From: a phage
Strand: one strand, 5' to 3'
Sequence record: PX645697.1
DNA length: 64,000 nucleotides
In this document: one piece after another, positions 1 to 64,000 of the stretch
Layout of the letters: each line of letters opens with the position of its first letter
How positions within the stretch are numbered: the stretch's first letter is position 1
The notes under the pieces: generated by a model
Databases searched by the model: none
What the model was told of the DNA's origin: nothing
The model's input: the letters and a program-made list of their open reading frames with translations, nothing else
Made by a program: the position numbers and the translations under genes

Positions 1-1311
1 GAGGATTCTCTTTGGTTATCTAACATCTACCAGAGGGGTAAATACTCTACGGGTAACGGTACAACGACTTTCCGTGTTCCTGACCGAAATGGTATTCAAG
101 AAGGGTCTCTGAAAGCTCTGTATGGTCGTGGTGATGGTGGAGCTTCGGCTGCTAATGGTCAAATATTTGATTCTGCTGCTCCTAACATTTATGGAGATAT
201 TGGTGGTGTTGTTGCTTATGGCCAGACTGGAGCTATTCTACGAGGTCAAGAGGAACAACCTCTCGCCCCTCAACCTTCAACTGGAAATGGTGTCTTGAGA
301 GTTAGTTTAGACGCCTCAAAAGCAAGTCCTGTATATGGTCGTTCCACTGATGAAATCCTAACCCGTAACTTTGTAGGTGTGTGGACTATTCGTGCTCATG
401 GAGGTTTTACTGCGGCTAACACTTCTTGGTCTGTTATCAACAGGGACAGCGCAGCTCCGGCTTTAAACACTTCTGTAGTTGGTGGTAAGGTGGAATCTAA
501 ATACACTAACCCAACCTCTTCCCAATATGCTCGTATGTATGTTTCCTCTTCTTGGGGGAGTGTTTGTTCTGCCGTGATTGAAGCACAAGGTGCAAGTACT
601 CACGCTTATAAGTTTTATGAGGATGGCACTGTTGATTTTAGGCAGTCTGGTAAGACAAACCCATTCCGCATGTACACACCAACTGGAACTTGGAATGGAC
701 TGACGGATGCGGGGACAAACAATTTAACCACCAATGGAATGGACAGGGTGGCGATTTCTAGTGGCTCTGACACAGTGGTGCATGGGTACTCTATTGGAGG
801 ATCTAAACCTAATGGTTATCCAACCAAGGTTGGGTATCATATGTATTTGCCGGGAAATGACGCCTTCGGTATCGCCTGTACAACTATTGGAGGAGACAAC
901 GGAAGGTTCTGTCGATATTTTTACGACATAGGCGGGCAGATATATGGCTCAACTGATTATGGAAACTTTAGCTATACAAAGAGTGGTGTCTCGGATGAAA
1001 ACCTGAAACATAACATTGTTGATATTGATGCAGAAAGAGCTATTGAAGTAATAAAAGGACTGAAGTTCAAATCCTTTGTTTACAACGATGATGAGAAGAA
1101 TCGATCTCGTCGTGGTATCATTGCACAGCAGGCAGAGACGGTAGAACCTCTGTATGTCAAGACTCGTAAGTATCCCGGAACTGGAAACGGCGATTCTATG
1201 AAAGAGCAGAAAGAGTTAGACACAACTCCTATGCTACTTGACACTATGCAGGTTGTTCAGAATTTGCTGAAGCGTGTAGAAGAGTTAGAAGCTCAACTGG
1301 CTGCTAAGTAA
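1..1311 (+). CDS. tail fibre / tailspike protein, C-terminal part (5' end outside window), ending in an intramolecular-chaperone self-cleaving (peptidase S74-like) domain
   Basis: Frame is open from base 1 into track ORF 295..1311; C-terminal ...SDENLKHNIVDIDAERAIEVIKGLKFKSFVYNDDEKNRSRRGIIAQQ... resembles the autoproteolytic chaperone module at C-termini of phage fibres/endosialidases; hairpin terminator follows. Confidence 0.7.
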   Translation, partial: EDSLWLSNIYQRGKYSTGNGTTTFRVPDRNGIQEGSLKALYGRGDGGASAANGQIFDSAAPNIYGDIGGVVAYGQTGAILRGQEEQPLAPQPSTGNGVLRVSLDASKASPVYGRSTDEILTRNFVGVWTIRAHGGFTAANTSWSVINRDSAAPALNTSVVGGKVESKYTNPTSSQYARMYVSSSWGSVCSAVIEAQGASTHAYKFYEDGTVDFRQSGKTNPFRMYTPTGTWNGLTDAGTNNLTTNGMDRVAISSGSDTVVHGYSIGGSKPNGYPTKVGYHMYLPGNDAFGIACTTIGGDNGRFCRYFYDIGGQIYGSTDYGNFSYTKSGVSDENLKHNIVDIDAERAIEVIKGLKFKSFVYNDDEKNRSRRGIIAQQAETVEPLYVKTRKYPGTGNGDSMKEQKELDTTPMLLDTMQVVQNLLKRVEELEAQLAAK

Positions 1312-1317
1312 AGGATT

Positions 1318-1335
1318 GCCCCTTCGGGGGCTTTT
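1318..1335 (+). terminator. rho-independent terminator after tail fibre gene
   Basis: GCCCC-ttcg-GGGGC hairpin followed by TTTT, 7 nt after stop codon. Confidence 0.6.
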
Positions 1336-1405
1336 AGAAGTTAAACTAGTGAATAGGTAATGAAACTAATATATCCCAAGAGGTTAATTTATAGGAGACA
1401 CTCAA

Positions 1406-1624
1406 ATGAAAATGATGAAACAAGCTGTATATGGTTTAGTTTGTTTAGGTGCAGGAGTCGTGGTATCTACTGCAATCCCTGTAAGCGCAGTTCATCCATT
1501 AGTTACAGCACCTGCTCCAGTAGAGAAACTTAGTTCTCAATGTAAGCAGCGAACCATTCAAAATAATCTAGTTGTTATTTGTCCTGATGCTGAATCTAAC
1601 GCTCTGAGAAAGATACTACCTTAA
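1406..1624 (+). CDS. small membrane protein, holin candidate (72 aa)
   Basis: Single N-terminal hydrophobic segment (VYGLVCLGAGVVVSTAIPVSA), located immediately upstream of the lysozyme gene; no homology evidence. Confidence 0.3.
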   Translation: MKMMKQAVYGLVCLGAGVVVSTAIPVSAVHPLVTAPAPVEKLSSQCKQRTIQNNLVVICPDAESNALRKILP

Positions 1625-1653
1625 TTTAAAGGGACCGCAAAAGGAGGTTAGAA

Positions 1654-2145
1654 ATGGATAACGCCGCATTGCCACCTGTACAACTAAACTTAAGCCCAGC
1701 TGGAATGGAATTCATCATGAAGCATGAGGGTATGAGAACCAAGGCTTATAAAGATTCCGCAGGTATCTGGACTATATGTGTAGGGGCTACGCGCGATATG
1801 AATGGTTATCCGGTTAGACAAGGATTAACGTATTCTATAGAGGATTGTCTAGCTCTGCTAGATAGAGACACACAAGACTCTGTTCGTGCTACTCAGAAGA
1901 ACATAAAGGTTCCTTTACTAGTTCATGAGTTTGATGCACTCACTTCTTTCAACTTCAATGTTGGCAGTGGGGCTTTGAGCACATCTAAGTTAAGGAAGGT
2001 AATCAATGGAGATGTTAAGGGGGATGTTTATTCCGAATTTCTTCGTTGGGATAAAATAACGGTCAAGGGAGAGAAGCAGAGAAGTCAGGGTCTTCATAAT
2101 AGAAGAGTTGCAGAAGCTAATCTTTACACCGAAGGTAAATATTAA
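1654..2145 (+). CDS. endolysin, GH24 lysozyme (T4/lambda lysozyme family)
   Basis: FIMKHEGMRTKAYKDSAGIWTICVG ... FDALTSFNFNVG ... GLHNRRVAEANLY matches catalytic Glu region and core of phage muramidases; SD AAAGGAGG upstream. Confidence 0.8.
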   Translation: MDNAALPPVQLNLSPAGMEFIMKHEGMRTKAYKDSAGIWTICVGATRDMNGYPVRQGLTYSIEDCLALLDRDTQDSVRATQKNIKVPLLVHEFDALTSFNFNVGSGALSTSKLRKVINGDVKGDVYSEFLRWDKITVKGEKQRSQGLHNRRVAEANLYTEGKY

Positions 2146-2157
2146 TGGAGGTGCCTT

Positions 2158-2961
2158 TTGGCTATCGAAACTAATGCGGTAGTTGTTACCGACTTAAACC
2201 CGCTCTATCCTAGAGACAGGGATTACATCTACGAAGGGGCGGCTCAAATCCGCCTCATTAAACAAACATTACAGAACACATTCCCCAATGTTACAGAACC
2301 AGTTGATATTGATTCTGACACCTTTAAGATTATGTCAGAGAAGCTCAAGTTTACTGGTGATGCAATGGATGTTGGCGGTCTTATGATCAAGAACGTTACT
2401 CCGGGAACTGGCGACAAGGACGTTGTTACTAAAGGCCAGATGGAAGCGTTCATGAAGAACTGGATGGAGAATAAGCTCTATCGAATTGGTTCTTACTACA
2501 TCACTGAAGAAGATATTAACCCCGGTGATTCAATCTCCTTAGGGTTTGGTTCTTGGGCTAAAGTGACTGGTGTCATTATGGGTACTGGTGTAGTAAACCC
2601 TGATGGCTCTGTCCCTAATGCTCAGAGAGTTGAGTTCCAAGCAGGTGGTACTGGTGGTCGTGTCTTCAATACCATTCGAACAGAGAACGTACCTTTGATG
2701 ACAGTTAATGGCTCCAGCTTCTCCTTATCCAGTAACACCCATAGCCACAATATGGTATTTGGTCGTGGAGATGCCAGTGGTCATAACAGCTCGCCAAACT
2801 GGTATAGTCCGGGTGGTGGATATAGTCAGAGAACTGATAATGATACTCACACTCATACAATCTCTGGTAGTGTAAGTCTTGGTCGTGATGATATCTCTCG
2901 TCAACCTATTAACACTTTGCCGCCATTCAGAGCAGCTCACATTTGGAGACGTATTAGCTAA
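2158..2961 (+). CDS. hypothetical virion/tail protein (TTG start per track)
   Basis: Track ORF in structural module; GGAGGTG upstream of TTG; no motif recognised. Confidence 0.4.
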   Translation: MAIETNAVVVTDLNPLYPRDRDYIYEGAAQIRLIKQTLQNTFPNVTEPVDIDSDTFKIMSEKLKFTGDAMDVGGLMIKNVTPGTGDKDVVTKGQMEAFMKNWMENKLYRIGSYYITEEDINPGDSISLGFGSWAKVTGVIMGTGVVNPDGSVPNAQRVEFQAGGTGGRVFNTIRTENVPLMTVNGSSFSLSSNTHSHNMVFGRGDASGHNSSPNWYSPGGGYSQRTDNDTHTHTISGSVSLGRDDISRQPINTLPPFRAAHIWRRIS

Positions 2962-2970
2962 GGAGGAATT

Positions 2971-5900
2971 ATGGCGCTGTATCCAATAAAGTCACTAGGT
3001 GCTGTAGGCGTTATCGCTGATCAGGCTCCGACAGACTTAGCTCCTAATGCTTTCACTAATGCTATAAATGCTCGATTTGTTGAGCAGAGAGTATTTAAGA
3101 CGGGGGGCAATGCCCCTCTTTCTTATGTAGATGAAGACAAGGATTTAACCCCTCTGTCTTTCGTTTCTATGCCTTTCGATTATTATAGCGCAGGTAATAG
3201 CTTTCTTGTTGTAGGTACAGATAAGAAGTTATATAAACTGACAGATGAAAGCTTGACTGATATTAGCCGTAAGGTTGCTACAGTCACTAAGAAGGCTTCT
3301 GCCTCAATTAAGATTTATCCAGTTGTTTCTCAGATCGTTCCTAAAGAATCAACTATCTCAATGAACTTCAATCAGACCAAGAATCTAGAGGTTTCTCTTC
3401 TTCCTGCTGATGCTAACAATACTGATCTTATTTGGGAGGTTAGTAATTCAACCTATGGGAGTGTTACAGTAGACCCTAGTGACTCTAAGCTTGCTACTCT
3501 AACATCTTTTGAGAAAGAGGGTAATCTTGTAGTAACTATTTCTACTGCTGATGATTCTGTAGTGGCTCAGATTGCTGTTAACATTATAGATGGCGATTCA
3601 GGCATCTTCTTGAGTCAAGATACTGTTACTATCCGTAAAGGAGGGACTACTACTCTCACGGCTGTTACTGGCAAAACTCCTGTAACTTGGTCCAGCAATA
3701 ACGCTTCTATTGTATCCGTAACCCCTAACTCCAACTCTCTAACCGCTGTCATTACAGCGAATGGAGAAGGTAATGTAACAATCACTGCTGATAACGGGAC
3801 TAAGACTGCTTCTTGTGAGATTGTTTCTATCCCTCAGATTGATAGTATCTCTTTAAGCCAGTCAGATGTTACTGTGAGCAGAGGTTCTCAGTATATCTTA
3901 ACTGCTACCCTTTCTCCTGCTAACGCCCCTAATCAAAATATTACTTGGACCTCTTCTAACCCAAATATTGCAACAGTATCAGGGACTAGCACACAAGGGA
4001 CGATCAACGCTCTACTTGCTGGTTTTACTGAGATTACAGCTACCACTGAAGAAGGTAATAGAGTTGCTGTCTGTACTGTACGTGTGGATTTAGCTGGAAG
4101 GACAATGAGAACAAGTGCTATGGCATTTGCCGCTCCTGTGTCAGAGTCAGTAGAAACTCAAGAGGAAGAAGTAGTAACTCCTACTGAAAGTGAAGAGACG
4201 GTTTATTTTGCTGAGCCTACATCTGGTATAGATACGTCGGGGATGTATGAAGGTAACAACTTCTATGACTATTCTAACGTGAATGACATTGAAGGTTTTG
4301 CAAGAGCTTCTTTACTCGCAACTCCTTTGTCATCTGTAACCTTAGATATTGTCAGCGCTTCTCTTGATGTTGGTGAAGAGATTGTCATTACAGCCACAGC
4401 TTCTCCAGAGGGTGAGTACTCTTATCAGTGGTCTGTTGATAAAACTGGTTATGTTTCTACAACCTCAGTTACTGGTAAATCTATCAAACTGGTTGCTCTT
4501 CGTAAAGGGGAGATTAACGTAACCTGTACTGTCAGTCAGATGACTCAGAAAGATTACGATGCTTTTGATGACTATCCTTGGTATCACGCTGTTATCTCTA
4601 ACTGTGCAGTTGCTACAACTCACTATGAAACCCCTCAGGTAAAAGAATTCGAATCAGAATACTTTGTAGATCTTCCGGGATGGGGTGAGCAAACAGTTGT
4701 GGATAATGATGGAAACCCTTCAGTCAAGAAGTTTAACTGGAAATGTGAGAGAGTAAGATCTTTTAACAACCGTCTTTTTGCTCTGAATATGAGAGAGGCT
4801 AATGCTTCTGGTGTTACTACTAACTACCCGCTTCGTCTTCGTTGGTCTAACTTTGCCAATGAGAATAAGGCTCCTACACTGTGGGATGACTTTGCCTATG
4901 ATCGAGTTGTGTCTTCGGACTTAGCTTCTAACATCGTAGGGCAGACTCAGGCTCTAGAGAATGGGTATGCTGGTTACATTGACTTAGCAGATTCTAATGG
5001 TAGCTTGATTGATATCCTACCTCTTAAAGACTACTTGTTTGTTTATACAGAGTTTGAAACGTATATTGGTTCTCCGACTAATAACACATACCAACCTCTG
5101 ATGTTCAAGAAGCTCTTTAACGACTCTGGTATCCTTGCTCCTGAGTGTGTGGTTGAAGTAGAAGGTAGTCACTTCGTAGTTACTCAGAACGATGTAATCT
5201 TACACAACGGTGCAACCAAGAAGTCAATTGCATCTAACCGTGTCAAGAACATGCTAATTAACGAGGTGTGCCTGGTTAACCCTCTAGCAACTCGAGTACA
5301 CTTGCATCAGGATAAGAAAGAAGTTTGGGTTCTGTACGTAGGTCCGGGAGAACCAAAAGAAAGCTTCGCTTGTACTAAAGCTGCTGTATGGAATTATGAG
5401 TTTGATACTTGGTCTTTCCGTACTATCCCATATGCTCAGTGTATCGGCCTAGTTGATCCTCCTGTTTTAGAGAGAGGTCCAATCTGGTCTGACTTCCAAG
5501 AGATCACTTGGGATGACCCATCTATTAAAGAACTTGTTTGGAGAAAGGATGCAACAAACTTCAGACAGAGGGTTACGATAGTAGGTTCGTTCTTGAGGGG
5601 ATTCTATCAGGTGGATGTAGGTGCTCTTGACTATTTCTATGACAGGCTAAACGATGTTGTTATAGAGAAACCTCTGGAAATGAGGTTGGAGAGGACTGGT
5701 ATAGATTTTGATAATGTGACGAATGAGTGGAATCAGAAGCATATTAACAGATTCCGTCCTCAGACAACTGGCTCAGGTACTTATATCTTTGAAGCTGGAG
5801 GTAGTCAATTCTCAAATGAATATGGACACCCACACACATCTAAGACTTATACAATTGGTGTTGACAGGCATGTCTCGGTGAGACTGAACCATCCATACCT

Positions 5901-5988
5901 TTTCTATAATGTTATAGATAATGATGTTAACAGTAATGCTGCTATCAATGGGTTAACGATAGAGTTTGCTGTTGGCGGACGGAGATAA
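2971..5988 (+). CDS. large tail fibre / receptor-binding-type structural protein with repeated bacterial Ig-like (Big_2-like) domains
   Basis: 1005 aa; repeated segments such as WSSNNASIVSVTPNSNSLTAVITANGEGNVTITADNGTKTASCEIV and ITWTSSNPNIATVSGTSTQGTINALLAGFTEITATTEEGNRVAVCTVRV typical of Big_2 repeats. Confidence 0.5.
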   Translation: MALYPIKSLGAVGVIADQAPTDLAPNAFTNAINARFVEQRVFKTGGNAPLSYVDEDKDLTPLSFVSMPFDYYSAGNSFLVVGTDKKLYKLTDESLTDISRKVATVTKKASASIKIYPVVSQIVPKESTISMNFNQTKNLEVSLLPADANNTDLIWEVSNSTYGSVTVDPSDSKLATLTSFEKEGNLVVTISTADDSVVAQIAVNIIDGDSGIFLSQDTVTIRKGGTTTLTAVTGKTPVTWSSNNASIVSVTPNSNSLTAVITANGEGNVTITADNGTKTASCEIVSIPQIDSISLSQSDVTVSRGSQYILTATLSPANAPNQNITWTSSNPNIATVSGTSTQGTINALLAGFTEITATTEEGNRVAVCTVRVDLAGRTMRTSAMAFAAPVSESVETQEEEVVTPTESEETVYFAEPTSGIDTSGMYEGNNFYDYSNVNDIEGFARASLLATPLSSVTLDIVSASLDVGEEIVITATASPEGEYSYQWSVDKTGYVSTTSVTGKSIKLVALRKGEINVTCTVSQMTQKDYDAFDDYPWYHAVISNCAVATTHYETPQVKEFESEYFVDLPGWGEQTVVDNDGNPSVKKFNWKCERVRSFNNRLFALNMREANASGVTTNYPLRLRWSNFANENKAPTLWDDFAYDRVVSSDLASNIVGQTQALENGYAGYIDLADSNGSLIDILPLKDYLFVYTEFETYIGSPTNNTYQPLMFKKLFNDSGILAPECVVEVEGSHFVVTQNDVILHNGATKKSIASNRVKNMLINEVCLVNPLATRVHLHQDKKEVWVLYVGPGEPKESFACTKAAVWNYEFDTWSFRTIPYAQCIGLVDPPVLERGPIWSDFQEITWDDPSIKELVWRKDATNFRQRVTIVGSFLRGFYQVDVGALDYFYDRLNDVVIEKPLEMRLERTGIDFDNVTNEWNQKHINRFRPQTTGSGTYIFEAGGSQFSNEYGHPHTSKTYTIGVDRHVSVRLNHPYLFYNVIDNDVNSNAAINGLTIEFAVGGRR

Positions 5989-6031
5989 CAACAAGGGGCT
6001 TCGTGCCCCTTTTATTGTTTTGGAGGAACTT

Positions 6032-7000
6032 ATGGGTGCAGGTGGTTTTCGTAAGAACACTGGTCGTAATAACACCACACTCCCGTACAACGTTGGGTTT
6101 CTCAATAATGTACAGGACACAGAAACATATAACGTAGCCGTATATGACGAGCTACAGAAAGTCAGTACAGCTACTAACCAAATGTTCCAAGCTATTGATG
6201 AGATTCATGATGAAATTGATGTTCGTATCAAAGCTCTTCATGCAATGAATCTACAATTTGATGAGCTTGAGAATAGAATTACTACAGAGATAGAGACAGC
6301 TATCGCAGATATTATAACACAGATGGGGAACCTCTCCACTGAAGATATTTGGGATAATTCTGTTCAACCTCCTGTAAAATTAGAAAGCACTGTATCTGGC
6401 TTTAAAACAAGTATTGAAGGTAACACAACTAAGATTCAAACGGTAGAAGGGATTGTTAACGACCAAGGTCAAGAGATTGCTTTAGTTCAGACAGAGATTC
6501 AAAATATTAATGGAAGCCTATCTCAGTATATGAAGCTTTCTGAGTATGAAGCTACTTGGGGTGTTAACTCTACGGTCAACGGAAGATACGCTGGGGTCAA
6601 GTTAACTAACAACGGAACAAACAGTCAATTCCAAGTAACAGCTAACAAGTTTATTGTTGGTGATGGCAGCTCTGGTAATACCCCTTTTGTATTTGAAGGC
6701 GGAAGAGCTAGGATGGAATTCGCTGATATAAAGAACGTCAATATCACAACAGCTCAGATTGCTAACGCTAGAATCCAATGGGCACAGATTGATAACGTAT
6801 CTATCTCCAACGCCCAGATCCAGAACTTATCAGCGGATAAAATCACTGCTGGTTCTATGTGGGGTTCTAACTGGAGACTTACTGTTGGTGGTGATTTTGT
6901 TATGGGTGGTACAGGCGGTTCTCAGTTATGGATGAACGGTAATAGAATAGATTTTTATGATGGGAGTGGAACTCTTCGCATAAGAATAGGGAGTTGGTAA
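6032..7000 (+). CDS. tail fibre-like protein
   Basis: Track ORF 5966..7000 trimmed to ATG at 6032 preceded by GGAGGA; C-terminal ...ITTAQIANARIQWAQIDNVSISNAQIQNLSADKITAGSM... fibre-like repeats. Confidence 0.4.
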   Translation: MGAGGFRKNTGRNNTTLPYNVGFLNNVQDTETYNVAVYDELQKVSTATNQMFQAIDEIHDEIDVRIKALHAMNLQFDELENRITTEIETAIADIITQMGNLSTEDIWDNSVQPPVKLESTVSGFKTSIEGNTTKIQTVEGIVNDQGQEIALVQTEIQNINGSLSQYMKLSEYEATWGVNSTVNGRYAGVKLTNNGTNSQFQVTANKFIVGDGSSGNTPFVFEGGRARMEFADIKNVNITTAQIANARIQWAQIDNVSISNAQIQNLSADKITAGSMWGSNWRLTVGGDFVMGGTGGSQLWMNGNRIDFYDGSGTLRIRIGSW

Positions 7001-7001
7001 C

Positions 7002-8036
7002 ATGGCATATGGAATATGGACAAGCCCGGTCGGTCCGGGTCCAGCGGCACCTGCTGACATTTACATTGACAGTGGTAGCACTTTCCCTCAACTCAGAAAT
7101 AGAGTCAGTGGGAATTTCTCTTTTAGCGGAAATACCTGTGACTTGCCTATAAGCGGTTGGGATGGTAGCGGTCAGATAGTTGTAGTCCCAACAGGGTCTG
7201 TTGTTTGGGAGAGATACATACCTCCTAATGTAACATCTGATGTGTATTGGCTAACGGATATATCTGTTATTAATAACTCAACCTTCAGAGTTACTATGGA
7301 CTATAACGTAAACGGTTGGGTATTTGATATGGCTTTTAATGTATATCAAATATGGCCTAGAGCTAATAGGAACTATGGAATCACATTCTCCAACTCTGCT
7401 GACTATTTCTCAATCTCTGATTCTGGAGTTGTTGGTCAATGTATTTGGGCTTGGGAAGGTGACATAAATGGCTCTCTTCAAATACCAGATATTGGAGGTT
7501 TTGATATGAGTCGAGCAACTGTCTATGCAAATTGGAGTAACGGCGGAGCAGGGCTACTATACAACCCATCTAATAGGGTTGTTTATGTGTACCAGAACAG
7601 ATCTCATGATAATGGTAACACAAATCAAACAGGGTACATTGGTGGTGTTAGGATTGCCGTATTCTGTGATGGTTCGGGAGTACCAACCCACAATGGAGGT
7701 TTAAATATCTTTTCTCCAAATGGGTCTCAGTGTGTTTTTTCTACATATAGAACCCCTTTTAGTGTTGAGGGATTTATGCCTATGAGTGGTGGTAACACAT
7801 CTTTGGCCTATCCAATGATACCTCTATCTTATGGTGCTGGAGCAATAAGAGGTAAGGCTAGTGGTTGGTATTTTCAACACACAAGATCTCACATGATGAA
7901 TGGCTCTTCTTTTGGTACAGGTTTCGGAAGGATGATTTACTCTTGGAGTAGTCAATATGATTTAGGAGGGGGTGGTGCCCTCGGGTTAAGTATTCCAATA
8001 TTAGATGCTAGAAAGATATTCAGGAGTATACAATAA
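7002..8036 (+). CDS. hypothetical structural protein
   Basis: Track ORF, tightly packed in structural operon; Gly/Ser/Asn-rich. Confidence 0.4.
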   Translation: MAYGIWTSPVGPGPAAPADIYIDSGSTFPQLRNRVSGNFSFSGNTCDLPISGWDGSGQIVVVPTGSVVWERYIPPNVTSDVYWLTDISVINNSTFRVTMDYNVNGWVFDMAFNVYQIWPRANRNYGITFSNSADYFSISDSGVVGQCIWAWEGDINGSLQIPDIGGFDMSRATVYANWSNGGAGLLYNPSNRVVYVYQNRSHDNGNTNQTGYIGGVRIAVFCDGSGVPTHNGGLNIFSPNGSQCVFSTYRTPFSVEGFMPMSGGNTSLAYPMIPLSYGAGAIRGKASGWYFQHTRSHMMNGSSFGTGFGRMIYSWSSQYDLGGGGALGLSIPILDARKIFRSIQ

Positions 8037-8045
8037 GGAGATATT

Positions 8046-8828
8046 ATGGCAATTAGAATGGGTATCGAAGAACTAGACCCAATGGTACAGCAAGCTTCAA
8101 AGAAGTATGGGATTCCTGCTGCTTTGATTCATGCTGTAATCCAAAGAGAGTCTAGTGGACGTCCTAAAGTAGCCTCTGGAACTGGTCCTGTAGGTTTAAT
8201 GCAGATCAGTAAAGGATTGGCTAAAGACTATGGATACAAACTAGAAGATAGACTGGACCCAGCAAAGAATATTGATATGGGCGCTCGTTACATAAGAGAT
8301 AACTTAAAAGCTTTTAATGGTGATGTTAAGAAAGCAATGGTTGGTTATTCAGAAGGTATCGGTGGAGCTAAGCAAATGTTCGCTGGTAAAAAGGGATTTA
8401 CTCCACAAGCTCTTGACTCCATGAACAATAAACACTTTCTTCCTTTCTATGGTGATGCAGCTTCTCAAATTGCTAACCCTGTTGGAGCTTTACAAGCTGT
8501 TCAACCAGTCAATCAGTTTAGTCCTGACTTGTTAGATAGAGAGAAGGCCGCACAAGCTCCAACTCAGGCAGACATTACTGCTTCTAAGACAGGTGCTTTA
8601 GGCGGAAATCCAGTAGAGTTTTACTCTGATGAAGTACAAGAAGGGGAAGATCAGAAGCCTCAACAGAACTTTGGTAATGCAGTATTAGGTGTAGCTGCTA
8701 TGCTTGCTGGTAAACCTCCGACTTCTCAAACAGTTCAGAGGGCAAGTGCACCACATGCAGCAGGTTCTCAGTACAGTCCACAAACACAAGCAGTGCTCAG
8801 ACGTTTGGCTAGCATTGGTGTAAAGTAA
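8046..8828 (+). CDS. lytic transglycosylase (SLT domain), probable virion-associated peptidoglycan hydrolase
   Basis: ALIHAVIQRESSGRPKVASGTGPVGLMQISKGLAKDYG matches the SLT catalytic ES...GLMQ motif. Confidence 0.7.
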   Translation: MAIRMGIEELDPMVQQASKKYGIPAALIHAVIQRESSGRPKVASGTGPVGLMQISKGLAKDYGYKLEDRLDPAKNIDMGARYIRDNLKAFNGDVKKAMVGYSEGIGGAKQMFAGKKGFTPQALDSMNNKHFLPFYGDAASQIANPVGALQAVQPVNQFSPDLLDREKAAQAPTQADITASKTGALGGNPVEFYSDEVQEGEDQKPQQNFGNAVLGVAAMLAGKPPTSQTVQRASAPHAAGSQYSPQTQAVLRRLASIGVK

Positions 8829-8847
8829 TAATCTTTAAGGAGGACTT

Positions 8848-9900
8848 ATGTCTTTATTTGGAAAATCAGCTTCTAGCAAAACCACAGTGGCCCCTTCCTC
8901 TCAGGTTGATGCCCTGCTGAAGCAGATTGTTGCTAATGCTCAGAATATGCAGAACAACGATCCGGGATTCATCTCCCAACAGCTGGCTGGGTTTAATGGC
9001 AACCAACAAGGTGCTCTGAACAACTTAGCAGCTTCTACTACTCAGAAGCAATTGGCTGACATGTACACGCCTCGTACACAGCAAGGGTTGGACCAATTAA
9101 ACTCTCTTGCACAGCAGTATCAGAATATTGTCAATGGTGGTGGTCTAACTGCTGATGGTGTTAATAACTTCAGTAAAGGATTGAATAACTCAGCTCTTGC
9201 TCAAGCGACTAGTAAGGCAGCTTCCAATGTATCCCTCGGAAATGGTTCTGACTCTGGTTCTCTTCGTAGGGCTGCGGCTCAAGGGGCTGCTTTGAACAGT
9301 GCTAATACAAACTTAGCCCGTACTATCAGTGGCAAGAATATGGGAATCAGTGCTCTTCAACAAGACCAAAACTTTCAGAGGGGTTTACTTGGTGCTCAGT
9401 CAGGATTGGCTGGACAGAATCTCAATCTTGGTGCTCAAGGTGTTCAGGCAACTCAACAAGCTATCCAGAATCAACTCATGGCTGGTAATCTACAACAGCA
9501 ACAAGCCCAAGCTCAAGCTGACATTAATTGGCAGAACGCTATTGGCTCTCAACAGTATGGGTGGAATCAGCTTAACAACCAACTTAATGTATTAAACAGT
9601 GTAAGCCCGATGGCTGGGTACACAATTAAGAATGCCGCTCCGGGCATTAACACAGGACAGCAGATTCTCGGTGCTGGTATCACTGGGTTAGGTATTGCAG
9701 GTCGTATGGGTGCTTTCTCTCCTAATCAACAGACTCAGAATGCTTGGAGTTCCTATAACAACTCAGGTGGGCAATCTGGAATGGCTGGACCTATGATTGG
9801 AGGTTCTAATCTTTCTCAACAGAAAGGTCAGTCTAACTGGTTATCCACAACAGGTAATAATATCTTAGGCGGTGTCTTAGGGGCATTCGGAGCAAACTAA
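8848..9900 (+). CDS. internal virion protein candidate, Q/N/G-rich
   Basis: Track ORF; N-terminus MSLFGKSASSKTT and GFNGNQQGALNNLAAS are paralogous to the next ORF. Confidence 0.4.
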   Translation: MSLFGKSASSKTTVAPSSQVDALLKQIVANAQNMQNNDPGFISQQLAGFNGNQQGALNNLAASTTQKQLADMYTPRTQQGLDQLNSLAQQYQNIVNGGGLTADGVNNFSKGLNNSALAQATSKAASNVSLGNGSDSGSLRRAAAQGAALNSANTNLARTISGKNMGISALQQDQNFQRGLLGAQSGLAGQNLNLGAQGVQATQQAIQNQLMAGNLQQQQAQAQADINWQNAIGSQQYGWNQLNNQLNVLNSVSPMAGYTIKNAAPGINTGQQILGAGITGLGIAGRMGAFSPNQQTQNAWSSYNNSGGQSGMAGPMIGGSNLSQQKGQSNWLSTTGNNILGGVLGAFGAN

Positions 9901-9912
9901 AGGAGATTTGAT

Positions 9913-10881
9913 ATGGCTTTATTTGGAGGAGGGAATAGTAAAACTACTTCCCAAATGATTCGCCCTGAATACATTCAACAGTATATTGACCAACTTAACA
10001 AACAGATTGGTAATACTAGTTCAGGGGATTATGTCTATCGTGACAATGTAGGGTTTAATAATAATCAGACAGAGGCACTTAATAACCTAGCACAATCTGG
10101 TGCTTTAGGCACTCTCTCACAGCAATACATGGATGCAGCAGGTCAAGGGTTAGGGTATCTAGATAATGCCTATAAAGGCTATCAGAGCCTTTCTGGACAA
10201 GGTGGGATTACTGGAGAACAGATTGGTGCTCTCGCTGGTCAACTGTATGATGATGACGCTGTGCAAGCAGCCATTACAGCTAATAATGAACAGGTTCAAC
10301 AGAACTTGGCACGTAATGCTCTTCCTCAGCTGGCTCAACAGTTTGCCGGTCAACAAGGTTCAGGTGCTCGTATGGCTAAGTCTTTTGCCCAAGGTGATGC
10401 TCTGAATCAGATGCAAGGCCAAGCAACAGATATTACCAATAGTGCCTATAACTCGGCTATTAGCCAAGCTGAAAGCATCCTCTCTGGTAATAGACAGAAT
10501 CAGGCAGCTGCTCTCTCTGGTCTTTCTAATATTGGTTCTAACCTTTCTAACCTAGGTCAGCAGGGTGCTAATTTGTCTCAACAACAAATAATGAATCAAT
10601 GGAATGCAGGGTTGCAGCAACAACAGCAACAACAGAATGAATATGATAATGCCTACCAGAATGCTCAGAACGCAGCTAATTGGGGATGGCAAGATATCAA
10701 TAACCAACTCGGTGCAGCAGGTGTACTTAACGGTGCTCTCGGACAAACTACAACTACTAAAACATCTGGTGGCAAAGGTGGTTTCCTTGGTGGAGCTATG
10801 AGTGGTGCAGCAGCTGGCTCTTCTTTTGGGCCTTGGGGTGCATTAGCTGGGGGTGTAATCGGTGGGTTGGCTAGTACTTAA
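9913..10881 (+). CDS. internal virion protein candidate, paralog of 8848..9900
   Basis: N-terminus MALFGGGNSKTT and GFNNNQTEALNNLAQS parallel the preceding gene; Gly-rich C-terminus. Confidence 0.4.
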   Translation: MALFGGGNSKTTSQMIRPEYIQQYIDQLNKQIGNTSSGDYVYRDNVGFNNNQTEALNNLAQSGALGTLSQQYMDAAGQGLGYLDNAYKGYQSLSGQGGITGEQIGALAGQLYDDDAVQAAITANNEQVQQNLARNALPQLAQQFAGQQGSGARMAKSFAQGDALNQMQGQATDITNSAYNSAISQAESILSGNRQNQAAALSGLSNIGSNLSNLGQQGANLSQQQIMNQWNAGLQQQQQQQNEYDNAYQNAQNAANWGWQDINNQLGAAGVLNGALGQTTTTKTSGGKGGFLGGAMSGAAAGSSFGPWGALAGGVIGGLAST

Positions 10882-10894
10882 TTAGGAGATAAAT

Positions 10895-12550
10895 ATGCAA
10901 CAGACAACTTACGCTCAGGTCAGAAGTCGTGACCCGAGAAATACTTTCTATGGTGTTAATCCGGGAGCGGCTTCGGCCTCTCCTTATATGGCTAGACCGA
11001 CTCAGACAGCAGATATTTCTATGTATCAACGTCCTGCTGTACCTTCATCTCTTGCGGGTCTTGTCTCTCAGGCAGAAGAAGATCAGAATGCTATGGTTAA
11101 TCCGGGATTCCAGCAACGTCTTATGGAACAGCAGAATCAAGGAACTCCTACCAGTCTTCAGGGTATTAATATTGGAGCACCGGCCCCTGTAGCATCTAAC
11201 CCTAACCTATCCACTGATCAAGGTTTACAGGATGCTGGGCTTATGCCTAGTGACCCTCTTCCGGTAACACCTCCTACTAAACCGTTAGAAGCTGGTCCTA
11301 TGGAGTTTACTCCTTCTCAGGTGGAACAGGCACAAGGTGTGATTAACACTCTTGCTCAAGGACAAGACACTGGTGATGGAATGGCTGCTGCTACTCGTGC
11401 TAAAGATCAGGAACGTGTTAACAATGATATCTTGCAAGTTGCGAAAGCTAAAGACCCTTCAGAAGCTTGGAACAAATTACAGAAAGAACCATTCTATCAG
11501 AACTCTAGTTTCTACACAGGTTTGATGGGTGTAGGTCTTTCAATCATGTCAGGTAAGTCTCCTATCGAAGCTTTCCAGATTGGTCAGGGAATGGCTAATC
11601 AAGATGAGACTAAGAAGCAACTGGAAGCTAACCGTGATGCTCTGATTGAACAAGGCTTCTCTCAAGACTCGATCGCAGCTGCTATTGCTAACGGAGACCC
11701 GTCTCTACTGAAGATGAGAGCTGTAGACCCTGCTCAGAAAGAAGCTCTGTATGCTGCTCGTGAAGAACGTCAGAATGCTGAATGGGATAGACGTCAACAG
11801 ATTCAAGAGCAGGCTATGCGTGAACGTGCCGAGGAAACTCGTCGTGCTGCTGAAAAGAGAACTGATATGAACTTTGAACGTCAGAAAGAGTTGATTGGTT
11901 ATCGTGATAGAGTTAAGGCTGAACGTGCTGAACAAGTTGCTCAAAGTTTCAACTTCCCCACGAAAGAAATCCGTAACGCTCAGAATACAGCTGAAGGTAC
12001 TATCGCTAAACAGTGGGCAGAGAAAGGTGGCTTGTTTAACCAGTCTAATAAAGACTTGGACTTGGCTGATAAAGCTGTTAAGGACAAAGACTATCAGACG
12101 GCCCGTTCTGCTTACATGCAGGCTATCATGAACTCCGCAAGGGCTGAAATTGGTTCTACTCGTTCTCTAACTGAAGAAGATTTGGGACATTTTGCAGAAG
12201 ACCCATCAATCTTTATCCGTGTAGGTAACAAGTTTGCTCTGAAGTCTGGGTGGCGTCCTACTGATTCTGCTCTTGCTTATGCTCGTAAACAGGCTAACGT
12301 CGGTCATACCTCTGCTATGAAAGGTGTTGCTGATGCTAAGAGAGATACTATCAACGCTTATGTTGGTTCTGGTATGGATAAGAAGAGAGCTACTGCATTG
12401 GTTAACCGTGCAATTCCTTCTGGCGGTTTCTATGACCCTCTCGGTGTTTTCTCTGATGAAGCAGAAGAGTATGTTGGTGGTGCAGCGACCAATCCTAAAC
12501 TGAATGGTGCTTTATCAGCTGTCGAAGACACTAGCTGGTTCACACAATAA
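10895..12550 (+). CDS. hypothetical virion protein
   Basis: Track ORF in structural operon; charged coiled-coil-like central region. Confidence 0.4.
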   Translation: MQQTTYAQVRSRDPRNTFYGVNPGAASASPYMARPTQTADISMYQRPAVPSSLAGLVSQAEEDQNAMVNPGFQQRLMEQQNQGTPTSLQGINIGAPAPVASNPNLSTDQGLQDAGLMPSDPLPVTPPTKPLEAGPMEFTPSQVEQAQGVINTLAQGQDTGDGMAAATRAKDQERVNNDILQVAKAKDPSEAWNKLQKEPFYQNSSFYTGLMGVGLSIMSGKSPIEAFQIGQGMANQDETKKQLEANRDALIEQGFSQDSIAAAIANGDPSLLKMRAVDPAQKEALYAAREERQNAEWDRRQQIQEQAMRERAEETRRAAEKRTDMNFERQKELIGYRDRVKAERAEQVAQSFNFPTKEIRNAQNTAEGTIAKQWAEKGGLFNQSNKDLDLADKAVKDKDYQTARSAYMQAIMNSARAEIGSTRSLTEEDLGHFAEDPSIFIRVGNKFALKSGWRPTDSALAYARKQANVGHTSAMKGVADAKRDTINAYVGSGMDKKRATALVNRAIPSGGFYDPLGVFSDEAEEYVGGAATNPKLNGALSAVEDTSWFTQ

Positions 12551-12570
12551 GACCTAAGTCCTGCCTTCTA

Positions 12571-12579
12571 TAATGTATA
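12571..12579 (+). promoter_or_regulatory. TAATGTATA motif, candidate phage-specific promoter element
   Basis: Exact 9-mer recurring 35-60 nt upstream of start codons at four other sites; lies 38 nt upstream of the ATG at 12618. Confidence 0.35.
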
Positions 12580-12617
12580 TAGGGGGTAGGACATTTTTAT
12601 TTATAAAAGGAGACGTT

Positions 12618-15600
12618 ATGGCTAACATTAAACCGTGGGAAGAAGCTTCCAAAGCTCCTGCGTATCTGAATGCCTCTCCGGAGCAGCAAGCTCAAATGAG
12701 AGAACAATATAAGGCAGCAGGTGGCTCTATTCCTGAGGAACAGCCAGTAGCACAACCACAACAAGAAGAACGTGGTGTTATAGGTGAGTTTGCTCAAGGT
12801 GTGTCAAATGCTCTTCAATCTGGTGGTGCAAATATTGCAGCTAGTGCTGCTAAAGGTATTGGTGGTTTAGTTGAGATTGGTGAGAATCTAGCTGGAGCAC
12901 AGACTAGTTATGGTAAGCGTATCCAAGAGAACTCTCAGAACCTTCTGAAAGAACGTATGGATAAGATTGAGGATGGGATTGGCAAAACTGTCGGTCAGTA
13001 TGCTGGCGTTGCTGGTGATATCGGTTTGACAGTTGCTAACCCATTGGCTGCTGCTGCTATCATCGCAGGTCGTGAGACAGGTCGTGCATATGCAGACCAA
13101 ACCCCTGAAGAGGGGGAAGATAAGTCTATTCTAGATGCAGCCTTAGTTGGTGGTGCTAACTACGCGGCTATGAGAATCCTTCCGGGTGCTGTTGGTACAG
13201 CTGAGTCCACACTTGGACGTATTGGTCAGAACGTTGCTACTAACGCAGTGGCTGGTGCTAAGGGCGGGGCTCTTATAGGTGCTGCTGAAGCTCAGAACAA
13301 GTATGGTGATGACAATGATCTAGCTAAGACATTGGAAGGTGTTATCGAAGAAGGAGCTATGGGTGCTGCATTTGGTGGTGCAGTTGGTGGGGTTCATGGT
13401 TTGATTAGCCGTCCGGATTCTGCTGTCTTCAGGAATACTCCAGAGTATGCGAAGACTGATATTGCTGCTGATGATGAACTGATTCGTAGTGCTAAGAATA
13501 TTGATGAGCTGAAAGAGGCTTACTCTAAAGCTGAAACTGCTAACGCTGCTTCTGCTCTGAACCTTCTCGATGAGAATGGATTCCGTATTACAGATGCTGT
13601 TGCTGTAGATTCTCCTGCTGCTCAGCGTATTCTTAATACTGACCAAGCTCGTGCTGAGAAAGCTGCTTCTGTTCAGAAAGAACATTCCAACATTCCTGGC
13701 CTTAATCCTTTAGCTTCTCCTGCTAAAACTCGTGGTAAAGCTTTCGCTGATAATGAGCACAACCAGAAACAGGCTGTTGCTATGAAGGATGCAATGGCTG
13801 ACTACACCAAGGATAATACTAAAACTCTTACAGATGTTCTAGATAACCTAGACCGTGAATTAACATCTCTCCGAGCTTCTGGTGATTTTACCGGTAGTCC
13901 GATTGACATTAAGAACCGTACGCAAGCTGACCGTGATTTCATTGATGCTTACAAGACTTTCTACAATGAAGCAAATCGATTCAAAGCTCGTGATGGGGAA
14001 GACTTTAATAACTTTGTAGAGAAAGCTACTGAACTACAGAAGATGGCTGATAATGTTTCTCCAGAGATGAAGAAAGCTATTGGTGGGTTGAAGAAACTGA
14101 AAGGTATGCCTGAAGGTTTTAATCCTATCCAAGATGCTTACACTCTGAACAATACAGCTAAATTCATGAGCAACCAAGATCGTGGCTGGACTTCCCTGAC
14201 TGATGATGGCTTCCGTGAGGCTTCTTCACCTAGTCTGGTAATGAACACTCTTGGTGCTGCTAAATATGCTCTGAATCGCTTCTCTTCTCAGCGTGCTCGC
14301 TCTCAACGTGTTAAGCAACAAGAATCTAACAGTGAAGCTATCCGCTCTCTAGCTCGTGGTGATTTGGAAGTTGCTCGTGCTAAATCCGCTGCTGATGAAG
14401 CTCGCACTAAGATGGAAGAAGAACCAGCTGTTGATGACATTAATTTTAAGACGCAAAATGATGTGGAAACTGAACCGGTTCGGGAGCCTTCTTCTAGTAC
14501 TGTGACGGGAGAAAATCTTCCTTCTTCTGCTCCTCAAGAAGCTCCTCTTACAGCTCGTGATTTAGTTGCTCAAAGACGTGCTATCCGTCAGGCTGAACAG
14601 CGTCGCGCTGAAGAAGAGGCATTGGCTGCTCAAGAAGCTCCGGTTGAACAGGCTCCACAAGCTGAACCTCTCCCTGCTCGTAATCCTTTAGAGGAGCGTC
14701 GTGTATTAGAGCAGCAACGTGCTCAAGAAGAGGGCCAAAAGGCTTCATCAGAGGATGCATCTTCTGTTACTAAAGAATCTCTCTCTCACTATGCTGAAGA
14801 TGGGATACTTTCTCAAGATTTAAATGGCAACATTGCCCTTCGCCTAAATCAGTTCACCCCGGCTGAGCAACAGTTTTTGCGTAACCATAATTTGGTTGAC
14901 TCAAATGATATGGTCAAAGCTAGTTCTCTAAGACAAGCTGATCCATTACCTACCCGTGCCCCTAAAGCTCCTAAAGAAGAGGTACAGGACGTTAAACCGG
15001 CAAGTGGTGTAGAACGTTTAGCTGCTATGTCTAGTGCTGCTCGTCAGGCTACTAAAGATCGTGCAGAACGCTTTGCTCGTTCTCTGTACTCTAAGGCTGC
15101 TAAGGCTAAAGCTACTGCTGAGAACTTCTTGTCTTACAAGGGTGATCCTAAGGAGTTGATGCGTCGTATTCGTCAGGAAGATAATGCTATCAACACTGAA
15201 CGTCATGAAGAAATGGCTCGTAACCAGCTGGCTTCTCAGCAAGGTATTGCTACTGCTAAGAACAACACTGTACGAACTAACTTTGCTGAATGGGTTAAAG
15301 AACGTGGTCTGCCAGAAGACATTGCTACTAAGGCATTACGTGCTGAAGAGAAAGGTTTAGGTGGGAACGTAACTAACTTGGATAGTCTGAAACGTCGTGC
15401 TGAAAGGTTGTATCAGAAGCAGCGTGAAGATGAGTTTGATAGACTGTACCAACAAGCTCTAGAAGAGAATAAAGCTTTCGATAACAAGAATGCTCCTAAG
15501 CTGGTTGACCAGAAGAAAGAGTTTCAGTCTGAGATTGATACTTTGATTGATGCAGAACCTTTACGTCCTGCTCAGAAAGACGCTATGCGTAAATTGATGA

Positions 15601-17198
15601 ATGACTTTGTAGATGGAAAGTTTAAATCTTCAGAGAAGGCTGGTAGGGAAGAGGCTTTGGAAGTTGGTCAGATGAAGGATATTTGGGATGGGTTTATTAA
15701 CACCTATAACAGAGAAGTGAATGCCTTCAACAAAGCTAACAAGAACTCTCAGTACGAAGCTGCTGCTAAGCATTTACAGGCTCGTGAAGAACGTCTTGCT
15801 ACACTCAGGAAAAAGGCTCAGGCTCGTTCGGATGCTAAAGCTGCTGTTGAGAATGAACGTAAAACTCTAGAGGCTATTGCAGCTCAGAAGAGTGAGATTG
15901 AGAAGATGATGGAAGGTTTACCTAAACCTGTTCGTGAGGCTCAGGAATCTCGTACACTGAAACAGTTGGCTGCTCACCACGATAAGAACTCTCCAGTTCC
16001 TCCAGAGAAGTTCCGTAGTTACATTGAACGTATCCATAACGCCGAGTCAGACTACCTTGATCGTCAGCGTCGTTTAACTGATGCAGAGGAAGATGCTCGT
16101 CAGGCTAAGTGGAACAAGATGTATGAGCAAGCGGAAGAGATGAACCGCAAGTTTGATGTGGACAAGAGAGTTAAGCGCAGTGAAGAGCTTAAAGCGGCCC
16201 AAGAGCGTGAGAATGATCTTATGGCAGTACAACGTCAACGTGATGATATTCATCGCCGCCTGATGCGTACTATGGAAGATAAGGGCATATCTAGAGAGGA
16301 TGCTGAAGCGTTTGCCGGCTCCTATATGGATAACCGTTATGCACTTCTTGAGAAACCTATGACTCCGACTGAACATCAGAATGCTCGTTCTCGTATCGAA
16401 GCTGATGTTGAGAAATTCGCTAAGAAGTATGAATCAATGACTCCTATTGAGAAAGAGATTGTTAAGGTTACTGGAGATACTGAAGGTAAGCTTGATAACT
16501 TGGATGCGGATACTAGGAAGGCTATTGAGGAGGCTCAGAAGGTTGACTCTGATATTAAGAAACTGCAAGAGGAAGAATTGGAGATGGAGAAGATTCGTTC
16601 TGCTCTGCCTGACGATGAAAAATCTCAAGCAAATTCTGATATCTTGGAAAGCATTAAACAACAGGAAGAGGTCTTTGCTGATAAAGTAGAGAAAGCTTTC
16701 TTGAGTGGGAAAAGCTTGGATGAGTTGGCTAGTGTGGCTGAAGTTTTAGACAGGGTTCATGGTGCAGATAAGGCTGGTAACAACCGTCGCTTTGTACGTG
16801 CATTGCAGACTGCTGCTGAAAACAAGAAGAAGTATGGTGATAATCCGGTAGCTTGGTTTAGTGCTGATGATTATTCTGCTATTGCTAAACTTGGCGCTTC
16901 TTCCGCAGGTGGTAACAAATCTAGAGCATTGGAGAAAATCTTTGGTTCTACAGCTGAACAGGCTAAGAGTAAGTTGCTTGGTAGGGATGATGTAGCGAAG
17001 ATGAGACGTGTAATTGAAGAGAACCCTGATGTTAAGATTCCTTCTTACAAGACAACGAATCGTACTGAGTACTTGCAGTTCTTGGAGAAGTTTAATGACG
17101 AAGGGAAGCCGAAGATTAAACGTGGCTCATTGTCAGAGAAGCTTGAACGCAGTAAGCGTCAATCGAGACTCCGTGTAAGAGTTCGACCTAAGGAGTGA
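12618..17198 (+). CDS. very large internal virion / ejection-type protein (about 1526 aa), coiled-coil rich
   Basis: Track ORF 12573..17198; start moved to ATG 12618 with AAGGAG 5 nt upstream, because the track start overlaps the TAATGTATA motif. Confidence 0.5.
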   Translation: MANIKPWEEASKAPAYLNASPEQQAQMREQYKAAGGSIPEEQPVAQPQQEERGVIGEFAQGVSNALQSGGANIAASAAKGIGGLVEIGENLAGAQTSYGKRIQENSQNLLKERMDKIEDGIGKTVGQYAGVAGDIGLTVANPLAAAAIIAGRETGRAYADQTPEEGEDKSILDAALVGGANYAAMRILPGAVGTAESTLGRIGQNVATNAVAGAKGGALIGAAEAQNKYGDDNDLAKTLEGVIEEGAMGAAFGGAVGGVHGLISRPDSAVFRNTPEYAKTDIAADDELIRSAKNIDELKEAYSKAETANAASALNLLDENGFRITDAVAVDSPAAQRILNTDQARAEKAASVQKEHSNIPGLNPLASPAKTRGKAFADNEHNQKQAVAMKDAMADYTKDNTKTLTDVLDNLDRELTSLRASGDFTGSPIDIKNRTQADRDFIDAYKTFYNEANRFKARDGEDFNNFVEKATELQKMADNVSPEMKKAIGGLKKLKGMPEGFNPIQDAYTLNNTAKFMSNQDRGWTSLTDDGFREASSPSLVMNTLGAAKYALNRFSSQRARSQRVKQQESNSEAIRSLARGDLEVARAKSAADEARTKMEEEPAVDDINFKTQNDVETEPVREPSSSTVTGENLPSSAPQEAPLTARDLVAQRRAIRQAEQRRAEEEALAAQEAPVEQAPQAEPLPARNPLEERRVLEQQRAQEEGQKASSEDASSVTKESLSHYAEDGILSQDLNGNIALRLNQFTPAEQQFLRNHNLVDSNDMVKASSLRQADPLPTRAPKAPKEEVQDVKPASGVERLAAMSSAARQATKDRAERFARSLYSKAAKAKATAENFLSYKGDPKELMRRIRQEDNAINTERHEEMARNQLASQQGIATAKNNTVRTNFAEWVKERGLPEDIATKALRAEEKGLGGNVTNLDSLKRRAERLYQKQREDEFDRLYQQALEENKAFDNKNAPKLVDQKKEFQSEIDTLIDAEPLRPAQKDAMRKLMNDFVDGKFKSSEKAGREEALEVGQMKDIWDGFINTYNREVNAFNKANKNSQYEAAAKHLQAREERLATLRKKAQARSDAKAAVENERKTLEAIAAQKSEIEKMMEGLPKPVREAQESRTLKQLAAHHDKNSPVPPEKFRSYIERIHNAESDYLDRQRRLTDAEEDARQAKWNKMYEQAEEMNRKFDVDKRVKRSEELKAAQERENDLMAVQRQRDDIHRRLMRTMEDKGISREDAEAFAGSYMDNRYALLEKPMTPTEHQNARSRIEADVEKFAKKYESMTPIEKEIVKVTGDTEGKLDNLDADTRKAIEEAQKVDSDIKKLQEEELEMEKIRSALPDDEKSQANSDILESIKQQEEVFADKVEKAFLSGKSLDELASVAEVLDRVHGADKAGNNRRFVRALQTAAENKKKYGDNPVAWFSADDYSAIAKLGASSAGGNKSRALEKIFGSTAEQAKSKLLGRDDVAKMRRVIEENPDVKIPSYKTTNRTEYLQFLEKFNDEGKPKIKRGSLSEKLERSKRQSRLRVRVRPKE

Positions 17199-17208
17199 TA
17201 AAAGAAAA

Positions 17209-17243
17209 GCCCCCAATCGAAAGAAAGGGGGCTTTATTTATTT
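17209..17243. terminator. bidirectional rho-independent terminator at the convergence of plus and minus modules
   Basis: GCCCCC-12 nt loop-GGGGGC flanked by A-run upstream and T-run downstream, so it is U-tailed in both orientations. Confidence 0.6.
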
Positions 17244-17397
17244 CTAGATTTTCTTGTAAGTGATAGTTCCTTCTTTAACAGCTTTATCATAAGCCGCTTT
17301 GAACTTTTTCATCATATCAATTTTGCTCTGTTTTATCTTTTCAAAATCCATCAAATTCATCATCATACATCCCAGCATTCTTCATTCATATAACCTC

Positions 17398-17625
17398 CTA
17401 GATCAAATCATAATACTGAATAATATCAGAGAGTTTGAACTCTCGAATCTCATCTTTCTCTATATCTATCGCTGTCATAATCCAACAAGGTTTGCCACCG
17501 TTATGAAAACGGGAGCTAGCAACGGAGGTTCGGAGTGGAATAACGGACCGGTCAGCAACCTCGCCTCTCCAATTGCGATAGCGAAAGCGAAGCACTTGTT
17601 GCGTAGATTTTTGATCATCACTCAT
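17398..17625 (-). CDS. hypothetical protein
   Basis: Track ORF 17398..17766 trimmed to internal ATG 17625 to avoid overlap with the HNH gene. Confidence 0.3.
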   Translation of the reverse strand: MSDDQKSTQQVLRFRYRNWRGEVADRSVIPLRTSVASSRFHNGGKPCWIMTAIDIEKDEIREFKLSDIIQYYDLI

Positions 17626-18019
17626 TTCCTTTTTTGAATTGTTTTCTTGCATCATTCTCTTCTTTTGTTTTAATCTTATGACAAGGGTCTTTACACAGAA
17701 CCTGAAAACCTTCTTTCTCACACAGAGCACGAGAGATAATTTCATCCCAAGTTGCTTCATGATCAAGAGGCACGATAGGATTTATATGATCTATAGCCAT
17801 ATCCTTTACAGGGTGGTCAGAACCACACATGGCACACTTAAAGTGCATTGCCAGTCTGCCTGTCTTTGGATTAATCTTCTGCTCTGTCTTGGCGTCTGCT
17901 AGTGCATCGAACATGGGCTTCCACTTTCTAGTCAGAGAACGAATCCCTGACTTGATGAAAGAGTTATAACGGGCTTCAGTCCACATTCCAGAGCATCTAG
18001 TCTTCTCAGACTTCGCCAT
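17618..18019 (-). CDS. HNH endonuclease
   Basis: Cys pairs plus DHINPIV...H motif: CAMCGSDHPVKDMAIDHINPIV...CKDPCHKIK. Confidence 0.5.
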   Translation of the reverse strand: MAKSEKTRCSGMWTEARYNSFIKSGIRSLTRKWKPMFDALADAKTEQKINPKTGRLAMHFKCAMCGSDHPVKDMAIDHINPIVPLDHEATWDEIISRALCEKEGFQVLCKDPCHKIKTKEENDARKQFKKGNE

Positions 18020-18195
18020 AATCAGCTTCTTCCCATACGCGCTTACCTACTCGATGTGATACTTTTTCGCGCTTTTCTTTAATATAGCGACTTCCTAATT
18101 CATGGCTATACTTAATGCGCTGCTCCTTACGAGATTCACGATTGGAGGAGTTTTCATCATATGAACGATAATCAAATTTACCCATTATAATATCC

Positions 18196-19017
18196 TTATT
18201 CCCAAGATTTATTTAACCACGACCAATCAAATAGGTCTTCCGGAGTCTGGCCAACAAAGAGCAGCCGAGCATTCTCAAGCATCTTCTCTTCATCTTCAGT
18301 ATCGAACTTCTTATAATATTCCATTCGTACTATATGATACATGGTCCACTTATCTGTAACATCAGCCAATAGTTTAGCTGCTGCTTTCTTCCCTATTCCT
18401 TGACGTCGAAGCTGGAGCTTACCACCCCACATAACTTCTTTACGTTCTCCACATCCGGGGATATTATCTGTACCATCTCCAATCAACATTTGATAGAAGA
18501 AGTTTTGCCATGAAACTAAATCAGATACGTAGTGAGGAGGAACCTCTTTCTGTCTTTCTCCACAAGCCCAACGGTAATGCCATCCGGGCGTTATCAACAA
18601 ATCTTTGTCTCTAGTACAGATAATAGTGTTCTTATCCCTACGTTGCCTTTCAGCTAGTGCATCGTCAGCCTCTCTCCCAAATACGTCTATGTATTCATAC
18701 TTGGCTTTAATGTAATCACCAACGTTTTGCCAGTGAAAAGGTCTTTCTCCGGGAGGTCTATTTGCTTTGTAATCTTGCTGCTTAGCAACATCGAAACGGA
18801 AGTTACCACCTTCGCTGAAGTAGAATACAACCTTACTGCAACCTGAGCGAGCAATGATAGTATCTATCTTGTACTGAAGTCGTTCAATCATGAAATTGTA
18901 ATCAACTGGAACACGTCCTGTGTCAAGAAAGGGATGCTCCTGAGTAAGAGCACCCACTTCATATCGAAGAACGTCAGCATCCACTATAGCTACTTCAGGG
19001 AGCTTAACGTCTTCCAT
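18196..19017 (-). CDS. 5'-3' exonuclease, FEN / T7 gp6-like
   Basis: YKANRPPGERP ... ICTRDKDLL ... IGDGTDNIPG pattern of flap-endonuclease-family phage exonucleases. Confidence 0.6.
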   Translation of the reverse strand: MEDVKLPEVAIVDADVLRYEVGALTQEHPFLDTGRVPVDYNFMIERLQYKIDTIIARSGCSKVVFYFSEGGNFRFDVAKQQDYKANRPPGERPFHWQNVGDYIKAKYEYIDVFGREADDALAERQRRDKNTIICTRDKDLLITPGWHYRWACGERQKEVPPHYVSDLVSWQNFFYQMLIGDGTDNIPGCGERKEVMWGGKLQLRRQGIGKKAAAKLLADVTDKWTMYHIVRMEYYKKFDTEDEEKMLENARLLFVGQTPEDLFDWSWLNKSWE

Positions 19018-19018
19018 A

Positions 19019-19545
19019 TTATTCTCCTAACAGCTTACGAATTTCATTGCGGAAGTTATCATACTCTTCAGGGTATTCAAACCCACATTCGAGAAGAGCG
19101 TAGTGAACAACCTTCAACAAATCCTGAGCCTTATTCTTATCCTTGTGTCGATAAGCATATTTGATCATGTTGGTTTGTTGGAAGTTCAACTGAGGGTTTG
19201 CATGATAAAATTCAACAGGCTGAATGATTTTAGATTCAGGGTTATAGTGTGCACCACCAACCATAGTATCTAAAGCTGGACTTCTTTTGCTGGTTTGTTC
19301 AGTTGTAGACTTAAAGCTGACTACAGGGACAGAGGAATAAATTGGATACTCTTCACCTACTGGCGGCTTTACCATCAACTTTTTCATTGCATACTGAATT
19401 TCTGTATCAGCAGAACACGAAGAGATTTCTTCAATAGATTTACGATAACTGTCAAGAACTGCACGTAGCATAGAGATTGTCCCATTCTTCTCTTTTGATC
19501 TCTCTGCTAATACAATAACTTCTGCTTTTTTGGATTCAAACTCTG

Positions 19546-19555
<10 letters not shown>
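19019..19555 (-). CDS. hypothetical protein
   Basis: Track ORF in co-oriented array. Confidence 0.35.
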
Positions 19556-21041
<1,486 letters not shown>

Positions 21042-21042
<1 letters not shown>

Positions 21043-21302
21043 TATTCTATTCCACGCTCTTTAAGAGCTTCTAACAATCCGTTGTGATTAGCAGCACATT
21101 CTGTGTACTGGTCCTGATACCACTCCAACGTAGTGGCTAGTGCTTTTCCTTGAGCACTCTCTAAAAGAGGTAGGTCAACCCTACATTCAGCTTTTAGGTT
21201 TGTTGGTAAGGGCATTGATTGCCTGCTGTTGTCGCTCGTTGAACAAGCTGACATACTCATCACTAGCGCAGACATTATAAAAAACTGGTTTAGTTTTCTC
21301 AT
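21042..21302 (-). CDS. o-spanin-like lipoprotein candidate, embedded/overlapping
   Basis: Internal ATG 21302; MRKLNQFFIMSALVMSMSAC lipoprotein-type signal with Cys; overlaps the 3' part of the next gene in another frame. Confidence 0.3.
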
Positions 21303-21561
21303 AATGCATCTCTTTATAAATGGTTTCCGTGTTCTTCTTCCAGTTAGATAAACCGGTAAGAACCCTCTGAGCAACTTCATCAGCTGCTCTATTTCTTTCA
21401 ATCTCTAACTCTTGTTGATGTTTCTCTTTGTCCAGATTACTGCTGTCTGTTTGATATTCGTTAAACTTCATACCACCAAAGAATACAAGAGCTGAGAAAA
21501 CGATAAACCCTAAGTTATCACTTAATGTGTTTTGCATGTTGTCTCCAACGAAAAAAGCCAC
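21187..21561 (-). CDS. i-spanin-like protein candidate (N-terminal TM plus coiled coil)
   Basis: LGFIVFSALVFFGGM hydrophobic segment followed by charged helical region; overlapped arrangement with the lipoprotein ORF. Confidence 0.35.
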   Translation of the reverse strand: MAFFVGDNMQNTLSDNLGFIVFSALVFFGGMKFNEYQTDSSNLDKEKHQQELEIERNRAADEVAQRVLTGLSNWKKNTETIYKEMHYEKTKPVFYNVCASDEYVSLFNERQQQAINALTNKPKS

Positions 21562-21572
21562 CCAGAGGTGGC
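21551..21572 (-). terminator. rho-independent terminator downstream of SSB-like gene
   Basis: Minus-strand GCCACC-ucug-GGUGGC followed by U6. Confidence 0.55.
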
Positions 21573-21594
21573 TAAGCTATAACAAGGAGAGTTA

Positions 21595-22341
21595 TTAGAA
21601 TGGGCTATCGTTGTCGTCTTCGTAAGTAGAAGCAGGCTCTTTATCAATCGTAGGGATTGAAGGAGTAGCTTCTTTCTGCTCTGTTTCAGAAGCACGAGTA
21701 ATTTCACGACCAGCCAGAGGCATGTTCTTAGCGTCATTAGCTTGAGTAAGCAGGTTGCGCTGGAACGGGAACATCAGTTGATAGGATGCTACGTTCTCAT
21801 CGGTTTCAGCATACGGTTCGAAGAATACCAGAGGACTACGAGCTTCACCAACTGCTGCACGATATTTAGTTGGGATTGGAGAAATGGTCTTGATGGAGTT
21901 TTTAACTTCACCAGCTTTGTTAGTGTAAGAGTTAACCAGAATGTTAACAGGCTGGCCTAACAGAACATCCTTGAACCAAGACAGATCACCTTTCAGCGCT
22001 TGAATACTTGGGTCAATCATCTTGCAAAGATCAAGAATACCAGAGTTCTTAGCTCGTGGGTTTACATCATAGCTCTTGAACTGGCAAGCCGGACGTGGTT
22101 CTAATGCCTTACCATCGGAATCTTTACCAGTAGCATCAACACCAATCAGCTCGAAAGCTAAATCCATACGGAAAGCCGGACTCTTAGGAGTTACTGCTTT
22201 GGTCTTCGGGTCAATCCAAGGATCACGATTGTGAACACCCAAACCTACTACACGAACAATACGTGCTTCGTATTCACCATCAGGGATTACATCGTAGTTG
22301 GATTTACGGGAAGCAGTTGCGATAGTTGGAATCATAGACAT
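21595..22341 (-). CDS. single-stranded DNA-binding protein candidate (T7 gp2.5-like)
   Basis: Size about 248 aa and acidic C-terminal tail ending in Phe (...YEDDNDSPF), as in gp2.5-type SSBs; own promoter motif and terminator. Confidence 0.4.
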   Translation of the reverse strand: MSMIPTIATASRKSNYDVIPDGEYEARIVRVVGLGVHNRDPWIDPKTKAVTPKSPAFRMDLAFELIGVDATGKDSDGKALEPRPACQFKSYDVNPRAKNSGILDLCKMIDPSIQALKGDLSWFKDVLLGQPVNILVNSYTNKAGEVKNSIKTISPIPTKYRAAVGEARSPLVFFEPYAETDENVASYQLMFPFQRNLLTQANDAKNMPLAGREITRASETEQKEATPSIPTIDKEPASTYEDDNDSPF

Positions 22342-22400
22342 ATTGTAATTTCCTTATTTAATTTGAAAGATTGTTGCTCTCTTTGAGCGGTTATGTATAG

Positions 22401-22409
22401 TATACATTA
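22401..22409 (-). promoter_or_regulatory. TAATGTATA motif (minus strand) upstream of SSB-like gene
   Basis: Exact 9-mer 59 nt upstream of ATG 22341; part of a palindromic TATGTATA-G-TATACATA arrangement. Confidence 0.35.
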
Positions 22410-22472
22410 CGCTTATACCGATAAGAGTACTATATAATATAAGTATCTTTGGTAGTAGATATAACACATTAG

Positions 22473-22481
22473 TAATGTATA
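22473..22481 (+). promoter_or_regulatory. TAATGTATA motif (plus strand) in large intergenic region
   Basis: Exact 9-mer pointing into a 270-bp stretch without ORFs. Confidence 0.25.
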
Positions 22482-22577
22482 TATTGTATAGCTGATAAAG
22501 TTATTGCAGGCTTGTATATTGGGCAATTCACAGAATCCCTTGCAAGTACCGAAGGGCAGGAGCCACCTGCGAGATAA

Positions 22578-22643
22578 AAATAGAGAATTAAGGAATCCTT
22601 GATTTAGGTTGTAGGGACTCCTAGGGACTTTGATTCTCTATTT
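22578..22643. repeat. 11-bp perfect inverted repeat (AAATAGAGAAT / ATTCTCTATTT) flanking a 44-nt loop that contains tandem TAGGGACT copies
   Basis: Read directly from sequence; located in the 416-bp intergenic region 22342-22757. Confidence 0.5.
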
Positions 22644-22757
22644 AAAAGAATATTAATTACTTATTACCTAAATAATTAACTAACTTACTTAAACCAAATT
22701 CAAGAATAATAGATAAAAAGATTATTCCTAAGAAAGCTAAAAAGTAAATAATATAAG

Positions 22758-23006
22758 TTACCATTCAAGTAAACCTTTAAAGTTAGTTTGTTCTACTATC
22801 CTCTGATAACGAAGATTAGAATCAGCTTGTTTCTTTAACATCTCATTATATTGATCTCTGATAGAGTCTTTATGTACTACAGGTTCTTTAAATAATGAGA
22901 TCTTGTTCTTTTCTTCTTTCATCAAAAACCTTCCTAATCTCTTGCAGAGAAACAGCTTTATAATCAATTTGCTCCATTGATGTACAGAAATATCTCCAAT
23001 CATCAA
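22758..23006 (-). CDS. hypothetical protein (5' end uncertain)
   Basis: Track ORF; upstream part overlaps phosphoesterase gene, true start probably internal. Confidence 0.3.
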   Translation of the reverse strand: MMIGDISVHQWSKLIIKLFLCKRLGRFLMKEEKNKISLFKEPVVHKDSIRDQYNEMLKKQADSNLRYQRIVEQTNFKGLLEW

Positions 23007-23391
23007 TTACATGATTATGTGTATGAGCATAAATATTAAACCTTCCTCTCATCTCATCAGTGTGAATAGGAATATGAGTTACCCAAAACTCTTTGTACTT
23101 ATAATCACCAGAGATTCTACGGAAGACTTTCATCATATCAGGGAGAAGTTCTAACCTGTCATGGTTTCCTAAAACTAGATGCTTCTCTCCTTTTACTTCA
23201 GCGATGATATCAAGGGCATACTTTTCAAACACCCAGTCACCAGTAAAGAAGATTTTATCTCGCTTAGTTACATGATCAAATGCAGCTAGAATTGCTTTGT
23301 CATGTTCTTCGATGGTTTTAAATTGCTTACGAAAACTACAGATGTTGCGATGACCTAAGTGACCATCCCCTGCAAAATAAACTTCAGCCAT
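22888..23391 (-). CDS. calcineurin-like metallophosphoesterase
   Basis: GDGHLG ... FFTGDWV ... LVLGNHD ... HTHNH motifs. Confidence 0.6.
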   Translation of the reverse strand: MAEVYFAGDGHLGHRNICSFRKQFKTIEEHDKAILAAFDHVTKRDKIFFTGDWVFEKYALDIIAEVKGEKHLVLGNHDRLELLPDMMKVFRRISGDYKYKEFWVTHIPIHTDEMRGRFNIYAHTHNHVIDDWRYFCTSMEQIDYKAVSLQEIRKVFDERRKEQDLII

Positions 23392-23400
23392 AAAGACCTC

Positions 23401-23616
23401 TTAGATAGTGCACCCGTCGCAAGTTAAATCACCTAGAAGGGATAGAGAAAGTAATCTGGATTGCTCATCACTGTATAGTTGATCTATCTCTTCTTTAAGT
23501 TTTGCCAACTCAATGAAATTGATAAGTTGACCATGTTCAAGACAGTCAGTTTTTAGTATGAACAAAACTTCAGCGTCTGTTGAATCTTCACTTGAGTATT
23601 TATCGATGTATTCCAT
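23401..23616 (-). CDS. hypothetical protein
   Basis: Track ORF in array. Confidence 0.35.
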   Translation of the reverse strand: MEYIDKYSSEDSTDAEVLFILKTDCLEHGQLINFIELAKLKEEIDQLYSDEQSRLLSLSLLGDLTCDGCTI

Positions 23617-23618
23617 TT

Positions 23619-23840
23619 TTATGCCACATCTCCTTGTTTATTGTTAATAACATCCAGTGCTGTATAAGCTTTACCTGTTCCTAAGTATTCCAGAACTGGA
23701 GGACTCTTCTTTTCTTCAGCGACTACATAAGGTGTGATTTTTCCTTTCAGTACAGCCTGAGATGCTTTAGCACTATCTTCAGATGTGTGAATAGTAGTAA
23801 GCCCTTTCTTCCCAATTCTATAAGTGTGAACCCAAATCAT
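23619..23840 (-). CDS. hypothetical protein
   Basis: Track ORF in array. Confidence 0.35.
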   Translation of the reverse strand: MIWVHTYRIGKKGLTTIHTSEDSAKASQAVLKGKITPYVVAEEKKSPPVLEYLGTGKAYTALDVINNKQGDVA

Positions 23841-23842
23841 TC

Positions 23843-24004
23843 TTATTCCTCATATTCCCAATTTCTTTCATAATATCCAGAGTTGTAGTTTAGGGCGCAC
23901 CTCTCGGCCTCTTCTATGTCGTCAGTGTTTAGGATATTTACCCATCCTCCAACTTCATCAAAACCTTCTTCTACTTCGTTAAACCATACACTATACTTTT
24001 TCAT
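23843..24004 (-). CDS. hypothetical protein
   Basis: Track ORF trimmed to ATG 24004, which overlaps the stop of the upstream small gene as ATGA. Confidence 0.35.
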   Translation of the reverse strand: MKKYSVWFNEVEEGFDEVGGWVNILNTDDIEEAERCALNYNSGYYERNWEYEE

Positions 24005-24177
24005 CGAGAAGTTCTTCCCCAATCTTTTACATAGCATCGACCGTTAACCCACTTTGTCTCTGACTTAAATTCTTGAGACAATCTCACTTCACAGTCTTCT
24101 CTACTGGCATCTCCTCCGATATCAATCAGATACAGGAATAGAGCTATACCTAAAGCCCAAAGAATTATCTTCTTCAT
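24001..24177 (-). CDS. small membrane protein, 58 aa (not in ORF track)
   Basis: Hand translation MKKIILWALGIALFLYLIDIGG...; ATG overlaps stop of the HAD gene (ATGA) and its stop overlaps the next start. Confidence 0.45.
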   Translation of the reverse strand: MKKIILWALGIALFLYLIDIGGDASREDCEVRLSQEFKSETKWVNGRCYVKDWGRTSR

Positions 24178-24566
24178 CGAATCACCAAAGGCTCTTCAGA
24201 GTACACAGGAGCGGCTATTTCTACAGGAGGTGCTGCCCTCAGGTCATTAAGTCTTACTCCCTTCAGCATACCGTCTAGGTGGTCCTTTTTGGGGATTCCA
24301 ACAGGGAAGTCGTCAATCCAAATATCGACGAAGAAACCTATCTGTCGACAGACCTCATCCTTCTGTACACCATTACAAAAGATAATAGGAATCTGCAAAC
24401 ACTCTGCATCAATCTTAATGTCGTGGTTATCGTACCCATTAGGCTCTGCAAAGCGATAAGTTACAAAGCGTACATCGTAGCCCTTTTCTTGCATTAATGC
24501 CACCACAGAGCTCCACAGCTTTTTATCTGAGGTATAAGTGTCATCATAATCTAAACCAATATTCAT
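24174..24566 (-). CDS. HAD-superfamily 5'-nucleotidase-like protein
   Basis: IGLDYDDTYT (DxDxT) and WIDDFP motifs; start set at ATG 24566 with AAGGA upstream. Confidence 0.45.
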   Translation of the reverse strand: MNIGLDYDDTYTSDKKLWSSVVALMQEKGYDVRFVTYRFAEPNGYDNHDIKIDAECLQIPIIFCNGVQKDEVCRQIGFFVDIWIDDFPVGIPKKDHLDGMLKGVRLNDLRAAPPVEIAAPVYSEEPLVIR

Positions 24567-24585
24567 GTCAAATCCTTTAGACAAG

Positions 24586-24605
24586 AAAAGCCGCCCGAAG
24601 GCAGC
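24586..24605 (-). terminator. rho-independent terminator
   Basis: Minus-strand GCUGCC-uucg-GGCGGC hairpin followed by UUUUCUUG. Confidence 0.5.
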
Positions 24606-24612
24606 TTCTTAT

Positions 24613-24789
24613 TTAACTGTTCACTTTAGCTTCAAGAGTTTCATTTTCAATACTCAAGTCAATCACTACACCAGTAAGCTCAACAACTGCTTGGCGAAGG
24701 GCATCTTTACCCATAGAGTGTACTTGAGATAAGAAGAAAGCTTTACCTTCTTCAGTGGACAGGGTTTCTTTTAATTCAGAAGCAGTCAT
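24613..24789 (-). CDS. small protein, 58 aa (not in ORF track)
   Basis: Hand translation MTASELKETLSTEEGKAFFLSQVHSMGKDALRQAVVELTGVVIDLSIENETLEAKVNS; AAGGAA 5 nt upstream of ATG; terminator follows. Confidence 0.45.
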   Translation of the reverse strand: MTASELKETLSTEEGKAFFLSQVHSMGKDALRQAVVELTGVVIDLSIENETLEAKVNS

Positions 24790-24798
24790 TGATATTCC

Positions 24799-24993
24799 TT
24801 ATGTTATGTTATAAATTCGCATGATTGTACCGCCATTGGCTTCAATAGCAGCAACCATTTGGTTTCGTTCTTCATCCGTGTAAACTAACACACTTCTAAA
24901 CTCACCCGTTGCATCAGTATAAAGGATGTTGTATTTCGGAGGTGGCTTACGGTAGATACCTTCCATCATTCTTTCTCCTCTCGTTCTTTCCAC
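24799..24993 (-). CDS. hypothetical protein
   Basis: Track ORF. Confidence 0.35.
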   Translation of the reverse strand: MERTRGERMMEGIYRKPPPKYNILYTDATGEFRSVLVYTDEERNQMVAAIEANGGTIMRIYNIT

Positions 24994-25149
24994 AGTTCAG
25001 CAAGTTCTAAATAAAACTCAGCTTCATCAGGACGTCCTTGTTCATTACAGATGGCGCTCTGACGATAACACCAATCCGATGGCATCTCTTCCACTTCAAT
25101 CTCCTTGTTACGAACCAATCAATAAGAATAGTTCATTCGTCTTATTTAT

Positions 25150-25341
25150 TCACTCTACCAACGCAGGCACTTCTATCCTTTTAACTGTGAATGTCTTGTT
25201 TGGAAACTTTCGAACTAACTCTGCTGCTTTGGTTATTGCTAAGTTCTCTGTCTCAAAGATACACAGTTGACCATTTAATGCTACAAGAGTGGAGCCACCA
25301 CTGAAGATGGCCCAAGATTCATAATAACCTTTAACACTCAT
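25150..25341 (-). CDS. hypothetical protein
   Basis: Track ORF. Confidence 0.35.
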   Translation of the reverse strand: MSVKGYYESWAIFSGGSTLVALNGQLCIFETENLAITKAAELVRKFPNKTFTVKRIEVPALVE

Positions 25342-25349
25342 AATCTACC

Positions 25350-27194
25350 TTAGTGCGTATGCATCCAGTTGAGTCCAATCTGGCAATCAGAAGCCAGAGG
25401 ACATTCCATGTTCAAATACTCACCAGCTTTCTTAACACAAAGCTCGGTGTGTTCTTTGAGTTTCTGTACATCGTTACGGTTCACTGAGAACTGGCCCTCG
25501 TCGTGCATGTCAATTACTTTAGCACAACGAACTCCATCTTTCTCAATCCATTTGTTAAGGAACATCATAGCATATTTCATAACAACAGCACCAGCACATT
25601 GCAGGAGAGTGTTAAGGGCTTTATGAACCATAACCTTTCCAGTGGCATCCCGTCTCATTGTAATCTTACGACCATCAACTCCAATCAAGTATCCTTGAGC
25701 AGCCTTCTCTGTCATACGATCAATGAGGATTGCAATACATGGGTTCTCTGCCAAGAATCGTGCTCGCATCACTGAACCTTCGTCAGCCCCACCACCTACA
25801 ATCGAACCAAGCTTAGCATCACCAGCACCATAGTTGAATGCGTAGATAAACGTCTTAGCGTTGTCACGAGTAGGAAGACCAGCAAGTTTCTGGTTATGGG
25901 AGTGGATATCACCTTCAAGAAGAATATCACGATACATAATAGCAGAAGCTAAACCACGTTCTGCCAGAGCTTTCTTAGCTGGATTATTCTCTTCGATTGC
26001 TTCAGCAAGCATATCCCTACATTCTTTAATGAGGTAGTGTGCAAGCATACGCAACTCTAATCCAGAACCATCATACCCTAAGAATACTTCTTTACCAGCG
26101 GGTATGTAATATTTGTAAGCACCTACAGGTTTGTCTTTCTTCCCCGGCTTACCTTTCTCATAAATTACGTTAGTACCTTTTCGTATATAACAACCATCAG
26201 GAACAACGTTAGTAATAACGAAAGGACGAGAGTGATCAACATCTGAGTTATAGTCAGACTCAAACAAACCGCGACACTCATGACCAAACAAACCACGGGA
26301 GGGAATATTAACCACGATACGATGTTTGAATCGAAAAGTCGGCGTAGCGCAGCTGTTAGCTTCTGCCGAAAGTTTACCATCTTCGCGTTCCTTTGCTATG
26401 AGTCCACTGATAAGACCTAGCCTGTGAGCCGCTACAACGCGTCTCTTAAGCAAACTCCCGACACTCCCTAGCTCACCCCCTAACCCTTCTTCAAGAGTCT
26501 CCTCGAGGTTTGTAGGAGCTGTAGGCCACTTGTTTGAGGTAGCTAGTGCTATCTTAATCTCATCAAAAGTGATAGGTCTACGTCGGTTAGGGTTTAAACC
26601 TAAACCAAATACATAAGCCTTCATATAGTTCTTAGTCTTAAACCTAAAATGCTTCTCTAAGAACTTCCTAATATCAGCGTCAACCATCTCGGCTGTCTGC
26701 TTCTGTTTAGCATTACCTCGCATCCAAGCTGAATACCATGCTTGGTATGTTCCATACTTTCGCATATCTTTCTTGATTTCAAAAGTATTCCAAGGCTTCT
26801 TAGATACGTTAAACTCTGGAGGAAGAAAGCCCTCATCCATAAGGGCTTCTTTAACTCGTGCATCTTTCGATGGGTCAAAGTCCACGTATTCAACACAGGT
26901 GAATGCTCCACCAATGTCTTCTCTCTTAAGACCAACTCTATCACAATAGGCTTGAGGCCACTTCTGTAAAGCTCCAGACTTCTTAAATGGCTTCATATAA
27001 GTAGAGCCATCTAATCTCATCTTAGGTAAGAGAGGAATCAGTTCTTTGTCAATATTAACAATAATCTCTTTAAGGAGGTGAACATACCACCGAGCATTTC
27101 TTCGGTTGAAACTCACTCCGTGCTTCGCTTGCTTAGAGATTATATCAGCGACAGTCATCTCTGTCAAAAATGGGAGAGCGTCCGGGTTGCTCAC
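25350..27194 (-). CDS. DNA polymerase, family A, polymerase domain only
   Basis: Motif A GYDGSGLELRMLAHY, motif B RDNAKTFIYAFNYGAGDAKLG, motif C VIDMHDEGQF; no DEDD exonuclease motifs in N-terminal part. Confidence 0.8.
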   Translation of the reverse strand: MSNPDALPFLTEMTVADIISKQAKHGVSFNRRNARWYVHLLKEIIVNIDKELIPLLPKMRLDGSTYMKPFKKSGALQKWPQAYCDRVGLKREDIGGAFTCVEYVDFDPSKDARVKEALMDEGFLPPEFNVSKKPWNTFEIKKDMRKYGTYQAWYSAWMRGNAKQKQTAEMVDADIRKFLEKHFRFKTKNYMKAYVFGLGLNPNRRRPITFDEIKIALATSNKWPTAPTNLEETLEEGLGGELGSVGSLLKRRVVAAHRLGLISGLIAKEREDGKLSAEANSCATPTFRFKHRIVVNIPSRGLFGHECRGLFESDYNSDVDHSRPFVITNVVPDGCYIRKGTNVIYEKGKPGKKDKPVGAYKYYIPAGKEVFLGYDGSGLELRMLAHYLIKECRDMLAEAIEENNPAKKALAERGLASAIMYRDILLEGDIHSHNQKLAGLPTRDNAKTFIYAFNYGAGDAKLGSIVGGGADEGSVMRARFLAENPCIAILIDRMTEKAAQGYLIGVDGRKITMRRDATGKVMVHKALNTLLQCAGAVVMKYAMMFLNKWIEKDGVRCAKVIDMHDEGQFSVNRNDVQKLKEHTELCVKKAGEYLNMECPLASDCQIGLNWMHTH

Positions 27195-27210
27195 TTTATA
27201 CTCCTTTAAA

Positions 27211-27633
27211 TTATTGGTAAATCAAATCCGTAAATGCTTGATTGTCTTCTATCACATCTAACACGGTAGCTTCATAACTGTAAGCCCTAACCGCCCCGTT
27301 AACAACTATCCGAGGAGTAGGTGGAGGTGGTGCATGGTTAGCCCTAGCTTCACTAGGTTGCTCTCGTACTAGATGAGCCACAACCCTTTGGTTGGCGACC
27401 TCTTCTCTTTCTCGGATAGCTCTCTGGATGTAAGCCAACTTCATACCCCAAGCTTCTTCAAACTCTTGAGGGTGCTTATCACTGATAACCACATACTGAC
27501 GTTCAGGGGTACCAGAGCGAATCTCTGACAATAGTTCATGGAACAAATCCAGCTCATGTTCAGTGAGATTCATTTCGATATCATCCCACTTGAGAACTAG
27601 GAAACGGTTTTGATGTCTAGTCGGTAATGGCAT
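27211..27633 (-). CDS. hypothetical protein
   Basis: Track ORF. Confidence 0.35.
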   Translation of the reverse strand: MPLPTRHQNRFLVLKWDDIEMNLTEHELDLFHELLSEIRSGTPERQYVVISDKHPQEFEEAWGMKLAYIQRAIREREEVANQRVVAHLVREQPSEARANHAPPPPTPRIVVNGAVRAYSYEATVLDVIEDNQAFTDLIYQ

Positions 27634-27636
27634 AGC

Positions 27637-27921
27637 TTAACCTTTTGGGAATGGCATTAAAGATTCCATAGCAGTCTTAATTTCACTATTGATTCGTGAA
27701 TCACGGTAAGAGATAAACTTACCTTTGCTGTCACGTAACATCACATGGGTTCTGGATGTTTTGTGAGGGAGCAATGTGATACTGGTTGGGATAGTGTCAA
27801 CCCCTGCAAGATATGTGTCAATAGTCTTGCTTTCAGTCAACAGATAAGACCAAGTACGCGGTTTCTGCTCCGGGCGGTTGGGGTATGTGTCTCGAATCTG
27901 AACCATAGCTAACTTATTCAT
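27637..27921 (-). CDS. hypothetical protein, paralog of 27923..28174
   Basis: Shared C-terminal ...GKFISY...FPKG pattern. Confidence 0.4.
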   Translation of the reverse strand: MNKLAMVQIRDTYPNRPEQKPRTWSYLLTESKTIDTYLAGVDTIPTSITLLPHKTSRTHVMLRDSKGKFISYRDSRINSEIKTAMESLMPFPKG

Positions 27922-27922
27922 A

Positions 27923-28174
27923 TTAAACTCCTTTAGGGAATGGGATGAGGTTTTCTACTGCAACACGGAATTCTTTCTCTACATCTTTATTCTTGTAGGA
28001 AATGAACTTCCCATCAGCACCACGGAGGATTACGTTAGTACGAGCTGTTTTTGGATTATGACTAATCTGGTTTGCAATAATATTAGCAATGCCGTGGTTA
28101 TTGGTAAATTTCCATTTAACCATACGATTGTTAGACATTACATCAATGATATTTACAGATTTTACAATAGACAT
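27923..28174 (-). CDS. hypothetical protein, paralog of 27637..27921
   Basis: Shared C-terminal ...GKFISY...NLIPFPKG pattern. Confidence 0.4.
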   Translation of the reverse strand: MSIVKSVNIIDVMSNNRMVKWKFTNNHGIANIIANQISHNPKTARTNVILRGADGKFISYKNKDVEKEFRVAVENLIPFPKGV

Positions 28175-28208
28175 ATTTATTACCTAAGAAGTTTAATTTG
28201 GTTTATAT

Positions 28209-28237
28209 AAAAGAAAAGGCCACCCAAATGGGTAGCC
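28209..28237 (-). terminator. rho-independent terminator
   Basis: Minus-strand GGCUACCC-auuu-GGGUGGCC followed by UUUUCUUUU. Confidence 0.45.
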
Positions 28238-28242
28238 TCATA

Positions 28243-28566
28243 TTACGATGAGCTTAAAGCTCCTTTTCGCTTAGCAGCACCAGCCGCTTTTCCAGCTCGA
28301 TCACCACTTTTGCCGCCGTTTGAACGGTTTGAGCTGACTGATTCAACACGTAAGTTGCTTGACGCATTAGAGCCTCCAGACTTGACAGCTCGTTTGTGTC
28401 CAACATCTTTACCTCTGACAGCAGCTTTTCCATCGCGCTTTTCAACGATGCGACGTGCACGGTGGCGCTGAGCATCTCCGCTCTTGCTCCCAACGCCTGT
28501 CTCACCACGGGCAATTGCGGTACGTCTTTCTTGCGCATAATCTCTTTTTCCTACATGATCTGCCAT
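28243..28566 (-). CDS. small basic low-complexity protein (K/R/G/A/S-rich)
   Basis: AAGGAG 6 nt upstream of ATG 28566; TAATGTATA motif 36 nt upstream; terminator downstream. Confidence 0.45.
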   Translation of the reverse strand: MADHVGKRDYAQERRTAIARGETGVGSKSGDAQRHRARRIVEKRDGKAAVRGKDVGHKRAVKSGGSNASSNLRVESVSSNRSNGGKSGDRAGKAAGAAKRKGALSSS

Positions 28567-28602
28567 TTAGAACTCCTTAATATATCAGTGTACACTAAGG
28601 AG

Positions 28603-28611
28603 TATACATTA
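28603..28611 (-). promoter_or_regulatory. TAATGTATA motif (minus strand)
   Basis: Exact 9-mer 36 nt upstream of ATG 28566. Confidence 0.35.
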
Positions 28612-28620
28612 TGGATGCTA

Positions 28621-28809
28621 TTAAAACTCTGCTAAGTATTTAATATCAGAGGCATATACCTCATCAAAGGAAATAACTTCTCCATTGTAAAGAAGTTCTA
28701 TTTTCAGTATACCAGAGCATTTAGTGTCTTTAGAATCAACCCTGATAGAGAGCTTATCAACTATCTGAGCTTTAATCTCTTCTATTACCGACTCTTGAGT
28801 GTTATTCAC
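28621..28809 (-). CDS. hypothetical protein
   Basis: Track ORF 28621..28869 trimmed to GTG overlapping the upstream stop. Confidence 0.3.
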   Translation of the reverse strand: MNNTQESVIEEIKAQIVDKLSIRVDSKDTKCSGILKIELLYNGEVISFDEVYASDIKYLAEF

Positions 28810-28987
28810 TCCACCCTCCCGGTGGTACAAAATCATCAGGAACATCAATGATAGTAGGTTCTCCATCATTCATGCAGGTGTCTTCATTGAACTCTTCACA
28901 CTCAAAGCACGCTCGTTCGATATTTTTGTAGAAGTCGATGGTTGCTGAACCATCACCACAATCTCGGATAACTAGAGCTACTTTCAC
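28802..28987 (-). CDS. hypothetical Cys-containing acidic protein
   Basis: Track ORF. Confidence 0.3.
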   Translation of the reverse strand: MKVALVIRDCGDGSATIDFYKNIERACFECEEFNEDTCMNDGEPTIIDVPDDFVPPGGWSE

Positions 28988-29727
28988 TTCTCTTGTCCTT
29001 TTTCCATTGCTTTAACAATAGCTTTACAGAAACCAGAACGAACAATGTCATCTGATTCGCCATCTACTATCTCAGCGAACTCATACAGATCATGTTCATC
29101 AATAAAGTTAGTAGCCCAAGTAAGACCACTCTCACGACCACGCATATCATGCTGGTTAGTATCACCCATGCAGAACAGCTGAGAGGTCTCTCCCAATCGA
29201 GTCATGATTGAGAAGGCTTCATCTTTAGTGGTGTTCTGGAACTCATCTACGATAACAATAGCATCGTTGAAAGAACGACCACGGAGATACTCCAGAGGTA
29301 CGAACTCAATATTACTGTTACCGAGCTGGCATTCATAGAACCCTTTACCATATCGCTGAGTAATAACATCAATGATAGGCATCAAATATGGTTCAAACTT
29401 CTCACGCATCCCTCCCGGAAGCAACCCAAGAGAATTACCCATGCCGACCGAAGGGCGACTCAGGATAATCTTCTGAATCTTACCACTCTTCAGTGCATCG
29501 ATAACCGTGGAAGTGATTACAAAGGTCTTACCACAGCCCGCAGGAGCGTCTGTGAACACAACTTGTTTAGTCTTAATAGCATTGAGTAGCTCAGACTGAA
29601 ACTGGTTCTGAGGGACTACAGGCTTTGCTAAAACCACCTCTTCATACTCTCGCTTACCTTTACGAGTAACAAGTGCTTCCCGACGAAGGTCTTTCCGTGA
29701 TTCTTTCCGTGATTGACGACGACTCAT
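28984..29727 (-). CDS. phoH: PhoH-like ATPase
   Basis: Walker A DAPAGCGKTF and Walker B VIVDEFQN in PhoH-type arrangement. Confidence 0.7.
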   Translation of the reverse strand: MSRRQSRKESRKDLRREALVTRKGKREYEEVVLAKPVVPQNQFQSELLNAIKTKQVVFTDAPAGCGKTFVITSTVIDALKSGKIQKIILSRPSVGMGNSLGLLPGGMREKFEPYLMPIIDVITQRYGKGFYECQLGNSNIEFVPLEYLRGRSFNDAIVIVDEFQNTTKDEAFSIMTRLGETSQLFCMGDTNQHDMRGRESGLTWATNFIDEHDLYEFAEIVDGESDDIVRSGFCKAIVKAMEKGQEK

Positions 29728-29921
29728 TTACGCTCTCCAATTTCTTCGTAATGACACTCAGTGGTTAAACAATCTTTACAGATTGCTGTGTAAACCCTGA
29801 CGTTAGTAAATCGTTTGTTCTTCCCTTTGGTTGGAGAGCCTTTGGCAAGCTCTCTGATAACCTTGTTACTTAAATGAAGGTTTGTTCCTTCACATCTAGA
29901 GCACTTCACCACAATGTCCAT
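29724..29921 (-). CDS. small zinc-ribbon protein
   Basis: CSRCEG...CKDC Cys pairs. Confidence 0.35.
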   Translation of the reverse strand: MDIVVKCSRCEGTNLHLSNKVIRELAKGSPTKGKNKRFTNVRVYTAICKDCLTTECHYEEIGERK

Positions 29922-30106
29922 TCAGTAAGAGACCACAGAGAGTCACCTATGTGGGCATTGTCATTCCTGATGAGGTCTTTGATTTTATCAACATCAGTCA
30001 AGTGAGTCACATTCAAAATATCCTCAACATCCGGGGCATATTTAAATATGGCAACAATACTGTTGCGATCTTCAGCGTATCTTTCTAGAACATAAACTAC
30101 GCTCAT
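29906..30106 (-). CDS. hypothetical protein
   Basis: Track ORF. Confidence 0.35.
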   Translation of the reverse strand: MSVVYVLERYAEDRNSIVAIFKYAPDVEDILNVTHLTDVDKIKDLIRNDNAHIGDSLWSLTEWTLW

Positions 30107-30426
30107 GCGAAGTTAACCTCTTTATGAAGTCTGTAAACAGCCGTCGCCATACAAGCAACAGCTTCGTTATGTGGGAGATGCATCCCTGTAGAACCATCCC
30201 AATCTTTGAACTCATTGTCAAAGACTCCGGTAGGCTCTGGATACAAGGCTTGCAACTCAACCAAATCGTTAGCAACTTGTTGCCATTTATCATCAGACCA
30301 GATAGGGTCATCCAACCAGTAATACAAATAGGAATGGATGATCAATTGCCTTCTATGCCGATTGATTACTTCAGCGGGACTTATCTCACTTCCGTTTGAA
30401 GTCCTAAATGTATTACCGTCGATCAT
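30103..30426 (-). CDS. hypothetical protein
   Basis: Track ORF. Confidence 0.35.
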   Translation of the reverse strand: MIDGNTFRTSNGSEISPAEVINRHRRQLIIHSYLYYWLDDPIWSDDKWQQVANDLVELQALYPEPTGVFDNEFKDWDGSTGMHLPHNEAVACMATAVYRLHKEVNFA

Positions 30427-30629
30427 TATGAAAATTTCCGTTCTGTTAAAAAGTATATAACTTCATTATCTGGAGACCGAACTTTCTCTCCATTTACTAA
30501 TTTCTTAGCATCTTCATATGAAGTACAATCCAAAGCAGGGTTATCAGGTGTTGGCTTCCCTAGGAAATATTTCCAAGTCCAACGCTCTCCGTCATCGTCT
30601 TGGCAGTCAAGAGTCCACAAAGTTTTCAT
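30426..30629 (-). CDS. hypothetical protein
   Basis: Track ORF. Confidence 0.35.
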   Translation of the reverse strand: MKTLWTLDCQDDDGERWTWKYFLGKPTPDNPALDCTSYEDAKKLVNGEKVRSPDNEVIYFLTERKFS

Positions 30630-30811
30630 TTCACAACCTTAAATTTGAATGTTGTTGGGTGATAATAGTGCAACCTATTAATAGTGTGCTTTGTTTCAAG
30701 ATATATCCTACAGGAGTGGCACATAACATGAGACAAACTAGTCACAGGATTGGGCTTAAAATTGATGATAGGCTTCTCTTTCTTACAGAAGCTACAGACT
30801 TTCTTTTCCAT
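30626..30811 (-). CDS. small zinc-ribbon protein
   Basis: Trimmed to ATG 30811; CSFCKK...CHSCR. Confidence 0.3.
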   Translation of the reverse strand: MEKKVCSFCKKEKPIINFKPNPVTSLSHVMCHSCRIYLETKHTINRLHYYHPTTFKFKVVK

Positions 30812-31025
30812 CTTTTCTCCAGTGGTCAACGAACTGCTGAAACACTTTACGGTCAAATGTGAAATTACGAGCAATTCCGCATTCTCTAAAAGTGGCAGGC
30901 ATATAATCTACATCACCTTCAGATGTATGACCATAGACTTGAATAAGCTTCTTAATCTTATCCTTCTCTCTTCGAGGAAGCATTCTAAATGCCTCCTGAA
31001 TATCTGTAATATGTTTTATCTTCAT
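30792..31025 (-). CDS. hypothetical protein
   Basis: Track ORF. Confidence 0.35.
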   Translation of the reverse strand: MKIKHITDIQEAFRMLPRREKDKIKKLIQVYGHTSEGDVDYMPATFRECGIARNFTFDRKVFQQFVDHWRKDGKESL

Positions 31026-31037
31026 CAGAAATTCCTG

Positions 31038-31169
31038 CTAATCCTCTGAGTTGTGGGAACAGCAATATTCACATACTCCACAACAAGGGCAAATTTCTAC
31101 ACTTGGGTCATATGCATCATCAACTGTCATCCCACACTTGGTGCAGAACACATCATCATCTTCTTCCAA
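31038..31169 (-). CDS. candidate Cys-rich small protein, 43 aa (TTG start, not in track)
   Basis: Hand translation ...EEDDDVFCTKCGMTVDDAYDPSVEICPCCGVCEYCCSHNSED; begins 3 nt after thyX stop. Confidence 0.25.
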   Translation of the reverse strand: MEEDDDVFCTKCGMTVDDAYDPSVEICPCCGVCEYCCSHNSED

Positions 31170-31171
31170 TA

Positions 31172-31855
31172 TTAACTCTCCAAAGTTTTCTTCAGAGCTG
31201 CCCACGAGATTGGGTAGATCTTAGCCATCTCTTCGTCTACGGATTTAGCAAACACTCGAACTTCATATTGAGCGTGAGATGAGAGTCGCTGACGACACAG
31301 CTCAAACCAGCCATACAAAGAACCAGTCCACACCCACTCAGTGATCATCCCCTGAGGAAGAACAAATCGAGCTTGCTCTGGTGCAATAAATTCAATCAAC
31401 TTGTCATATGCTGCTAGAGAATCTTCATATGCATCGTTAATCAGCATTAATGCTTCATCTCGCTCTCCGTCGATGAGTTGAATCCCTGAACCTGCATGGA
31501 GGTCCGCAGGTCTCGCAAAAATCTCTTTAGGGATGAAGACTTCAACTGCTCCATCTTTATACCGCCGGGACATTTCGTTCCACGAGAATCCAACCTGATG
31601 CTTGCCCAACTGTCTCGCAATTGCGATAGGTGCTTTGCATCGGAAACTGACTTGTGGGTGTCGGAATGGAGTAACATGCTTCTCTCTTGCGAGGAAATTG
31701 ATGAGACGTTCATCACGTTCATTTAAATCACCTTCACGGGTTACACCAAAGGAAACTCGAGCTGCGTTTACTACAGTTTTATCCGAGCCTAAAAACTCTA
31801 CCAGTTCTGCTTTAAGCTGATCATTCATTACTTTTTCTCTCCATCCATGAAGCAA
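31172..31855 (-). CDS. thyX: flavin-dependent thymidylate synthase (ThyX)
   Basis: ThyX-type motif ARVSFG...FRHPQVSF...QRLSSHAQYEVR. Confidence 0.7.
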   Translation of the reverse strand: MLHGWREKVMNDQLKAELVEFLGSDKTVVNAARVSFGVTREGDLNERDERLINFLAREKHVTPFRHPQVSFRCKAPIAIARQLGKHQVGFSWNEMSRRYKDGAVEVFIPKEIFARPADLHAGSGIQLIDGERDEALMLINDAYEDSLAAYDKLIEFIAPEQARFVLPQGMITEWVWTGSLYGWFELCRQRLSSHAQYEVRVFAKSVDEEMAKIYPISWAALKKTLES

Positions 31856-32273
31856 GTTTTCTAACTTCCTCTATCGTTATATCACTTTTTAACCTATTTA
31901 CTCTTCTTGACAAAAAGGTCACATTCCCTTGAACGTACCCTTTGTCTGGAATAAATCTGTCAAGCTCAGCTAAGTCATCAGAACCTTTTTCACCATCTAT
32001 CTTTATAGGCGTATCTAATACCGGACAGAATCCAGTCCAAATAGACTCTAGATACTCAGGAGTTAAATCAAAAGGTACGTTATCCCTTTTTGCTTTTATT
32101 TTAGTTCTGACATTCTTTAATTTAAAAGGTTGTGTCCTTTTATATTTTAGATATCTAGCTCTTTGACTTTCGTTGGCGCAAGAATAACAATAAGGCCGTA
32201 ACCTACCAGACCTATCATTACGCACAGGAAATTGATCTATGTCCAAATCCTTTTCACAGGAATTACAGATCAT
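31821..32273 (-). CDS. zinc-finger protein, possibly degenerate HNH-like nuclease
   Basis: N-terminal CNSC...CYSC; C-terminal IPDKGYVQGNVTFLSRRVNRLK. Confidence 0.3.
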   Translation of the reverse strand: MICNSCEKDLDIDQFPVRNDRSGRLRPYCYSCANESQRARYLKYKRTQPFKLKNVRTKIKAKRDNVPFDLTPEYLESIWTGFCPVLDTPIKIDGEKGSDDLAELDRFIPDKGYVQGNVTFLSRRVNRLKSDITIEEVRKLASWMERKSNE

Positions 32274-32338
32274 CGATCGCTTCCCATAGCTTCGATTAAT
32301 GTTGCTTGTAATTGTTCATTCATCCGTGAATTTCCCTA

Positions 32339-32539
32339 TTAATATTCTTTTACACAATAAACCACTAAGGTTCCTTGATCTGTTAATATTGACTTATGTA
32401 AGCTGACATTACTATAAAACTTTGGAGCTATCTTAAGGGCTTTCTTAAAACGACGAGCTTCTTTACGAGTAGCAAAGTGCTCTGTTACAGGAACTTTGTC
32501 GTTGTGTAGATAGTAAACTACTGTCCAATATTTTTTCAT
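32339..32539 (-). CDS. small protein, member of KEARR-KK paralog family
   Basis: MKKYW...TRKEARRFKK shared with four ORFs at 34.4-35.5 kb. Confidence 0.4.
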   Translation of the reverse strand: MKKYWTVVYYLHNDKVPVTEHFATRKEARRFKKALKIAPKFYSNVSLHKSILTDQGTLVVYCVKEY

Positions 32540-32814
32540 AATTTAATACCCAAAGCAGTTACTAAGAAAGCTTTCAGGTTTGCTTCGGTCTGCATACCAG
32601 ATAAGCTATAATGTGCATCGCTGTTACGATTAGGCACAACGAAAGCAGGGATACTTCGTACACCATACTTAACAGCTTGTTCACGACCATCACCTTCAAG
32701 GATGTTAATCTCTTCTACTTCTACATCAAACTCCTTAACAACCTTCTCAAAGGTAGGAGCCATTGCTTTACATGGAGCACACTGATCACTATAAAACTTA
32801 ATTACTTTACTCAT
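32536..32814 (-). CDS. thioredoxin/glutaredoxin-like protein
   Basis: CAPC active-site motif in thioredoxin-fold context (KFYSDQCAPCKAMAP...IPAFVV); start trimmed to ATG 32814. Confidence 0.55.
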   Translation of the reverse strand: MSKVIKFYSDQCAPCKAMAPTFEKVVKEFDVEVEEINILEGDGREQAVKYGVRSIPAFVVPNRNSDAHYSLSGMQTEANLKAFLVTALGIKL

Positions 32815-33004
32815 TCTATTCCTTGTTAATAAACAGGTTGATATGACGCTGGGTAGCAGGAACAACAATAAAAGATTTATACTGACCTTTTGCTAGGTCA
32901 TGAGCAATCTTCTTTGTCTGACCAAGACCCATCACACAGCCACTAACGATAATGGCATGTGCTTGTAATTCTTCAGGTAGGTTTAGTTTCACTCTTTGGA
33001 TTCC

Positions 33005-33190
33005 TTATAGCATACAAAGAATAATAACAAGAGGTAGTGTTATAGCAAAATGTACCAGAACAACACTACCTAGCTTGATAGCTTTAACATCCTCTTCTGC
33101 TGGGTTTTCTTTAATTGCTAAATTTCGAGCTTTATATATAACAGTACCAACTATTAACGACCACACGGCCCACACAATCAGTGAAATCAT
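33005..33190 (-). CDS. small two-TM membrane protein
   Basis: Track ORF; MISLIVWAVWSLIVGTVIY... paralogous to the adjacent untracked ORF. Confidence 0.45.
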   Translation of the reverse strand: MISLIVWAVWSLIVGTVIYKARNLAIKENPAEEDVKAIKLGSVVLVHFAITLPLVIILCML

Positions 33191-33199
33191 ATCAAATCC

Positions 33200-33379
33200 T
33201 TATGCAGTCAGGAGGTGAAGCAGGAATGGGATAACAACAGCTACGATAACCATGATAGTTGATGCTGTTTGAATCTCACCTTTCTTATCAGGGGTTTCTT
33301 CAATAAGCTTACCAGAAGCCCAATAAATACCACCACCAATAAAGATAGCCCAAATACCCCATACGATTGCTGATAACAT
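33200..33379 (-). CDS. small two-TM membrane protein, 59 aa (not in track), paralog of 33005..33190
   Basis: Hand translation MLSAIVWGIWAIFIGGGIYWASGKLIEETPDKKGEIQTASTIMVIVAVVIPFLLHLLTA. Confidence 0.45.
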   Translation of the reverse strand: MLSAIVWGIWAIFIGGGIYWASGKLIEETPDKKGEIQTASTIMVIVAVVIPFLLHLLTA

Positions 33380-33440
33380 ATATCTATATCCTTATAAATA
33401 AGTTCGCCCCACCTCGGGTTAGGAGACAGGGCGGAGGTTT

Positions 33441-34040
33441 TTAGTAAGACACATCACCACTTGAGTGGGACATGTTGCTCTTGACAAAGTAGCAATACTT
33501 GCCAAGACCTTCATTAATTTCTTGAAGCATACTCTGATCAACTGGATAAGTGACTAAATCACCATCAAACTCATCCATCTTCTCAATAATACACAACAAG
33601 GTCATGCACATATCAGAGAGCATTCCATCCATGTCTAGATCAGCATTACCCTCTGAGAACCAAGCATGAGAGAGGTAGTTAGCTGCTGTAGCGTCCACTT
33701 TAACACAGTGGTAACGCATACGTTCAGCAATACGATCTCCTACCTGTCGTGCGTAATCTTCCAGCTCGTCAAACATACCATGAACACCCTGAAATCCTGC
33801 ACCAGAGACGTTCCAGTGGTAGTTTTTAGCTTTAATATGCAAGAGTTCCATGTTAGCTTGTAAGCAGCTTAGGATGTGTTCTAGGTTGTTTCCGCTAATC
33901 ATGCCCTGCATAGTTTCAAGGCGAGAGATTGAAAGCTCAGATCGGTCTAACATGTTATATTCTGCACGACCGATTTCAGGTAAATCAAAGACATTCTTAT
34001 GCATTTGGGTTATCTCCATCAAGTTCAACTGAATTAGCAA
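33441..34040 (-). CDS. Dps-like / ferritin-like protein
   Basis: KNYHWNVSGAGFQGVHGMFDE...DRIAERMRY matches the Dps ferroxidase-region pattern HWN..G..F..VH.M.D....AER. Confidence 0.5.
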   Translation of the reverse strand: MLIQLNLMEITQMHKNVFDLPEIGRAEYNMLDRSELSISRLETMQGMISGNNLEHILSCLQANMELLHIKAKNYHWNVSGAGFQGVHGMFDELEDYARQVGDRIAERMRYHCVKVDATAANYLSHAWFSEGNADLDMDGMLSDMCMTLLCIIEKMDEFDGDLVTYPVDQSMLQEINEGLGKYCYFVKSNMSHSSGDVSY

Positions 34041-34326
34041 CGTTACGTTCGATGTTTGCCATCACTTGCTGCGTTATGACAATGCAGTTCTGTGGGTCAA
34101 CTGATTTAGAACGCCCCATTTCAGGGTCATACACTTTAACTCGCTTAGCAGTTGAACCTGTAACCTGAAGAACCTTCAACAGATATCCCTGATTACCAAT
34201 AGACCATGCAACAACATCACGATTCTTGATGAATCGACCAAGCATATCACGATGATAGAACTGCTGCATAACCTTTGATTTATTAATCTCTTCGGCTGGC
34301 GGAGCCACTTTACTCAAATCTAACAT
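33997..34326 (-). CDS. hypothetical protein
   Basis: Track ORF; AAATGTATA variant motif 35 nt upstream. Confidence 0.3.
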   Translation of the reverse strand: MLDLSKVAPPAEEINKSKVMQQFYHRDMLGRFIKNRDVVAWSIGNQGYLLKVLQVTGSTAKRVKVYDPEMGRSKSVDPQNCIVITQQVMANIERNVANSVELDGDNPNA

Positions 34327-34364
34327 TTCACTCTCTCCTGTTTAACACAATATTCTTATACTGT

Positions 34365-34373
34365 ATATACATT
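34365..34373 (-). promoter_or_regulatory. AAATGTATA variant of the recurrent motif
   Basis: One mismatch to TAATGTATA, 35-40 nt upstream of ATG 34326. Confidence 0.3.
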
Positions 34374-34398
34374 TGAGAGTGATCATATCTACTACCAA

Positions 34399-34608
34399 TC
34401 AGTAGTAAATTACTTTAGACATAAAAGAACCAGTGTTAGGGTCTTCATACCAGCGATGTATGTCAGCGCTTTTTACTATTGTGCCCAGAGTCTTCAACTG
34501 TTTCTTAGCAATACGAGCCTCTTTGCGAGTGTCAAACAATTTGATGCTATCTTTTCTCATATGTTGCTCAAGATCCCAAACAACATGAATAGCCCACATC
34601 TTTTTCAT
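34399..34608 (-). CDS. small protein, KEARR-KK paralog family
   Basis: MKKMW...TRKEARIAKK...VIYY. Confidence 0.45.
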   Translation of the reverse strand: MKKMWAIHVVWDLEQHMRKDSIKLFDTRKEARIAKKQLKTLGTIVKSADIHRWYEDPNTGSFMSKVIYY

Positions 34609-34823
34609 TAGTAATGTACCTTTCCGCTGATATAAATACGGCCTGAGGTATACTCATAGCCCTTGAGAATCTTAATAGAGATAAGATATCCAGTGTGTAA
34701 TTCACTGAACGATTTCTTAAGCCTACGTGCATCTTCTCGTGTTTTCTGGTAGGCCATGGTCACCCCCCCACTTGTCCACTCTGTCTTAACTAACCAAATT
34801 CTTTTCATAAGACCTGCCCTCAT
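34608..34823 (-). CDS. small protein, KEARR-KK paralog family
   Basis: ...TREDARRLKK...KVHY. Confidence 0.45.
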   Translation of the reverse strand: MRAGLMKRIWLVKTEWTSGGVTMAYQKTREDARRLKKSFSELHTGYLISIKILKGYEYTSGRIYISGKVHY

Positions 34824-35035
34824 TAGTAGTACACCTTGCTTCCAGCCATGAACGCCCCTGTCGAGCTTATCATGGCTTTGCTGATAGTAACTTTCTTACA
34901 CCGTAAACATACCTTCCAGTTCTTTTTACAGATTCGAGCTTCTTGTCGAGTGTTACAAAAAATAGCCGAAGATATTTCTTGGGTGTTGTTATCATAAACA
35001 CGAACACACCACTTTTTCATTGTTCCAAACTCCAC
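34823..35035 (-). CDS. small protein, KEARR-KK paralog family
   Basis: ...TRQEARICKK...KVYY. Confidence 0.45.
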   Translation of the reverse strand: MEFGTMKKWCVRVYDNNTQEISSAIFCNTRQEARICKKNWKVCLRCKKVTISKAMISSTGAFMAGSKVYY

Positions 35036-35226
35036 TATCTGTCAACCGATTCAGGGACAAACTGCATTACACAGACCTGATTACGAGGAAGGTTTATTTC
35101 ACAAGCGGTTTTTCTATCAGCAACCTTAGATGACGAGTTAGGGCCAATTTGAGCCATCATTAATCCCATAGCTAACATGCCGAGGATTACACCAATTGCT
35201 AGAGATGCTACAGTTTCTTGTTTCAT
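35035..35226 (-). CDS. small membrane protein
   Basis: Hydrophobic segment ASLAIGVILGMLAMGLMMAQI. Confidence 0.35.
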   Translation of the reverse strand: MKQETVASLAIGVILGMLAMGLMMAQIGPNSSSKVADRKTACEINLPRNQVCVMQFVPESVDR

Positions 35227-35241
35227 ATCGGATACACTCTA

Positions 35242-35490
35242 TCAGTAATATATCTTTTCATTGATAACCAAAGTGTCGTAATTCTCTGTCTGAGAGTGGA
35301 CCGCTTTGTGAATAGTAGCTACTACATCAACAGCATCTTTAAAGCGTCGATAATGGTTTATGGTTACTTTTTTGAGACGTCTAGCCTCCTCTCTTGAGGG
35401 AAGCTGAGTTTTTAGAACAGTGATTTTACCTGTTGAAATCTTGGTAATCACAACTTTCAGTGCCCAACAATCCAGAGCAGCCTTTTTCAT
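35242..35490 (-). CDS. small protein, KEARR-KK paralog family
   Basis: ...SREEARRLKK...KIYY. Confidence 0.45.
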   Translation of the reverse strand: MKKAALDCWALKVVITKISTGKITVLKTQLPSREEARRLKKVTINHYRRFKDAVDVVATIHKAVHSQTENYDTLVINEKIYY

Positions 35491-35693
35491 TTTACTAAAC
35501 CCTTCATGTAGTCATAAAGATCATTAGAAGCTTTACCCCATTCAAGGTGCTTCTTATCCATATAACTCTTACAAGCTTCTTTACTGCTTTCATCACAAGT
35601 ATCAAATCGATGACATGCTCGACCAAATGTCATAGCTTTTAATTGAACCTCGGTAGTCAAACCTTTCAGTTCTTGGAACTCTTCTTCAGTCAT
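35487..35693 (-). CDS. hypothetical protein
   Basis: Track ORF. Confidence 0.35.
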   Translation of the reverse strand: MTEEEFQELKGLTTEVQLKAMTFGRACHRFDTCDESSKEACKSYMDKKHLEWGKASNDLYDYMKGLVK

Positions 35694-36227
35694 TTACACA
35701 CCTTTAGATGCAACTACACCTTCAGAGTTATTATAACGACCCTTCACTGCATAGGAATGTTCCCCTGCATGAGAGTGCTCAAACATCACCATCTGACCAA
35801 CACGCATACCAGCACGAACTCGTAAGCTATGATGCTTGGTTACGTTATGGAACTCAAATGTCAGCTTACTGCTGTTAAACCCTGCGTCTGCCCACCCGGC
35901 GTGGAGGTGGTTCAAACCACAACGAGCCATAGATGAACGTAGGACAAACAGACTTGAGATGTTATCTGGAAGATTAAACTCCTCCATGGAGTGAGCCAAG
36001 AAGAACTGACCCGGAGTGATAACCAAACCCTCTTCAGGAATCTTTACTTCCTTCCACTGAAGATTCTCTTTCGCATCAATATCAACGATGCCATCAGCCT
36101 GTTCTTCAACAAGGATAGTATCACCAATACGGATATCCACACTAGCAGCGTTAACATATTTATGCTCCGCATTCAGATAGCCATTGTCAATTACATCGTG
36201 CAGTTCAATACTTCCTAGTAAACTCAT
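35694..36227 (-). CDS. dcd: dCTP deaminase / dUTPase-family protein
   Basis: VDIRIGD...PGQFFLAHSMEEFNLPDN...LRSSMARCGL...AGWADAGF pattern of Dcd family. Confidence 0.65.
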   Translation of the reverse strand: MSLLGSIELHDVIDNGYLNAEHKYVNAASVDIRIGDTILVEEQADGIVDIDAKENLQWKEVKIPEEGLVITPGQFFLAHSMEEFNLPDNISSLFVLRSSMARCGLNHLHAGWADAGFNSSKLTFEFHNVTKHHSLRVRAGMRVGQMVMFEHSHAGEHSYAVKGRYNNSEGVVASKGV

Positions 36228-36236
36228 TCTTATTCC

Positions 36237-37583
36237 TTAGTTATTTGTTTCTACGTCAAAAGAGATTCCACGACCCGCCTCATCGGCAAACCGAACTGTA
36301 CGGGTTTGAGGTTCTAATATTTCAGGGTTGTCAGCAACAAAGCGATCAGCGAGATTCTGGTTGACGGTCTCAGCAAGCTCCTCATGAGAAGGAACATCAA
36401 GACTACCTACCACATCTTGGGAAGAAGCTTCATCAGTCCAGATAACCCGAGCAGGAACAGCAAAACCCTGACCAGAGAGCTGACGTGCACTAACGTTGAA
36501 GCCATTTGGACGACCACGAGAAGGACTAGACATCCATCTCTCCATAGAATCACTTGTGATACCAAGAGCTTCTTCAAAAGATGTTCTACGAGTAGGGCTT
36601 TCTCTTCGTGACTCTTGTGCTCGACGCATTGCAGGGGCTACAAACACCCCTTCAATTGCATTGTGTCGGTTAGGTTCCTCTTCTCGACCAAGCAGATCAC
36701 CACCCGTGTTAGTCGTTAAATTTGTCAACCCCTCAGACCAATACGCATGAATCTGACCAGAACCGTGAAGACTAGACATAATCTGAATCTCTTCATAAGG
36801 GATTCCAAAGAATAGACTCATGTCTCGGTTAACACAATACTGAGCACTTGTTGTATCTTCAATAAGAGAAACCTGACCTAATCCATTAACCAGATGGCTA
36901 ACTGGCTGAGGTGTAGGAAGGTATCGAGTTTGGGCCATATATTGATATGCAACAGATGGAGCTGAGAATCTTAACACTTGTGAATTAGGCCACTTTTTGT
37001 GAACGTATCTGATTTCACGACTAGAAACAACCACAGGACAAGGAGAGGTCATAGCTAAATATCCATGAGGGGTCATGAATAAGTTATCAAGAGTCATCGC
37101 ACCACGGCACATCATAGGAAAATTATCCAACACCTCCTCAATAGAAGTAGGATAGTTAAACATGAATTGAATGCGGGTTCCATTCCACTGAAATTCAATA
37201 ATATCAGTGAATGTTAATTGAGAGTTCCCAGCATAGGATTCGTTTGTAGATTCAGCAAGAAGAGATGAATATTCAATATCTTGTGACTCAAGCCACTCCT
37301 TAACGTTGCTTTCAACCTCTCTTCCAAGATCTTGCCACTGATCATGGCGGACGAAAGTGTTTTGGGTTCTTGGTGTTTGTCCTCTGACAATAAAGATATC
37401 AATGTCATGTGGAGCTATATTGTTAAGGACAGCATCACGAATAGCCCCACCAGTAATGATGGGACAGATACCGTCTGGAATCAAGTTGTTGTTAATCAAC
37501 TGTTCAATGAAGTGACGACCAACAGTGATATCAGGTTGTTGAGCAACCTTATCTTCAATTTGGTTAATCGGGATAACAATCAT
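36237..37583 (-). CDS. Pol-beta-superfamily nucleotidyltransferase (CCA-adding / poly(A)-polymerase-like head) with low-complexity C-terminus
   Basis: ITGGAIRDAVLNNIAPHDIDIFIV matches the GG-x-RD...DxD head motif; start set at ATG 37583 just after exonuclease stop. Confidence 0.4.
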   Translation of the reverse strand: MIVIPINQIEDKVAQQPDITVGRHFIEQLINNNLIPDGICPIITGGAIRDAVLNNIAPHDIDIFIVRGQTPRTQNTFVRHDQWQDLGREVESNVKEWLESQDIEYSSLLAESTNESYAGNSQLTFTDIIEFQWNGTRIQFMFNYPTSIEEVLDNFPMMCRGAMTLDNLFMTPHGYLAMTSPCPVVVSSREIRYVHKKWPNSQVLRFSAPSVAYQYMAQTRYLPTPQPVSHLVNGLGQVSLIEDTTSAQYCVNRDMSLFFGIPYEEIQIMSSLHGSGQIHAYWSEGLTNLTTNTGGDLLGREEEPNRHNAIEGVFVAPAMRRAQESRRESPTRRTSFEEALGITSDSMERWMSSPSRGRPNGFNVSARQLSGQGFAVPARVIWTDEASSQDVVGSLDVPSHEELAETVNQNLADRFVADNPEILEPQTRTVRFADEAGRGISFDVETNN

Positions 37584-37584
37584 T

Positions 37585-38142
37585 TTACATTTTCCAATAT
37601 AATGAAGGTGGGTCGTAAGGGTCAAATCCCGTGAGTTCACACAAGAAAAGATAAACCTTAACAGTTAAGTTAACGTCCTGTTCACAATAAGTAAACATAT
37701 CTTCAGTGAAAGCATCCCATGCTTCCTCTTGCTCACCGTAATCTCCTTTAAGTTCCTCTAAGAACTCACCCCATTGCTTCAAGCCGTGACCTCTTGGGCC
37801 ACGTCTAGGGTCGCCTTTCGGATACTCAGGACTGTCACCAATACGGTCAGGTTTAAGATATCGACTAAGACAGAGAGTGTCAAAGACGTTAAAACGATAG
37901 TTGATCAGATTGGGATACATCTTCTTCAGAGCACAAAGGTCGAAGTCAATAATATTATGACCTACGAGCACATCAGCTTCTGTAAGTTTACGAATCCCAT
38001 CTTCAATTTGGTGAGGCCGATAGCCCCACCTTTCACCAGTTTCAACATCGAAGATGTAAATACACCATACTTTAGTTATGTCATCGTACAGTGCATTACT
38101 CTCGATATCGAATGCAAATACTTTCTTCTTTTTCTTTACCAC
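37585..38142 (-). CDS. DEDD-type 3'-5' exonuclease (DnaQ-like), stand-alone
   Basis: Exo [11 protein letters not shown], Exo [13 protein letters not shown], Exo III FTYCEQD. Confidence 0.6.
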
Positions 38143-48326: not shown

Positions 48327-49523
48327 TTATTTTCCTAAAAATAATCCGCTCATAATACCATCCCACTCAGAGGATGGAATCACTGAATACACTGAACTTT
48401 GGTCCAGAGTTCCACTACTAAATCGTTGAACGATGTTATAGATGTTGAACAGATCTTTAGTCTCAGCACGAATGCCGTAGATTAGACTATTAGCTGTTCT
48501 TTCATCTTTAGACACTCGACGGGTAAAGTTAATCAGAAGGTTGTCACATTTCAGGATTTCTGATTCACTCTCTACTAAGTCGGGGTGCATCACCGGCAAG
48601 AACATCGAGTTATTAACTCGTAATTCTGCTGTTTCATCATTCTCATAATGAATCCACTTAAAATCTTCATCACGGAAATGACCACACCCATCTCTATATG
48701 ACTGTTGACGCCAAGGCACTTGAAATGCTTCAGCATACTTATTAGCCATGCCAACTGTAAACAGCGACGCTGGGAAGATACAAGCATCCCAATCATTACC
48801 AACCAGAGTTGCTTTCGTTTCACCTAAGAGGTTAGTGTAAGTGCTAACCATTCGTGAGTAAACGTAAGCCTGAAGAATTGTCCATCCTTCAACCAACCAT
48901 TTATGGAGGAAGGTTTCAACTTGACTCTCTTCATCTTCACAATAGAAGGTTCGATCTAACATCAAATAGAATAGACAACGATCAGCAGGAACATTTTCAG
49001 TTGCTACCCCCATAAAACCTTTATCGTGCCAGCGTAAACAGGAGGGACGATCTTTGTCCACAAATGCTTCCATAGCTTCCAGTACAGCACGAGGTGTGGT
49101 TCGATGTTCAGGGTTTTTGTCGTTCCAACGTTCGATGTTATTCTTGGGAGGTGTGTCTTCATCTTCATACGAACACCAACTTAAAGCTTCAGCTACATGC
49201 TTTTCATCACGCCAACGTCTAAAACCTAACATCTTCATATGAGTTCCGGAGTTCCAGATATGCTTGATTTTACACATATCCATCTCTCGGCTTAACAGGA
49301 ACTCTTCCCCATCAGCACTACGAACGTTAGCTTCTTCATGCCACACTCGAACGTGCATATTCCATCCATGAGTTGCCTCATACATGTTAGGGTCGAAGTA
49401 TTCATCTTCGTAATCATCTTCATCAACGCCACCATTATAGTTGCGAAGCTGAAGGAACCCATAACAAGGAGGGTGGACCGTTAAAACATTACCTTCAGTA
49501 TCTTCTAATGTTACTGGAAACAT
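48327..49523 (-). CDS. hypothetical protein
   Basis: Track ORF. Confidence 0.35.
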   Translation of the reverse strand: MFPVTLEDTEGNVLTVHPPCYGFLQLRNYNGGVDEDDYEDEYFDPNMYEATHGWNMHVRVWHEEANVRSADGEEFLLSREMDMCKIKHIWNSGTHMKMLGFRRWRDEKHVAEALSWCSYEDEDTPPKNNIERWNDKNPEHRTTPRAVLEAMEAFVDKDRPSCLRWHDKGFMGVATENVPADRCLFYLMLDRTFYCEDEESQVETFLHKWLVEGWTILQAYVYSRMVSTYTNLLGETKATLVGNDWDACIFPASLFTVGMANKYAEAFQVPWRQQSYRDGCGHFRDEDFKWIHYENDETAELRVNNSMFLPVMHPDLVESESEILKCDNLLINFTRRVSKDERTANSLIYGIRAETKDLFNIYNIVQRFSSGTLDQSSVYSVIPSSEWDGIMSGLFLGK

Positions 49524-49534
49524 TATACCAACCT

Positions 49535-49897
49535 CTATTGGTTTTTAATCAACTCAATTGACTTACGGATATAAAGAATATCTCGGAAGTTTCTGTAGTT
49601 GTTCATAAATTGGTGCTTCTGGAAAGTAGCTTCTTCCAGAGCTTTCTTTGCTTCTGCGTAGTTTTTACGGGCAAGATGTACAACCCGCTCTGGTAACGTA
49701 TTTGCATGACGGATGACATACTTGTGAGCTTTCATGTTGCTTTGCTCACGAGCAATCTTACCTTTAGCAACTTTGATACCATTTGCAATCCAAGCAAGTT
49801 CTTGCTCAAGATCATCGTTGGACATTCCACCGAGATTTGATGCAACCTTGTTCAGAGTTTCAATATTAACGTTGCCCTTAATGGGACGTGTATTCAT
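49535..49897 (-). CDS. hypothetical protein
   Basis: Track ORF. Confidence 0.35.
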   Translation of the reverse strand: MNTRPIKGNVNIETLNKVASNLGGMSNDDLEQELAWIANGIKVAKGKIAREQSNMKAHKYVIRHANTLPERVVHLARKNYAEAKKALEEATFQKHQFMNNYRNFRDILYIRKSIELIKNQ

Positions 49898-49899
49898 AC

Positions 49900-50052
49900 T
49901 TACTCCTGTTGTTTACACTCGTCAATAACCCACTGATAAGTGGATTGCCCAGAAAAGAAACACTGAATAAATCCAGATGTTCTCTGCGTTACCAGTGCTA
50001 GTGCACAAATCACTACCGCTGCTGCTAGCAGTTTTAAATCTAATTTAGACAT
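49900..50052 (-). CDS. small membrane protein, 50 aa (not in track)
   Basis: Hand translation MSKLDLKLLAAAVVICALALVTQRTSGFIQCFFSGQSTYQWVIDECKQQE; stop 2 nt before next ATG. Confidence 0.4.
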   Translation of the reverse strand: MSKLDLKLLAAAVVICALALVTQRTSGFIQCFFSGQSTYQWVIDECKQQE

Positions 50053-50166
50053 ATTTCCTCTCATTGAATTTAAAAAAGGACTCTCCTAAAAGAGCCAAGC
50101 TTTAAATCCAAAAAAAGATATTACCCAATATCTGTGGATAACCTGCTCTTAAAATATCTATCCGAC

Positions 50167-50281
50167 GGATGTTCGAGGATTATTCCTCTCCCTAGCATCG
50201 GCCCCATACGGGAAATATATTAAGATTAGGTTAGTTGAGCCAGAATAGCTCACATAGCCCTCTGATACTCACAAGGGCTAT
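50167..50281 (-). repeat. conserved 3' element, copy A (GGATGTTCGAG, CTCTCCCTAGC blocks and 8-bp-stem hairpin ATAGCCCT/AGGGCTAT)
   Basis: Hairpin begins 5 nt after stop of gene 50287..50538; element repeated at 55248-55348. Confidence 0.5.
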
Positions 50282-50286
50282 AGATG

Positions 50287-50538
50287 TTACTCTGTGGCTC
50301 CGTCGAAGCGGAGGATTGCTGTTGGAACAGGAATCACAACCATATCAATCTCTAAACGGAAGAGATGACCCGTACTTAGCTGAACTGCTGTTACCGGTTT
50401 AGCGATACCACCAACAGATGCTGAGGGGATTCGAATAAAGAAATCCCCCGGATATTCCGTTGCACGAAATACATCTCCCGGTGACATATCCTTTACTTGG
50501 ATAATTGATTCAGGAGGGGTTTTATTAGCAATTTGCAT
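50287..50538 (-). CDS. small protein, early-region paralog family
   Basis: ...VKDMSPGDVFRATEYPGDFFIRI... Confidence 0.4.
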   Translation of the reverse strand: MQIANKTPPESIIQVKDMSPGDVFRATEYPGDFFIRIPSASVGGIAKPVTAVQLSTGHLFRLEIDMVVIPVPTAILRFDGATE

Positions 50539-50771
50539 TACAGACCTTTCTTAGCACGATCTTTGGCAGTTTTACCAGTGCGGATGCGATGGGAAACGTT
50601 AACCAGAGTGCCACCGTCAACCACGGTAACGCTCTTGTTTTTAGCCAGATCGAACACAGTCTTCTCTGTGCCACCCAAGCGAATTTGCTTAGGTTCACTG
50701 AAGGTTTGGGTTGATTTGGATTGGAACTGGAACGGTTGACGGATTGCATCAATTGCACTTACTTTAGACAT
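50538..50771 (-). CDS. hypothetical protein
   Basis: Track ORF; stop overlaps next start (TAATG). Confidence 0.4.
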   Translation of the reverse strand: MSKVSAIDAIRQPFQFQSKSTQTFSEPKQIRLGGTEKTVFDLAKNKSVTVVDGGTLVNVSHRIRTGKTAKDRAKKGL

Positions 50772-51005
50772 AGGGGAAATTCCTTAAAAAGTCATGGCTG
50801 CGTAGAGGGAATTCCCTACGCAAATTGGGCCGCCCACAGAGAGGCGTCATAGTACTAAAAGGAGGAGAGAAGAGGGCTTATTTAGCTACCTTTTTCTGTC
50901 CGTTTACAAACCAGATGATTGAACCATCAGGCTGCCGTTGACCGAAGCCTTTCATGTTGGTCATTTCTTCTGTAGAATCATTAAATGTGATCACTTGTTT
51001 TCCTA

Positions 51006-51218
51006 TTAACAGGCGTAGTTACGTAGGTATACATGCTGATCTCTCAGCACCTCACCAAGAAAAGATTTGTAATCTTCTGTTATGCCAGAATAAAACTTCT
51101 CTTTAGCTTCTCCTTCGGACACTTTCCACAACTTAGAAAGCTGATTGAACAATACTTCCTCAGAGGAGAATAGTAGGTATGCATTCTGGATGAGTATATC
51201 TTTCTCTTCTTGAGTCAT
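51006..51218 (-). CDS. hypothetical protein
   Basis: Track ORF. Confidence 0.35.
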   Translation of the reverse strand: MTQEEKDILIQNAYLLFSSEEVLFNQLSKLWKVSEGEAKEKFYSGITEDYKSFLGEVLRDQHVYLRNYAC

Positions 51219-51227
51219 AGAACACCC

Positions 51228-51473
51228 TTACATTGGAGTTAAGATGATCTCTGCTTTGGTATACTTCACACCAACTTCAAGAGTGTCAGCAACGGGACGA
51301 GGAACGCCTGTCCCAAGACAAACAGCTCTTCGATACCCTCCAGTCACAGGCATCATCAAATAGATGATCTGATTATCATCTTCTTTTAAAGTAAAGATGT
51401 CAGCGACTGATAAGTCTTTAACAAAGAGTTTCTTTTCTTCTTTGTGACGGACCTTGATATGTATTGTGCTCAT
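51228..51473 (-). CDS. small protein, early-region paralog family
   Basis: ...VKDLSVADIFTLKEDDNQIIYLM... Confidence 0.4.
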   Translation of the reverse strand: MSTIHIKVRHKEEKKLFVKDLSVADIFTLKEDDNQIIYLMMPVTGGYRRAVCLGTGVPRPVADTLEVGVKYTKAEIILTPM

Positions 51474-51475
51474 AC

Positions 51476-51721
51476 CTACTCCTGAACCACAGACATACGA
51501 ATCATTTCCACCGGAGTGTCACCCTTCATAACACCCAGCACACCAGTCAGTAGGTTAACTGTAGTAATCCAACCCTCTTCTACAGAGATCTTGTTGGACA
51601 CATTATTAACACGCATGTAATACTGAGGTGATGCTGTACCCCGCTGAACTACGAAAGGGTTTCCGGGGATGATAGTATCCAGCGGATGTGTGTTATCTTT
51701 GACCTTGGGGATAATTTTCAT
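51476..51721 (-). CDS. small protein, possible family member
   Basis: Track ORF. Confidence 0.35.
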   Translation of the reverse strand: MKIIPKVKDNTHPLDTIIPGNPFVVQRGTASPQYYMRVNNVSNKISVEEGWITTVNLLTGVLGVMKGDTPVEMIRMSVVQE

Positions 51722-51729
51722 CTTGATTC

Positions 51730-52041
51730 CTATTTAAGTTTAAGGCTGATATTAAGGTGCATACACGCCCTATTCTGTACAGCGGCATAACTTCTACCGA
51801 GTATGTCGGCCATTCTCTGAATAGGCATGAACCCAGCGTTACGAATAACAAACTGATCTTCTTCTTCTGTCCACTTGACACGAACAGTAGCTCTTGATAT
51901 ATCGAACTTGGTACAGGCTGTGTTAACAGCATTCTCCGTTACATTCATAATCTGAGCAACTTCTTGAACCGAGTACTCTTTGATTAGTCTCCGAAGATTT
52001 TCAATCTGCATCGGAGTCCATATAGTTCTTCGTGCTTTCAT
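51730..52041 (-). CDS. tandem HTH-like protein, putative transcription regulator
   Basis: Two repeats WTPMQIENLRRLIKEYSVQEVAQIMNVTENAVNT / WTEEEDQFVIRNAGFMPIQRMADILGRSYAAVQNRA. Confidence 0.35.
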   Translation of the reverse strand: MKARRTIWTPMQIENLRRLIKEYSVQEVAQIMNVTENAVNTACTKFDISRATVRVKWTEEEDQFVIRNAGFMPIQRMADILGRSYAAVQNRACMHLNISLKLK

Positions 52042-52593
52042 ACATCCTCCAATTAATTGTTAAAACTATCAGGGGAGCACACTAGCTCTGGGCCACGCTG
52101 TAGACATCGGCCTACCTTCCACAGCTAATCAGCTAATGTACTCTCCTAATAGTTTATGAATAGGGGGAGGGGACGAATCCTCCCTTATCCTATTAATTAG
52201 TGTTGCATGTAAGATCTAACAATCGGTTGCCTTTGTAGGAATAAGCGTAAAGCTAATCCAGCACTAAACTCCCGCCCCCTTAGTGGGCTGGGTTATTAAA
52301 GGGTAACGCCCTTATGGGCTAGTTACGTGAATGTTAGTTTGATAGGAGATCTGAAGTCCTATCTCAAAGGACTCTCGTAAGAATCCTTCACGATAGTCAC
52401 GCTTTGAGCGTGGTACAGATTAATGTTGCATGACGTTGATTATATAACTCAAAATATCGAGGCTTTCTCCAATCTCGATCTCTCATAAAGGATTGTAGGA
52501 TGAAATGTCTATCACATCCCAGCCATTCCGATACATCTATAGCTAACCTGATTGGAGACCCTCTAAACTCTCTTCGCTCCACACTAACCTCTA

Positions 52594-52767
52594 TTAGCAA
52601 GACTCATCACAAGGTTGATCACCACATGTTTTACAAATCACGGGTGAATAACTACAGGCAGGATACACTGACACACCATCAAACGTCTCACACCCACAAT
52701 CAGGGCATGTACCGTTGGATTCCATGTCATCATCATCATATACTTCACCGCCACCATAACAGCTCAT
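52594..52767 (-). CDS. small Cys-rich zinc-ribbon protein, 57 aa (not in track)
   Basis: Hand translation MSCYGGGEVYDDDDMESNGTCPDCGCETFDGVSVYPACSYSPVICKTCGDQPCDESC; AAGGAG 6 nt upstream. Confidence 0.45.
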   Translation of the reverse strand: MSCYGGGEVYDDDDMESNGTCPDCGCETFDGVSVYPACSYSPVICKTCGDQPCDESC

Positions 52768-52776
52768 ATGAACTCC

Positions 52777-52998
52777 TTAGTAAACTAAACCTATAGCCTT
52801 TGCATCAGGCTGAGGGACTACTTTTGCACTAGGGCGATAGCCATCCACTGAGCCATTCCAAAGATTGACACAGGTGATATACCCATCGTTCAAGTAGTCT
52901 GTTTTAATCCAGAAGTGTTTATCGTGACCAAAAATACTTCCGTTTGGCAGTGTGGACAGTTCAACAGTTTTAAGTGACTGCTTAGAGTCTAGTTTCAT
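52777..52998 (-). CDS. small protein, early-region paralog family
   Basis: ...STLPNGSIFGHDKHFWIKTD... Confidence 0.4.
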   Translation of the reverse strand: MKLDSKQSLKTVELSTLPNGSIFGHDKHFWIKTDYLNDGYITCVNLWNGSVDGYRPSAKVVPQPDAKAIGLVY

Positions 52999-53005
52999 AA
53001 TAACC

Positions 53006-53254
53006 TCAATTATCGTAGCATGTATTCCAATACATGTAGTTAACGTACGTTCTCGGTTTGATTCCGTACATGATGAAGTGAGTCTTCTTGATCCTTTCCT
53101 TCAGCGTGTAATAAAGGCCATCACTGAAGTTACCAACCTTTACTTGGAAGCGTAAGGAGCGAGCATCCATTCGAAGCATGGAAATTAGCTGTACCCTACT
53201 ACCTCCAGCCATCTCTTCAAGAAGCTTCTTTGTATTCCAATAATGAGCTGTCAT
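53006..53254 (-). CDS. hypothetical protein
   Basis: Track ORF. Confidence 0.35.
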   Translation of the reverse strand: MTAHYWNTKKLLEEMAGGSRVQLISMLRMDARSLRFQVKVGNFSDGLYYTLKERIKKTHFIMYGIKPRTYVNYMYWNTCYDN

Positions 53255-53255
53255 A

Positions 53256-53543
53256 TTACCACTCCTTACCGGTTGTTGTTACAGAACCACCACACCACTG
53301 CGCATCGGATAAGGTTTTAGTCTCCTCATCTACTGCTGCACCATTCAGGCATGAGATACCACTGTAACGCATATCAATTTCACCAGAAGGAACCTTCTCG
53401 CCCTTATGCCAGCGAGATACGCAAACACCTTCCACTGCTACTGCACACCATCCATCAGGACGGCTCTGTACGCAGCCTGTAAGGGCTATGCAGACGATGA
53501 AGATACAGATTAAGGATATTACACCACCCCAACTCATAACCAC
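53256..53543 (-). CDS. lipoprotein candidate
   Basis: Signal-like N-terminus ending in lipobox ALTGC. Confidence 0.4.
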   Translation of the reverse strand: MVMSWGGVISLICIFIVCIALTGCVQSRPDGWCAVAVEGVCVSRWHKGEKVPSGEIDMRYSGISCLNGAAVDEETKTLSDAQWCGGSVTTTGKEW

Positions 53544-53642
53544 CTCTCATTCAATTTGGCGCACCGTGGAGGATTCTAACCTCCAACCAATTTCTTAGAA
53601 GGAAACTGCTCTATACAATTGAGCTAACGGCGCTGGATTTGT

Positions 53643-53957
53643 TTACAAGGAGAAGGACTTCTTGCAATCTTTCTCTTCAAAAGTGTAGTAGCCCGTTGCA
53701 TCAGGGAAGTAGGCATACTTTATTTCTTTGCCATCTACAGCCATGATACGATTACCAGAGGTCGTTTCAACAAACAGAAGCCCATCTCTTACCATACCGT
53801 GAGCTTCTTTAATATCAGTTAAGCTGTGTTCTTTAAGGACACATTGCTGGACACTCTGATACTTAACCCCAATCTCTGCACTGTTAACAGAGACAATACC
53901 AATGGTTGTCATCAGCATCAAGGTTGATATGATAAAATGCTTCTGCTTCACGTTCAC
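53643..53957 (-). CDS. secreted/periplasmic protein candidate
   Basis: N-terminal signal-like segment FIISTLMLMTTIGIVSVNSA. Confidence 0.4.
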   Translation of the reverse strand: MNVKQKHFIISTLMLMTTIGIVSVNSAEIGVKYQSVQQCVLKEHSLTDIKEAHGMVRDGLLFVETTSGNRIMAVDGKEIKYAYFPDATGYYTFEEKDCKKSFSL

Positions 53958-53964
53958 CTCTTAT

Positions 53965-54174
53965 TTAACTGAAAATATGCAAGGCCACATCATGACCGAT
54001 ATGACCGGGAACTTTATGCTGTTCTATTTTCAAACAGAGTTTACAGACACGAGATACACGAGACTCTTTCGCTTCAACTGGAGTGTCTGTAGCGTGAGTG
54101 ATATGTAGGTTTTCAGTGATCACCCACTCGTGTTTACATCCAGAATCTTCGGGCTTTTTCTTACGAAAGAACAT
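53965..54174 (-). CDS. hypothetical small protein
   Basis: Track ORF. Confidence 0.3.
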   Translation of the reverse strand: MFFRKKKPEDSGCKHEWVITENLHITHATDTPVEAKESRVSRVCKLCLKIEQHKVPGHIGHDVALHIFS

Positions 54175-54182
54175 AACACCCC

Positions 54183-54344
54183 TTAGATTATGTCACGATG
54201 ACTAACTTCACCACACACCTTACACTGGATAATGTAACGTGTGCCCTTGTCATTGTTTCCATCTGAATCTGTATAGACCAGAGGGCGAGTATTAATAATC
54301 TTCCAATCATGACAATGAAAGACACGCTTTAGCCACTTGAACAT
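54183..54344 (-). CDS. small zinc-ribbon protein
   Basis: Track ORF trimmed to ATG 54344; HCHDW...CKVCG. Confidence 0.3.
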   Translation of the reverse strand: MFKWLKRVFHCHDWKIINTRPLVYTDSDGNNDKGTRYIIQCKVCGEVSHRDII

Positions 54345-54351
54345 ATTAACC

Positions 54352-54603
54352 TCAAGCACAAGCAGGGAGAGTGATGATTTTATACTTGCCTTCAAACTCT
54401 CCAAATAAACCCAAGAATGTAGGACTGTAAGTACCAGTACAAACAAACTCATCAAACAGTGCGTTATAGCTAGGCTTAATCTTCCAAGCCCATACATAAC
54501 CCATCTTGTCAATTGCAATGTAACGAGTGTTCAGAGGAACAGTCATCATCACATCATCAACTTCGATCACTTTAGTGATTGGTGCAGCTTGGAAGTTTTT
54601 CAT
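54352..54603 (-). CDS. hypothetical protein
   Basis: Track ORF; start overlaps stop of upstream small gene. Confidence 0.4.
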   Translation of the reverse strand: MKNFQAAPITKVIEVDDVMMTVPLNTRYIAIDKMGYVWAWKIKPSYNALFDEFVCTGTYSPTFLGLFGEFEGKYKIITLPACA

Positions 54604-54776
54604 ACTTTACCTTTAATAAAAATGTCATTACCACAGACACAGCATGAACGAACAACAGTAGCGCCACGCTGAACGATGCGAACCTCTTCTTTAACCAGAT
54701 TGACACGAGCACCACAGCAAGGAGAGTTGACATAAGAGTAACCGGCTTGTGTATTCTTGATTGTTTGCTTAGACAT
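54600..54776 (-). CDS. small zinc-ribbon protein, 58 aa (not in track)
   Basis: Hand translation MSKQTIKNTQAGYSYVNSPCCGARVNLVKEEVRIVQRGATVVRSCCVCGNDIFIKGKV; stop TGA overlaps next ATG. Confidence 0.45.
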   Translation of the reverse strand: MSKQTIKNTQAGYSYVNSPCCGARVNLVKEEVRIVQRGATVVRSCCVCGNDIFIKGKV

Positions 54777-54820
54777 TTGAGCTTCCTCTTGTTAGTTTAA
54801 GTAAGAGCTGTCCCTTAATT

Positions 54821-54849
54821 AAAACAACAAAGGCCACCCGAAGGCAGCC
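54821..54849 (-). terminator. rho-independent terminator
   Basis: Minus-strand GGCUGCC-uucg-GGUGGCC (two G-U pairs) followed by UUUGUUGUUUU. Confidence 0.45.
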
Positions 54850-55247
54850 CTTTATTAAATCAGTTATTGTAAACCCAACCACCTTGACGTTTACGGATGT
54901 TACCCATCAGACGCAGCATGGCAGATTCAATCTTCAGAGCACCATTTGTTACTGCATCCATACGTTCAGGGCGGTTCATACGTTTGGTTGATACTTTCAT
55001 ACACATCTCTCTTTGTTAGTGGAGGCATTATTGCCAGTTGATATAAGGGATAGCCCTAGTCAGGAGGCTAATTCTGACCGCGCACTCATTGCCGACCTTC
55101 TCTGCCTAAGAGTTCAGGTTCTAGAGCTATCTCTTATCCCAACTGGTGAAGACTCCCTACCCCTAGGAAGTCTCCTGAATCCCAAACCAATATGTACCCC
55201 TACATATCGGAAATCTTTCGAAAATTAACAGGTTTTAGTCTAGCACC

Positions 55248-55348
55248 GGATGTTCGAGCAAGCTCTCCCTAGCGGTGTGGCATATGCCTGAATTAATAAG
55301 TTAATGAGGAACACCCTCACATAGCCCTCTGATAAACACAAGGGCTAT
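55248..55348 (-). repeat. conserved 3' element, copy B
   Basis: Same three blocks and ATAGCCCT/AGGGCTAT hairpin, ending 9 nt after stop of gene 55358..55576. Confidence 0.5.
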
Positions 55349-55357
55349 AAGTCGGTG

Positions 55358-55576
55358 TTACTTTTGAGTCACATGAAGATCAGGGCGAGGTGTAACAGTG
55401 GTGCCACCCTTAAAAAGACCAACATAACCAGTACGAAGATTGGCTGCTTTATGTGAACCATTATTTGCTACCTCTTCAAGCAGCAACCAGAACCGGCTAT
55501 CATAAAAGAAAACCGACCCACTTTCTAGATCACATATTTTTGAAAACTTAAGAGGTTTACCTTCATTGATTTCCAT
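55358..55576 (-). CDS. small protein, early-region paralog family
   Basis: ...ICDLESGSVFFYDSRFWLLLEE... Confidence 0.4.
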   Translation of the reverse strand: MEINEGKPLKFSKICDLESGSVFFYDSRFWLLLEEVANNGSHKAANLRTGYVGLFKGGTTVTPRPDLHVTQK

Positions 55577-55834
55577 TTACTTACCTTTATTAGTAATAAC
55601 AACATCATGAAGCACAACAGCAGGGAGGTTGGAGTTGAGTTTCATAACCTGATTGGTATTTAAACTCAGAACCGTGCACCCTTCATCGCGAGGCTTAGTC
55701 TCTGTCACATGTGGTGTGAAGAGTTGTACAATCATGTAATAATCGATACATGTTGACTTTACTTGGAACACATCACCAAGTTTCAAATCACCTACACACA
55801 ACTTATTAACCTTAGGATTAAGATCAATCTTCAT
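55577..55834 (-). CDS. small protein, early-region paralog family
   Basis: ...VGDLKLGDVFQVKSTCIDYYMIV... Confidence 0.4.
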   Translation of the reverse strand: MKIDLNPKVNKLCVGDLKLGDVFQVKSTCIDYYMIVQLFTPHVTETKPRDEGCTVLSLNTNQVMKLNSNLPAVVLHDVVITNKGK

Positions 55835-56084
55835 CTTTAGCCTCGATGTTAGTTATGTGGAGATCGTTGCGCACTTGGCAGACTTCATCACGATTAATAG
55901 GGATGAGTTTTCCAGTGACTACATCAACGCAGTTCACATAATTATCTGCATATAAAGAATCGGTTCGAATATAAAGGAACCCTTTAGACTCAAAGAGAAC
56001 CCCCGGCTTCATGTTATTTAAGCGAAGCATTGTACGGTTAGGTTTAATATTAACCTTCACTGTTAATCTCCTGCTGCTTAGCAA
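55824..56084 (-). CDS. small protein, early-region paralog family
   Basis: ...LNNMKPGVLFESKGFLYIRTD... Confidence 0.4.
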   Translation of the reverse strand: MLSSRRLTVKVNIKPNRTMLRLNNMKPGVLFESKGFLYIRTDSLYADNYVNCVDVVTGKLIPINRDEVCQVRNDLHITNIEAKDED

Positions 56085-56346
56085 TAGCTACTCGCAAGTC
56101 TTCATTAGCACGAGCAAGGCGCAACACTTCGTGGTTGAGGCTCTGAAGACGTTTGTTTCTGTCCTCAACTTGCATAATAAGATCGTTAAGAATCACTTTA
56201 ACTTTCTCATTATACATCTCATCCACTCGGACTAGGGATTTATACATTCTCTCCCAGCTTGCTGCTTTGTTTCTTAGAATAATAAATCCTATAACGCTGA
56301 TAGTTAAACAGCTTACAAAAAGGAATTTATATACTTCTAAAGTCAT
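56050..56346 (-). CDS. membrane protein with N-terminal TM and coiled coil
   Basis: FLFVSCLTISVIGFIIL followed by charged helical region. Confidence 0.35.
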   Translation of the reverse strand: MTLEVYKFLFVSCLTISVIGFIILRNKAASWERMYKSLVRVDEMYNEKVKVILNDLIMQVEDRNKRLQSLNHEVLRLARANEDLRVAIAKQQEINSEG

Positions 56347-56545
56347 ATTATTTACCCTTTATCAGAGATTAAAAGTAATATTATTTAAGTAAGTTATATT
56401 TAGTAAACTTATTTTCTAAGAAATTTTCAAAGGGTCTATATACAGAGCATTACCCATAGTCCCAGAATACTACCATCTTTTTCAATAAATTTACTAAGTG
56501 GTTGGTTTATAAAGGAATTTAGTTTGTCAAATCTGGCACTAGTGA

Positions 56546-56935
56546 CTATTCCCTAGAGCTATTATCGAACACTAAATCACCACAATACATAGGATTGGCA
56601 TACCATTTTGGCACCCCTTCGCTCTTACTCTGAAAGTAAGTCCCACTATACAGCGGAACATAATTCTTCTTAAGGGCACGTTTAGCCAGCCGCTCGCTTT
56701 CTCCAATGGCTTGCTTAGTCATTGGATTTTTATCACGAATCAGCTTTACATAACGTTTATAAGGTTTCTCCTGTTTTAATAGTACCGGAATCCACTCAAA
56801 CTGGTTCTTTTGTCTTATCACCTGTTCAGCGGTCAGTTTTCGTTGGGCCATTCTATTTATCACGGTATCCGCAACTAAAGCTTTACATGCGGTTGGCTGG
56901 TTCCCTGCCTCATAATAAATAGTCAATGTCAACAT
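56546..56935 (-). CDS. cell-wall hydrolase, SleB/CwlJ-like
   Basis: TIYYEAGNQPTACKALVADTVINRMAQ...QFEWIP resembles the SleB-type hydrolase core. Confidence 0.45.
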   Translation of the reverse strand: MLTLTIYYEAGNQPTACKALVADTVINRMAQRKLTAEQVIRQKNQFEWIPVLLKQEKPYKRYVKLIRDKNPMTKQAIGESERLAKRALKKNYVPLYSGTYFQSKSEGVPKWYANPMYCGDLVFDNSSRE

Positions 56936-56984
56936 TAGCTGTGCCGTTGTTATCAGAACTTGATACCTCCTGTTTTACGGGCAT

Positions 56985-57010
56985 AAAAAAGCCCCAGCCG
57001 TAGCCGGGGC
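56985..57010 (-). terminator. rho-independent terminator
   Basis: Minus-strand GCCCC-10 nt loop-GGGGC followed by UUUUUU. Confidence 0.5.
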
Positions 57011-57262
57011 GGTTATTAACGTGATACTGCTTCCATGAATCCTATCATAAGTATCAATAAGGTGATAATAACACCAAAAAGCATACCACATAGGAAGAAA
57101 GATCCACCTTCCCCTAGATATGAAATAGCTGATTCCACGGATAACTCCTACAGCAACGCAAAAAGCCGCTCAAAGGCGGCTATGCGGAAGCTTCAAATGG
57201 GGAGAGGGCACGACGCGACAGAAAGAGCGTCATAGTACTAAAAGAGGGGGCTGTATTCCCTA

Positions 57263-57706
57263 CTACTTTACCCTTGCTTCTTTGATGGGGTCAATGTATT
57301 TTTCAACGCCCCACTTGTGTTTACTGTCAGCGTAGAAAACATCAGGTGCGCACTGACTAGTCTTAGGGAAAGCCTGCGGGTCTTTCGTGCTACCCTTAGA
57401 CTTCTGTTTACCTCGGGTGCGACCATTACAGAAGATTTCTAACTTCTTCTCCTCTTCTGTTTTAGCTCCCCCGCTCTTTAACAAAGAACGTTTATGATCG
57501 GCTAACAATAACGCATCAGCACGATGAACGCGATGGCCTACACGTTTTGCCACACTAGAAGGGATATAGGATTCAGCTTCAGCCCTTGCAGCACGACGTT
57601 TTAAACTGCGCTTACTAATGTAATTGGTTGCCTTCGGCTTCTCTTTCTCCAGTTCAGAGATAGAAAAACAACGCCCGCCCTTCATGCTGATTTTAGATTT
57701 AGTCAC
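57263..57706 (-). CDS. basic hypothetical protein
   Basis: Track ORF, K/R-rich. Confidence 0.35.
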   Translation of the reverse strand: MTKSKISMKGGRCFSISELEKEKPKATNYISKRSLKRRAARAEAESYIPSSVAKRVGHRVHRADALLLADHKRSLLKSGGAKTEEEKKLEIFCNGRTRGKQKSKGSTKDPQAFPKTSQCAPDVFYADSKHKWGVEKYIDPIKEARVK

Positions 57707-57775
57707 AATCTTATTCCTTTCAGTGATAAGTTATATCGGGCAAGCCCATCAAGTCGATAGGCTTGAACAAATAAC

Positions 57776-57985
57776 TTAATCGAGTAAACTAAATGACTTC
57801 CAACTACGTAGCAGGATTGTACCATCATCCATAGCTACGCATAACTTTAACAGTTTCTTGTTAGCACTACTTACCGTTGTAATTCGTCCAGTTGTACATT
57901 TACCTTTGTTGCTATAAAGGTATACAACACGACGGCCTAACAGTCGGGAAGGAGCTTTCTTAAATTCTGAAATGTTAGTGATCAT
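57776..57985 (-). CDS. hypothetical small protein
   Basis: Track ORF. Confidence 0.35.
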   Translation of the reverse strand: MITNISEFKKAPSRLLGRRVVYLYSNKGKCTTGRITTVSSANKKLLKLCVAMDDGTILLRSWKSFSLLD

Positions 57986-58206
57986 AATGCTTGATACCTT
58001 TGAATGTGTTCGATACGGGTGGATTGAGCAAATGACGCTTTAACAGCCATTTTCCTAACTTCTTCCTTACGTTGGTTGGCGTGTATAGTATCCCAATGGT
58101 TGTTATCACGTTGGCGCTGTAATATCTTACTACACTTGCGATGGTTTCCCGTGCTGCGATGTTTCTCACAAATAGGACACTTGCCAAAAGTATTACTGAA
58201 TATCAT
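57982..58206 (-). CDS. small zinc-finger protein
   Basis: CPICEKH...H..C pattern. Confidence 0.3.
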   Translation of the reverse strand: MIFSNTFGKCPICEKHRSTGNHRKCSKILQRQRDNNHWDTIHANQRKEEVRKMAVKASFAQSTRIEHIQRYQAL

Positions 58207-58430
58207 TTTCTCAATCCCAGCTTTCTTAAGATACGGCCTAACGTTGTTTCTTGCGTGATAATATAGCTTATCGCTTCACGTTCCAACGTTTCAATTTTCA
58301 TTGGTGACGGATACCATTCACCAGTAAGCACGCATTTACACTCAACGCCATACTTTTTAGATAGGCGGTAATGTTGACCGTTGACAAGATTCCGATAAAT
58401 CGTGGTATGCGTAATTAACATGATCGTCAC
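58203..58430 (-). CDS. hypothetical small protein
   Basis: Track ORF. Confidence 0.35.
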   Translation of the reverse strand: MTIMLITHTTIYRNLVNGQHYRLSKKYGVECKCVLTGEWYPSPMKIETLEREAISYIITQETTLGRILRKLGLRK

Positions 58431-58532
58431 CTTTGATTATATTCTTTGATTAATGCACTGAATCAATGCACTGATAAAAGAAAAGGCGCTACCCGTTAAG
58501 ATAGCGCCTCATGTTTATTATAATCGTATTAC

Positions 58533-59432
58533 TTATGCCGCCTGACGTGCCGCCATAATCTCAGCCGCTTTACGCAATACTTCTTCCTCTTCTTCTTTCG
58601 CAGCTTGTTCGGTACGGGTAGCAACCGTTGAAGAGATACGACCGCGCAGGTTGTCTAACTTCTCCTGCATTTTGGCAATAGTTGATTCCATTTCATCAGC
58701 GTACGAATCCAGTGATTCCAACTCCTTGCTCGATGCGTTCATCAAGTAGTCATCAGAGATCGCTACCGTTGAAGCCGTGACCTTCTTGATGAGTGAATCA
58801 AAGGACTTTTTAACCTTCCCAACTTCTTCACTCAGGGCGATAGTGTTATCGCTAGTTGCGCCGTTGCGCTCATCAGCCAGTAATTTGGCTTCAATACGGA
58901 TTGCATTCAAGCGTTCAACTAAAGCGTAAATATCCTGATTAAAATCTTCCTTGTTTTTCGCCGGGATTTGCAGGTGTGCCGCTACGTTGTCATTGCAACC
59001 TTTGAAGAAGTTAGGGTTATCGACTTCAATTTCACGACCTAAAGCAAAGTTTTCGAAAGCGTTTGACCAGCGAGCGCGGTTTTGTTCCATTTTGGCCTTA
59101 ATTTGCGCTTCTTTCGCATCTTCTTTCGCTTTCGCTTCACCTTCCAGATTAATCCACTTTTTACGACCGTTTGCCGCCTCGGTGTTAAACTTGATAGGAG
59201 TCAGGAAAGTAATTGCAGTGGCGATCACATCCATATCGCGGAAACGTTCGGTTAACAGAAAATCGACCGCCGCTTGCAATACGTCCAGCTTTTTACCGTT
59301 ACTGCGGAAGTGCTGCAAGTGCCCTAACAGAAAATTAGAAACATCTTGCTTAATCGCTGCGTTATTGCTACGAATGTTGTTAGCCAGTGCGTTAAAACCA
59401 GATTCTTTTACCAGATTAAAAACTTTAGCCAT
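58533..59432 (-). CDS. hypothetical coiled-coil protein
   Basis: Track ORF 58533..59441 trimmed to ATG 59432 (AAAGGTG upstream; track start GTG is inside the SD). Confidence 0.4.
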   Translation of the reverse strand: MAKVFNLVKESGFNALANNIRSNNAAIKQDVSNFLLGHLQHFRSNGKKLDVLQAAVDFLLTERFRDMDVIATAITFLTPIKFNTEAANGRKKWINLEGEAKAKEDAKEAQIKAKMEQNRARWSNAFENFALGREIEVDNPNFFKGCNDNVAAHLQIPAKNKEDFNQDIYALVERLNAIRIEAKLLADERNGATSDNTIALSEEVGKVKKSFDSLIKKVTASTVAISDDYLMNASSKELESLDSYADEMESTIAKMQEKLDNLRGRISSTVATRTEQAAKEEEEEVLRKAAEIMAARQAA

Positions 59433-60355
59433 GATATTCACCTTTCAATTGTAAGGGCACTATGCCCCGCTCTCTATGAGCTTTTTAAGTCACTATTAAC
59501 TTAACTATAACCACTCGTTGTTAAGTAGTTATAGGTAAGCAGGGCGGTCTTATCAGGAGTTAACCTTGCCGCCCCCTTATCCGTGATGTTTCATCTGGTA
59601 TCTTTAATTAGTCGCTATAAACGAAGCCGACCTGATAGCGATGATCAATCATCACAATAAGGCTATGCGTCCGACTCTATTTAATCACATTGCTGTAACC
59701 GTCGGCAATACCGTCTACTTTGTTTTCGCTCCCGCTTATCCTTTGTGCCAACTCCTAACCGCTAACCATCGCCCACTACGGGAGGTTATTGCGGAAAGAG
59801 ATCATTGACCGCCTAATATTCCGGCGTTTTATATCTTTCGGCGGGTTTACTACATAACCCGACTATGTACTTCCGTCATAAGACGAATCTCAAGCCGTTC
59901 ACATCGTAAACGTTCGCATTAAACCTTATTGTTAAATAGCAATTTGCCACTTTTTAACCACTCCCCGCCGCTCTCAATTGAACGTTAATTCGTCGGGATT
60001 GCCTACCCTGATTAACTTCTTTCACTGTAGCACCGTGTTAGCGATGGCCGCCGCTACCCTTTAACCGTGGGCGATTAGTTTAAGCCGTTGCGTGTACTCA
60101 ATGAATCCGTTTATCAGTGGTGACGTTTCCAGTTAAGGGATTGTAAGACTGTTTACCCTGATAGTTTAGGGGTCTTACACCGTTTTATCTGGTATGCTTT
60201 CCGATGGTTATTATCTTCCAGCATATGCAACCGATATAGGAGAATGTTTAAATTATTAAAGAGCGGTAAATCTATCAACGTGCTTTCTCACGTTATGCAA
60301 CTGTTAGCCGTTGTTACGCTTTTCACTAAAGCGGTGATTTGCTCAAGTGATGCTC

Positions 60356-60384
60356 ATTATGGACCATGATGTTTTCGCTGTCAA
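60356..60384 (-). promoter_or_regulatory. sigma70-type promoter (TTGACA-N17-CATAAT) with A-rich upstream region
   Basis: Read on minus strand: -35 at 60384-60379, -10 at 60361-60356. Confidence 0.5.
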
Positions 60385-60807
60385 TCGCTTTTTAATCTTT
60401 TTCGTCGTTCCCGCTATTGGGAGGATATATCAATCAGCTTTATTTGATTGAAGATTAAGCGATAAGGCTTAACTCATGATTCACATTGTTAAAGAGCGTT
60501 TTTAGCCTTTTATAGTGTCTGCTAGTCACTGCGTCATTGAAGGCTTACTTATTCATTAACGGGGCGCCTAATCCCGAACTACTCGCTGCACTATGTGCCA
60601 CCTTTCCCGCGATACGTTGATTTGGGAACTAGTTAGCGATGTTTTGCTAACTTGTGGTTAGTATGAACTACTTTAACCACGTTTGCAATCTCTTTTTTAT
60701 CATCTTCTTTTATTTTCTTTTCCCTTATCTCGCTTGAATCTATGCGAAAGGGCAAGATGATAAGTTTTTAAAGAGCGGGATTTTTTAAGTCATCGCTGAC
60801 TATGCTC

Positions 60808-60836
60808 ACTATATATCAGGCTGTTTTCGGTGTCAA
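60808..60836 (-). promoter_or_regulatory. sigma70-type promoter (TTGACA-N17-TATAGT) with A-rich upstream region
   Basis: Read on minus strand: -35 at 60836-60831, -10 at 60813-60808. Confidence 0.55.
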
Positions 60837-61098
60837 TACTCTTTTAAGAATATTTTTCACTTTCTAGCCTGATTTTTAAAGAGCGGTTGAAGTCTCTCTC
60901 TTCACGGGGTATTGCGTAGTGCCCAACGTTCTCTGTTACCGCGCTATAGGTAGTAACTTAGTATCCGACAATCAGACCTTCTTCACTCGGTGAAGCCCGG
61001 CCTCTCAATTTACTGTTAGTGAGGCGGTTACAGTGTACCTGCTACCGATTCCGTGGTGGCGTCTTACTGCTTGTTGCTTACTGCTTACTACGGGATTT

Positions 61099-61126
61099 AT
61101 ATTAATATATAGGAAAATCTTGTCAA
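61099..61126 (-). promoter_or_regulatory. sigma70-type promoter candidate (TTGACA-N16-TAATAT)
   Basis: Read on minus strand: -35 at 61126-61121; -10 less certain. Confidence 0.4.
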
Positions 61127-61336
61127 TACCTTTTTTTCAAATTATTTTATATCTCACTGTTTTATAAAGGAATTTATTTTAGGGAGGATAGGAACTACAA
61201 AGAAATCAGGAGGTAAAGGAACGGGTGCGCGTGATACATCATAGGAAACGGCTTGTAAATCGATATTTAACGGCCTAAAACGCATCGTAGCGAGCTAAAA
61301 GGGAGTAAGGAATACAATCACCTTAGAAAACAGAAA

Positions 61337-61353
61337 AGCGCCATAGCGGCGCT
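61337..61353 (-). terminator. rho-independent terminator
   Basis: Minus-strand AGCGCC-gcuau-GGCGCU followed by UUUUCUGUUUUC. Confidence 0.5.
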
Positions 61354-61429
61354 TATAGGAAGGATTAGAGCATCAGATAGATTATGACCATAGGCATGAC
61401 TACGGCACAATACAGTAGAAAGATTAAGC

Positions 61430-61807
61430 CTATGGATTTACACATTGACCATTACCGGACTCAATTTCATTCATGGACTCATCAAAGAGCGTCAACGATG
61501 AGCGCATCAAGTGATCTATCGTGATTTGTTTACCGGTAGTTTCATTTACCAGCAGAATAGCTTTGTTATCTGATTGCACATGATCAAAATCATTTACATG
61601 CAAAATAATAACTTTAGGTGACTGTTTACCAGTTTCATAGTTTTCTATCAAATAGGTGCACTGTAAACCGTCAACCGTAGCAGGGGAGAATATTGCAGCC
61701 TTAACACTACCCATAGACGATAGGAGAACGCCCAGCAGGAGAACGACAAGGAAGAAGCCCACAAATACTTTTACTACAAATTTGATAATACCCATGATAA
61801 TAATCAC
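61430..61807 (-). CDS. membrane-anchored hypothetical protein
   Basis: N-terminal hydrophobic segment FVVKVFVGFFLVVLLLGVLLS. Confidence 0.4.
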   Translation of the reverse strand: MIIIMGIIKFVVKVFVGFFLVVLLLGVLLSSMGSVKAAIFSPATVDGLQCTYLIENYETGKQSPKVIILHVNDFDHVQSDNKAILLVNETTGKQITIDHLMRSSLTLFDESMNEIESGNGQCVNP

Positions 61808-61899
61808 CTATAGTTAGAGAATATAAGAATAAAGCATATCAGCGACGAATAACGCCACTGTAACGACGAACAAGCACCGCCAAAAACAATCATGAATCA

Positions 61900-62166
61900 T
61901 TAGTTGCCTTTACCTTTAAATAATGCTACTCTAAGCAGTTCGATCTCTTCCAGTGAAAGAAGAATCCGACGTTGCGCCAAATACTGACCAGCTGCGACGG
62001 AATCCATGATCAAAGCAACAGCGGGAAAACTCACCGTCTTAATACTATCGCCGACAATAAACAAGATTAAGCACTTGTCAGAGCTGTCAGTGTATGAGAA
62101 ATCAATCTCACCATAATTATGGGTTGGAATAGTGAAGCTGTACTCTTTAGCCATTTTTGTCACCAT
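61900..62166 (-). CDS. hypothetical protein
   Basis: Track ORF. Confidence 0.35.
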   Translation of the reverse strand: MVTKMAKEYSFTIPTHNYGEIDFSYTDSSDKCLILFIVGDSIKTVSFPAVALIMDSVAAGQYLAQRRILLSLEEIELLRVALFKGKGN

Positions 62167-62411
62167 TTTGGCAAATCAATATCAAGAAGACCAGCAAGCG
62201 ACAAATCGCCGTCAATATAGATCGACTTGAAATCATCACGGGTAATTTCAAAATTAGCAAAGGCTAACCAATCCTTAAGAGGCTGGAATTCCATCCTGCA
62301 AAAAGTGATAATAGGCAATGTTATCTGACCGTCCAAAGTGTTGAACATGATTTCAGAACGACCAACAAAACAAGAAAAACCGTTAGATAATTTAACTTCT
62401 TTAATAGCCAT
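62160..62411 (-). CDS. hypothetical protein
   Basis: Track ORF. Confidence 0.35.
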   Translation of the reverse strand: MAIKEVKLSNGFSCFVGRSEIMFNTLDGQITLPIITFCRMEFQPLKDWLAFANFEITRDDFKSIYIDGDLSLAGLLDIDLPKW

Positions 62412-62436
62412 TTTTACACTCCCAAAAATAAGTTAT

Positions 62437-63309
62437 TTACTTACTAGCCTTGATGCAGTTGGCTAGATTAACGTGAACGGTATAAACAGCGTTATCCGCA
62501 TTATTGTAAACGGTAGTGGCGATCATCGACTCATTAACCGGACCATAACTCACTAGATTCGTGACAGCTTTCGCATGGCTGTAACGTTGTACAGTGCCAT
62601 ACGTCACCATATCCGCATCGTTATCAGTACGCTTGAGAACTAGATCACTGTTAGGCTGATTGTCTAGTGTTTTGGTACTAACGACCAGACCATCACGGGA
62701 AACGTTACTGAATTTAACCTTTAAAACGACCTGATTGGTGTCACTATCAGCACCATTGCAAATCATCCAACCTTTATTGATGGAACTAGCGAAAACGTCA
62801 GCGGCATTAGTTGCGGGAGTAGGACTAGCGATAGCCTTGTCAGAAAGAGATGTGACCAGTGCACTAACACCAATCGCTGCAACCAGTGCATAACTTGCCA
62901 GATTAATAGACTTCATAATCTTACTTGCAACAGTAGGCTTGATTGGCTGTTTCTTGTTTTTCTTGTTCCATGCTTCAACCATGACAGACAAGCGGGATAA
63001 TTCAGCTTTCACATCGCGGCATGACTCAGGCCAATCCTTCTGATTCCAGCTATCTAAATTCGCCTGAATGTAGCAATTAATAGCGTCCTGCATATCGGTA
63101 AAACCGTTTTCTTTGAACGTGCTTTCATCTTCACACTGTAAAGCGTTCGCAGTAGAATTGATGATCAAGCAAGCCAGCATTACAGAGTTTTTGAATCCTC
63201 TACGTGCACTTTCGTTTTCCATCCACGCATCAGGACTACCAACGGTTAAGCCTAAAGAGGAAAGGCTTTCGTTTGCTTTGTTCAAGTGATTAATTGCTAC
63301 TTTAGACAT
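62437..63309 (-). CDS. bitopic membrane protein, first gene downstream of a near-consensus sigma70 promoter
   Basis: Central TM LASYALVAAIGVSALVTSL; promoter at 63353-63381. Confidence 0.4.
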   Translation of the reverse strand: MSKVAINHLNKANESLSSLGLTVGSPDAWMENESARRGFKNSVMLACLIINSTANALQCEDESTFKENGFTDMQDAINCYIQANLDSWNQKDWPESCRDVKAELSRLSVMVEAWNKKNKKQPIKPTVASKIMKSINLASYALVAAIGVSALVTSLSDKAIASPTPATNAADVFASSINKGWMICNGADSDTNQVVLKVKFSNVSRDGLVVSTKTLDNQPNSDLVLKRTDNDADMVTYGTVQRYSHAKAVTNLVSYGPVNESMIATTVYNNADNAVYTVHVNLANCIKASK

Positions 63310-63352
63310 TTGATGATCCTTCTGGTTGATGAAAACTACAAACTACGCTCGC

Positions 63353-63381
63353 AACTATATAATAAAGGAAAAGGCTGTCAA
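63353..63381 (-). promoter_or_regulatory. sigma70-type promoter (TTGACA-N17-TATAGT)
   Basis: Read on minus strand: -35 at 63381-63376, -10 at 63358-63353; 44 nt upstream of ATG 63309. Confidence 0.55.
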
Positions 63382-64000
63382 CTATTTATTTTCTAACTTT
63401 CTCGCATCTCACTGAAAACTAAAGAAATTTAATTTACTAAACTTTCCATACTCAGAGAATCAGCTTACTAGATATTGTTACTTTATAACACTACGGGTAA
63501 CAGACCAACAGACCAGGACGAACGGGGGAGAATACAGCCGCAGGACAGACCACGGGGAAACATAGCAAGATAGTGCGGTAATAATATACCACTTAAATAA
63601 TTAGTTAACTATTAATGTAAACTCATACACATCGAACGTTAAAAGAAAAAGACCAACAGAACGCTGAAAAAAGAAAGTAATAAAAGAAATAATAAACATC
63701 AACTACTATCTTCCACTTAATTAATACATACATCATTATTGCACTCATAATCATTACCATTGAAACTATTTACAATCAAACTATGGGGGAAGTGGGTAGT
63801 AACTGTGGGGTATTATTAGCCTATTCATAGTGCCTTAATCTAATCATTATCAGTGCTAGCCTTTCTCTCACTCTTTAAAGGGGAACTAAATAAACGGGTA
63901 GGTAATGTATTGGGTAGTATACACGGGGGAATAATTACGGGGAGTAGGCACGGGGAAAGGTTGGAACGTTGATAGGGATGTAAAGGCATTGCCAATAGCC

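Follow-up and report, generated by a model that had tools for sequence, protein, structure and literature searches.

An unannotated multi-hairpin RNA module present twice in the early operon of a Kuravirus coliphage

Two copies of a structured element in the early operon

The 64,000-nucleotide stretch of record PX645697.1, referred to here as the window, derives from a Kuravirus (phiEco32-like) coliphage. Phages of this type are a model for phage control over the host RNA polymerase and are frequent therapy candidates; we know of no description of how their early operon of approximately 26 kb is processed, or of how its internal terminators are read through. Two copies of a conserved element, A and B, are located on the minus strand, which is the sense strand of this long operon, and the terminator scan and ORF positions show that genes and terminators have the same orientation as both copies. 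Each copy follows the stop codon of a small gene, and the paralogy of these two genes proposed in the initial annotation is confirmed: their products are distantly related (26% identity, E 9e-5) and both match phrog_6570 (3.6e-22 and 9.7e-17). Homologues of the upstream small protein number two in a word-indexed search and 74 in a profile search, and one member of the family encoded elsewhere (P0008) has no module after its gene. Genes neighboring the elements have no Pfam match and correspond only to PHROGs of unknown function. The only ARAGORN detection in the window is a tRNA-Arg(UCU) at 53557-53633, with no tRNA or tmRNA at the elements. The region is occupied by non-coding RNA structure and not by spurious small ORFs, and its features are as follows.

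Copy A (all on the minus strand)
50287..50538: upstream gene, an 83-aa small protein, phrog_6570-like, with an SH3-like beta-barrel fold
50286..50291: AGUAAC motif, 5′ strand of the basal stem, pairing with 50244-50249; the stop codon (50287-50289) lies inside it
50253..50282: hairpin H1, with a conserved base (UAUAGCC/GGCUAU) and a variable apex
50237..50251: hairpin H1b, GAGC..GCUC, from the centroid fold
50220..50233: 5′ strand of the long-range helix P2, UAACCU plus UCUUAA (RNAalifold)
50203..50212: hairpin H2, CCC-GUAU-GGG
50162..50201: hairpin H3, with its outer stem at 50196-50201 / 50162-50167
50189-50195 / 50168-50174: H3 internal loop, CUAGGGA / GAACAUC
50175-50188: H3 inner hairpin
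50139..50152: 3′ strand of P2, UUAAGA plus AGGUUA, overlapping the DnaA-box-like TTATCCACA at 50133-50141
50110..50132: T1, an AU-rich hairpin with a GGGU loop and then U7; weakly terminator-like and absent in 7-11
50072..50096: T2, an intrinsic terminator, GGCUCU..AGAGUCC plus U6 (terminator scan)

Copy B (all on the minus strand)
55358..55576: upstream gene, a 72-aa phrog_6570-like paralog
55320..55362: AGUAAC, basal stem and H1; AACACC (55354-55359) pairs with GGUGUU (55310-55315), and H1 is 55320-55349
55306..55318: H1b, GAGG..CCUC, invariant among B copies
55279..55288: H2, GGC-AUAU-GCC
55244..55277: H3, outer stem CACCG/CGGUG, internal loop as in copy A, inner hairpin GAG-CUUG-CUC
55187-55210 and 55148-55175: B-specific hairpins H4 and H5, each with a UAGGGGUA apical loop (RNAalifold, with compensatory changes)
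55010..55147: rest of structured region B, including a long hairpin with an insertion of about 60 nt that is missing in some relatives
54829..54852: intrinsic terminator, after a 48-aa ORF (54860..55006) that follows region B

The initial annotation described an element of 100–115 bp composed of three blocks recurring in the same order at two places. Pairwise alignment bears out the shared order, and the element is real and conserved, but its bounds run from AGUAAC (50286-50291; 55357-55362) to the end of H3 (50162; 55244), and the two blocks other than the hairpin are the strands of the H3 internal loop and not loose sequence motifs. The 34-nt hairpin block TATAGCCCTTGTGNNTATCAGAGGGCTATGTGAG matches only 50249-50282 and 55316-55349, where shuffles predict none, and exact matches to GCTAGGGAGAG and CTCGAACATCCG are found solely at copies A and B; a search of the whole window for further copies, by covariance model and patterns, returns exactly two. 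The perfect 8-bp stem (AUAGCCCU/AGGGCUAU) with its 12-nt loop is likewise present as described, beginning 5 nt after the stop in copy A (TAA 50287-50289) and 9 nt after it in copy B (TAA 55358-55360), and is lengthened by wobble pairs to about 10 bp in RNAfold. The absence of a U-tract also holds: H1 is followed by GUGAG and H3 by AUAGAU or CUAGAC, so that neither corresponds to an intrinsic terminator.

The two copies constitute the shared 5′ module, about 125 nt long, of two larger structured non-coding stretches of early RNA. On the sense strand the module consists of H1, with a basal stem that contains or borders the upstream stop codon, and of H1b, H2 and H3, and the intergenic RNAs that it heads, of about 225 and 350 nt, are conserved and structured throughout, beyond the module itself. 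In region A, RNAalifold and minimum-energy folds give a three-way junction in which the long-range helix P2 encloses H2 and H3. Each of the 18 distinct A-type sequences forms P2 in its minimum-energy fold, and the P2b sequences differ yet stay complementary; a P2-like closing helix is unsupported in copy B of phiEco32. Region B has its own hairpins H4 and H5, which account for the only two exact occurrences of TAGGGGTA in the window and whose apical loops have counterparts in Klyazma and L048. Intrinsic terminators lie 65–400 nt further downstream of the module. That of region A, T2, is annotated as a terminator in phage 7-11 and has a covarying stem (RNAalifold), and the next gene downstream begins at ATG 50052.

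The module is located at only 2 of about 55 gene junctions in the early region. Early promoters in the SU10 annotation are restricted to 73.5–76.7 kb, with none near the elements. The copies are 5–11 kb away from the promoters and not at the operon start. Promoter activity within the elements was considered and rejected on two counts. First, the motif of phiEco32 gp36-dependent promoters, tAATGTAtA (PMC4281155, PMC8948821), is absent from both elements. Second, neither element contains a sense-strand sigma-70 site with at least 9 of 12 matches, and the candidate hexamers are not conserved in 7-11-like copies.

Covariation and distribution

Comparison of related phages indicates that the module is real and under selection. 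Covariation is extensive: over 33 aligned sequences, 99% of 683 pair cells are standard pairs, and 11 of 21 pairs have compensatory changes, altered on both sides. None of 500 shuffles reaches the observed level, and slid controls give at most 47.8%. There are 77 G·U cells in this alignment versus at most 7 unpaired cells, and this abundance of G·U pairs points to the transcribed strand as the acting one, in agreement with the shared orientation of module, genes and terminators and with the mRNA-sense action initially proposed. Thermodynamic z-scores do not separate the strands, and folding energy does not favor the sense strand (region B fold: sense −3.5, antisense −4.5).

The individual helices show different patterns of change. 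In H1, six of ten pairs have both-side changes, and the apex, 4 to 12 nt long, is swapped in relatives for UUCG, UACG or CCUCCGG. The basal stem predicted below it by RNAalifold is 5–6 bp long, with one A/C mismatch in copy A of this window and a compensatory C-G to U-A change in copy B of ECBP2; the AGUAAC motif is conserved even in the 7-11-like phages, where the stop codon sits upstream of it. The fourth pair of H1b is C-G, U-A or G-C according to lineage. Because H1b overlaps the 3′ strand of the basal stem, these two helices are mutually exclusive. GAP52 has a unit consisting only of H1 and H1b after a stop codon elsewhere in its genome, and across phages the module is joined at H1 to differing upstream genes; H1 is thus separable from the rest.

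Far from being absent in relatives, the element is present in 105 phage records at 205 places, mostly two per record. Homologues occur among the Salmonella 7-11-like phages and, in a more divergent form, the Citrovirus-like phages; the homologues in L048, Klyazma and CVT22 score 60.6, 31 and 19.9 bits, respectively. Intergenic region A is alignable in full between Kuravirus and the 7-11-like group; a blastn query of 141 nt from copy A (the element and a few flanking bases) matches only the H2–H3 part (56-140) in the Salmonella 7-11-like phages. EcoN5 has a segmental duplication that takes in copy A. No module was found in GAP52, either with the covariance model or by inspection of the syntenic site, where T2 is missing as well; Erwinia phage Pecta likewise gave no module match. 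The three lineages concerned are Kuravirus, the 7-11-like Grimontviridae and the Citrovirus-like Zobellviridae, all of which use the host RNA polymerase together with a phage sigma factor. Pattern matches to the H3 core elsewhere in the collection (L004, L005/L013/L027/L032/L045, L022, L033/34/40/41/46, L039/L047, L044, L049, L050, L051 and L056-58) have neither the outer stem nor the other helices and were therefore treated as chance.

At the gathering thresholds of Rfam 15, the tRNA-Arg alone passes in the whole window, and permissive scans of both regions give a best E of about 1.4, far below gathering scores. Literature searches found no description of the element. It is thus an evolutionarily conserved multi-hairpin RNA that is unannotated and outside Rfam. 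Among the known systems that resemble it in arrangement are the PeSL (promoter-early stem-loop) cassettes of T4-type phages, reportedly described by Arbiol et al. in 2010: these too are repeated, conserved intergenic stem-loops among small early ORFs, and the neighboring genes are shuffled there. The module differs from them in having no conserved sigma-70 promoter, only two copies, and a more elaborate, covarying structure.

A quite different explanation is that the element acts in the DNA, whether in replication (as an origin or priming signal), in regulation by DnaA, or as a palindromic operator for a DNA-binding protein. The sequence at 50133-50141 is a perfect DnaA box that does not vary among A-type copies, those of the Salmonella phages among them, the inverted repeats lend themselves to extrusion or to binding by dimeric proteins, and the antisense strand also has a low folding energy. 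However, the G·U wobbles are frequent on the sense strand only, and the stems change while staying complementary around an H1 apex of varying length, which is unlike a fixed operator. Moreover, the 5′ half of the DnaA box belongs to the 3′ strand of P2, with covarying neighbors, so that this "DnaA box" is at least in part an RNA helix strand, and copy B has none. We regard a DNA-level role as very improbable.

The H2–H3 domain

The H2–H3 part of the module combines covarying stems with conserved loops. In H2, a C-G pair is replaced by G-C, a compensatory change, in 11 of the 33 sequences, and the loop is RUAU in all 33 (UAAU and UAAA in the Citrovirus homologues CVT22 and Klyazma, respectively). 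In the outer stem of H3, four of six pairs have both-side changes, with six distinct sequences across the lineages. The 7×7 internal loop that this stem encloses, CUAGGGA / GAACAUC, is near-invariant, and is built of a 3×3 CUA/AUC segment beside the outer stem, one G-C pair, and three purine-purine pairs including tandem G·A. The loop pair beside the inner stem covaries in a non-Watson-Crick manner, being A·G in 20 sequences, C·A in 11, A·A in two and C·G in none, across at least four backgrounds, a pattern that presumably fits a sheared A·G in published isostericity tables. In Klyazma the purine pairs are replaced by G-C, G-C and A-U while CUA/AUC is kept, and in CVT22 most of the loop is lost.

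The loop resembles the tandem sheared G·A motifs of hammerhead domain 2, K-turn stems and loop E-like structures, in that 5′-GA-3′ lies opposite 5′-GA-3′ and stacks on a helix closed by G-C, with the A·G pair switching to C·A or A·A and never to C·G. The Watson-Crick replacements in Klyazma set it apart from these motifs. It is not a K-turn, as the symmetric 7×7 loop has no 3-nt bulge and has five nucleotides, not three, before the G·A pairs. Comparisons by eye with CsrA-type GGA loops, the sarcin-ricin motif and CRISPR repeats (Cas6f, type I-E) gave no fit.

Likeness to the hammerhead raises the question of a self-cleaving ribozyme, and exchange at H1 that of a duplication relic with no function beyond that of a recombination linker; we give very little credence to either. 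For the former, the loop arrangement of CUAGGGA, stem and GAA superficially resembles the CUGAUGA, stem II and GAA of hammerhead domain 2. The essential hammerhead core bases are, however, unmatched and the third stem is missing, and no ribozyme family is matched at E ≤10. As for the latter, upstream gene cassettes are indeed exchanged at H1 and copy A lies within the EcoN5 duplication, but the high pairing level and compensatory changes seen across three phage families are not expected of a relic.

A three-way junction carrying a conserved internal loop, with a terminator and a ribosome-binding site following in that order, would also suit a riboswitch-like leader. Binding of a metabolite or protein to the junction and the H3 loop would then control either the downstream small ORF or a cluster of amidoligase, GATase and ATP-grasp genes. 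The module is upstream of the amidoligase cluster in Kuravirus, 7-11-like and Citrovirus-like phages, and for region B and L048, folds of single sequences as well as alifold predictions show the linker paired to the ribosome-binding site that follows. These pairings nonetheless do not covary, the genes following copies A and B are unrelated, GAP52 carries the cluster without the module, the loop positions are altered in Citrovirus, and there is no Rfam riboswitch match. Such a leader therefore seems decidedly unlikely.

Possible roles in early RNA metabolism

From its shape and position, we tentatively propose, with rather less than even confidence, that the module is a cis-acting punctuation element of the early mRNA, in which a hairpin shaped like the RNase III sites of T7 is combined with a platform for docking a factor. 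H1 would be cut, or decay stopped, in the internal loop on the 3′ side of its upper stem, so that the upstream cistron would keep a hairpin protecting its 3′ end. The freed downstream RNA could then refold with H1b at its 5′ end, and the H2–H3 platform could dock a factor (a host protein, a phage protein or RNA polymerase itself) that would decide the fate of what follows, whether through stability, read-through of the terminator 65–400 nt on, or translation of the small ORF.

An analogy with the hairpins that punctuate T7 early mRNA was drawn in the initial annotation; it fits H1, which has an upper stem, an internal loop below it and a lower stem, but does not extend to H3, which is too short for an RNase III site. 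We folded T7 sites R0.3, R0.5, R1, R1.1 and R1.3 for comparison with H1, using cleavage coordinates reportedly given by Dunn and Studier (1983), which the T7 record does not annotate. In all five, an upper stem of 9–10 bp capped by a small loop is separated by an internal loop from an irregular lower stem. H1, with an upper stem of 8–11 bp, an AUC/GUGAG internal loop and the basal stem of 5–6 bp, has the upper part expected of an R1.1-type signal. Such a signal would comprise about two helical turns of duplex in total, lower stem included; the basal stem of H1 is short, mismatched in copy A of this window and has a single compensatory change in B copies. Like the T7 sites, the copies are paralogous and lie between cistrons of an early polycistronic RNA made by the host polymerase, and the expected product is an upstream mRNA with a hairpin end. 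The differences are that there is no sequence similarity, that the lower stem is short for RNase III, that most early genes are punctuated in T7 whereas the module has two copies per genome, and that it adds H1b, H2 and H3 with the conserved internal loop. Two further points count against punctuation: a plain stability hairpin would not need a near-invariant H3 loop, and the upstream protein is an SH3-like barrel of a generic kind that is not known to bind RNA.

Cleavage near H1 has another potential consequence. Together with termination at T2, it would free stable structured RNAs, about 190 nt long in the case of region A and longer in that of region B, that could act in trans by titrating or guiding a host or phage factor during take-over. 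This would account for the conservation and structure of the intergenic regions as a whole and for the strong conserved terminator that ends region A, as well as for the repeated G-rich apical loops (UAGGGGUA at two places in region B, a GGGU loop in region A, and similar ones in Klyazma and L048), and the related Salmonella phage pSal-SNUABM-01 encodes a ProQ/FinO protein. Region A, being structured, downstream of a stop codon and ended by an intrinsic terminator, resembles the processed sRNAs that derive from 3′ UTRs or intergenic regions in enterobacteria. Unlike these, it has no Hfq-type single-stranded seed or U-tail save the terminator itself. Since, in addition, the search for a dedicated promoter was negative, the window encodes no ProQ homologue, and region B runs directly into an ORF, we consider trans-acting RNAs unlikely.

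Another reading is processive antitermination, or control of terminator read-through, similar to that of the put sites of HK022, in which nascent H2–H3 RNA would bind the elongating host RNA polymerase, or bring a factor to it, so that terminators are passed and the 20 or more early genes downstream are reached. There are several points of correspondence. First, each copy is followed within the operon by an intrinsic terminator (T2 at 50072-50096 for A, and 54829-54852 for B), and the module and T2 are conserved jointly, with GAP52 lacking both. Second, no promoter is near the elements in the SU10 annotation, and no sigma-70-like site lies between module and terminator. Third, a loop kept across phages of different hosts would suit a conserved partner such as RNA polymerase. 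Fourth, the genome has a pair of copies, just as HK022 has putL and putR, which likewise belong to early operons transcribed by the host polymerase and precede terminators to be read through (PMC9378689). Finally, putRNA, too, is built of a pair of neighboring irregular stems, the second of which (stem II) has non-canonical pairs at its center (PMC9378689). Nonetheless, the module is about 125 nt long versus about 70 nt for put and begins at a stop codon, and the covariance model finds no match at E ≤10 in the HK022 genome. Furthermore, the copies are distant from the operon start, L048 has no clear terminator after the module, most of the loop is lost in CVT22, and H1 and its position at the stop codon are left unexplained. 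We rate antitermination as unlikely, though, like the trans-acting RNAs, as a live competitor of the punctuation reading. With a similarly low degree of confidence, H2–H3 could be the core of a new class of cis-acting RNA, common to the three podophage lineages, that either reprograms the host elongation complex (put-like, and factor-independent or with a new factor) or serves as a ligand- or protein-sensing switch tied to the amidoligase/ATP-grasp cluster.

Whichever of these roles applies, more than 100 sequenced genomes and two further phage families share an RNA family that covaries strongly and whose internal loop hardly varies. This covariation and breadth, together with the absence of the family from Rfam and from the papers searched, make the module a concrete candidate for a new RNA-processing or regulatory element. 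To our knowledge, the antitermination-RNA class is at present represented essentially by HK022 put, and if the antitermination or sensing reading is true, a second kind of RNA would join it.

Two copies of a module in the early region

By megablast the window belongs to Kuravirus, the genus of phiEco32-like podophages. Two places on its minus strand carry versions of one RNA module of about 125 nt.

50162-50291, minus strand: copy A, between genes 91 and 90 (phiEco32 numbering)
55244-55362, minus strand: copy B, between genes 113 and 112
50287-50538 and 55358-55576, minus strand: phrog_6570-like small proteins of a ~70-aa family, upstream of copies A and B

Every gene around the two copies is on the minus strand and is part of the early region. 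The SU10 and 7-11 papers (PMC4281155, PMC8948821) describe this region as transcribed by host sigma-70 polymerase, with promoters located near the genome's right end. A tRNA-Arg(UCU) gene between the copies (53557-53633, minus strand) is kept in phiEco32 and EcoN5.

The initial annotation described three sequence blocks that recur in matching order at the two places, one of them a hairpin following the stop codons of paralogous genes. This observation is confirmed. Pairwise alignment recovers the three blocks in order; for the 34-nt hairpin block the window has just two matches, 50249-50282 and 55316-55349, where chance predicts none, and the two shorter blocks have exact matches at copies A and B only. 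The hairpin (H1) has the perfect 8-bp stem and 12-nt loop ascribed to it, begins 5 nt (copy A) or 9 nt (copy B) after a TAA stop codon, and is no intrinsic terminator, as it lacks a U-tract. Both upstream genes are phrog_6570 and are distantly paralogous to each other (26% identity, E 9e-5). As for the two shorter blocks, their recurrence stands, and they prove to be the strands, CUAGGGA and GAACAUC, of an internal loop in a further hairpin, H3.

Folding of both copies gives identical sense-strand architectures from different sequences. First, H1 (UAUAGCC...GGCUAU) is followed by a small hairpin, H1b (GAGC/GCUC, GAGU/ACUC, GAGG/CCUC or GAGUUA/UAACUC by lineage), which shares bases with the 3′ strand of a basal stem extending H1 down to an AGUAAC motif. 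AGUAAC includes the stop codon in most Kuravirus copies, but because it is kept in phiEco32 copy A and the 7-11-like phages, where the stop codon lies upstream, it belongs to the element rather than to the gene. Second, H2 is tiny, CCC-GUAU-GGG in copy A versus GGC-AUAU-GCC in copy B. Third, H3 has an outer stem (CCGAUG/CGUCGG versus CACCG/CGGUG), the internal loop, and an inner stem, GAG/CUC, with a variable cap.

Relatives, covariation and the folded strand

By blastn, 105 phage records contain the element, at 205 places and mostly twice per genome, and its H2-H3 part is present in Salmonella 7-11-like phages as well; more Kuravirus copies and one divergent member, L048, came from pattern-based scanning of IMG/VR, metagenome and genome collections. 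A covariance model built from 14 sequences recovered 33 distinct copies. In their alignment, which is model-fitted and therefore favors the structure, 99.0% of the 683 pair cells hold standard pairs and two-sided changes affect 11 of the 21 pairs, and the covariation in related phages proposed initially as a check is thus present. For four of five measures no shuffle out of 500 reached the observed value, and for the fifth, the number of further pair types, three did; pairing falls to 48% or less once the partners are slid. MAFFT/RNAalifold runs, independent of the fitted alignment, agree with the structure.

Folding energies alone do not discriminate between the strands. G·U pairs are frequent (77 cells), against no more than 7 non-standard cells, among which no more than 3 (A·C) could pair on the opposite strand. 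This identifies the transcribed sense strand as the one that folds. A conserved sense-strand RNA structure is thus very probable, and the alternative of a DNA operator or origin is disfavored, since the wobble pairs are specific to one strand, the apex varies in length and the stems turn over. The H3 outer stem alone occurs as six unrelated sequences, all complementary (CCGAUG, CACCG, UUCGGUG, AAUAGCG, CAGCG and GCAACG).

The H3 loop covaries in another manner. Its last 5′-strand base and first 3′-strand base are A/G in 20 of the 33 copies, C/A in 11, A/A in 2 and C/G in none, covariation without Watson-Crick pairing; the A/G-C/A switch is seen among lineages of copy A and of copy B, between 7-11 and pSal-SNUABM-01, and in L048. 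Together with the adjacent G/A pair this gives the 5′-GA/5′-GA arrangement of tandem sheared pairs, and we take the substitutions to match the isostericity-table prediction for a sheared A·G pair. The homologue in Klebsiella phage Klyazma (31 bits), with an almost letter-identical H1, retains CUA/AUC and has G-C, G-C and A-U in place of three purine pairs; that in CVT22 (19.9 bits) retains the helix order around a small loop, CUAC/CUC. These variants point to the 3x3 CUA/AUC loop beside the G-C-closed outer stem as the most persistent feature of H3, the purine stack probably behaving as a helical spacer.

The upstream gene is phrog_6570-like at both copies in the window, at phiEco32 copy B, and in 7-11 and pSal-SNUABM-01, and unrelated at phiEco32 copy A and in L048; the homology break between the swapped genes falls within H1. 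This protein family (74 cluster representatives at E <= 1e-3) has a confidently modeled SH3-like beta-barrel. The syntenic site of Cronobacter phage GAP52 has neither module nor terminator. Right after another stop codon, upstream of an ATP-grasp gene, GAP52 has a unit of H1 and H1b only (26735-26801, minus strand; AGUGAG..UAUAGAG..CUCUAUGUGA, then GUGAA/UUCAC), from which H2 and H3 are absent. H1/H1b are therefore separable from H2/H3, and the first hairpin may be a signal that works by itself and can be reused. In all three lineages (Kuravirus, 7-11-like and Citrovirus-like phages) the module is found upstream of an amidoligase/GATase/ATP-grasp cluster, and since GAP52 has the cluster without the module, the association may be plain synteny.

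Several relatives have further features. EcoN5 has three module copies through a tandem segmental duplication of ~1.5 kb (7029-9750; two genes, copy A, two genes). L048 (contig JBOFGJ010000684.1) carries a Flavobacterium MAG label, but a 446-aa protein groups it with the Citrovirus podophages CVT22 and Klyazma. At least seven of its small ORFs within 4 kb (1978-5668) end in a (D/E)EENE acidic tail, several resembling KGD(I/V)V SH3-type barrels; CVT22 and Klyazma encode a RimK-like ligase and the amidoligase cluster, and the 8-kb L048 sequence stops short of that region. That the tails are ligase substrates is speculation. The 7-11-like phage pSal-SNUABM-01 encodes a ProQ/FinO-family protein (1651-2379) ~6 kb upstream of its module copy; tblastn found no homologue in the window.

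Structured RNA beyond the copies

Copies A and B form the 5′ parts of longer structured intergenic RNAs, regions A and B. Region A, ~225 nt from AGUAAC to a terminator, aligns in full between Kuravirus and 7-11-like phages. Its conserved linker UAACCU (+UCUUAA) pairs with AGGUUA (+UUAAGA) downstream of H3, a helix (P2) that RNAalifold predicts and that each of the 18 distinct A-type sequences forms in its minimum-energy fold; the second half of P2 varies among Salmonella-type copies with complementarity kept. Because of this pairing, copy A is predicted to be a three-way junction of P2, H2 and H3. AGGUUA is also the 5′ half of an apparent perfect DnaA box (TTATCCACA, 50133-50141, minus strand), invariant in all A-type copies, Salmonella phages included; the window has two other perfect 9-mers (4698-4706, minus; 9841-9849, plus), and, when up to one mismatch is allowed, 22 boxes in all, which is no enrichment over the 18.8 expected. 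P2 is followed by a weak hairpin-U7 and then a strong conserved intrinsic terminator (50072-50096), directly 3′ of which is the ribosome-binding site of a 50-aa protein. The mechanical start of this ORF (49900-50064, minus strand) is ATG 50064; the real one is ATG 50052, judging by PHROG alignment (residues 5-54), the length of phiEco32 gene 90 and a GAGAGGA ribosome-binding site, and the product has a central hydrophobic stretch.

Region B extends ~230 nt past the module as further covarying hairpins, and beyond it lie a 48-aa ORF and a terminator (54829-54852).

55148-55210, minus strand: two adjacent covarying hairpins with UAGGGGUA apical loops

These loops are the only exact occurrences of their sequence in the window, and the hairpins hold its only exact TAGGGGTA. 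UAGGG is also present in the H3 loop and at 55054-55059, and a (U)AGGGGU-loop hairpin stands just before the next ORF in Klyazma (~1945-1975) and L048 (~3190-3225). In the window, phiEco32 and KBNP1711 the long hairpin of region B carries a ~60-nt insertion (~55040-55100, minus strand) that NJ01, ECBP2, L020 and L037 lack; both forms retain the enclosing stem.

Possible roles

We tentatively favor a role in punctuation and docking, in which H1 would serve as a processing or protective hairpin and the H3 loop would dock a partner. H1 is built like the early RNase III signals of T7, which were folded for comparison, and its position is exactly that expected of a protective or processing hairpin at a 3′ end. 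The basal stem and H1b are mutually exclusive, which would fit refolding after cleavage or ribosome passage, and the near-invariance of the H3 loop would require a specific partner. Each copy is followed by a terminator through which early transcription has to run, with no known promoter between the two; put-like read-through (antitermination) is therefore a serious rival, if a somewhat unlikely one, and the element is not homologous to HK022 put itself. A processed, stable trans-acting ncRNA, also a serious rival, is unlikely, and riboswitch-like, DNA-level, ribozyme and relic readings jointly share what probability remains.

The element was rejected as a tRNA, intrinsic terminator, K-turn or hammerhead, and is neither the gp36 promoter (tAATGTAtA) nor a sigma-70 promoter. 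No Rfam family matches it, and it is undescribed in the literature searched, the primary phiEco32 papers lying outside that search. It makes up a new RNA family whose general kind, structured elements within polycistronic phage mRNAs, is known, and whose composite build is unusual.

Follow-up and report, generated by a model that had tools for sequence, protein, structure and literature searches.

Seven small early genes of a phiEco32-like coliphage belong to one protein family. The reading we favour, with a probability of about 0.5, is that these anciently diverged paralogs encode small non-toxic early binders, each with a host target of its own. They are located in the window, meaning the whole 64,000-nucleotide stretch of phage sequence (PX645697.1) that was analysed; the phage is a Kuravirus (podophage). 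The initial annotation had listed six of them as dispersed paralogs. All six ORFs were found where it had placed them, apart from the start of F, but its list lacked a seventh member, B2 (Table 1). The genes form three tightly packed sub-clusters (F-E-D; C; B2-B plus A). They are real genes: each start is preceded by a Shine-Dalgarno sequence, and dN/dS against orthologs is 0.06-0.42. For F, the earlier start at TTG 56084 is probably wrong. The GTG codon given in Table 1 follows an AGGAG Shine-Dalgarno, F read from it matches phi32_115 and phrog_16423 end to end, and the phiEco32 annotation of the ortholog is 237 nt long. Scanning the region for sigma-70 promoters gave 22 sites against 21.4 in shuffled sequence, and no internal promoters were called.

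Table 1. Family members and stem-loops in the window, with E-values for the PHROG match, for the HMM built from the other six members (leave-one-out) and for the HMM built from external representatives.
Feature	Position	Strand	Product	Context	PHROG match	Leave-one-out	External HMM	dN/dS
A	50287..50538	-	83 aa, pI 5.2	start overlaps upstream gene's stop by 1 nt	phrog_6570 4e-22 (family of C and D); phrog_12612 1e-7 (family of B)	3e-8	6e-16	
B	51228..51473	-	81 aa	divergent ortholog of phi32_95; weakest sequence match of the seven	phrog_12612 6e-38	0.07 (top-ranked)	7e-10	0.11-0.26
B2	51476..51721	-	81 aa	phi32_96 ortholog; separated by 2 nt from B, which lies downstream; absent from the earlier list	phrog_7431 4e-32	3e-5	3e-15	
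C	52777..52998	-	73 aa	ortholog of phi32_104; structure modelled	phrog_6570 8e-33	1.5e-8		0.12-0.34
D	55358..55576	-	72 aa	at phi32_113 position	phrog_6570 1e-16	6e-10		
E	55577..55834	-	85 aa	ortholog of phi32_114; abuts D (0-nt gap)	phrog_9955 2e-38	2e-4	3e-13	
F	55824..56060	-	78 aa from GTG 56060	ortholog of phi32_115; overlaps E by 11 nt	phrog_16423 3e-45 (alignment covers residues 9-86 of the long ORF)			0.06-0.14
Stem-loop copy 1	55316..55349	-		9 nt after D stop, end of F-E-D cluster				
Stem-loop copy 2	50249..50282	-		5 nt after A stop				

The homology of the seven is secure. The motifs quoted in the initial annotation fall into a single alignment register, L17-x-x-G20-x-x-F23, and the aromatic-rich strand said to follow them is present as Y29-Y30. 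Proper alignment, named there as the point at which similarity might vanish, gave significant similarity. In pairwise BLASTP against a 14-protein database, C and D are 30% identical over 66 aa (E=7e-10), and the pairs C-F, B2-D and B-E reach E=0.002-0.009. For the leave-one-out test, six members at a time were made into an HMM, which was searched against the 397 window ORFs of at least 40 aa. Each omitted member outranked all other window ORFs (E 6e-10 to 2e-4, with B the weakest at 0.07) and scored above 1000 shuffles of its own sequence. The family HMM found no further member among the window ORFs of this size. An HMM from 133 external representatives gave E=2e-19 to 7e-10 for the seven and 0.43 for the next ORF; this test is not fully independent, since a profile of the seven had been used to collect the representatives. 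That borderline ORF (40635..40820) is not a member but phrog_8591, an ortholog of phi32_78. Each of the seven matches its own PHROG (E 1e-16 to 3e-45), and these profiles cross-hit other members.

The shared motif might otherwise be a chance or compositional resemblance of unrelated small ORFs, and the low identity between the paralogs (13-28%) and the weak E-values of several BLAST pairs would suit such an explanation. It is refuted by the tests run: the leave-one-out HMMs, the shuffles, the PHROG cross-hits and two structure models that agree with each other speak against it, and the external-profile HMM leaves a gap of nine orders of magnitude before the next ORF. Together with the alignment, the same lines of evidence, shuffles aside, bear out the proposed paralog family of about 72-86 aa. 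At the DNA level we found one repeat among the paralogs, a 19-nt two-copy match between C and E (84%), which may be chance. The low paralog identity and the lack of further DNA repeats indicate that the duplications are ancient and not recent.

The seven carry the motif set of the family, which is, in order, L-x-x-G-[DE]-x-F, an aromatic pair with [IM]-[KR]-T, V-[ND]-L-x-T-G and V-x-P; written as L-x-x-G-D-x-F, YY[IM][KR]T, V-N-L-x-T-G and V-x-P, the motifs make up the fixed hydrophobic core and turns. In B the strand 5 region is incomplete. Per-column conservation reaches 94% at G20, 99% at F23, 83% at V44, 84% at L46, 93% at G49 and 86% at V60, and the low-entropy positions are nearly all hydrophobic or Gly/turn residues. 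Entropy is maximal at positions 24-28, 35-42 (with indels) and 50-59. Three loop regions vary in sequence, the strand 3-4 loop varies in length too, and E has an insertion in the loop between strands 3 and 4. The initial annotation had proposed structure prediction, and the AF2 models of C (pLDDT 83.8, five strands, no N-terminal helix) and B (pLDDT 81.1, a barrel with a long N/C-terminal beta-hairpin extension) agree on a small barrel. Both models retrieve the same BFVD family set. The predicted fold of the family is a five-stranded SH3-like small beta-barrel, a single domain of about 75 aa.

The statement that no known domain is recognisable is right as far as Pfam, NCBIfam, PADLOC and PDB sequences go, but PHROGs already lists the proteins, distributed over several groups without a known function. 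Pfam gave no match at E<=1 for the seven ORFs nor at E<=0.05 for 140 family members, and the NCBIfam scan of the seven proteins gave none. The PADLOC anti-phage defence models returned 0 families at E<=0.1, and the family profile found noise only among PDB sequences (at E>0.07, propeller blades of DFPase and NimC), with nothing relevant to known anti-defence proteins of the Acr or Ocr/Ard type. The family is spread over at least seven PHROGs (6570, 7431, 7832, 8365, 9955, 12612 and 16423), all labelled 'unknown function', whose phiEco32 members are gp95, 96, 104 and 113-115; distant metagenomic members match up to 8 of the family's PHROGs. PHROGs treats these as separate groups, whereas here they are one superfamily. 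We found no paper that describes these seven PHROGs as one superfamily, and no Pfam or NCBIfam model of it.

At E<=1e-3 the family has 937 representatives (about 900 clusters at 50% identity), which include at least one repeat-driven false positive. This is P0121 (1315 aa, E=2e-21), a cadherin-repeat protein whose score sums eight weak matches; P0254 (2223 aa) was left out as a member, its repeats being weak and partial (iE 1e-4 to 1e-2). N4 gp21 is a member (1e-18), sits among the N4 early/middle genes and shares phrog_7431 with B2 (2e-24). PaP3 ORF.65 (7e-9) and LUZ24 gp7 (3e-11) are members as well, both from early-gene regions. Two-domain tandem fusions occur (each domain iE 1e-9 to 1e-15), and an unrelated SPbeta-like phage contig with a GC content of 32% carries five adjacent family genes (six domains). 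Judged by these searches, the family is very large, pan-phage and phage-specific, and is not special to the window phage. Its roughly 900 clusters come from phages of Gram-negative and Gram-positive hosts and have no assigned function. Treating them as a single domain family would give an annotation to thousands of phage genes now called 'hypothetical', and would also provide a compact candidate set for partner screens.

Among close relatives the gene content varies. The copy number is 6-11 across seven related genomes, and in our ortholog census 'alleles' at fixed positions are 42-50% identical. A has no ortholog in phiEco32 or WFI101126 and is thus part of the variable gene content. D is 50% identical to phi32_113 against 99-100% to its counterparts in WFI101126 and Ptacy1479, which looks like an allelic replacement at the phi32_113 position.

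The stem-loops behind D and A are copies of a 34-nt repeat, 94% identical to each other, with 2 in the window against 0.02 expected. The one after D folds at -24.5 kcal/mol (z=-4.1) and the one after A at -23.6 kcal/mol (z=-2.8), where the outer stem sequence differs yet pairs. The exact core of the stem-loop after D (two 8-nt stem arms, loop unspecified) is found in 5 relatives, and about 55 nt of the alignment are near-invariant there, including where D itself has diverged to 50% protein identity. No U-run lies behind it. It is a candidate 3' mRNA hairpin or RNase III-type site, and this assignment is uncertain.

The gene block corresponds to phi32_91-115 of phiEco32, which falls inside the experimentally defined early cluster (PMC8948821). 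The corresponding SU10 genes lie within the early CDS 69-125 (PMC4281155). By synteny with phiEco32, the window genes would be transcribed leftward in the early phase that depends on the host RNA polymerase. Minor virion or assembly accessory proteins (decoration, chaperone modules) are a highly improbable alternative. SH3-like domains are known in phage structural proteins, and the proteins here are small and stable-looking, but the genes lie in the early cluster and strand, distant from the structural genes. Moreover, the corresponding SU10 CDSs account for 0 of 34 proteins detected in the particle preparation, in which six other early proteins were detected (PMC4281155).

From the predicted fold, the evolutionary pattern and the timing we infer a binding function. 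Each paralog would be a small non-toxic binder module built on the fixed hydrophobic core and turns, and its variable loops would bind a different host macromolecule in each case. The partner would most likely be a protein, plausibly a defence or takeover target, and phages would gain, lose and swap copies with host change. Any small domain would be expected to vary in its loops around a conserved core, and this is not proof of diversified binding. If the proteins were instead host shut-off or growth-inhibiting effectors, they would poison an essential host machine. This seems distinctly improbable. LUZ24 gp7, the sole assayed member, was among 13 early proteins expressed in P. aeruginosa and not one of the four growth inhibitors; it inhibited neither growth nor biofilm formation in its host (PMC4635203). 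Copy number and identity vary freely among close relatives, unlike those of an essential shut-off factor. The phiEco32 RNA-polymerase regulator gp79, which binds the polymerase clamp, is an all-alpha four-helix protein with an unrelated fold and was ruled out as a relative (PMC12276001).

A bolder form of the binder reading is a putative 'binder scaffold', in which the mini-barrel loops would be diversified against different host immune or takeover targets and carried as exchangeable arrays. We regard this as speculative and rather unlikely. If it were true, the 6-11 copies found in Gordonclarkvirinae would contribute to the broad, unexplained resistance of this group to defences that include restriction-modification, and the fusions of two domains in tandem would be avidity or dual-target versions. 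The link to defence is purely contextual: according to the BASEL work, restriction-modification systems are resisted by Gordonclarkvirinae, for which no inhibitors are known (PMC11990801). The family has repeatedly expanded to multi-copy arrays in early or accessory regions, and such arrays often mark host-interaction or counter-defence genes. Partner screens are now feasible with the Kuravirus isolates of BASEL (Bas86-93), which can be plated on engineered E. coli K-12.

The T4 GoF/MotB.1/Frd.2 proteins (PMC12152347) resemble the family in being early, non-essential paralogs of a phage that carry an SH3-type barrel of five strands, N-terminal in the T4 proteins, and the nearest PDB neighbours of both include FeoA and the DtxR/IdeR SH3 domains. 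The T4 proteins have 119-141 aa and an extra C-terminal domain, whereas members of the family studied here consist of the domain alone, once or twice in tandem. For this LSm-like T4 family an early tuning of translation, mRNA stability or transcription was proposed. The seven might likewise bind RNA (or DNA) as small regulators akin to KOW, LSm or EF-P domain I, which we hold possible though unlikely. By sequence, the T4 proteins are not the same family (hmmsearch E>1 for all three; GoF hhalign probability 0.3%), and homology to EF-P domain I was ruled out as well (hhalign probability 0.5% when the family profile was aligned with EF-P of E. coli). The Pfam searches at the thresholds above gave no match to KOW (PF00467), EFP_N (PF08207), LSM or FeoA (PF04023), the last standing for DtxR-type SH3 domains. 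Family members are mostly acidic (median pI 5.3; 86% below 7), the window members carry net charges of -2.4 to +1.7, and there is no conserved basic patch, K/R32 being the sole semi-conserved basic site. In addition, the predicted structure of C has no N-terminal Sm helix.

Other small barrels differ from the family too. EF-P/eIF5A domain I and the KOW barrels (uL2 C-terminal domain, Spt5 KOW) have no profile similarity to it. The strand 3-4 loop of EF-P carries the functional modified Lys/Arg (PGKG tip), whereas no conserved basic loop tip of this type was found at the family positions 35-42, which are the most variable and contain indels. There is no sequence relation to the Tudor-like RNA-polymerase-interacting domains (UvrD/PcrA C-terminal domain, CarD, Mfd RID) or to eukaryotic Tudor. 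The conserved aromatics F23, Y29, Y30 and F54 fall in alignment columns with at least 94% hydrophobic residues, which would suit a place in the core better than one in a Tudor-type exposed aromatic cage. The VapX antitoxin of H. influenzae VapXD (PDB 6zn8_F) has no sequence-level match, and the phage genes lack an adjoining toxin partner gene. As early multi-copy host binders, the seven would probably be a familiar kind of phage gene and not a new type of system.

The initial annotation had proposed at least six paralogous ORFs in the right-hand small-gene region, with no known domain. All six were present, and their paralogy was borne out by pairwise BLASTP, leave-one-out HMMs, an external HMM and PHROG cross-hits. 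A seventh member, B2, the ortholog of phi32_96 of phiEco32, had been overlooked. Member F had been started at TTG 56084; the start is instead GTG 56060, which gives a 78-aa protein with an AGGAG Shine-Dalgarno sequence, matched end to end by phi32_115 and phrog_16423. No match to any member was found in Pfam, NCBIfam, PADLOC or PDB sequences.

In BLASTP against a 14-protein database, C and D were 30% identical over 66 aa (E=7e-10) and other pairs were linked more weakly. For the leave-one-out test, HMMs were built from six members at a time and searched against every window ORF of 40 aa or more, 397 in all. In each run the member left out ranked first among the non-training ORFs (E-values: D 6e-10, C 1.5e-8, A 3e-8, B2 3e-5, F 1e-4, E 2e-4, B 0.07) and scored above 1000 shuffles of its own sequence, while the best non-member was never below E=0.056. 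An HMM built solely from 133 external representatives recovered exactly seven window ORFs (E=2e-19 to 7e-10; next ORF E=0.43), a test that is not fully independent since it was a profile of these seven that had found the representatives. Family members cross-hit each other's PHROG profiles, and control non-members matched only unrelated PHROGs. These tests across the window ORFs therefore define a family of seven members in the window, and chance similarity among the seven is excluded.

Positions of the family members and neighbouring features (window coordinates unless a comparison locus, L011 or L013, is named)
Feature	Position	Strand	Remark
Member A	50287-50538	minus	
Member B	51228-51473	minus	
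Member B2	51476-51721	minus	
Member C	52777-52998	minus	
Member D	55358-55576	minus	
Member E	55577-55834	minus	
Member F	55824-56060	minus	
Stem-loop, 34-nt repeated core (TATAGCCCTT...AGAGGGCTAT)	55316-55349	minus	9 nt past D stop
Second stem-loop copy, 94% identical	50249-50282	minus	5 nt past A stop
103-aa protein	51730-52041	minus	between B2 and C
CxxC ORFs	52594-52767; 54600-54776	minus	57-58 aa
tRNA-Arg (anticodon TCT)	53557-53633	minus	
129-aa protein	56546-56935	minus	phi32_117 ortholog, annotated hypothetical
Amidoligase-type ligase cluster	L011 32292-39596; L013 5443-12000; window ~40-49 kb		

A Shine-Dalgarno-like site precedes every family start, and comparison with orthologs from related phages gives dN/dS values of 0.06-0.42. 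The genes are tightly spaced: F and E overlap by 11 nt, D adjoins E, and 2 nt separate B2 from B. The duplications are ancient. Window paralogs share 13-28% identity, orthologs across the subfamily are still recognisable (42-100% identical), and the only DNA-level repeat among the paralogs was a 19-nt two-copy match (84%) in C and E, which may be due to chance.

Structure prediction, proposed in the initial annotation as a check, gave a common barrel for C and B (AlphaFold2). Member C was modelled from a 46-sequence alignment with five beta-strands and a pLDDT of 83.8 (core ~90). For B, the weakest member, pLDDT was 81.1; its model has the barrel of C and, in addition, an N/C-terminal hairpin, and it retrieved the same BFVD proteins as that of C. 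We regard the family assignment and the predicted fold as secure; the modelled resemblance to known SH3-like families is one of fold only.

Over 140 sequences, the low-entropy positions were M1-K2-I3, L14, L17, G20, V22, F23, Y29, Y30, I/M31, K/R32, T33, C/A43, V44, L46, T48, G49, V60, P62, A66, L68 and I72, nearly all hydrophobic or turn residues. Variability was maximal at positions 24-28, 35-42 (where length also varies) and 50-59. The family is mostly acidic (median pI 5.3) and the net charge of the window members is -2.4 to +1.7. The main rival explanation is an RNA-binding, KOW/LSm-like role, to which structural neighbours of the family models and the precedent of T4 GoF (PMC12152347) point. 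This role is made less likely by the charge of the proteins, which ranges from acidic to neutral, by their having no conserved basic surface, and by the fact that no sequence link exists.

Region 50000-56400 is matched at 80-95% identity by 115 phage records, the best being Escherichia phage vB_EcoP_WFI101126 (Kuravirus, Gordonclarkvirinae), of the phiEco32-like podophages with C3 morphotype. GC skew of the window indicates leftward transcription from ~18 kb on, and the family genes sit among densely packed small minus-strand genes equivalent to phi32_91-phi32_116. In phiEco32 this cluster was assigned by experiment to the early class, is read by host sigma-70 RNA polymerase from right-end promoters, and was described as more variable than any other part of the genome and as "likely host takeover" (PMC8948821); in SU10 the early genes are CDS 69-125 (PMC4281155). 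By synteny, the family genes of the window phage are probably expressed early.

Several other genes lie in or near this block. The tRNA-Arg gene lies inside it, as in phiEco32 and relatives. The 103-aa protein carries Sigma70_r4_2 (E=1e-7), and this helix-turn-helix of sigma-70 region 4 type makes it a candidate early transcription regulator. The two CxxC ORFs have paired CxxC motifs in their translations and look like zinc-ribbon mini-proteins; neither gave a Pfam hit. The 129-aa protein matches Pfam Hydrolase_2 (SleB-type cell-wall hydrolase, E=2e-7), unusual within an early cluster. A cluster of amidoligase, COOH-NH2 ligase, glutamine amidotransferase and RimK-like genes is common to Kuraviruses and the unrelated Pseudomonas Bruynogheviruses (PaP3, LUZ24), and in both groups it directly follows, on the downstream side, the early block of small genes in which the family member lies.

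The two window copies of the stem-loop differ in their outer-stem sequences yet still pair. About 55 nt around it are essentially invariant 3' of the D ortholog in phiEco32, NJ01, EP335, MN05 and Ptacy1479, four of which have a D protein only ~50% identical. The element lacks a U-run and gave no match in Rfam. A hairpin at the mRNA 3' end or of RNase III type is one possible role, a conserved recombination boundary another; in the latter case the element would be comparable to the stem-loop cassettes of T4-type phages.

When 1.84 billion representatives were searched exhaustively with an HMM, 937 proteins scored E<=1e-3. The best 150 of these were mostly stand-alone (67-99 aa), with ~10% two-domain tandem fusions in which both domains were significant. 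Cultured-phage members include N4 gp21 (E=1e-18), PaP3 ORF.65 (7e-9) and LUZ24 gp7 (3e-11); BFVD neighbours come from phages of Klebsiella, Proteus, Vibrio, Yersinia, Erwinia, Morganella, Serratia and others, and metagenomic contexts comprise an SPbeta-like low-GC phage, a large lytic phage and a protein-primed PolB podovirus. Seven Gordonclarkvirinae-type genomes carry 6-11 copies each; the three sub-clusters into which these fall are the same in every genome, and divergent "alleles" occupy fixed positions. An independent expansion is found on an SPbeta-like metagenomic contig (L015 439-2022, GC 32%), where five adjacent family genes, one a two-domain fusion, accompany YorF, YorH, DnaB and integrase; its host is presumably Gram-positive.

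The 1315-aa cadherin-repeat protein P0121 (E=2e-21 against the 7-sequence profile) was rejected as an artefact of eight summed weak repeat hits, and full-sequence E-values from this profile therefore need care for repetitive proteins. A giant 2223-aa protein (L014 10001-16672; 126-kb contig, GC 64%) shows four or more matches to L-x-x-GD-x-F, all weak and partial, and its kinship with the family is unproven. Its neighbours on either side are a NUDIX protein of 1396 aa and a Zeta-toxin protein of 649 aa, the kind of setting in which "polyvalent" conflict proteins of mobile elements typically occur. Public labels of family members are misleading: the 72-aa NJ01_132 (L003 1479-1697) is a "putative two-domain glycosyltransferase", the 77-aa A0A7L4XW47 of phage EcoN5 (BFVD neighbour of C, E=1.5e-4) an "Endolysin", and further tiny BFVD neighbours "DNA helicase".

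N4 gp21 and the Kuravirus family genes were not the subject of any paper that we found. LUZ24 gp7 was among 13 early proteins expressed single-copy in P. aeruginosa and fell outside the four that inhibited growth or biofilm formation (PMC4635203); a toxin role is unlikely. So is a role in the virion: none of the family orthologs of SU10 was found in a particle preparation that contained six other early proteins (PMC4281155). Our preferred reading, to which we give a probability of roughly 0.4-0.5, is that the fixed barrel would serve as the scaffold of small, non-toxic early binder modules, whose variable loops would recognise targets specific to each paralog and which would evolve through gain, loss and exchange of copies.

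Apparently undescribed are the union of at least seven PHROGs in one superfamily, its very large size in phages of Gram-negative and Gram-positive hosts without a Pfam model, and its recurrent multi-copy arrays. The window genes themselves are orthologs of deposited hypothetical proteins, within existing PHROGs of unknown function. The characterised small regulator of phiEco32, gp79, is a four-helix protein and unrelated to the family (PMC12276001). The window genes belong to an already known type, the small SH3-like phage early proteins.

Follow-up and report, generated by a model that had tools for sequence, protein, structure and literature searches.

For decades, T5, phiKMV-like and LUZ24-like phages have been known to package DNA with site-specific nicks. 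No function is agreed for these nicks; the proposed roles are in packaging, ejection, recombination and defence evasion. A mapped example of the type considered here is Pseudomonas putida phage tf, in which 14 nicks were mapped, all of them within the sequence 5'-TACT/RTGMC-3', on one strand and after the fourth base. The cut position was determined by primer extension; the nicks have 3'-OH and 5'-P ends and are repairable by ligase, and a purine invariably follows the mapped cut on its 3' side. In tf, the motif coincides with these stable, ligatable nicks in >90% of molecules. Pseudomonas phages PaP3, LUZ24 and MR299-2 contain eight to nine copies each, mostly reading TACTATGAC. Read pile-ups have been described at eight copies of GTACTATGAC in the LUZ24-like Pseudomonas aeruginosa phage P1-14Or01 and at GTACTATGAC or GTACTGTGAC in P. 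aeruginosa phage Ab22. For phage Rembedalsseter, 13 drops in ONT coverage were reported at WACTRTGAC, all on one strand, and the motif was enriched in 61 related phages. Dougherty et al. considered the 250 phages nearest a Pseudomonas phage, and enrichment was seen only in the 61-phage cluster that includes this phage and tf.

Two further groups have nicks that are likewise sequence associated, strand specific, ligatable and present in virion DNA, namely, T5/BF23 (R/GCGCRGG) and the phiKMV-like phages (CGACxxxxxCCTA/CTCCGG). Their consensus sequences and lineages are unrelated to those of the phage studied here. The T5 nicks are dispensable, as described in the tf paper, and in the phiKMV-like phage phikF77, which has a different nick motif, the nicks are repaired soon after infection and are seen again at late times. 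In the literature that we searched, no nickase has been named for the LUZ24-type or the phiKMV-type motif, and neither nicks nor a LUZ24-type motif have been reported for phiEco32-like phages or for phage 7-11.

The stretch of DNA analyzed here, 64,000 nucleotides in length and referred to below as the window, comes from a Kuravirus, that is, a phiEco32/SU10-like Escherichia coli podophage of the Gordonclarkvirinae (~91% identity in a megablast search with the region). A preliminary description of the window had drawn attention to an exact 18-mer present in two intergenic regions. Exactly two copies of this sequence (GCGTCATAGTACTAAAAG in plus-strand letters) were found, at positions 50844 to 50861 (site 1) and 57227 to 57244 (site 2), and a separate repeat search recovered the same pair (family D3). 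The judgment that such a repeat is far beyond chance is borne out as well: with up to three mismatches allowed, the window contains three matches versus a shuffle mean of 0.06, and none of 100 shuffles reached three. Both copies belong to the minus strand and, as the open reading frames on either side confirm, lie between minus-strand genes. Site 1, which reads CTTTTAGTACTATGACGC on the coding strand with the core GTACTATGACG at 50855 to 50845, separates a 38-amino-acid homologue of phi32_94 (50878 to 50994) from a 77-amino-acid homologue of phi32_93 (50538 to 50771). Site 2, with the core GTACTATGACG at 57238 to 57228, separates a 147-amino-acid homologue of phi32_120 (57263 to 57706) from a 40-amino-acid membrane ORF (57016 to 57138). 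The equivalent positions in phiEco32 are the phi32_94/phi32_93 and phi32_120/phi32_119 gaps. Both sites are located in the early region, which contains many small genes and is transcribed leftward. The third match, at 14491 to 14508 on the plus strand, differs from the 18-mer at three positions but retains the core exactly (GTACTGTGACG, 14497 to 14507; site 3). It is situated within a 1,541-amino-acid ORF (12573 to 17198), a late gene homologous to phi32_26, where the core is read in frame as ..S-T-V-T...

Conservation in related genomes, which had been suggested as a check, was found for both intergenic regions in about 80 to 100 Kuravirus and Suseptimavirus records; site 1 is conserved in about 98 phage records. 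Scans of IMG/VR yielded only 5 to 6 further Kuravirus contigs. Across Kuravirus, Suseptimavirus and Nieuwekanaalvirus (KBNP1711), the only sequence fixed at both intergenic sites is [G/C]TACT[A/G]TGACG on the coding strand. KBNP1711 has CAACTACTGTGACG at sites 1 and 2 alike, and the Suseptimavirus phages SU7, Bas88, 101114 and ECBP2 have A(A/G)CTACTATGACGC at site 1 and CAACTACTATGACGC at site 2. An 8-bp palindrome and a small ORF that overlap the repeat, as well as most of the flanking sequence, vary across the three genera. Since only part of the 18-mer survives in distant lineages, we take [G/C]TACT[A/G]TGACG to be its invariant core. Among the coliphage lineages, this core varies at one base only, which corresponds to R in the published nick consensus; site 2 of phiEco32, for instance, reads TACTGTGAC (TACTGT), an allowed R variant.

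Site 3 is retained in all six sequences of an alignment that spans Kuravirus, Suseptimavirus and KBNP1711, within coding sequence of 69% mean column identity. The base at position -1 follows the lineage and not the site, with G at sites 1, 2 and 3 in Kuravirus and C at all three in Suseptimavirus and KBNP1711; it is also C in 7-11 and is G in LUZ24. Judged from the alignments, this lineage-wise co-variation is the pattern that would be expected from co-evolution with one recognition protein, which seems the simpler reading; gene conversion is unlikely to have linked two remote intergenic sites with an 11-nucleotide island within a gene. The motif most likely acts by being recognized by a protein.

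All three sites of the window match 5'-TACTRTGMC-3', two of them as GTACTATGAC and one as GTACTGTGAC. The nine sites of LUZ24 have the form G-TACTRTGAC, with G at -1 in every case, and eight of them extend to G-TACTRTGAC-G; the core, its A/G position and the flanking G...G are all found in the window too. With the 11-mer GTACTRTGACG, which was defined from the LUZ24 sites independently of the window, three matches were obtained versus 0.04 expected, a number that none of 100 shuffles reached. The bare 9-mer TACTRTGMC is not enriched in the window (3 versus 2.0 expected; 99 of 300 shuffles reach 3). The whole phiEco32 genome has exactly three copies of TACTRTGMC, each of them in the extended context, and site 3 is the only one that is not intergenic. 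In both the window and phiEco32, two sites are on the minus strand and one is on the plus strand.

The resemblance to the LUZ24-like (Bruynoghevirus) and tf systems extends beyond the core. There, too, the sites are strand specific, are concentrated in the arm of the early genes and keep their positions among relatives, and some of them, including three in LUZ24, are found between genes in the early region. A tblastn search of the window with the LUZ24 proteins gave 11 hits that form a syntenic block, the best conserved being the primase/helicase (45% identity; E = 2e-161). This shared block of replication and amidoligase genes includes gp16, gp18, gp19, gp21, the primase/helicase, an exonuclease, a split DNA polymerase, a 5'-3' exonuclease and two virion proteins; named by product, its hits comprise a COOH-NH2 ligase, an amidoligase, an aminotransferase and a RimK-like ligase in addition to the replication and virion genes. 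There are also differences. The hosts are Pseudomonas in one case and E. coli in the other; the LUZ24 sites are all on the plus strand (9 of 9), whereas the three sites per 77 kb found here occupy both strands, each the local sense strand; the -1 base is C in the sister genera of the window phage; and the two intergenic copies of the window are embedded in a cassette with a hairpin or terminator. Lastly, the tf nicks have been mapped by experiment, and those of the window are predicted from the sequence.

Salmonella phage 7-11, a distant relative that has still more in common with LUZ24 than the window does, provides a second point of comparison. Its genome contains 13 copies of TACTRTGMC, 12 of which are on the minus strand and 11 of which read CTACTRTGACG. 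In its 50-kb early arm, TACTRTGACG occurs nine times, always on the gene-sense (minus) strand and both within and between genes, and all nine fall within CTACTRTGACG, for which 0.03 would be expected. Copies within genes are in frame in six of nine cases (about half expected). As the motif of 7-11 is strand specific, present in multiple copies and indifferent to coding context, a LUZ24-like nick consensus was suspected and then compared with published work.

Because the core is identical to a mapped nick consensus, a nick site is the most likely explanation, rather than a transcript signal, and we regard it as reasonably probable that the 18-mer contains a LUZ24/tf-type site for a localized single-strand interruption, with three such sites predicted in the genome. 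The functional unit would be the strand-specific core [G/C]TACT[A/G]TGAC(G), with its three copies on the local sense strand, that of early genes at sites 1 and 2 and that of a late gene at site 3. By analogy with tf, a putative phage-encoded, sequence-specific nickase would cut the motif strand after the fourth base (TACT/RTGAC). This places the predicted cuts between 50851 and 50850 on the minus strand at site 1 (TACT/ATGAC), between 57234 and 57233 on the minus strand at site 2 and between 14501 and 14502 on the plus strand at site 3. If tf and its relatives are a guide, the outcome would be ligatable nicks in virion DNA. That the DNA of the window is nicked at these three positions, and the position and timing of the cuts, we infer from the mapped phages. 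The observations that speak for nicking are the identity of the core, the conservation of three sites, the co-variation at -1, the relatedness to LUZ24 and the one-strand enrichment in 7-11. Findings that stand against it include the bare 9-mer not being enriched in the window, the low copy number (3 per 77 kb versus 8 to 14 per 45 kb in the Pseudomonas phages) and an arrangement on two strands that breaks the one-strand rule of tf, LUZ24 and Rembedalsseter. Nicking also leaves unexplained the adjoining hairpin of sites 1 and 2, the 18 or more nucleotides that they share and their fixed spacing of ~20 to 24 nucleotides after a stop codon. No obvious candidate for the nickase was found among the 11 LUZ24-shared proteins of the window; a PD-(D/E)xK endonuclease common to 7-11 (gp029) and LUZ24 has no homologue in the window, and a Pfam search with the ORFs at 17.4 to 19.0 kb and the site-flanking genes gave a 5'-3' exonuclease and nothing else. 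On balance, we give roughly even chances to the broader proposal that the phiEco32-like coliphages (Kuravirus, Suseptimavirus and Nieuwekanaalvirus) and 7-11 share a LUZ24-like nicking system, with a -1 specificity that co-evolved and with sites that follow the sense strand on both arms. The motif family itself is already known; its occurrence in phiEco32-like phages would be new with respect to the literature searched, with these sites as predicted members.

The additional identity between sites 1 and 2 reflects their being paralogous intergenic cassettes, which include a hairpin or terminator as well. At site 1, the segment between the upstream gene, with its stop codon, and the motif (50862 to 50880, minus strand; TAAGCCCTCTTCTCTCCTC) is C/T rich and nearly free of G. 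It is homologous to the sequence upstream of site 2 in Suseptimavirus, which makes the two sites paralogous cassettes of ~50 nucleotides. In Suseptimavirus, the two sites are similar over a stretch that begins at the upstream stop codon (TAAGCCCTCTTCT...) and includes the motif. The flanks of the repeat had been characterized as partly similar; similarity is indeed present, and in other lineages it reaches further than described, as far as the codon that ends the upstream gene.

Directly 3' of site 1, at 50829 to 50848 on the minus strand, a hairpin is formed by GACGCC-tctctgtg-GGCGGC, with one A.G mismatch; the MFE fold shows its inner five pairs. The end of the motif supplies its 5' arm, and the hairpin is perfect in WFI101126. 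We assign this hairpin to the cassette and not to the core motif family. At site 2, folding indicated a hairpin that overlaps and follows the motif (57209 to 57234, minus strand; UAUGACGC-10 nt-GCGUCGUG), and its equivalent in SU7, ECBP2 and Bas88 is GACGCTC-ttctt-GAGCGTC followed by a T-run, annotated as a terminator in SU7. Most lineages have a post-motif hairpin with the 5' arm GACGC(C/T), in the forms GACGCC...GGCG(G/T)C, GACGCT...AGCGTC and GACGCTC...GAGCGTC (the site 1 variants of other lineages were read by eye). A T-run follows it in SU7, ECBP2 and Bas88 at site 2 and in KBNP1711 at site 1; the motif-overlapping hairpins of the window are followed by none and so lack this feature of an intrinsic terminator. 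In single-sequence folds, four of six sequences formed the post-motif hairpin, with weak z-scores of -1.4 and -1.5, and consensus folding (RNAalifold on a MAFFT alignment) returned no shared pairs, a result of the 3' arms being out of register. The hairpin was not seen at site 3, at site 2 of KBNP1711 or at the copies of 7-11 and LUZ24, all of which keep the core, and we regard it as an additional element of the intergenic cassette.

These features bear on an explanation at the level of RNA, in which the conserved single-stranded UACUAUGACGC and the hairpin would together terminate or attenuate the early polycistronic transcript, mark a site for its processing or bind a phage RNA-binding or antitermination factor. 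Such an element would fit the location of all extended-context copies on the sense strand (3 of 3 in the window and 11 of 11 in 7-11), and it would account for sites 1 and 2 lying ~20 to 24 nucleotides past a stop codon after a C/T-rich, G-poor stretch. The recurrence of the GACGC(C/T)-arm hairpin in most lineages, in some with a T-run, the annotation in SU7 and the two terminators just downstream of site 2 point in the same direction. What argues against it is that the hairpin is absent from several copies that keep the linear core, that the adjoining hairpins of the window have no T-run, that the fold z-scores are unremarkable and the consensus fold is without shared pairs, that neither site has an Rfam hit and that the core matches a mapped DNA nick site exactly. 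The preliminary description had implied a signal of this kind, a transcript start, processing or terminator-linked element tied to the hairpins. The comparative data, with a fixed core, copies within genes and identity to the nick consensus, point elsewhere, and an RNA-level role, which we keep as the main rival, now appears unlikely.

It is similarly improbable, in our view, that the same recognition protein acts on the motif for another purpose, such as replication or priming, recombination at a hot spot or a checkpoint in packaging or ejection, with nicks that are absent or transient. Here, the conservation of the motif and its co-variation by lineage would also be accounted for. The primase/helicase is the most conserved gene in common with LUZ24, a purine is always found 3' of the mapped cut, the function of the nicks is unsettled in every system, and the few copies on two strands differ from the situation in the LUZ24-like phages. 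However, no positive evidence was found for any such role, and in the relatives that were tested, stable, ligatable nicks are present at the motif in >90% of molecules.

Returning to the alternatives to a nick site that act through transcription, TACTAT or TACTGT might be the -10 hexamer (TAnnnT) of a weak internal promoter or of a sigma-dependent pause of the host sigma-70 RNA polymerase. TACTAT has the A at position 2 and the T at position 6, its variable base falls on a tolerant position, the intergenic motif is co-oriented with the genes, and early transcripts have several terminators to cross. In no lineage, though, is there a -35 hexamer at 16 to 18 bp or a TGn extension; a consensus scan called neither site, and both are absent from the SU10 promoter table, in which early sigma-70 promoters and gp36 promoters are given. 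Moreover, a promoter at site 2 would run straight into a terminator, and the conserved TGACG and the in-gene copies would be left without explanation. We rejected a sigma-70 promoter on these grounds and consider the broader possibility very remote. Published promoter maps of the family place early sigma-70 promoters far upstream and also include gp36-dependent tAATGTAtA promoters, none of them at these sites. A promoter for gp36, the phage sigma factor of phiEco32, was rejected as well, with no AATGTA within 60 nucleotides of site 1 or site 2.

That the repeat is a functionless remnant of duplication or gene conversion between intergenic regions, and its match to the nick consensus a coincidence, is hardly credible: the paralogy of sites 1 and 2 over ~50 nucleotides in Suseptimavirus is clear, and rearrangements occur readily in this mosaic region (EcoN5 has a 1.5-kb tandem duplication), but the core is kept in three genera while its flanks diverge, a third copy lies independently within a gene, the enrichment in 7-11 is strand biased, and an exact match of 10 to 11 nucleotides to a motif mapped in related phages is very unlikely by chance.

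Several other readings of the 18-mer were tried and rejected. The operator of a dimeric regulator, suggested by the 8-bp palindrome TAGTACTA, was dismissed, as the palindrome is not conserved and its position is occupied by AACTACTA or AGCTACTA in Suseptimavirus and KBNP1711. A small ORF or leader peptide starting at the internal ATG or GTG would have only 5 to 28 codons, lacks a Shine-Dalgarno sequence and is not conserved as a peptide; in agreement with the earlier view that the minus-strand ATG is unlikely to be coding, it opens nonconserved ORFs of 28 and 17 codons in the window, and the ORF at site 2 of phiEco32 and NJ01 has five codons. In nut sites of the lambda type, a boxA sequence, CGCTCTT(T)A, is followed by a boxB hairpin. 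A boxA-like sequence was found only at site 2 (CGCTCTTTC; site 1 has CGCCTCTCT), no N-like gene was identified, and boxA/nut antitermination was discarded. A known RNA family was likewise set aside, with sites 1 and 2 both negative in Rfam.

Cassettes of the PeSL type, known from T4, combine an early promoter with stem-loop repeats and are found at mosaic junctions. To some extent, the present cassettes are similar, being short, repeated intergenic elements that have a stem-loop and are set among the many small and variable genes of an early region; the gene content downstream of site 2 also differs among phages. They differ in that there is no promoter and that the core occurs within genes too. 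A recombination hot spot or PeSL-like junction was rejected: EcoN5, the one rearrangement examined, owes a third copy to its tandem duplication, whose junction, at a TGG microhomology, lies 45 nucleotides upstream of the motif.

If the sites are indeed nicked, a 50-year-old question, that of the purpose of the nicks and of the enzyme that makes them, would become open to E. coli genetics, since a Kuravirus offers a tractable host and just three sites to mutate. Candidates for the nickase would narrow to roughly one to two dozen genes common to divergent phage groups. The comparative filter would be presence in LUZ24-like, 7-11-like and phiEco32-like phages combined with a specificity that tracks the switch between G and C at -1. 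It is also of practical note that the read pile-ups and coverage drops at nick sites can be misread as genome termini and that nick sites may bear on the use of Kuravirus phages in therapy and engineering.

Two further hairpins named in the preliminary description do exist and are neighboring features outside the repeat. The first, AGCCGCC..GCGGCT with a T-run, resembles an intrinsic terminator (57164 to 57181, minus strand; AGCCGCCTTTGAGCGGCT followed by TTTTGCG) and is located 46 nucleotides downstream of site 2; the gene content beyond it differs among phages. The second, centered on GAATTC, appears in the MFE fold at 50800 to 50822 on the minus strand (GCGTAGGGAATTCCCTCTACGC), in the 5' leader of the phi32_93 homologue. 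It is kept in Kuravirus and KBNP1711, and its counterpart in Suseptimavirus, GGGAAATTCCCC, lies within a gene.

In Salmonella phage 7-11 (NC_015938), the nick consensus TACTRTGMC of phage tf and LUZ24-like phages, which the motif core of the window matches, occurs 13 times, with 12 of the 13 copies on the minus strand and 11 of them in the extended context CTACTRTGACG. Within the 50-kb early arm of this phage (sequence L048), nine copies of CTACTRTGACG were observed against 0.03 expected. No report of nicks in phage 7-11 was found in the literature searched, and a test of the nick hypothesis would be most sensitive in this phage.

The base directly 5' of TACT co-varies with lineage at all three sites, namely, the two intergenic 18-mer copies and the copy inside the 1541-aa gene (site 3), as seen in the window and related phages (L028, L029, L033/L037, L042-L047, and L050-L053). 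Kuravirus and LUZ24 have a G at this position; Suseptimavirus, KBNP1711, and 7-11 have a C. The switch from G to C changes an amino acid at site 3, with AGT (Ser) becoming ACT (Thr). The GTG of site 3 (window position 14502) is in frame with the 1541-aa gene, and in phage 7-11, six of the nine in-gene motif copies have the internal GTG or ATG in frame. This proportion is about chance level, because one frame holds TGA. In two 7-11 copies, at 17088 and 43745 of L048 (gp089, SaPh711_xxxxx), the internal GTG or ATG is annotated as the start of a gene.

Phage EcoN5 carries the 18-mer a third time as the result of a 1.5-kb tandem duplication (L041 13100-14730) that spans site 1 and the homologs of phi32_93 to phi32_89. 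The junction of this duplication is a TGG microhomology 45 nt upstream of the motif, situated in the homolog of phi32_88, which is truncated, and in the 3' end of phi32_94. Immediately past site 2 and the terminator that follows it (window 56940-57260; compared with L028 and L036-L041), otherwise near-identical phages differ in gene content, with a 40-aa membrane ORF in the window and KBNP1711, a 265-aa "tail protein/adhesin" in phiEco32, and other small ORFs in WFI101126 and EcoN5. The region is a mosaic hot spot between two terminators (57181-57164 and 57010-56991).

Three near-consensus sigma-70 promoters, each with 11 of 12 matches, are located on the minus strand of the window at 63381-63354, 60836-60808, and 60384-60356, and these correspond to the published early promoters. 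They are followed, inside the early operon, by several strong intrinsic terminators on the same strand (61354-61336, 58510-58483, and 54852-54829); the published maps do not explain how transcription gets through these to reach the approximately 55 early genes that lie downstream. The early region also contains a second intergenic repeat, which at 34 nt is longer than the 18-mer and forms a hairpin (TATAGCCCTTGTG..TATCAGAGGGCTATGTGAG on the coding strand). Its two copies (50249-50282 and 55316-55349) are 94% identical, and each is placed right after the stop codon of the upstream gene, at the opening of one of the two long noncoding gaps of this region (50064-50287 and 55006-55358, respectively). 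The repeat, which is likewise present in phiEco32, has no Rfam match and hence may be a structured RNA.

The 7-11 protein gp029, a PD-(D/E)xK endonuclease, has no homolog in the 64-kb window. LUZ24 encodes a homolog (L049 23756-24169) with 43% identity over 141 aa, in a reading frame overlapping gp42 and gp43 as annotated, and this overlap suggests that the endonuclease gene was split or missed in the LUZ24 annotation. By eye, motif copies 1 and 2 of LUZ24, at positions 1918 and 3341, are located in the loops of GC-rich hairpins, as in GGGGCG-TACTATGACG-CGCCCC.

Follow-up and report, generated by a model that had tools for sequence, protein, structure and literature searches.

Two short, conserved cysteine-rich genes in the leftward early block of a Kuravirus

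Are two cysteine-rich reading frames of fewer than 60 aa, read leftward in a phage genome, genuine genes, and are their products the zinc ribbons that a first-pass annotation took them for? The window, by which we mean the whole 64,000-nt stretch of record PX645697.1 that was analysed, belongs to a Kuravirus, a phiEco32/SU10-like podophage of E. coli, and shares about 90% DNA identity with Kuravirus genomes. The two frames, here called ORF-A and ORF-B, had been described as genes missed by the ORF track, with strong Shine-Dalgarno (SD) sites and translational coupling, and had been assigned to the zinc-ribbon micro-proteins, with which phages were said often to bind the host's RNA polymerase or nucleases. 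Both frames exist at the positions and on the strand reported. We think it likely that they are genuine, translated Kuravirus early genes whose products have metal-held folds and binding roles of the kind proposed below. As genes, they are ordinary and already known from existing catalogues.

Coding evidence and expression signals

ORF-A (52594..52767, minus strand) encodes a 57-aa protein, MSCYGGGEVYDDDDMESNGTCPDCGCETFDGVSVYPACSYSPVICKTCGDQPCDESC, with a net charge of -11 and nine Cys, eight of which are conserved. It is the homolog of phi32_103 and SU10_0101 and is, per residue, the most acidic product within the window. ORF-B (54600..54776, minus strand) encodes a basic protein of 58 aa (net charge +6, pI 9.4) that reads MSKQ...SPCCGA...SCCVCGNDIFIKGKV. 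Each aligns over its full length to a PHROG profile, ORF-A residues 1-57 to positions 1-56 of 56 in phrog_13157 (E 1.3e-29) and ORF-B residues 1-58 to positions 1-58 of 58 in phrog_18461 (E 1.1e-44). Annotated proteins match ORF-A at up to 98% identity, and both genes keep their genomic position in relatives. The ORF-B protein is 100% identical to SU10_0108 and to the orthologs from 30 or more phage records, and was found only on Kuravirus-type contigs of 76-77 kb. All seven relatives examined (WFI101126, Bas91, EcoN5, XT18, SU10, KBNP1711 and 4E8) carry both genes as annotated CDSs ("hypothetical protein"). The genes had thus not been overlooked at large; they were absent from the ORF track because its cutoff was 60 aa. 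Such a cutoff hides real phage genes under strong selection, and ORF-A, which is left out of a few GenBank records, has also been dropped by some GenBank pipelines.

Comparison with five to six relatives gave 66 synonymous and 24 non-synonymous changes in ORF-A (pooled pN/pS 0.089) and 43 and 3 in ORF-B (pooled pN/pS 0.021); these comparisons, like those behind all pN/pS values given here, are among close relatives and are not phylogenetically independent. An independent greedy gene caller chose both frames, whose codon-usage scores are positive. A 98-aa plus-strand ORF over ORF-A (52500..52796) is spurious, as first supposed, because its frame acquires one or two stop codons in the relatives L007 and L001; it also carries many non-conservative changes in other relatives and was passed over by the coding-potential caller. 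From these comparisons of sequence, we conclude that ORF-A and ORF-B are real, strongly conserved genes.

An AAGGAG SD sequence (52773..52778, minus strand) precedes ORF-A at 5 nt from the ATG, rather than the 6 nt first given, and the preceding gene ends in a TAA (52779..52777) that includes the first two bases of the site. ORF-B has a purine-rich SD region, AAGAGGAAG (54782..54790, minus strand), of the GAGG/AGGA type 7-8 nt upstream, which an RBS scan scored as AGGA at spacing 7. At its end, ORF-B runs into the start codon of the gene that follows: its TGA and that ATG form an ATGA (54600..54603, minus strand, read from 54603 to 54600), in agreement with the first-pass annotation, and in this phage the overlap would couple ORF-B translationally to a conserved hypothetical gene of 83 aa (54352..54603, minus strand; pN/pS 0.136). 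The partner in this overlap is not constant: in SU10, XT18 and KBNP1711, a 225-nt gene separates ORF-B from the homolog of the 83-aa gene, and a different gene therefore follows ORF-B. The SD sites and the ATGA overlap are real, but features of this kind are common in this genome, as is tight packing of genes. A rough gene caller found 72 small genes (<=100 aa) in the window, and 13 of the 103 adjacent gene pairs overlap by 4 nt; SD matches of at least 6 nt occur at only 8 of 104 minus-strand genes, ORF-A among them. Directly upstream of ORF-B, a pattern scan located a terminator-like GC-rich hairpin with a T-tract (54829..54852, minus strand), and terminators are annotated at matching positions in WFI101126 and 4E8. 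A consensus scan detected no sigma-70-like promoter between this hairpin and ORF-B.

The early genes of SU10 are CDS 69-125 (PMC4281155), and the early block is thought to serve host takeover (PMC8948821). By synteny with SU10_0101 and SU10_0108, ORF-A and ORF-B sit in the leftward early block, their early class being taken from those studies of related phages (PMC4281155; PMC8948821). The block, including both genes, would be transcribed by host sigma-70 RNA polymerase.

Cysteine patterns and the case for metal-held folds

A search of 1.84 billion representatives places ORF-A in a family of at least 186 clusters (E <= 1e-3). Members are stand-alone, extremely acidic proteins of 50-60 aa (median net charge -8) in which the eight Cys are 93-100% conserved, and in 130 of 143 short members the C-terminal residue is itself a Cys. 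The C-terminal module follows the pattern C-x6-C-x2-C-x4-C-x3-C with rigid spacings, and the two CPxCG-like knuckles, CPDCG (C21-x2-C24) and CKTCG (C45-x2-C48), are 97-100% conserved. Four members lack C3, C21 and C24 jointly and retain the five C-terminal Cys. Since the loss of C3 takes C21/C24 with it but spares C45/C48, the two knuckles may well lie in different sites. The Cys pattern thus suggests two metal sites and not a single ribbon, with an invariant C-terminal module forming one putative site and an accessory N-terminal C...CxxC triad the other.

Both ORF-A and ORF-B are too small for a hydrophobic core, and their folds are therefore most likely held by metal; the conserved Cys of both proteins would bind it, and the metal would probably be zinc. 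The candidate ligands of ORF-B, C20, C21, C45 and C48, do not vary even in sequences that share only 59% identity. Its first knuckle is formed by the adjacent C20-C21 within SPCCG, not by a CxxC, and the second is C45-x2-C48-G, so that ORF-B lacks the pair of CxxC knuckles by which a zinc ribbon is recognized. The best AF2 model of ORF-B (pLDDT 77.8) has a hairpin-knuckle-helix-hairpin-knuckle topology, and the BFVD model of an ortholog superposes on it with a TM of 0.98. ORF-B is restricted to Kuraviruses, and its ribbon-like, two-hairpin fold is a prediction of moderate confidence. For ORF-A, AF2 run on an alignment of 11 sequences gave a pLDDT of 52 and an unusable model.

The CPxCG-like knuckles of ORF-A and the location of both genes in an early block to which a role in host takeover has been ascribed (PMC8948821) lend something to the first-pass reading, in which the two proteins would be zinc ribbons of the classical single-site type, with host RNA polymerase or host nucleases as binding partners. 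Profile searches against PDB sequences (alignments of 11 and 60 ORF-A and 9 ORF-B sequences) returned only chance-level matches to generic ribbons. The best for ORF-A pairs its N-terminal half with the L37Ae ribbon (E about 0.02-0.03), and the ORF-B profile matched the ribbon of RPA12, a TFIIS-like RNA polymerase subunit (E 0.21); both are sub-significant. All candidate Cys-rich ORFs stayed below threshold in Pfam, NCBIfam and PADLOC scans; no Pfam or NCBIfam ribbon model reached its cutoff, and ORF-A itself drew no Pfam match. For 67 members of the ORF-A family, Pfam gave scattered matches that were all sub-threshold, and PADLOC likewise had no match above threshold. A classical single-site ribbon is also at odds with the eight conserved Cys of ORF-A, with the co-loss that pairs C21/C24 with C3 and not with C45/C48, and with the CC knuckle of ORF-B. 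The proposed targets fare no better: none of our searches tied either protein to RNA polymerase or nucleases, and the phiEco32 RNA polymerase-binding protein that has already been characterised, gp79, is distinct from both (PMC8948821). We regard this reading as unlikely.

It also seems doubtful that ORF-A binds an iron-sulfur cluster instead of zinc, although eight conserved Cys, strong acidity and a rigid C-x2-C-x4-C-x3-C spacing would suit such a cofactor, and the chance-level matches include Fe-S and haem proteins (Alternative Complex III subunit B, E 0.66; cytochrome c7). An acidic, eight-Cys protein of about 55 aa recalls what we take to be the features of small ferredoxins, and C-x6-C-x2-C-x4-C presumably bears a loose likeness to the WhiB-like C-Xn-C-X2-C-X5-C. 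However, the canonical Fe-S signatures (CxxCxxCxxxCP, CxxxCxxC) do not fit the ORF-A motif, knuckles of the CPxCG kind typically belong to zinc or rubredoxin-type sites, and no Fe-S Pfam family matches more than one of the 67 family members.

Homologs of ORF-A occur in Grimontviridae, in Zobellviridae and in one Roseobacter phage, and the Cys keep their positions without exception even between unrelated phage families. In plasmid and bacterial-genome searches the family was nearly absent from bacterial genomes, with one phage-plasmid-like match and one partial match in a metagenome-assembled genome. Judged by these searches, the family is widespread and restricted to phages, in which it spans several viral families. 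Its genomic contexts are arrays of small phage genes, and no recurrent neighbour gene was found in the non-Kuravirus contexts. A domain-fusion search covered seven longer matches. P0112, P0113 and P0170 hold the full eight-Cys module at the C-terminus behind unrelated N-terminal extensions, and P0136 has a partial module at its N-terminus; the remaining three are CxxC-repeat false positives. No hint of function was found in the seven. 

Small size, high Cys content and the usual terminal Cys of the ORF-A family might also point to precursors of Cys-rich peptides that are modified or secreted (toxins of a RiPP-like or disulfide-rich kind). This we consider very improbable: neither protein has a signal peptide or is built as leader and core, the contexts examined have no recurrent modifying enzyme (radical SAM, cyclase, protease), and the genes nearby are small early phage genes as well. 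A reading of the two as frames open by chance, or as non-coding sequence whose Cys codons reflect composition, is effectively refuted by the many synonymous changes at a pN/pS of 0.02-0.09, the ORF-A Cys invariant across unrelated phage families, the 186 clusters, the full-length PHROG matches and the antisense frame broken in relatives, even though both frames are under 60 aa, the antisense frame is also open in the window, and the homologs gp101 and gp108 were not detected in SU10 proteomics.

Other Cys/His mini-proteins in the window

The five further ORFs listed in the first-pass annotation, four Cys-pair mini-proteins and a 43-aa candidate, all exist, and the impression of a window rich in such mini-proteins, several of them independent, is borne out. 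Of the 72 small genes, 4 have a pair of strict CxxC motifs separated by 10 residues or more, where within-protein shuffling expects 0.44; 4 was reached in none of 2000 shuffles. Where diverged relatives existed, the Cys/His ligands of these proteins are retained at 42-58% identity.

All lie on the minus strand. The basic mini-protein at 29724..29921 (61-65 aa, phrog_14369) has two conserved CxxC pairs, its four Cys being kept at 57% identity; its translation probably begins at the GTG at 29909, with a PHROG match that spans residues 5-65 and a CDS of 186 nt in Bas90. At 30626..30811, a basic protein of 61 aa (phrog_15951) has conserved CSFC and CHSC pairs, with the Cys kept at 58% identity. 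The very acidic 43-aa peptide at 31038..31169 has eight Cys (phrog_16989; a 135-nt CDS in Bas90) and starts at a TTG 2 nt past the ThyX stop, with a GGAG 8 nt upstream. The name zinc ribbon is not supported for the other two either. The 53-aa protein at 54183..54344 (phrog_8294; pN/pS 0.149) conserves H10-x-H12 and C41-x2-C44; Cys11 varies, leaving H10/H12 as the first conserved ligand pair, which corrects the Cys-pair reading to HxH...CxxC. The 74-aa basic protein at 57982..58206 (phrog_6887) carries an N-terminal CCHC knuckle, C10-x2-C13-x8-H22-x2-C25, whose ligands are kept at 42% identity in phage SU7. 

One mini-protein was missing from the earlier list, a 69-aa product at 53965..54174 (minus strand, phrog_13426) with C13-x-H15 and C44-x2-C47 (pN/pS 0.182; the relatives compared were all close). 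Paralogy among the Cys-rich ORFs, or of ORF-A with the acidic peptide at 31038, was considered and rejected.

Proposed roles and comparison with known systems

If, as we favour, ORF-A and ORF-B are early genes with metal-held folds, their charge, size and genomic position lead us to propose binding roles. ORF-A would be a compact acidic binding module and act as a decoy towards some host protein with a basic or nucleic-acid-binding surface. ORF-B would bind nucleic acid or an acidic protein surface. A more specific proposal, which we offer as a long shot, is that the ORF-A family represents a new two-metal-site fold acting as an early anti-defence decoy, and is a candidate restriction inhibitor of the Gordonclarkvirinae, which are reported to resist restriction-modification systems without a known inhibitor (PMC11990801). 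A literature search found no characterised member of the family and no toxicity screen of Kuravirus early genes, and the family has no Pfam model or solved structure. It is now sharply defined by its eight Cys, rigid C-terminal spacing, C-terminal Cys, acidity and restriction to phages, which makes it a small, modestly interesting experimental target in a phage group with unexplained restriction resistance (PMC11990801).

ORF-A and ORF-B are the same genes as those catalogued under phrog_13157 (phi32_103, SU10_0101) and phrog_18461 (SU10_0108), families without an assigned function. Their similarities to classical ribbons and rubredoxin-knuckle mini-proteins (L37Ae, RpoP, LysW, ZitP and the archaeal CPxCG micro-proteins) are all sub-significant. 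In ORF-A the ligands number eight, and the place of the fourth Cys of L37Ae is taken by a conserved Ser; ORF-B differs from the classical ribbons in having CC in place of CxxC at the first knuckle. The Lar and DksA-TraR C4 zinc fingers (PF14354, PF01258) are small zinc-binding proteins of phages and prophages whose action is directed at the host's restriction or RNA polymerase. The protein at 30626..30811 matched Lar below threshold (E 0.014), and sub-threshold matches to Lar or DksA-TraR occur in one or two of the 67 ORF-A family members; these matches are sporadic, lie far under the gathering cutoffs and involve the CxxC knuckles only.

Small acidic phage decoys that mimic DNA or block host enzymes include T7 Ocr, T4 Arn, PBS2 Ugi and phi29 p56. 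To our knowledge, the known acidic mimics are neither Cys-rich nor metal-dependent, and we found no sequence or structural similarity of ORF-A to them and no PADLOC or anti-defence match. What ORF-A has in common with these four proteins is its general character, since it is likewise very small, extremely acidic, stand-alone and of the early class.

Small early genes ORF-A and ORF-B

Both Cys-rich ORFs proposed in the first-pass annotation exist, on the strand and at the positions assigned to them: ORF-A (57 aa) at 52594..52767(-) and ORF-B (58 aa) at 54600..54776(-). Each was picked independently by a gene caller based on codon usage and ribosome binding sites, for which the 27 ORFs of at least 200 aa in the window served as the training set. 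The sequence directly 5´ of the ORF-A ATG reads TAAGGAGTTCAT; the AAGGAG Shine-Dalgarno (SD) sequence (52778..52773(-)) has a 5-nt spacer to the ATG and is fused to the TAA stop of the upstream gene. SD matches of at least 6 nt were found for only 8/104 minus-strand genes, ORF-A among them. ORF-B comes next after a terminator-like hairpin (54852..54829(-)), carries the purine tract AAGAGGAAG 5 nt ahead of its ATG, and ends in an ATGA stop/start overlap with an 83-aa gene (54352..54603(-)). This overlap reflects how tightly the operon is packed and does not mark a dedicated pair of genes: 13 of the 103 adjacent gene pairs share a 4-nt overlap, 33 overlap to some extent, and the gene 3´ of ORF-B in SU10, XT18 and KBNP1711 is a different one, 225 nt long.

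Comparison with five or six relatives gave 66 synonymous versus 24 non-synonymous differences for ORF-A (pooled pN/pS 0.089) and 43 versus 3 for ORF-B (pN/pS 0.021), the pN/pS of accepted genes nearby being 0.06-0.27; these comparisons are pairwise and phylogenetically non-independent, but the direction of the result for both ORFs is nevertheless clear. A plus-strand 98-aa ORF lying over ORF-A has stop codons in two relatives and is therefore spurious. Neither the ORF-A nor the ORF-B protein was detected in SU10 proteomics.

The two genes had been described as missed. However, both are annotated CDSs (174-177 nt for ORF-A, 177-180 nt for ORF-B) in WFI101126, Bas91, EcoN5, XT18, SU10, KBNP1711 and 4E8, with the WFI101126 counterparts recorded as similar to phi32_103 (ORF-A) and identical to SU10_0108 (ORF-B). 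By tblastn, 89 phage records contain ORF-A and 73 contain ORF-B, the latter at ≥99% identity in 30. PHROG matches were obtained for all eight small ORFs searched, the seven listed previously and an added one at 53965..54174; seven cover their profile end to end, and seven of the families are labeled "unknown function." Thus, the 60-aa cutoff of the ORF track alone explains the absence of ORF-A and ORF-B, which are hypothetical proteins catalogued before, and the claim of novelty is overstated. ORF-A is left unannotated in a few GenBank records (NJ01, PGN6866, Pecta and JB8).

Genome setting

Of the 116 phage records hit by a 5-kb query around ORF-A and ORF-B (80-95% identity), nearly all belong to Escherichia phages of the phiEco32/SU10/NJ01 group (genus Kuravirus, subfamily Gordonclarkvirinae). 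From ~18 kb to 64 kb of the window, the genes are on the minus strand, as both GC skew and the ORF map show. CDS 69-125 are early genes according to the SU10 paper, and the early block of phiEco32 is described as holding mostly genes of unassigned role, likely involved in host takeover. Synteny with both phages places ORF-A and ORF-B in this early block, transcribed by host RNA polymerase.

The early operon includes a tRNA-Arg(TCT) gene (53557..53633(-)), located between ORF-A and ORF-B. In Bas91, a homing endonuclease gene directly adjoins the corresponding tRNA, and the ORF-A homolog of Proteus phage Privateer is likewise placed among tRNA genes. The small-gene content between ORF-A and ORF-B (52800..54600) is mosaic across Kuravirus genomes (L001, L002 and L007-L010). 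Three early genes encoding 72-78 aa are paralogous (52777..52998, 55358..55576 and 55824..56060, all (-); BLASTP E 7e-9 and 7e-5), one of them directly upstream of ORF-A. The 93-aa product of 53256..53537(-), whose SU10 counterpart is annotated "putative lipoprotein," has a signal-peptide-like N-terminus, an LTGC lipobox-like motif and seven Cys, and is far more divergent in some relatives (72-76% identity, with gaps). A long gene-poor stretch, 56200..57200, contains strong terminator-like hairpins (57010..56991 and 57181..57164, both (-)) and several sigma-70-like promoter matches on the minus strand, and may be the counterpart of the early promoter/terminator spacer between CDS 120 and 121 described in the SU10 paper.

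Tandem duplicates were also seen elsewhere: 27637..27921/27923..28174(-), with 47% identity, and 33005..33190/33200..33379(-), with 33% identity, the latter looking like small hydrophobic membrane proteins. Several consecutive 65-82-aa ORFs in 34399..35490(-) have a common ...EAR(R)xKK... motif and a Y-Y end, which suggests a further array of tandem paralogs; no BLASTP hit linked them at E ≤ 1e-3. Related records call a 107-aa ORF (30103..30426(-)) "DNA ligase" and a 77-aa ORF (30792..31025(-)) "anti-restriction nuclease"; both are far too short for such enzymes, so these labels probably spread from partial domain matches.

Cys-pair mini-proteins

The window is indeed rich in Cys-pair micro-proteins. 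In a rough set of 72 genes of ≤100 aa, Cys content is 2.5%, versus 1.1% in larger proteins, and four small genes have a pair of strict CxxC motifs separated by 10 or more residues, where within-protein shuffles give 0.44 expected and none of 2000 shuffles reached four. ORF-B is counted too once this definition is loosened. The earlier zinc-ribbon interpretation is partly right: these are mini-proteins with Cys pairs and probably bind metal. The first knuckle of ORF-B is CC instead of CxxC, so its motif does not qualify it as a strict ribbon. Putative ligands are kept in diverged relatives of 29724 (C3/C6/C45/C48, 57% identity), 30626 (C6/C9/C31/C34, 58%) and 57982 (C10/C13/H22/C25, 42%), these ORFs being named by start coordinate; 54183 has the conserved set H10/H12/C41/C44 with a variable Cys11, and in EcoN5 and Bas91 its family is represented by a tandem pair of paralogs. 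No paralogy was found among the window's Cys-pair mini-proteins, and the enrichment therefore stems from independent families. It is real, yet unexceptional in kind. Metal sites are a standard means of stabilizing very short chains. CPxCG-type zinc-finger proteins occur in small proteomes elsewhere too (PMC10117724).

The 43-aa product of 31038..31169(-) has eight Cys and a net charge of -11. Its PHROG match covers no more than the initial third of a longer profile labeled "membrane protein," the source of the "membrane protein / moron" label in Bas90; since the peptide lacks a hydrophobic segment, that label is probably wrong. Kinship with ORF-A was rejected (hmmsearch E = 4).

ORF-B and the ORF-A family

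ORF-B is basic (net +6, pI 9.4), nearly invariant inside Kuravirus and found solely in 76-77 kb Kuravirus-type genomes. C20, C21, C45 and C48 are kept even in the 59%-identical 4E8 homolog, and C46 is replaced by Tyr or Pro in some homologs. The best AF2 model (pLDDT 77.8; the remaining four, 38-52) predicts two hairpins with Cys at the turns and a short helix between. It matches the BFVD model of the MN03 ortholog (TM 0.98); the next matches, two adjacent uncharacterized proteins of the phiEco32-like phage 7-11, have non-significant E-values.

ORF-A, with a net charge of -11 over 57 aa, has the highest acidity per residue of all products in the window. Profile searches, both word-indexed and exhaustive, show that its family comprises 186 or more clusters when grouped at 50% identity. 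Among 143 short representatives (median net charge -8), eight Cys are 93-100% conserved (C3, C21, C24, C38, C45, C48, C53 and C57), alongside G31, S41, P52, D54 and S56, and the last Cys is the C-terminal end in 130. C-terminal Cys spacing is rigid (x6, x2, x4, x3), and four members jointly lack C3, C21 and C24 and retain the five C-terminal Cys. From this co-loss and spacing, we infer an invariant C-terminal metal module with an accessory N-terminal site. Pfam, NCBIfam and PADLOC gave no membership, the family has no solved structure, and an AF2 model from 11 sequences (pLDDT 52) was too poor to use.

The family is represented in Kuravirus, Privateervirus (Grimontviridae), Paundecimvirus (Zobellviridae) and a Roseobacter phage. 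One further member each was found on a metagenomic contig of 340 kb and in a 114-kb Pseudomonas plasmid record, almost all of whose genes are hypothetical and which is probably a phage-plasmid. In every context examined, the homolog lies in a run of small unannotated genes that all point the same way, and no neighbor gene recurs. Only one partial match turned up when genomes of 185,579 species of bacteria and archaea were scanned.

The host RNA polymerase or nuclease binding suggested earlier is unsupported. Both proteins could be metal-stabilized binding modules, with the acidic ORF-A acting as a decoy for a host surface that is basic or binds nucleic acid, and the basic ORF-B binding either nucleic acid or acidic surfaces. 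A candidate anti-restriction role of ORF-A is made testable by the BASEL study, which notes that Gordonclarkvirinae withstand restriction-modification systems although no modification pathway or inhibitor is known for them (PMC11990801). The wider interest is confined to a sharper definition of the ORF-A family. In profile searches, the N-terminal half of ORF-A shows weak similarity to the L37Ae ribbon (E 0.02-0.03), with the position of the fourth L37Ae Cys occupied by the conserved Ser41 in the ORF-A family.

Follow-up and report, generated by a model that had tools for sequence, protein, structure and literature searches.

A predicted Rtp45-type exclusion lipoprotein and an accessory exported protein candidate in the small-gene cluster of a phiEco32-like podophage

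The stretch of DNA analyzed here, referred to as the window, comprises 64,000 nucleotides (PX645697.1) and was identified as that of a phiEco32-like podophage (Kuravirus, Gordonclarkvirinae). When the region of interest and the surrounding 24 kb were compared by megablast, approximately 100-130 Escherichia phages of the phiEco32 group were matched at about 85-96% identity, none of them identical. Two small genes, ORF1 and ORF2, flank a tRNA-Arg gene (anticodon TCT; 53557..53633, minus strand) within the small-gene cluster of the right arm, which is transcribed leftwards. Both proved to be real and lie on the minus strand at the positions proposed by an earlier, sequence-only reading of this DNA, with their likely starts moved to ATG 53537 (ORF1) and GTG 53951 (ORF2). 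The corresponding leftward cluster of phiEco32 belongs to the early, host-takeover class (PMC8948821), and since ORF1 is located within this cluster, it is by analogy presumably expressed early as well. A scan for sigma-70 promoters around the genes returned 18 candidates, against 14.8 expected from shuffled sequence, and was thus not above expectation.

Patterns were also observed among other small open reading frames on the minus strand. Five of these (51476..51721, 52777..52998, 55358..55576, 55577..55834 and 55824..56084), encoding 72-86 aa, share the weak common pattern L..G..F ... VNL.TG at a mutual identity of 18-28% and with no match in Pfam; they may constitute a paralogous early-gene family. 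Four others (52594..52767, 53965..54174, 54183..54518 and 54600..54776) encode cysteine-rich products with paired CxxC-like motifs, which may be zinc-ribbon-like. A Pfam scan of 52594..52767, 53965..54174 and 54600..54776 gave no match, and phi32_107 of phiEco32 corresponds to the C-terminal part of 54183..54518.

ORF1 (53256..53537, minus strand) encodes a predicted prolipoprotein of 93 aa. Its start is likely ATG 53537, which is preceded at a distance of 5 nt by a GAGG Shine-Dalgarno core, and not GTG 53543; the phiEco32 orthologue, phi32_106, also has 93 aa and is annotated 'putative phage lipoprotein'. The protein begins with MSWGGVISLICIFIVCIALTGC, followed by VQSRPDGWC. Residues 1-21 (53475..53537, minus strand) form a predicted signal peptide with a hydrophobic core of 14 residues (maximum Kyte-Doolittle value 3.76, 9-residue average), which leads into the lipobox L-T-G-C with Cys22 (codon 53472..53474, minus strand) as the predicted lipidation site. 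Because Gly21 and Cys22 are invariant across 10 database homologues as well as Rtp45 and SEOeko, the lipobox is not a chance match, and the signal-like N-terminus with lipobox that the sequence-only reading had ascribed to ORF1 is confirmed. The first seven residues contain neither Lys nor Arg, and in this the protein departs from the side rule of PROSITE PS51257. The predicted mature protein would consist of 72 aa with four cysteines in addition to Cys22 (Cys31, Cys39, Cys63 and Cys82), and carries Val and not Asp at position +2, which is consistent with sorting to the outer membrane.

The assignment of ORF1 to a family is clear from sequence comparison. The protein matches the Pfam family PF24052 ('Phage_lipoprotein') over the entire profile (positions 1-80 of 80) with 124.7 bits and an E-value of 1.4e-36, far above the gathering cut-off of 27 bits and in the range of the known members Rtp45 (128 bits) and SEOeko (76 bits), with which it also shares phrog_4281. 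In a phmmer search of all PDB sequences, the sole significant match was chain D of 9RPS, which is Rtp45 (E 7.9e-16, aa 6-74), and SEOeko could be aligned end to end by BLASTP with 33% identity (E 8e-16). In a core region, aa 26-61, 22 of 36 residues (61%) are identical to Rtp45. Residues invariant in the family are, in ORF1 numbering, G21, C22, R26, G29, C31, G37, C39, G46, V49, G52, D55, R57, G60, E92 and W93, the last two belonging to a C-terminal (K/R)EW motif that ORF1 has in common with SEOeko and Rtp45. The cysteines C31 and C39, found in all eight aligned sequences, correspond to the disulfide Cys30-Cys38 of Rtp45 (PMC12685063). ORF1 thus represents a new member of the known Rtp45/PF24052 family of exclusion lipoproteins.

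Rtp45 is the superinfection-exclusion lipoprotein of the siphophage Rtp, and its structure in complex with the LPS translocon LptDE has been determined by cryo-EM (PMC12685063). It is positioned at the periplasmic interface of the outer membrane, where residues 30-35 pair with a strand of LptD, and a hairpin that reaches up the LptD lumen displaces extracellular loop 4, by as much as 20 Å, as a result of which the phage receptor-binding protein cannot bind (PMC12685063). The expected target of the ORF1 protein is therefore LptDE and not FhuA; conservation of the residues in contact with LptD was judged at the level of the segment. An AlphaFold2 model of the ORF1 protein was of low confidence (pLDDT 47), as was that of the ORF2 protein (all-beta, pLDDT 48), and both were too poor for fold searches. 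Poor structure predictions for the Rtp45 family have also been reported by the authors of the Rtp45 study (PMC12685063). AF3 placed Rtp45 wrongly.

A role of ORF1 as a spanin, of either the o-spanin or the u-spanin type, was considered and rejected. The sequence after the signal contains no strongly hydrophobic segment (best 9-residue average 2.11, aa 32-40), the gene is situated in the early cluster and distant from the holin and lysis genes, which in phiEco32 and SU10 adjoin the tail genes, and the homologue Rtp45 is an exclusion protein.

ORF2 (53643..53951, minus strand) occupies a slot of variable content (53634..53964) that is marked by the tRNA-Arg gene. The slot holds ORF2 in the window and a homing endonuclease in Bas91; in phiEco32, neither ORF2 nor the 69-aa open reading frame 53965..54174 is present. 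The sequence-only reading had described a classical signal-like N-terminus for this gene. Signal-like features are present, but the start from which they had been read, GTG 53957, falls inside the Shine-Dalgarno sequence AAGAGGTGA and has to be replaced by GTG 53951, which is the most likely start. From this codon, the 102-aa product begins with MKQKHFIISTLMLMTTIGIVSVNSAEIG, comprising a charged n-region (MKQKH), a hydrophobic h-region (FIISTLMLMTTIGIV; maximum Kyte-Doolittle value 2.41, 9-residue average) and the sequence SVNSA, with small residues at the candidate cleavage sites IVS/V and VNS/A. This organization resembles a Sec-type signal. The products of both ORF1 and ORF2 are predicted to be exported; for ORF2, a signal-anchor topology, in which the protein possibly stays attached to the membrane, is also conceivable.

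All deposited GenBank annotations and the profile of phrog_23590 start the homologues of ORF2 13 codons downstream, at Met14 of the 102-aa form, which yields 89 aa and removes the signal. If they are right, ORF2 would encode a cytoplasmic protein initiated at an internal ATG. We consider this improbable, since the internal ATG is not preceded by a Shine-Dalgarno sequence, whereas the GTG start and a GAGGT 5 nt ahead of it are conserved in four phages (the window, ECBP2, pEC-N1203-2Af.1 and PE006) despite differing sequence further upstream. Moreover, codons 2-13 display a pS of 0.72 and a pN of only 0.05-0.09 in the comparison of the window with each of the three other copies, which argues that the N-terminal extension is translated, and gene prediction carried out independently on metagenome assemblies also yields 102 aa. 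The gene as a whole, with a pN/pS of about 0.15, is under purifying selection. The start codon of the ORF2 family is hereby corrected to that of the 102-aa form. The homologues of ORF2 in the compared phage loci at 1501..1809 were likewise annotated 13 codons short.

The distribution of ORF2 is narrow. It was found in only 12 phage records, and all those examined were Gordonclarkvirinae, including the Suseptimavirus ECBP2; no credible match was obtained in Pfam, NCBIfam, PADLOC or the PDB sequences. When 1.84 billion representative proteins were searched exhaustively with HMMER, only one protein was retrieved apart from the cluster of ORF2 itself. This lone outside match, a protein of 1986 aa in which a tyrosine-phosphatase domain comes after fibronectin type III repeats, owes its score to summed weak matches to near-identical repeats and was dismissed as spurious. 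The predicted mature domain of ORF2 comprises approximately 77-81 aa, is beta-rich and contains two cysteines (Cys37 and Cys96), compatible with a single disulfide formed in the periplasm. We infer that ORF2 encodes a small, Sec-exported, periplasmic, disulfide-bonded and beta-rich accessory protein. The gene is an accessory, moron-like occupant of the variable slot. None of the results connects its product with exclusion, and to ascribe to it this or another role directed at the envelope would be a guess.

In Rtp and Oekolampad the exclusion gene is located immediately upstream of the gene for the receptor-binding protein (Rtp44 and RBPOeko; DUF6453), beside a J-like gene, and the window was therefore searched for Rtp44. 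A full-length homologue was detected by tblastn (E 7.7e-15) at 7002..8036 on the plus strand, equivalent to gp19 of SU10 and gp21 of phiEco32 and referred to below as gp19. The protein matches DUF6453 (E 8.5e-25; 88 bits at a cut-off of 25), shares phrog_1265 with Rtp44, aligns end to end with both Rtp44 and RBPOeko, and in a phmmer search matched over aa 55-334 the PDB entries 9RPT, 9RPW and 9RQI, in which RBPOeko is named 'Tail fiber protein' (E 2.8e-9). It is the putative cognate receptor-binding protein of the ORF1 lipoprotein. Its identity to the proven LptD binders is only 21-24%, however, and its specificity for LptD could have drifted.

The gene for gp19 directly follows that of the tail needle (6032..7000, plus strand; 322 aa; gp18 of SU10 and gp20 of phiEco32) in the late tail operon, and is itself followed by a gene annotated in SU10 as a transglycosylase ejection protein. 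The maximal open reading frame of the needle begins at 5966, and its start in phrog_16534 and in the annotated orthologues is at 6032. A Phage_Tail_Tip domain is present in the needle, which can be aligned over about 220-305 residues with the J-like tail tip proteins of T1, Rtp and Oekolampad, in their C-terminal part. The window consequently encodes a homologue of each component of the LptD module known from siphophages, namely the J-like tip, the DUF6453 receptor-binding protein and the exclusion lipoprotein.

The presence of gp19 in the virion is unproven, since virion proteomics of SU10 detected gp16, 17, 18 and 20-24 and missed gp19 (PMC4281155), and the paper on the cryo-EM structure of SU10 does not mention gp19 anywhere. 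In phrog_1265 and in the RefSeq records of Kuravirus orthologues (e.g. NC_010324, 20445..21473), the protein carries the label 'membrane protein' (moron/host-takeover category). This label is probably wrong, because the DUF6453 member of known structure serves a phage as receptor-binding protein, with LptD as its receptor.

To describe the distribution of the lipoprotein and gp19, we used as a reference count the approximately 99 records with a full-length homologue of the Gordonclarkvirinae-type nozzle at 60% identity or more. At the same threshold, the lipoprotein was present in 98 records and gp19 in 92, in addition to divergent copies of gp19 such as that of ECBP2 (44.5%), and from these overall record counts both look like core genes of the Gordonclarkvirinae. 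Beyond this subfamily, the two proteins match the same small siphophages: Rtp-like phages, Dhillonvirus, T1-like phages of Klebsiella, and Nonagvirus. Salmonella phage 7-11, a distant phiEco32-like outgroup, encodes a nozzle homologue (E 2.6e-67), and the needle, gp19 and the lipoprotein are all absent from it, which fits with these three forming one module. A search for co-variation between the lipoprotein and gp19 types of Kuraviruses found none; compared with the window, EK5 has a gp19 of 99% and a lipoprotein of 72% identity, and CHD5UKE1 a gp19 of 61% and a lipoprotein of 97%. This result is compatible with two proteins that touch opposite faces of LptD but lends no positive support.

The best explanation for the locus, which on the strength of these comparisons we regard as reasonably probable, is that ORF1 encodes an LptDE-binding exclusion lipoprotein of the Rtp45 type in a Kuravirus that itself uses LptD, and that ORF2 contributes an accessory exported protein. 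The ORF1 lipoprotein would bind the periplasmic face of LptDE in the manner of Rtp45, with the conserved disulfide-clamped segment (Cys31-Cys39) pairing with a strand of LptD. Extracellular loop 4 would be displaced by a beta-hairpin rising through the LptD lumen, so that receptor-binding proteins of the LptD type would be unable to dock. If Kuravirus phages use LptD at the step of needle contact or at the irreversible step, the lipoprotein would shield the infected cell from superinfection, and progeny would not be wasted on membrane debris. Use of LptD by Kuravirus appears to be the most economical reading, because a homologue of the DUF6453 receptor-binding protein is encoded in this genome directly after a J-like needle. 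Among open-access papers, none was found that connects LptD or an exclusion lipoprotein with Kuravirus, phiEco32 or SU10. The more detailed proposal, that gp19 is seated on the J-like needle and binds LptD, with the early ORF1 lipoprotein as its cognate exclusion factor, is offered tentatively, as having slightly less than an even chance of being correct. If true, it would imply that the LptD module of siphophages crossed morphotypes and that its genes came to be distributed over late and early transcription units. A second, new periplasmic factor might be encoded in the same region by ORF2.

Other roles for the lipoprotein need to be weighed against this explanation. The lipoprotein might bind LptDE and shut out only competing, LptD-dependent siphophages (Rtp-like, Dhillonvirus, Nonagvirus), in which case Kuravirus would not use LptD and gp19 would be employed otherwise, for example in needle assembly or in binding a different ligand. 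This would agree with the failure to find gp19 in SU10 virions when its neighbours were all detected, with the separation of the exclusion gene from gp19 together with the missing co-variation of their variants, and with published models of Kuravirus host recognition, which invoke O-antigen and short tail fibres and name no protein receptor (PMC11990801). The characterized cases considered here, however, Llp with T5 and Rtp45 with Rtp, mask the receptor of their own phage, the full-length DUF6453 homologue stands directly after the J-like needle in the late tail operon, and both genes occur in nearly all records of the Gordonclarkvirinae type and are both missing from phage 7-11. On balance, we regard exclusion of competitors alone as unlikely, though worth keeping in view.

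Distinctly improbable, in our judgment, is a function of the lipoprotein as a host-takeover factor that alters LptDE early in infection, affecting LPS/O-antigen export or outer-membrane integrity, with exclusion as an incidental effect. Its position within the early host-takeover cluster would agree with such a function, as would the entry of the Rtp45 hairpin into the LptD lumen, and in Kuraviruses, which depend on O-antigen, a block of LPS export could change the display of the receptor. The conserved pairing with a receptor-binding protein homologue is nevertheless better explained by receptor masking, and no report of an effect of Rtp45 on LPS transport was found in the Rtp45 paper (PMC12685063). 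That the protein blocks FhuA in the way of Llp and Cor is suggested by generic features only, those of a small phage lipoprotein with a lipobox. By BLASTP, ORF1 gave no alignment with T5 Llp and an E-value of 2.3 with T1 Cor; Cor and Llp belong to phrog_1119, whereas ORF1 matches phrog_4281 only; and against PF24052, Cor falls under the cut-off and Llp obtains no score. Membership of that family is thereby refuted and blocking of FhuA is highly improbable. The suggestion of the sequence-only reading, that such envelope-targeted proteins are often exclusion or receptor-masking factors as with T5 Llp, is partly supported. For ORF1, the functional class is strongly supported through the homology to Rtp45, but Llp is the wrong analogue in both family and target; for ORF2, the support extends to the signal-like N-terminus, given the corrected start codon.

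With these results, a gene that in about 100 genomes bears the label 'hypothetical' or 'putative lipoprotein' gains a likely role, and gp19, at present a 'membrane protein', is flagged as a candidate receptor-binding protein. Kuravirus-type phages are frequent isolates in the search for therapy candidates against pathogenic E. coli, and a specific hypothesis is now available for their terminal receptor. Since LptD is both essential and conserved, LptD-using phages are of interest in phage steering. The lptD loop mutants and the phages Bas86-94 described in the BASEL papers would be suitable for testing whether Kuravirus uses LptD.

Among known systems, Llp of T5 and Cor of T1, phi80 and N15 resemble the ORF1 protein as small outer-membrane phage lipoproteins that mask the receptor of their own phage from the periplasmic side, and llp, too, is expressed early. 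They differ in their target, FhuA, and in an allosteric mechanism, where Rtp45 displaces the LptD loop sterically; their genes adjoin that of the receptor-binding protein, and their sequences have no detectable relation to ORF1. The closer parallel is with Rtp45 and SEOeko (gp26 of Oekolampad), which have the Pfam family, the PHROG and an equivalent position of the lipobox cysteine in common with ORF1. With Rtp45, the disulfide pair is kept (C31/C39 in ORF1, C30/C38 in Rtp45) and the hairpin-forming core is 61% identical, and the genomes of Rtp and Oekolampad likewise combine the lipoprotein with a DUF6453 receptor-binding protein and a J-like tip protein. Differences are found at several levels. 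Rtp is a siphophage, whereas ORF1 belongs to a podophage with a tail needle, and here 46 kb (53.5 versus 7.0 kb) separate the lipoprotein gene, a member of the early small-gene cluster, from the receptor-binding protein homologue. The 76 aa of Rtp45 compare with 93-108 aa in the Gordonclarkvirinae proteins, owing to an insertion of variable length that in the Kuravirus proteins carries a second pair of cysteines (C63 and C82 in ORF1). Finally, the n-region of ORF1 is uncharged, and its binding to LptDE is a prediction. In the BASEL collection, a locus of this type for the receptor-binding protein predicts LptD as receptor 'without exception' among small siphophages, with experimental tests of LptD for Bas01, 02, 14, 18, 19, 20 and 25 (PMC8594841). 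The proteins of the FhuA-type locus of T1 lack DUF6453. The receptor is established for the siphophages tested, whereas use of LptD by Kuravirus is putative, and in the window the J-like part is reduced to a needle of 322 aa and the genes of the module are divided between late and early regions; all three components of the LptD-type locus, however, have their homologues in the window, at 6032..7000, 7002..8036 and 53256..53537.
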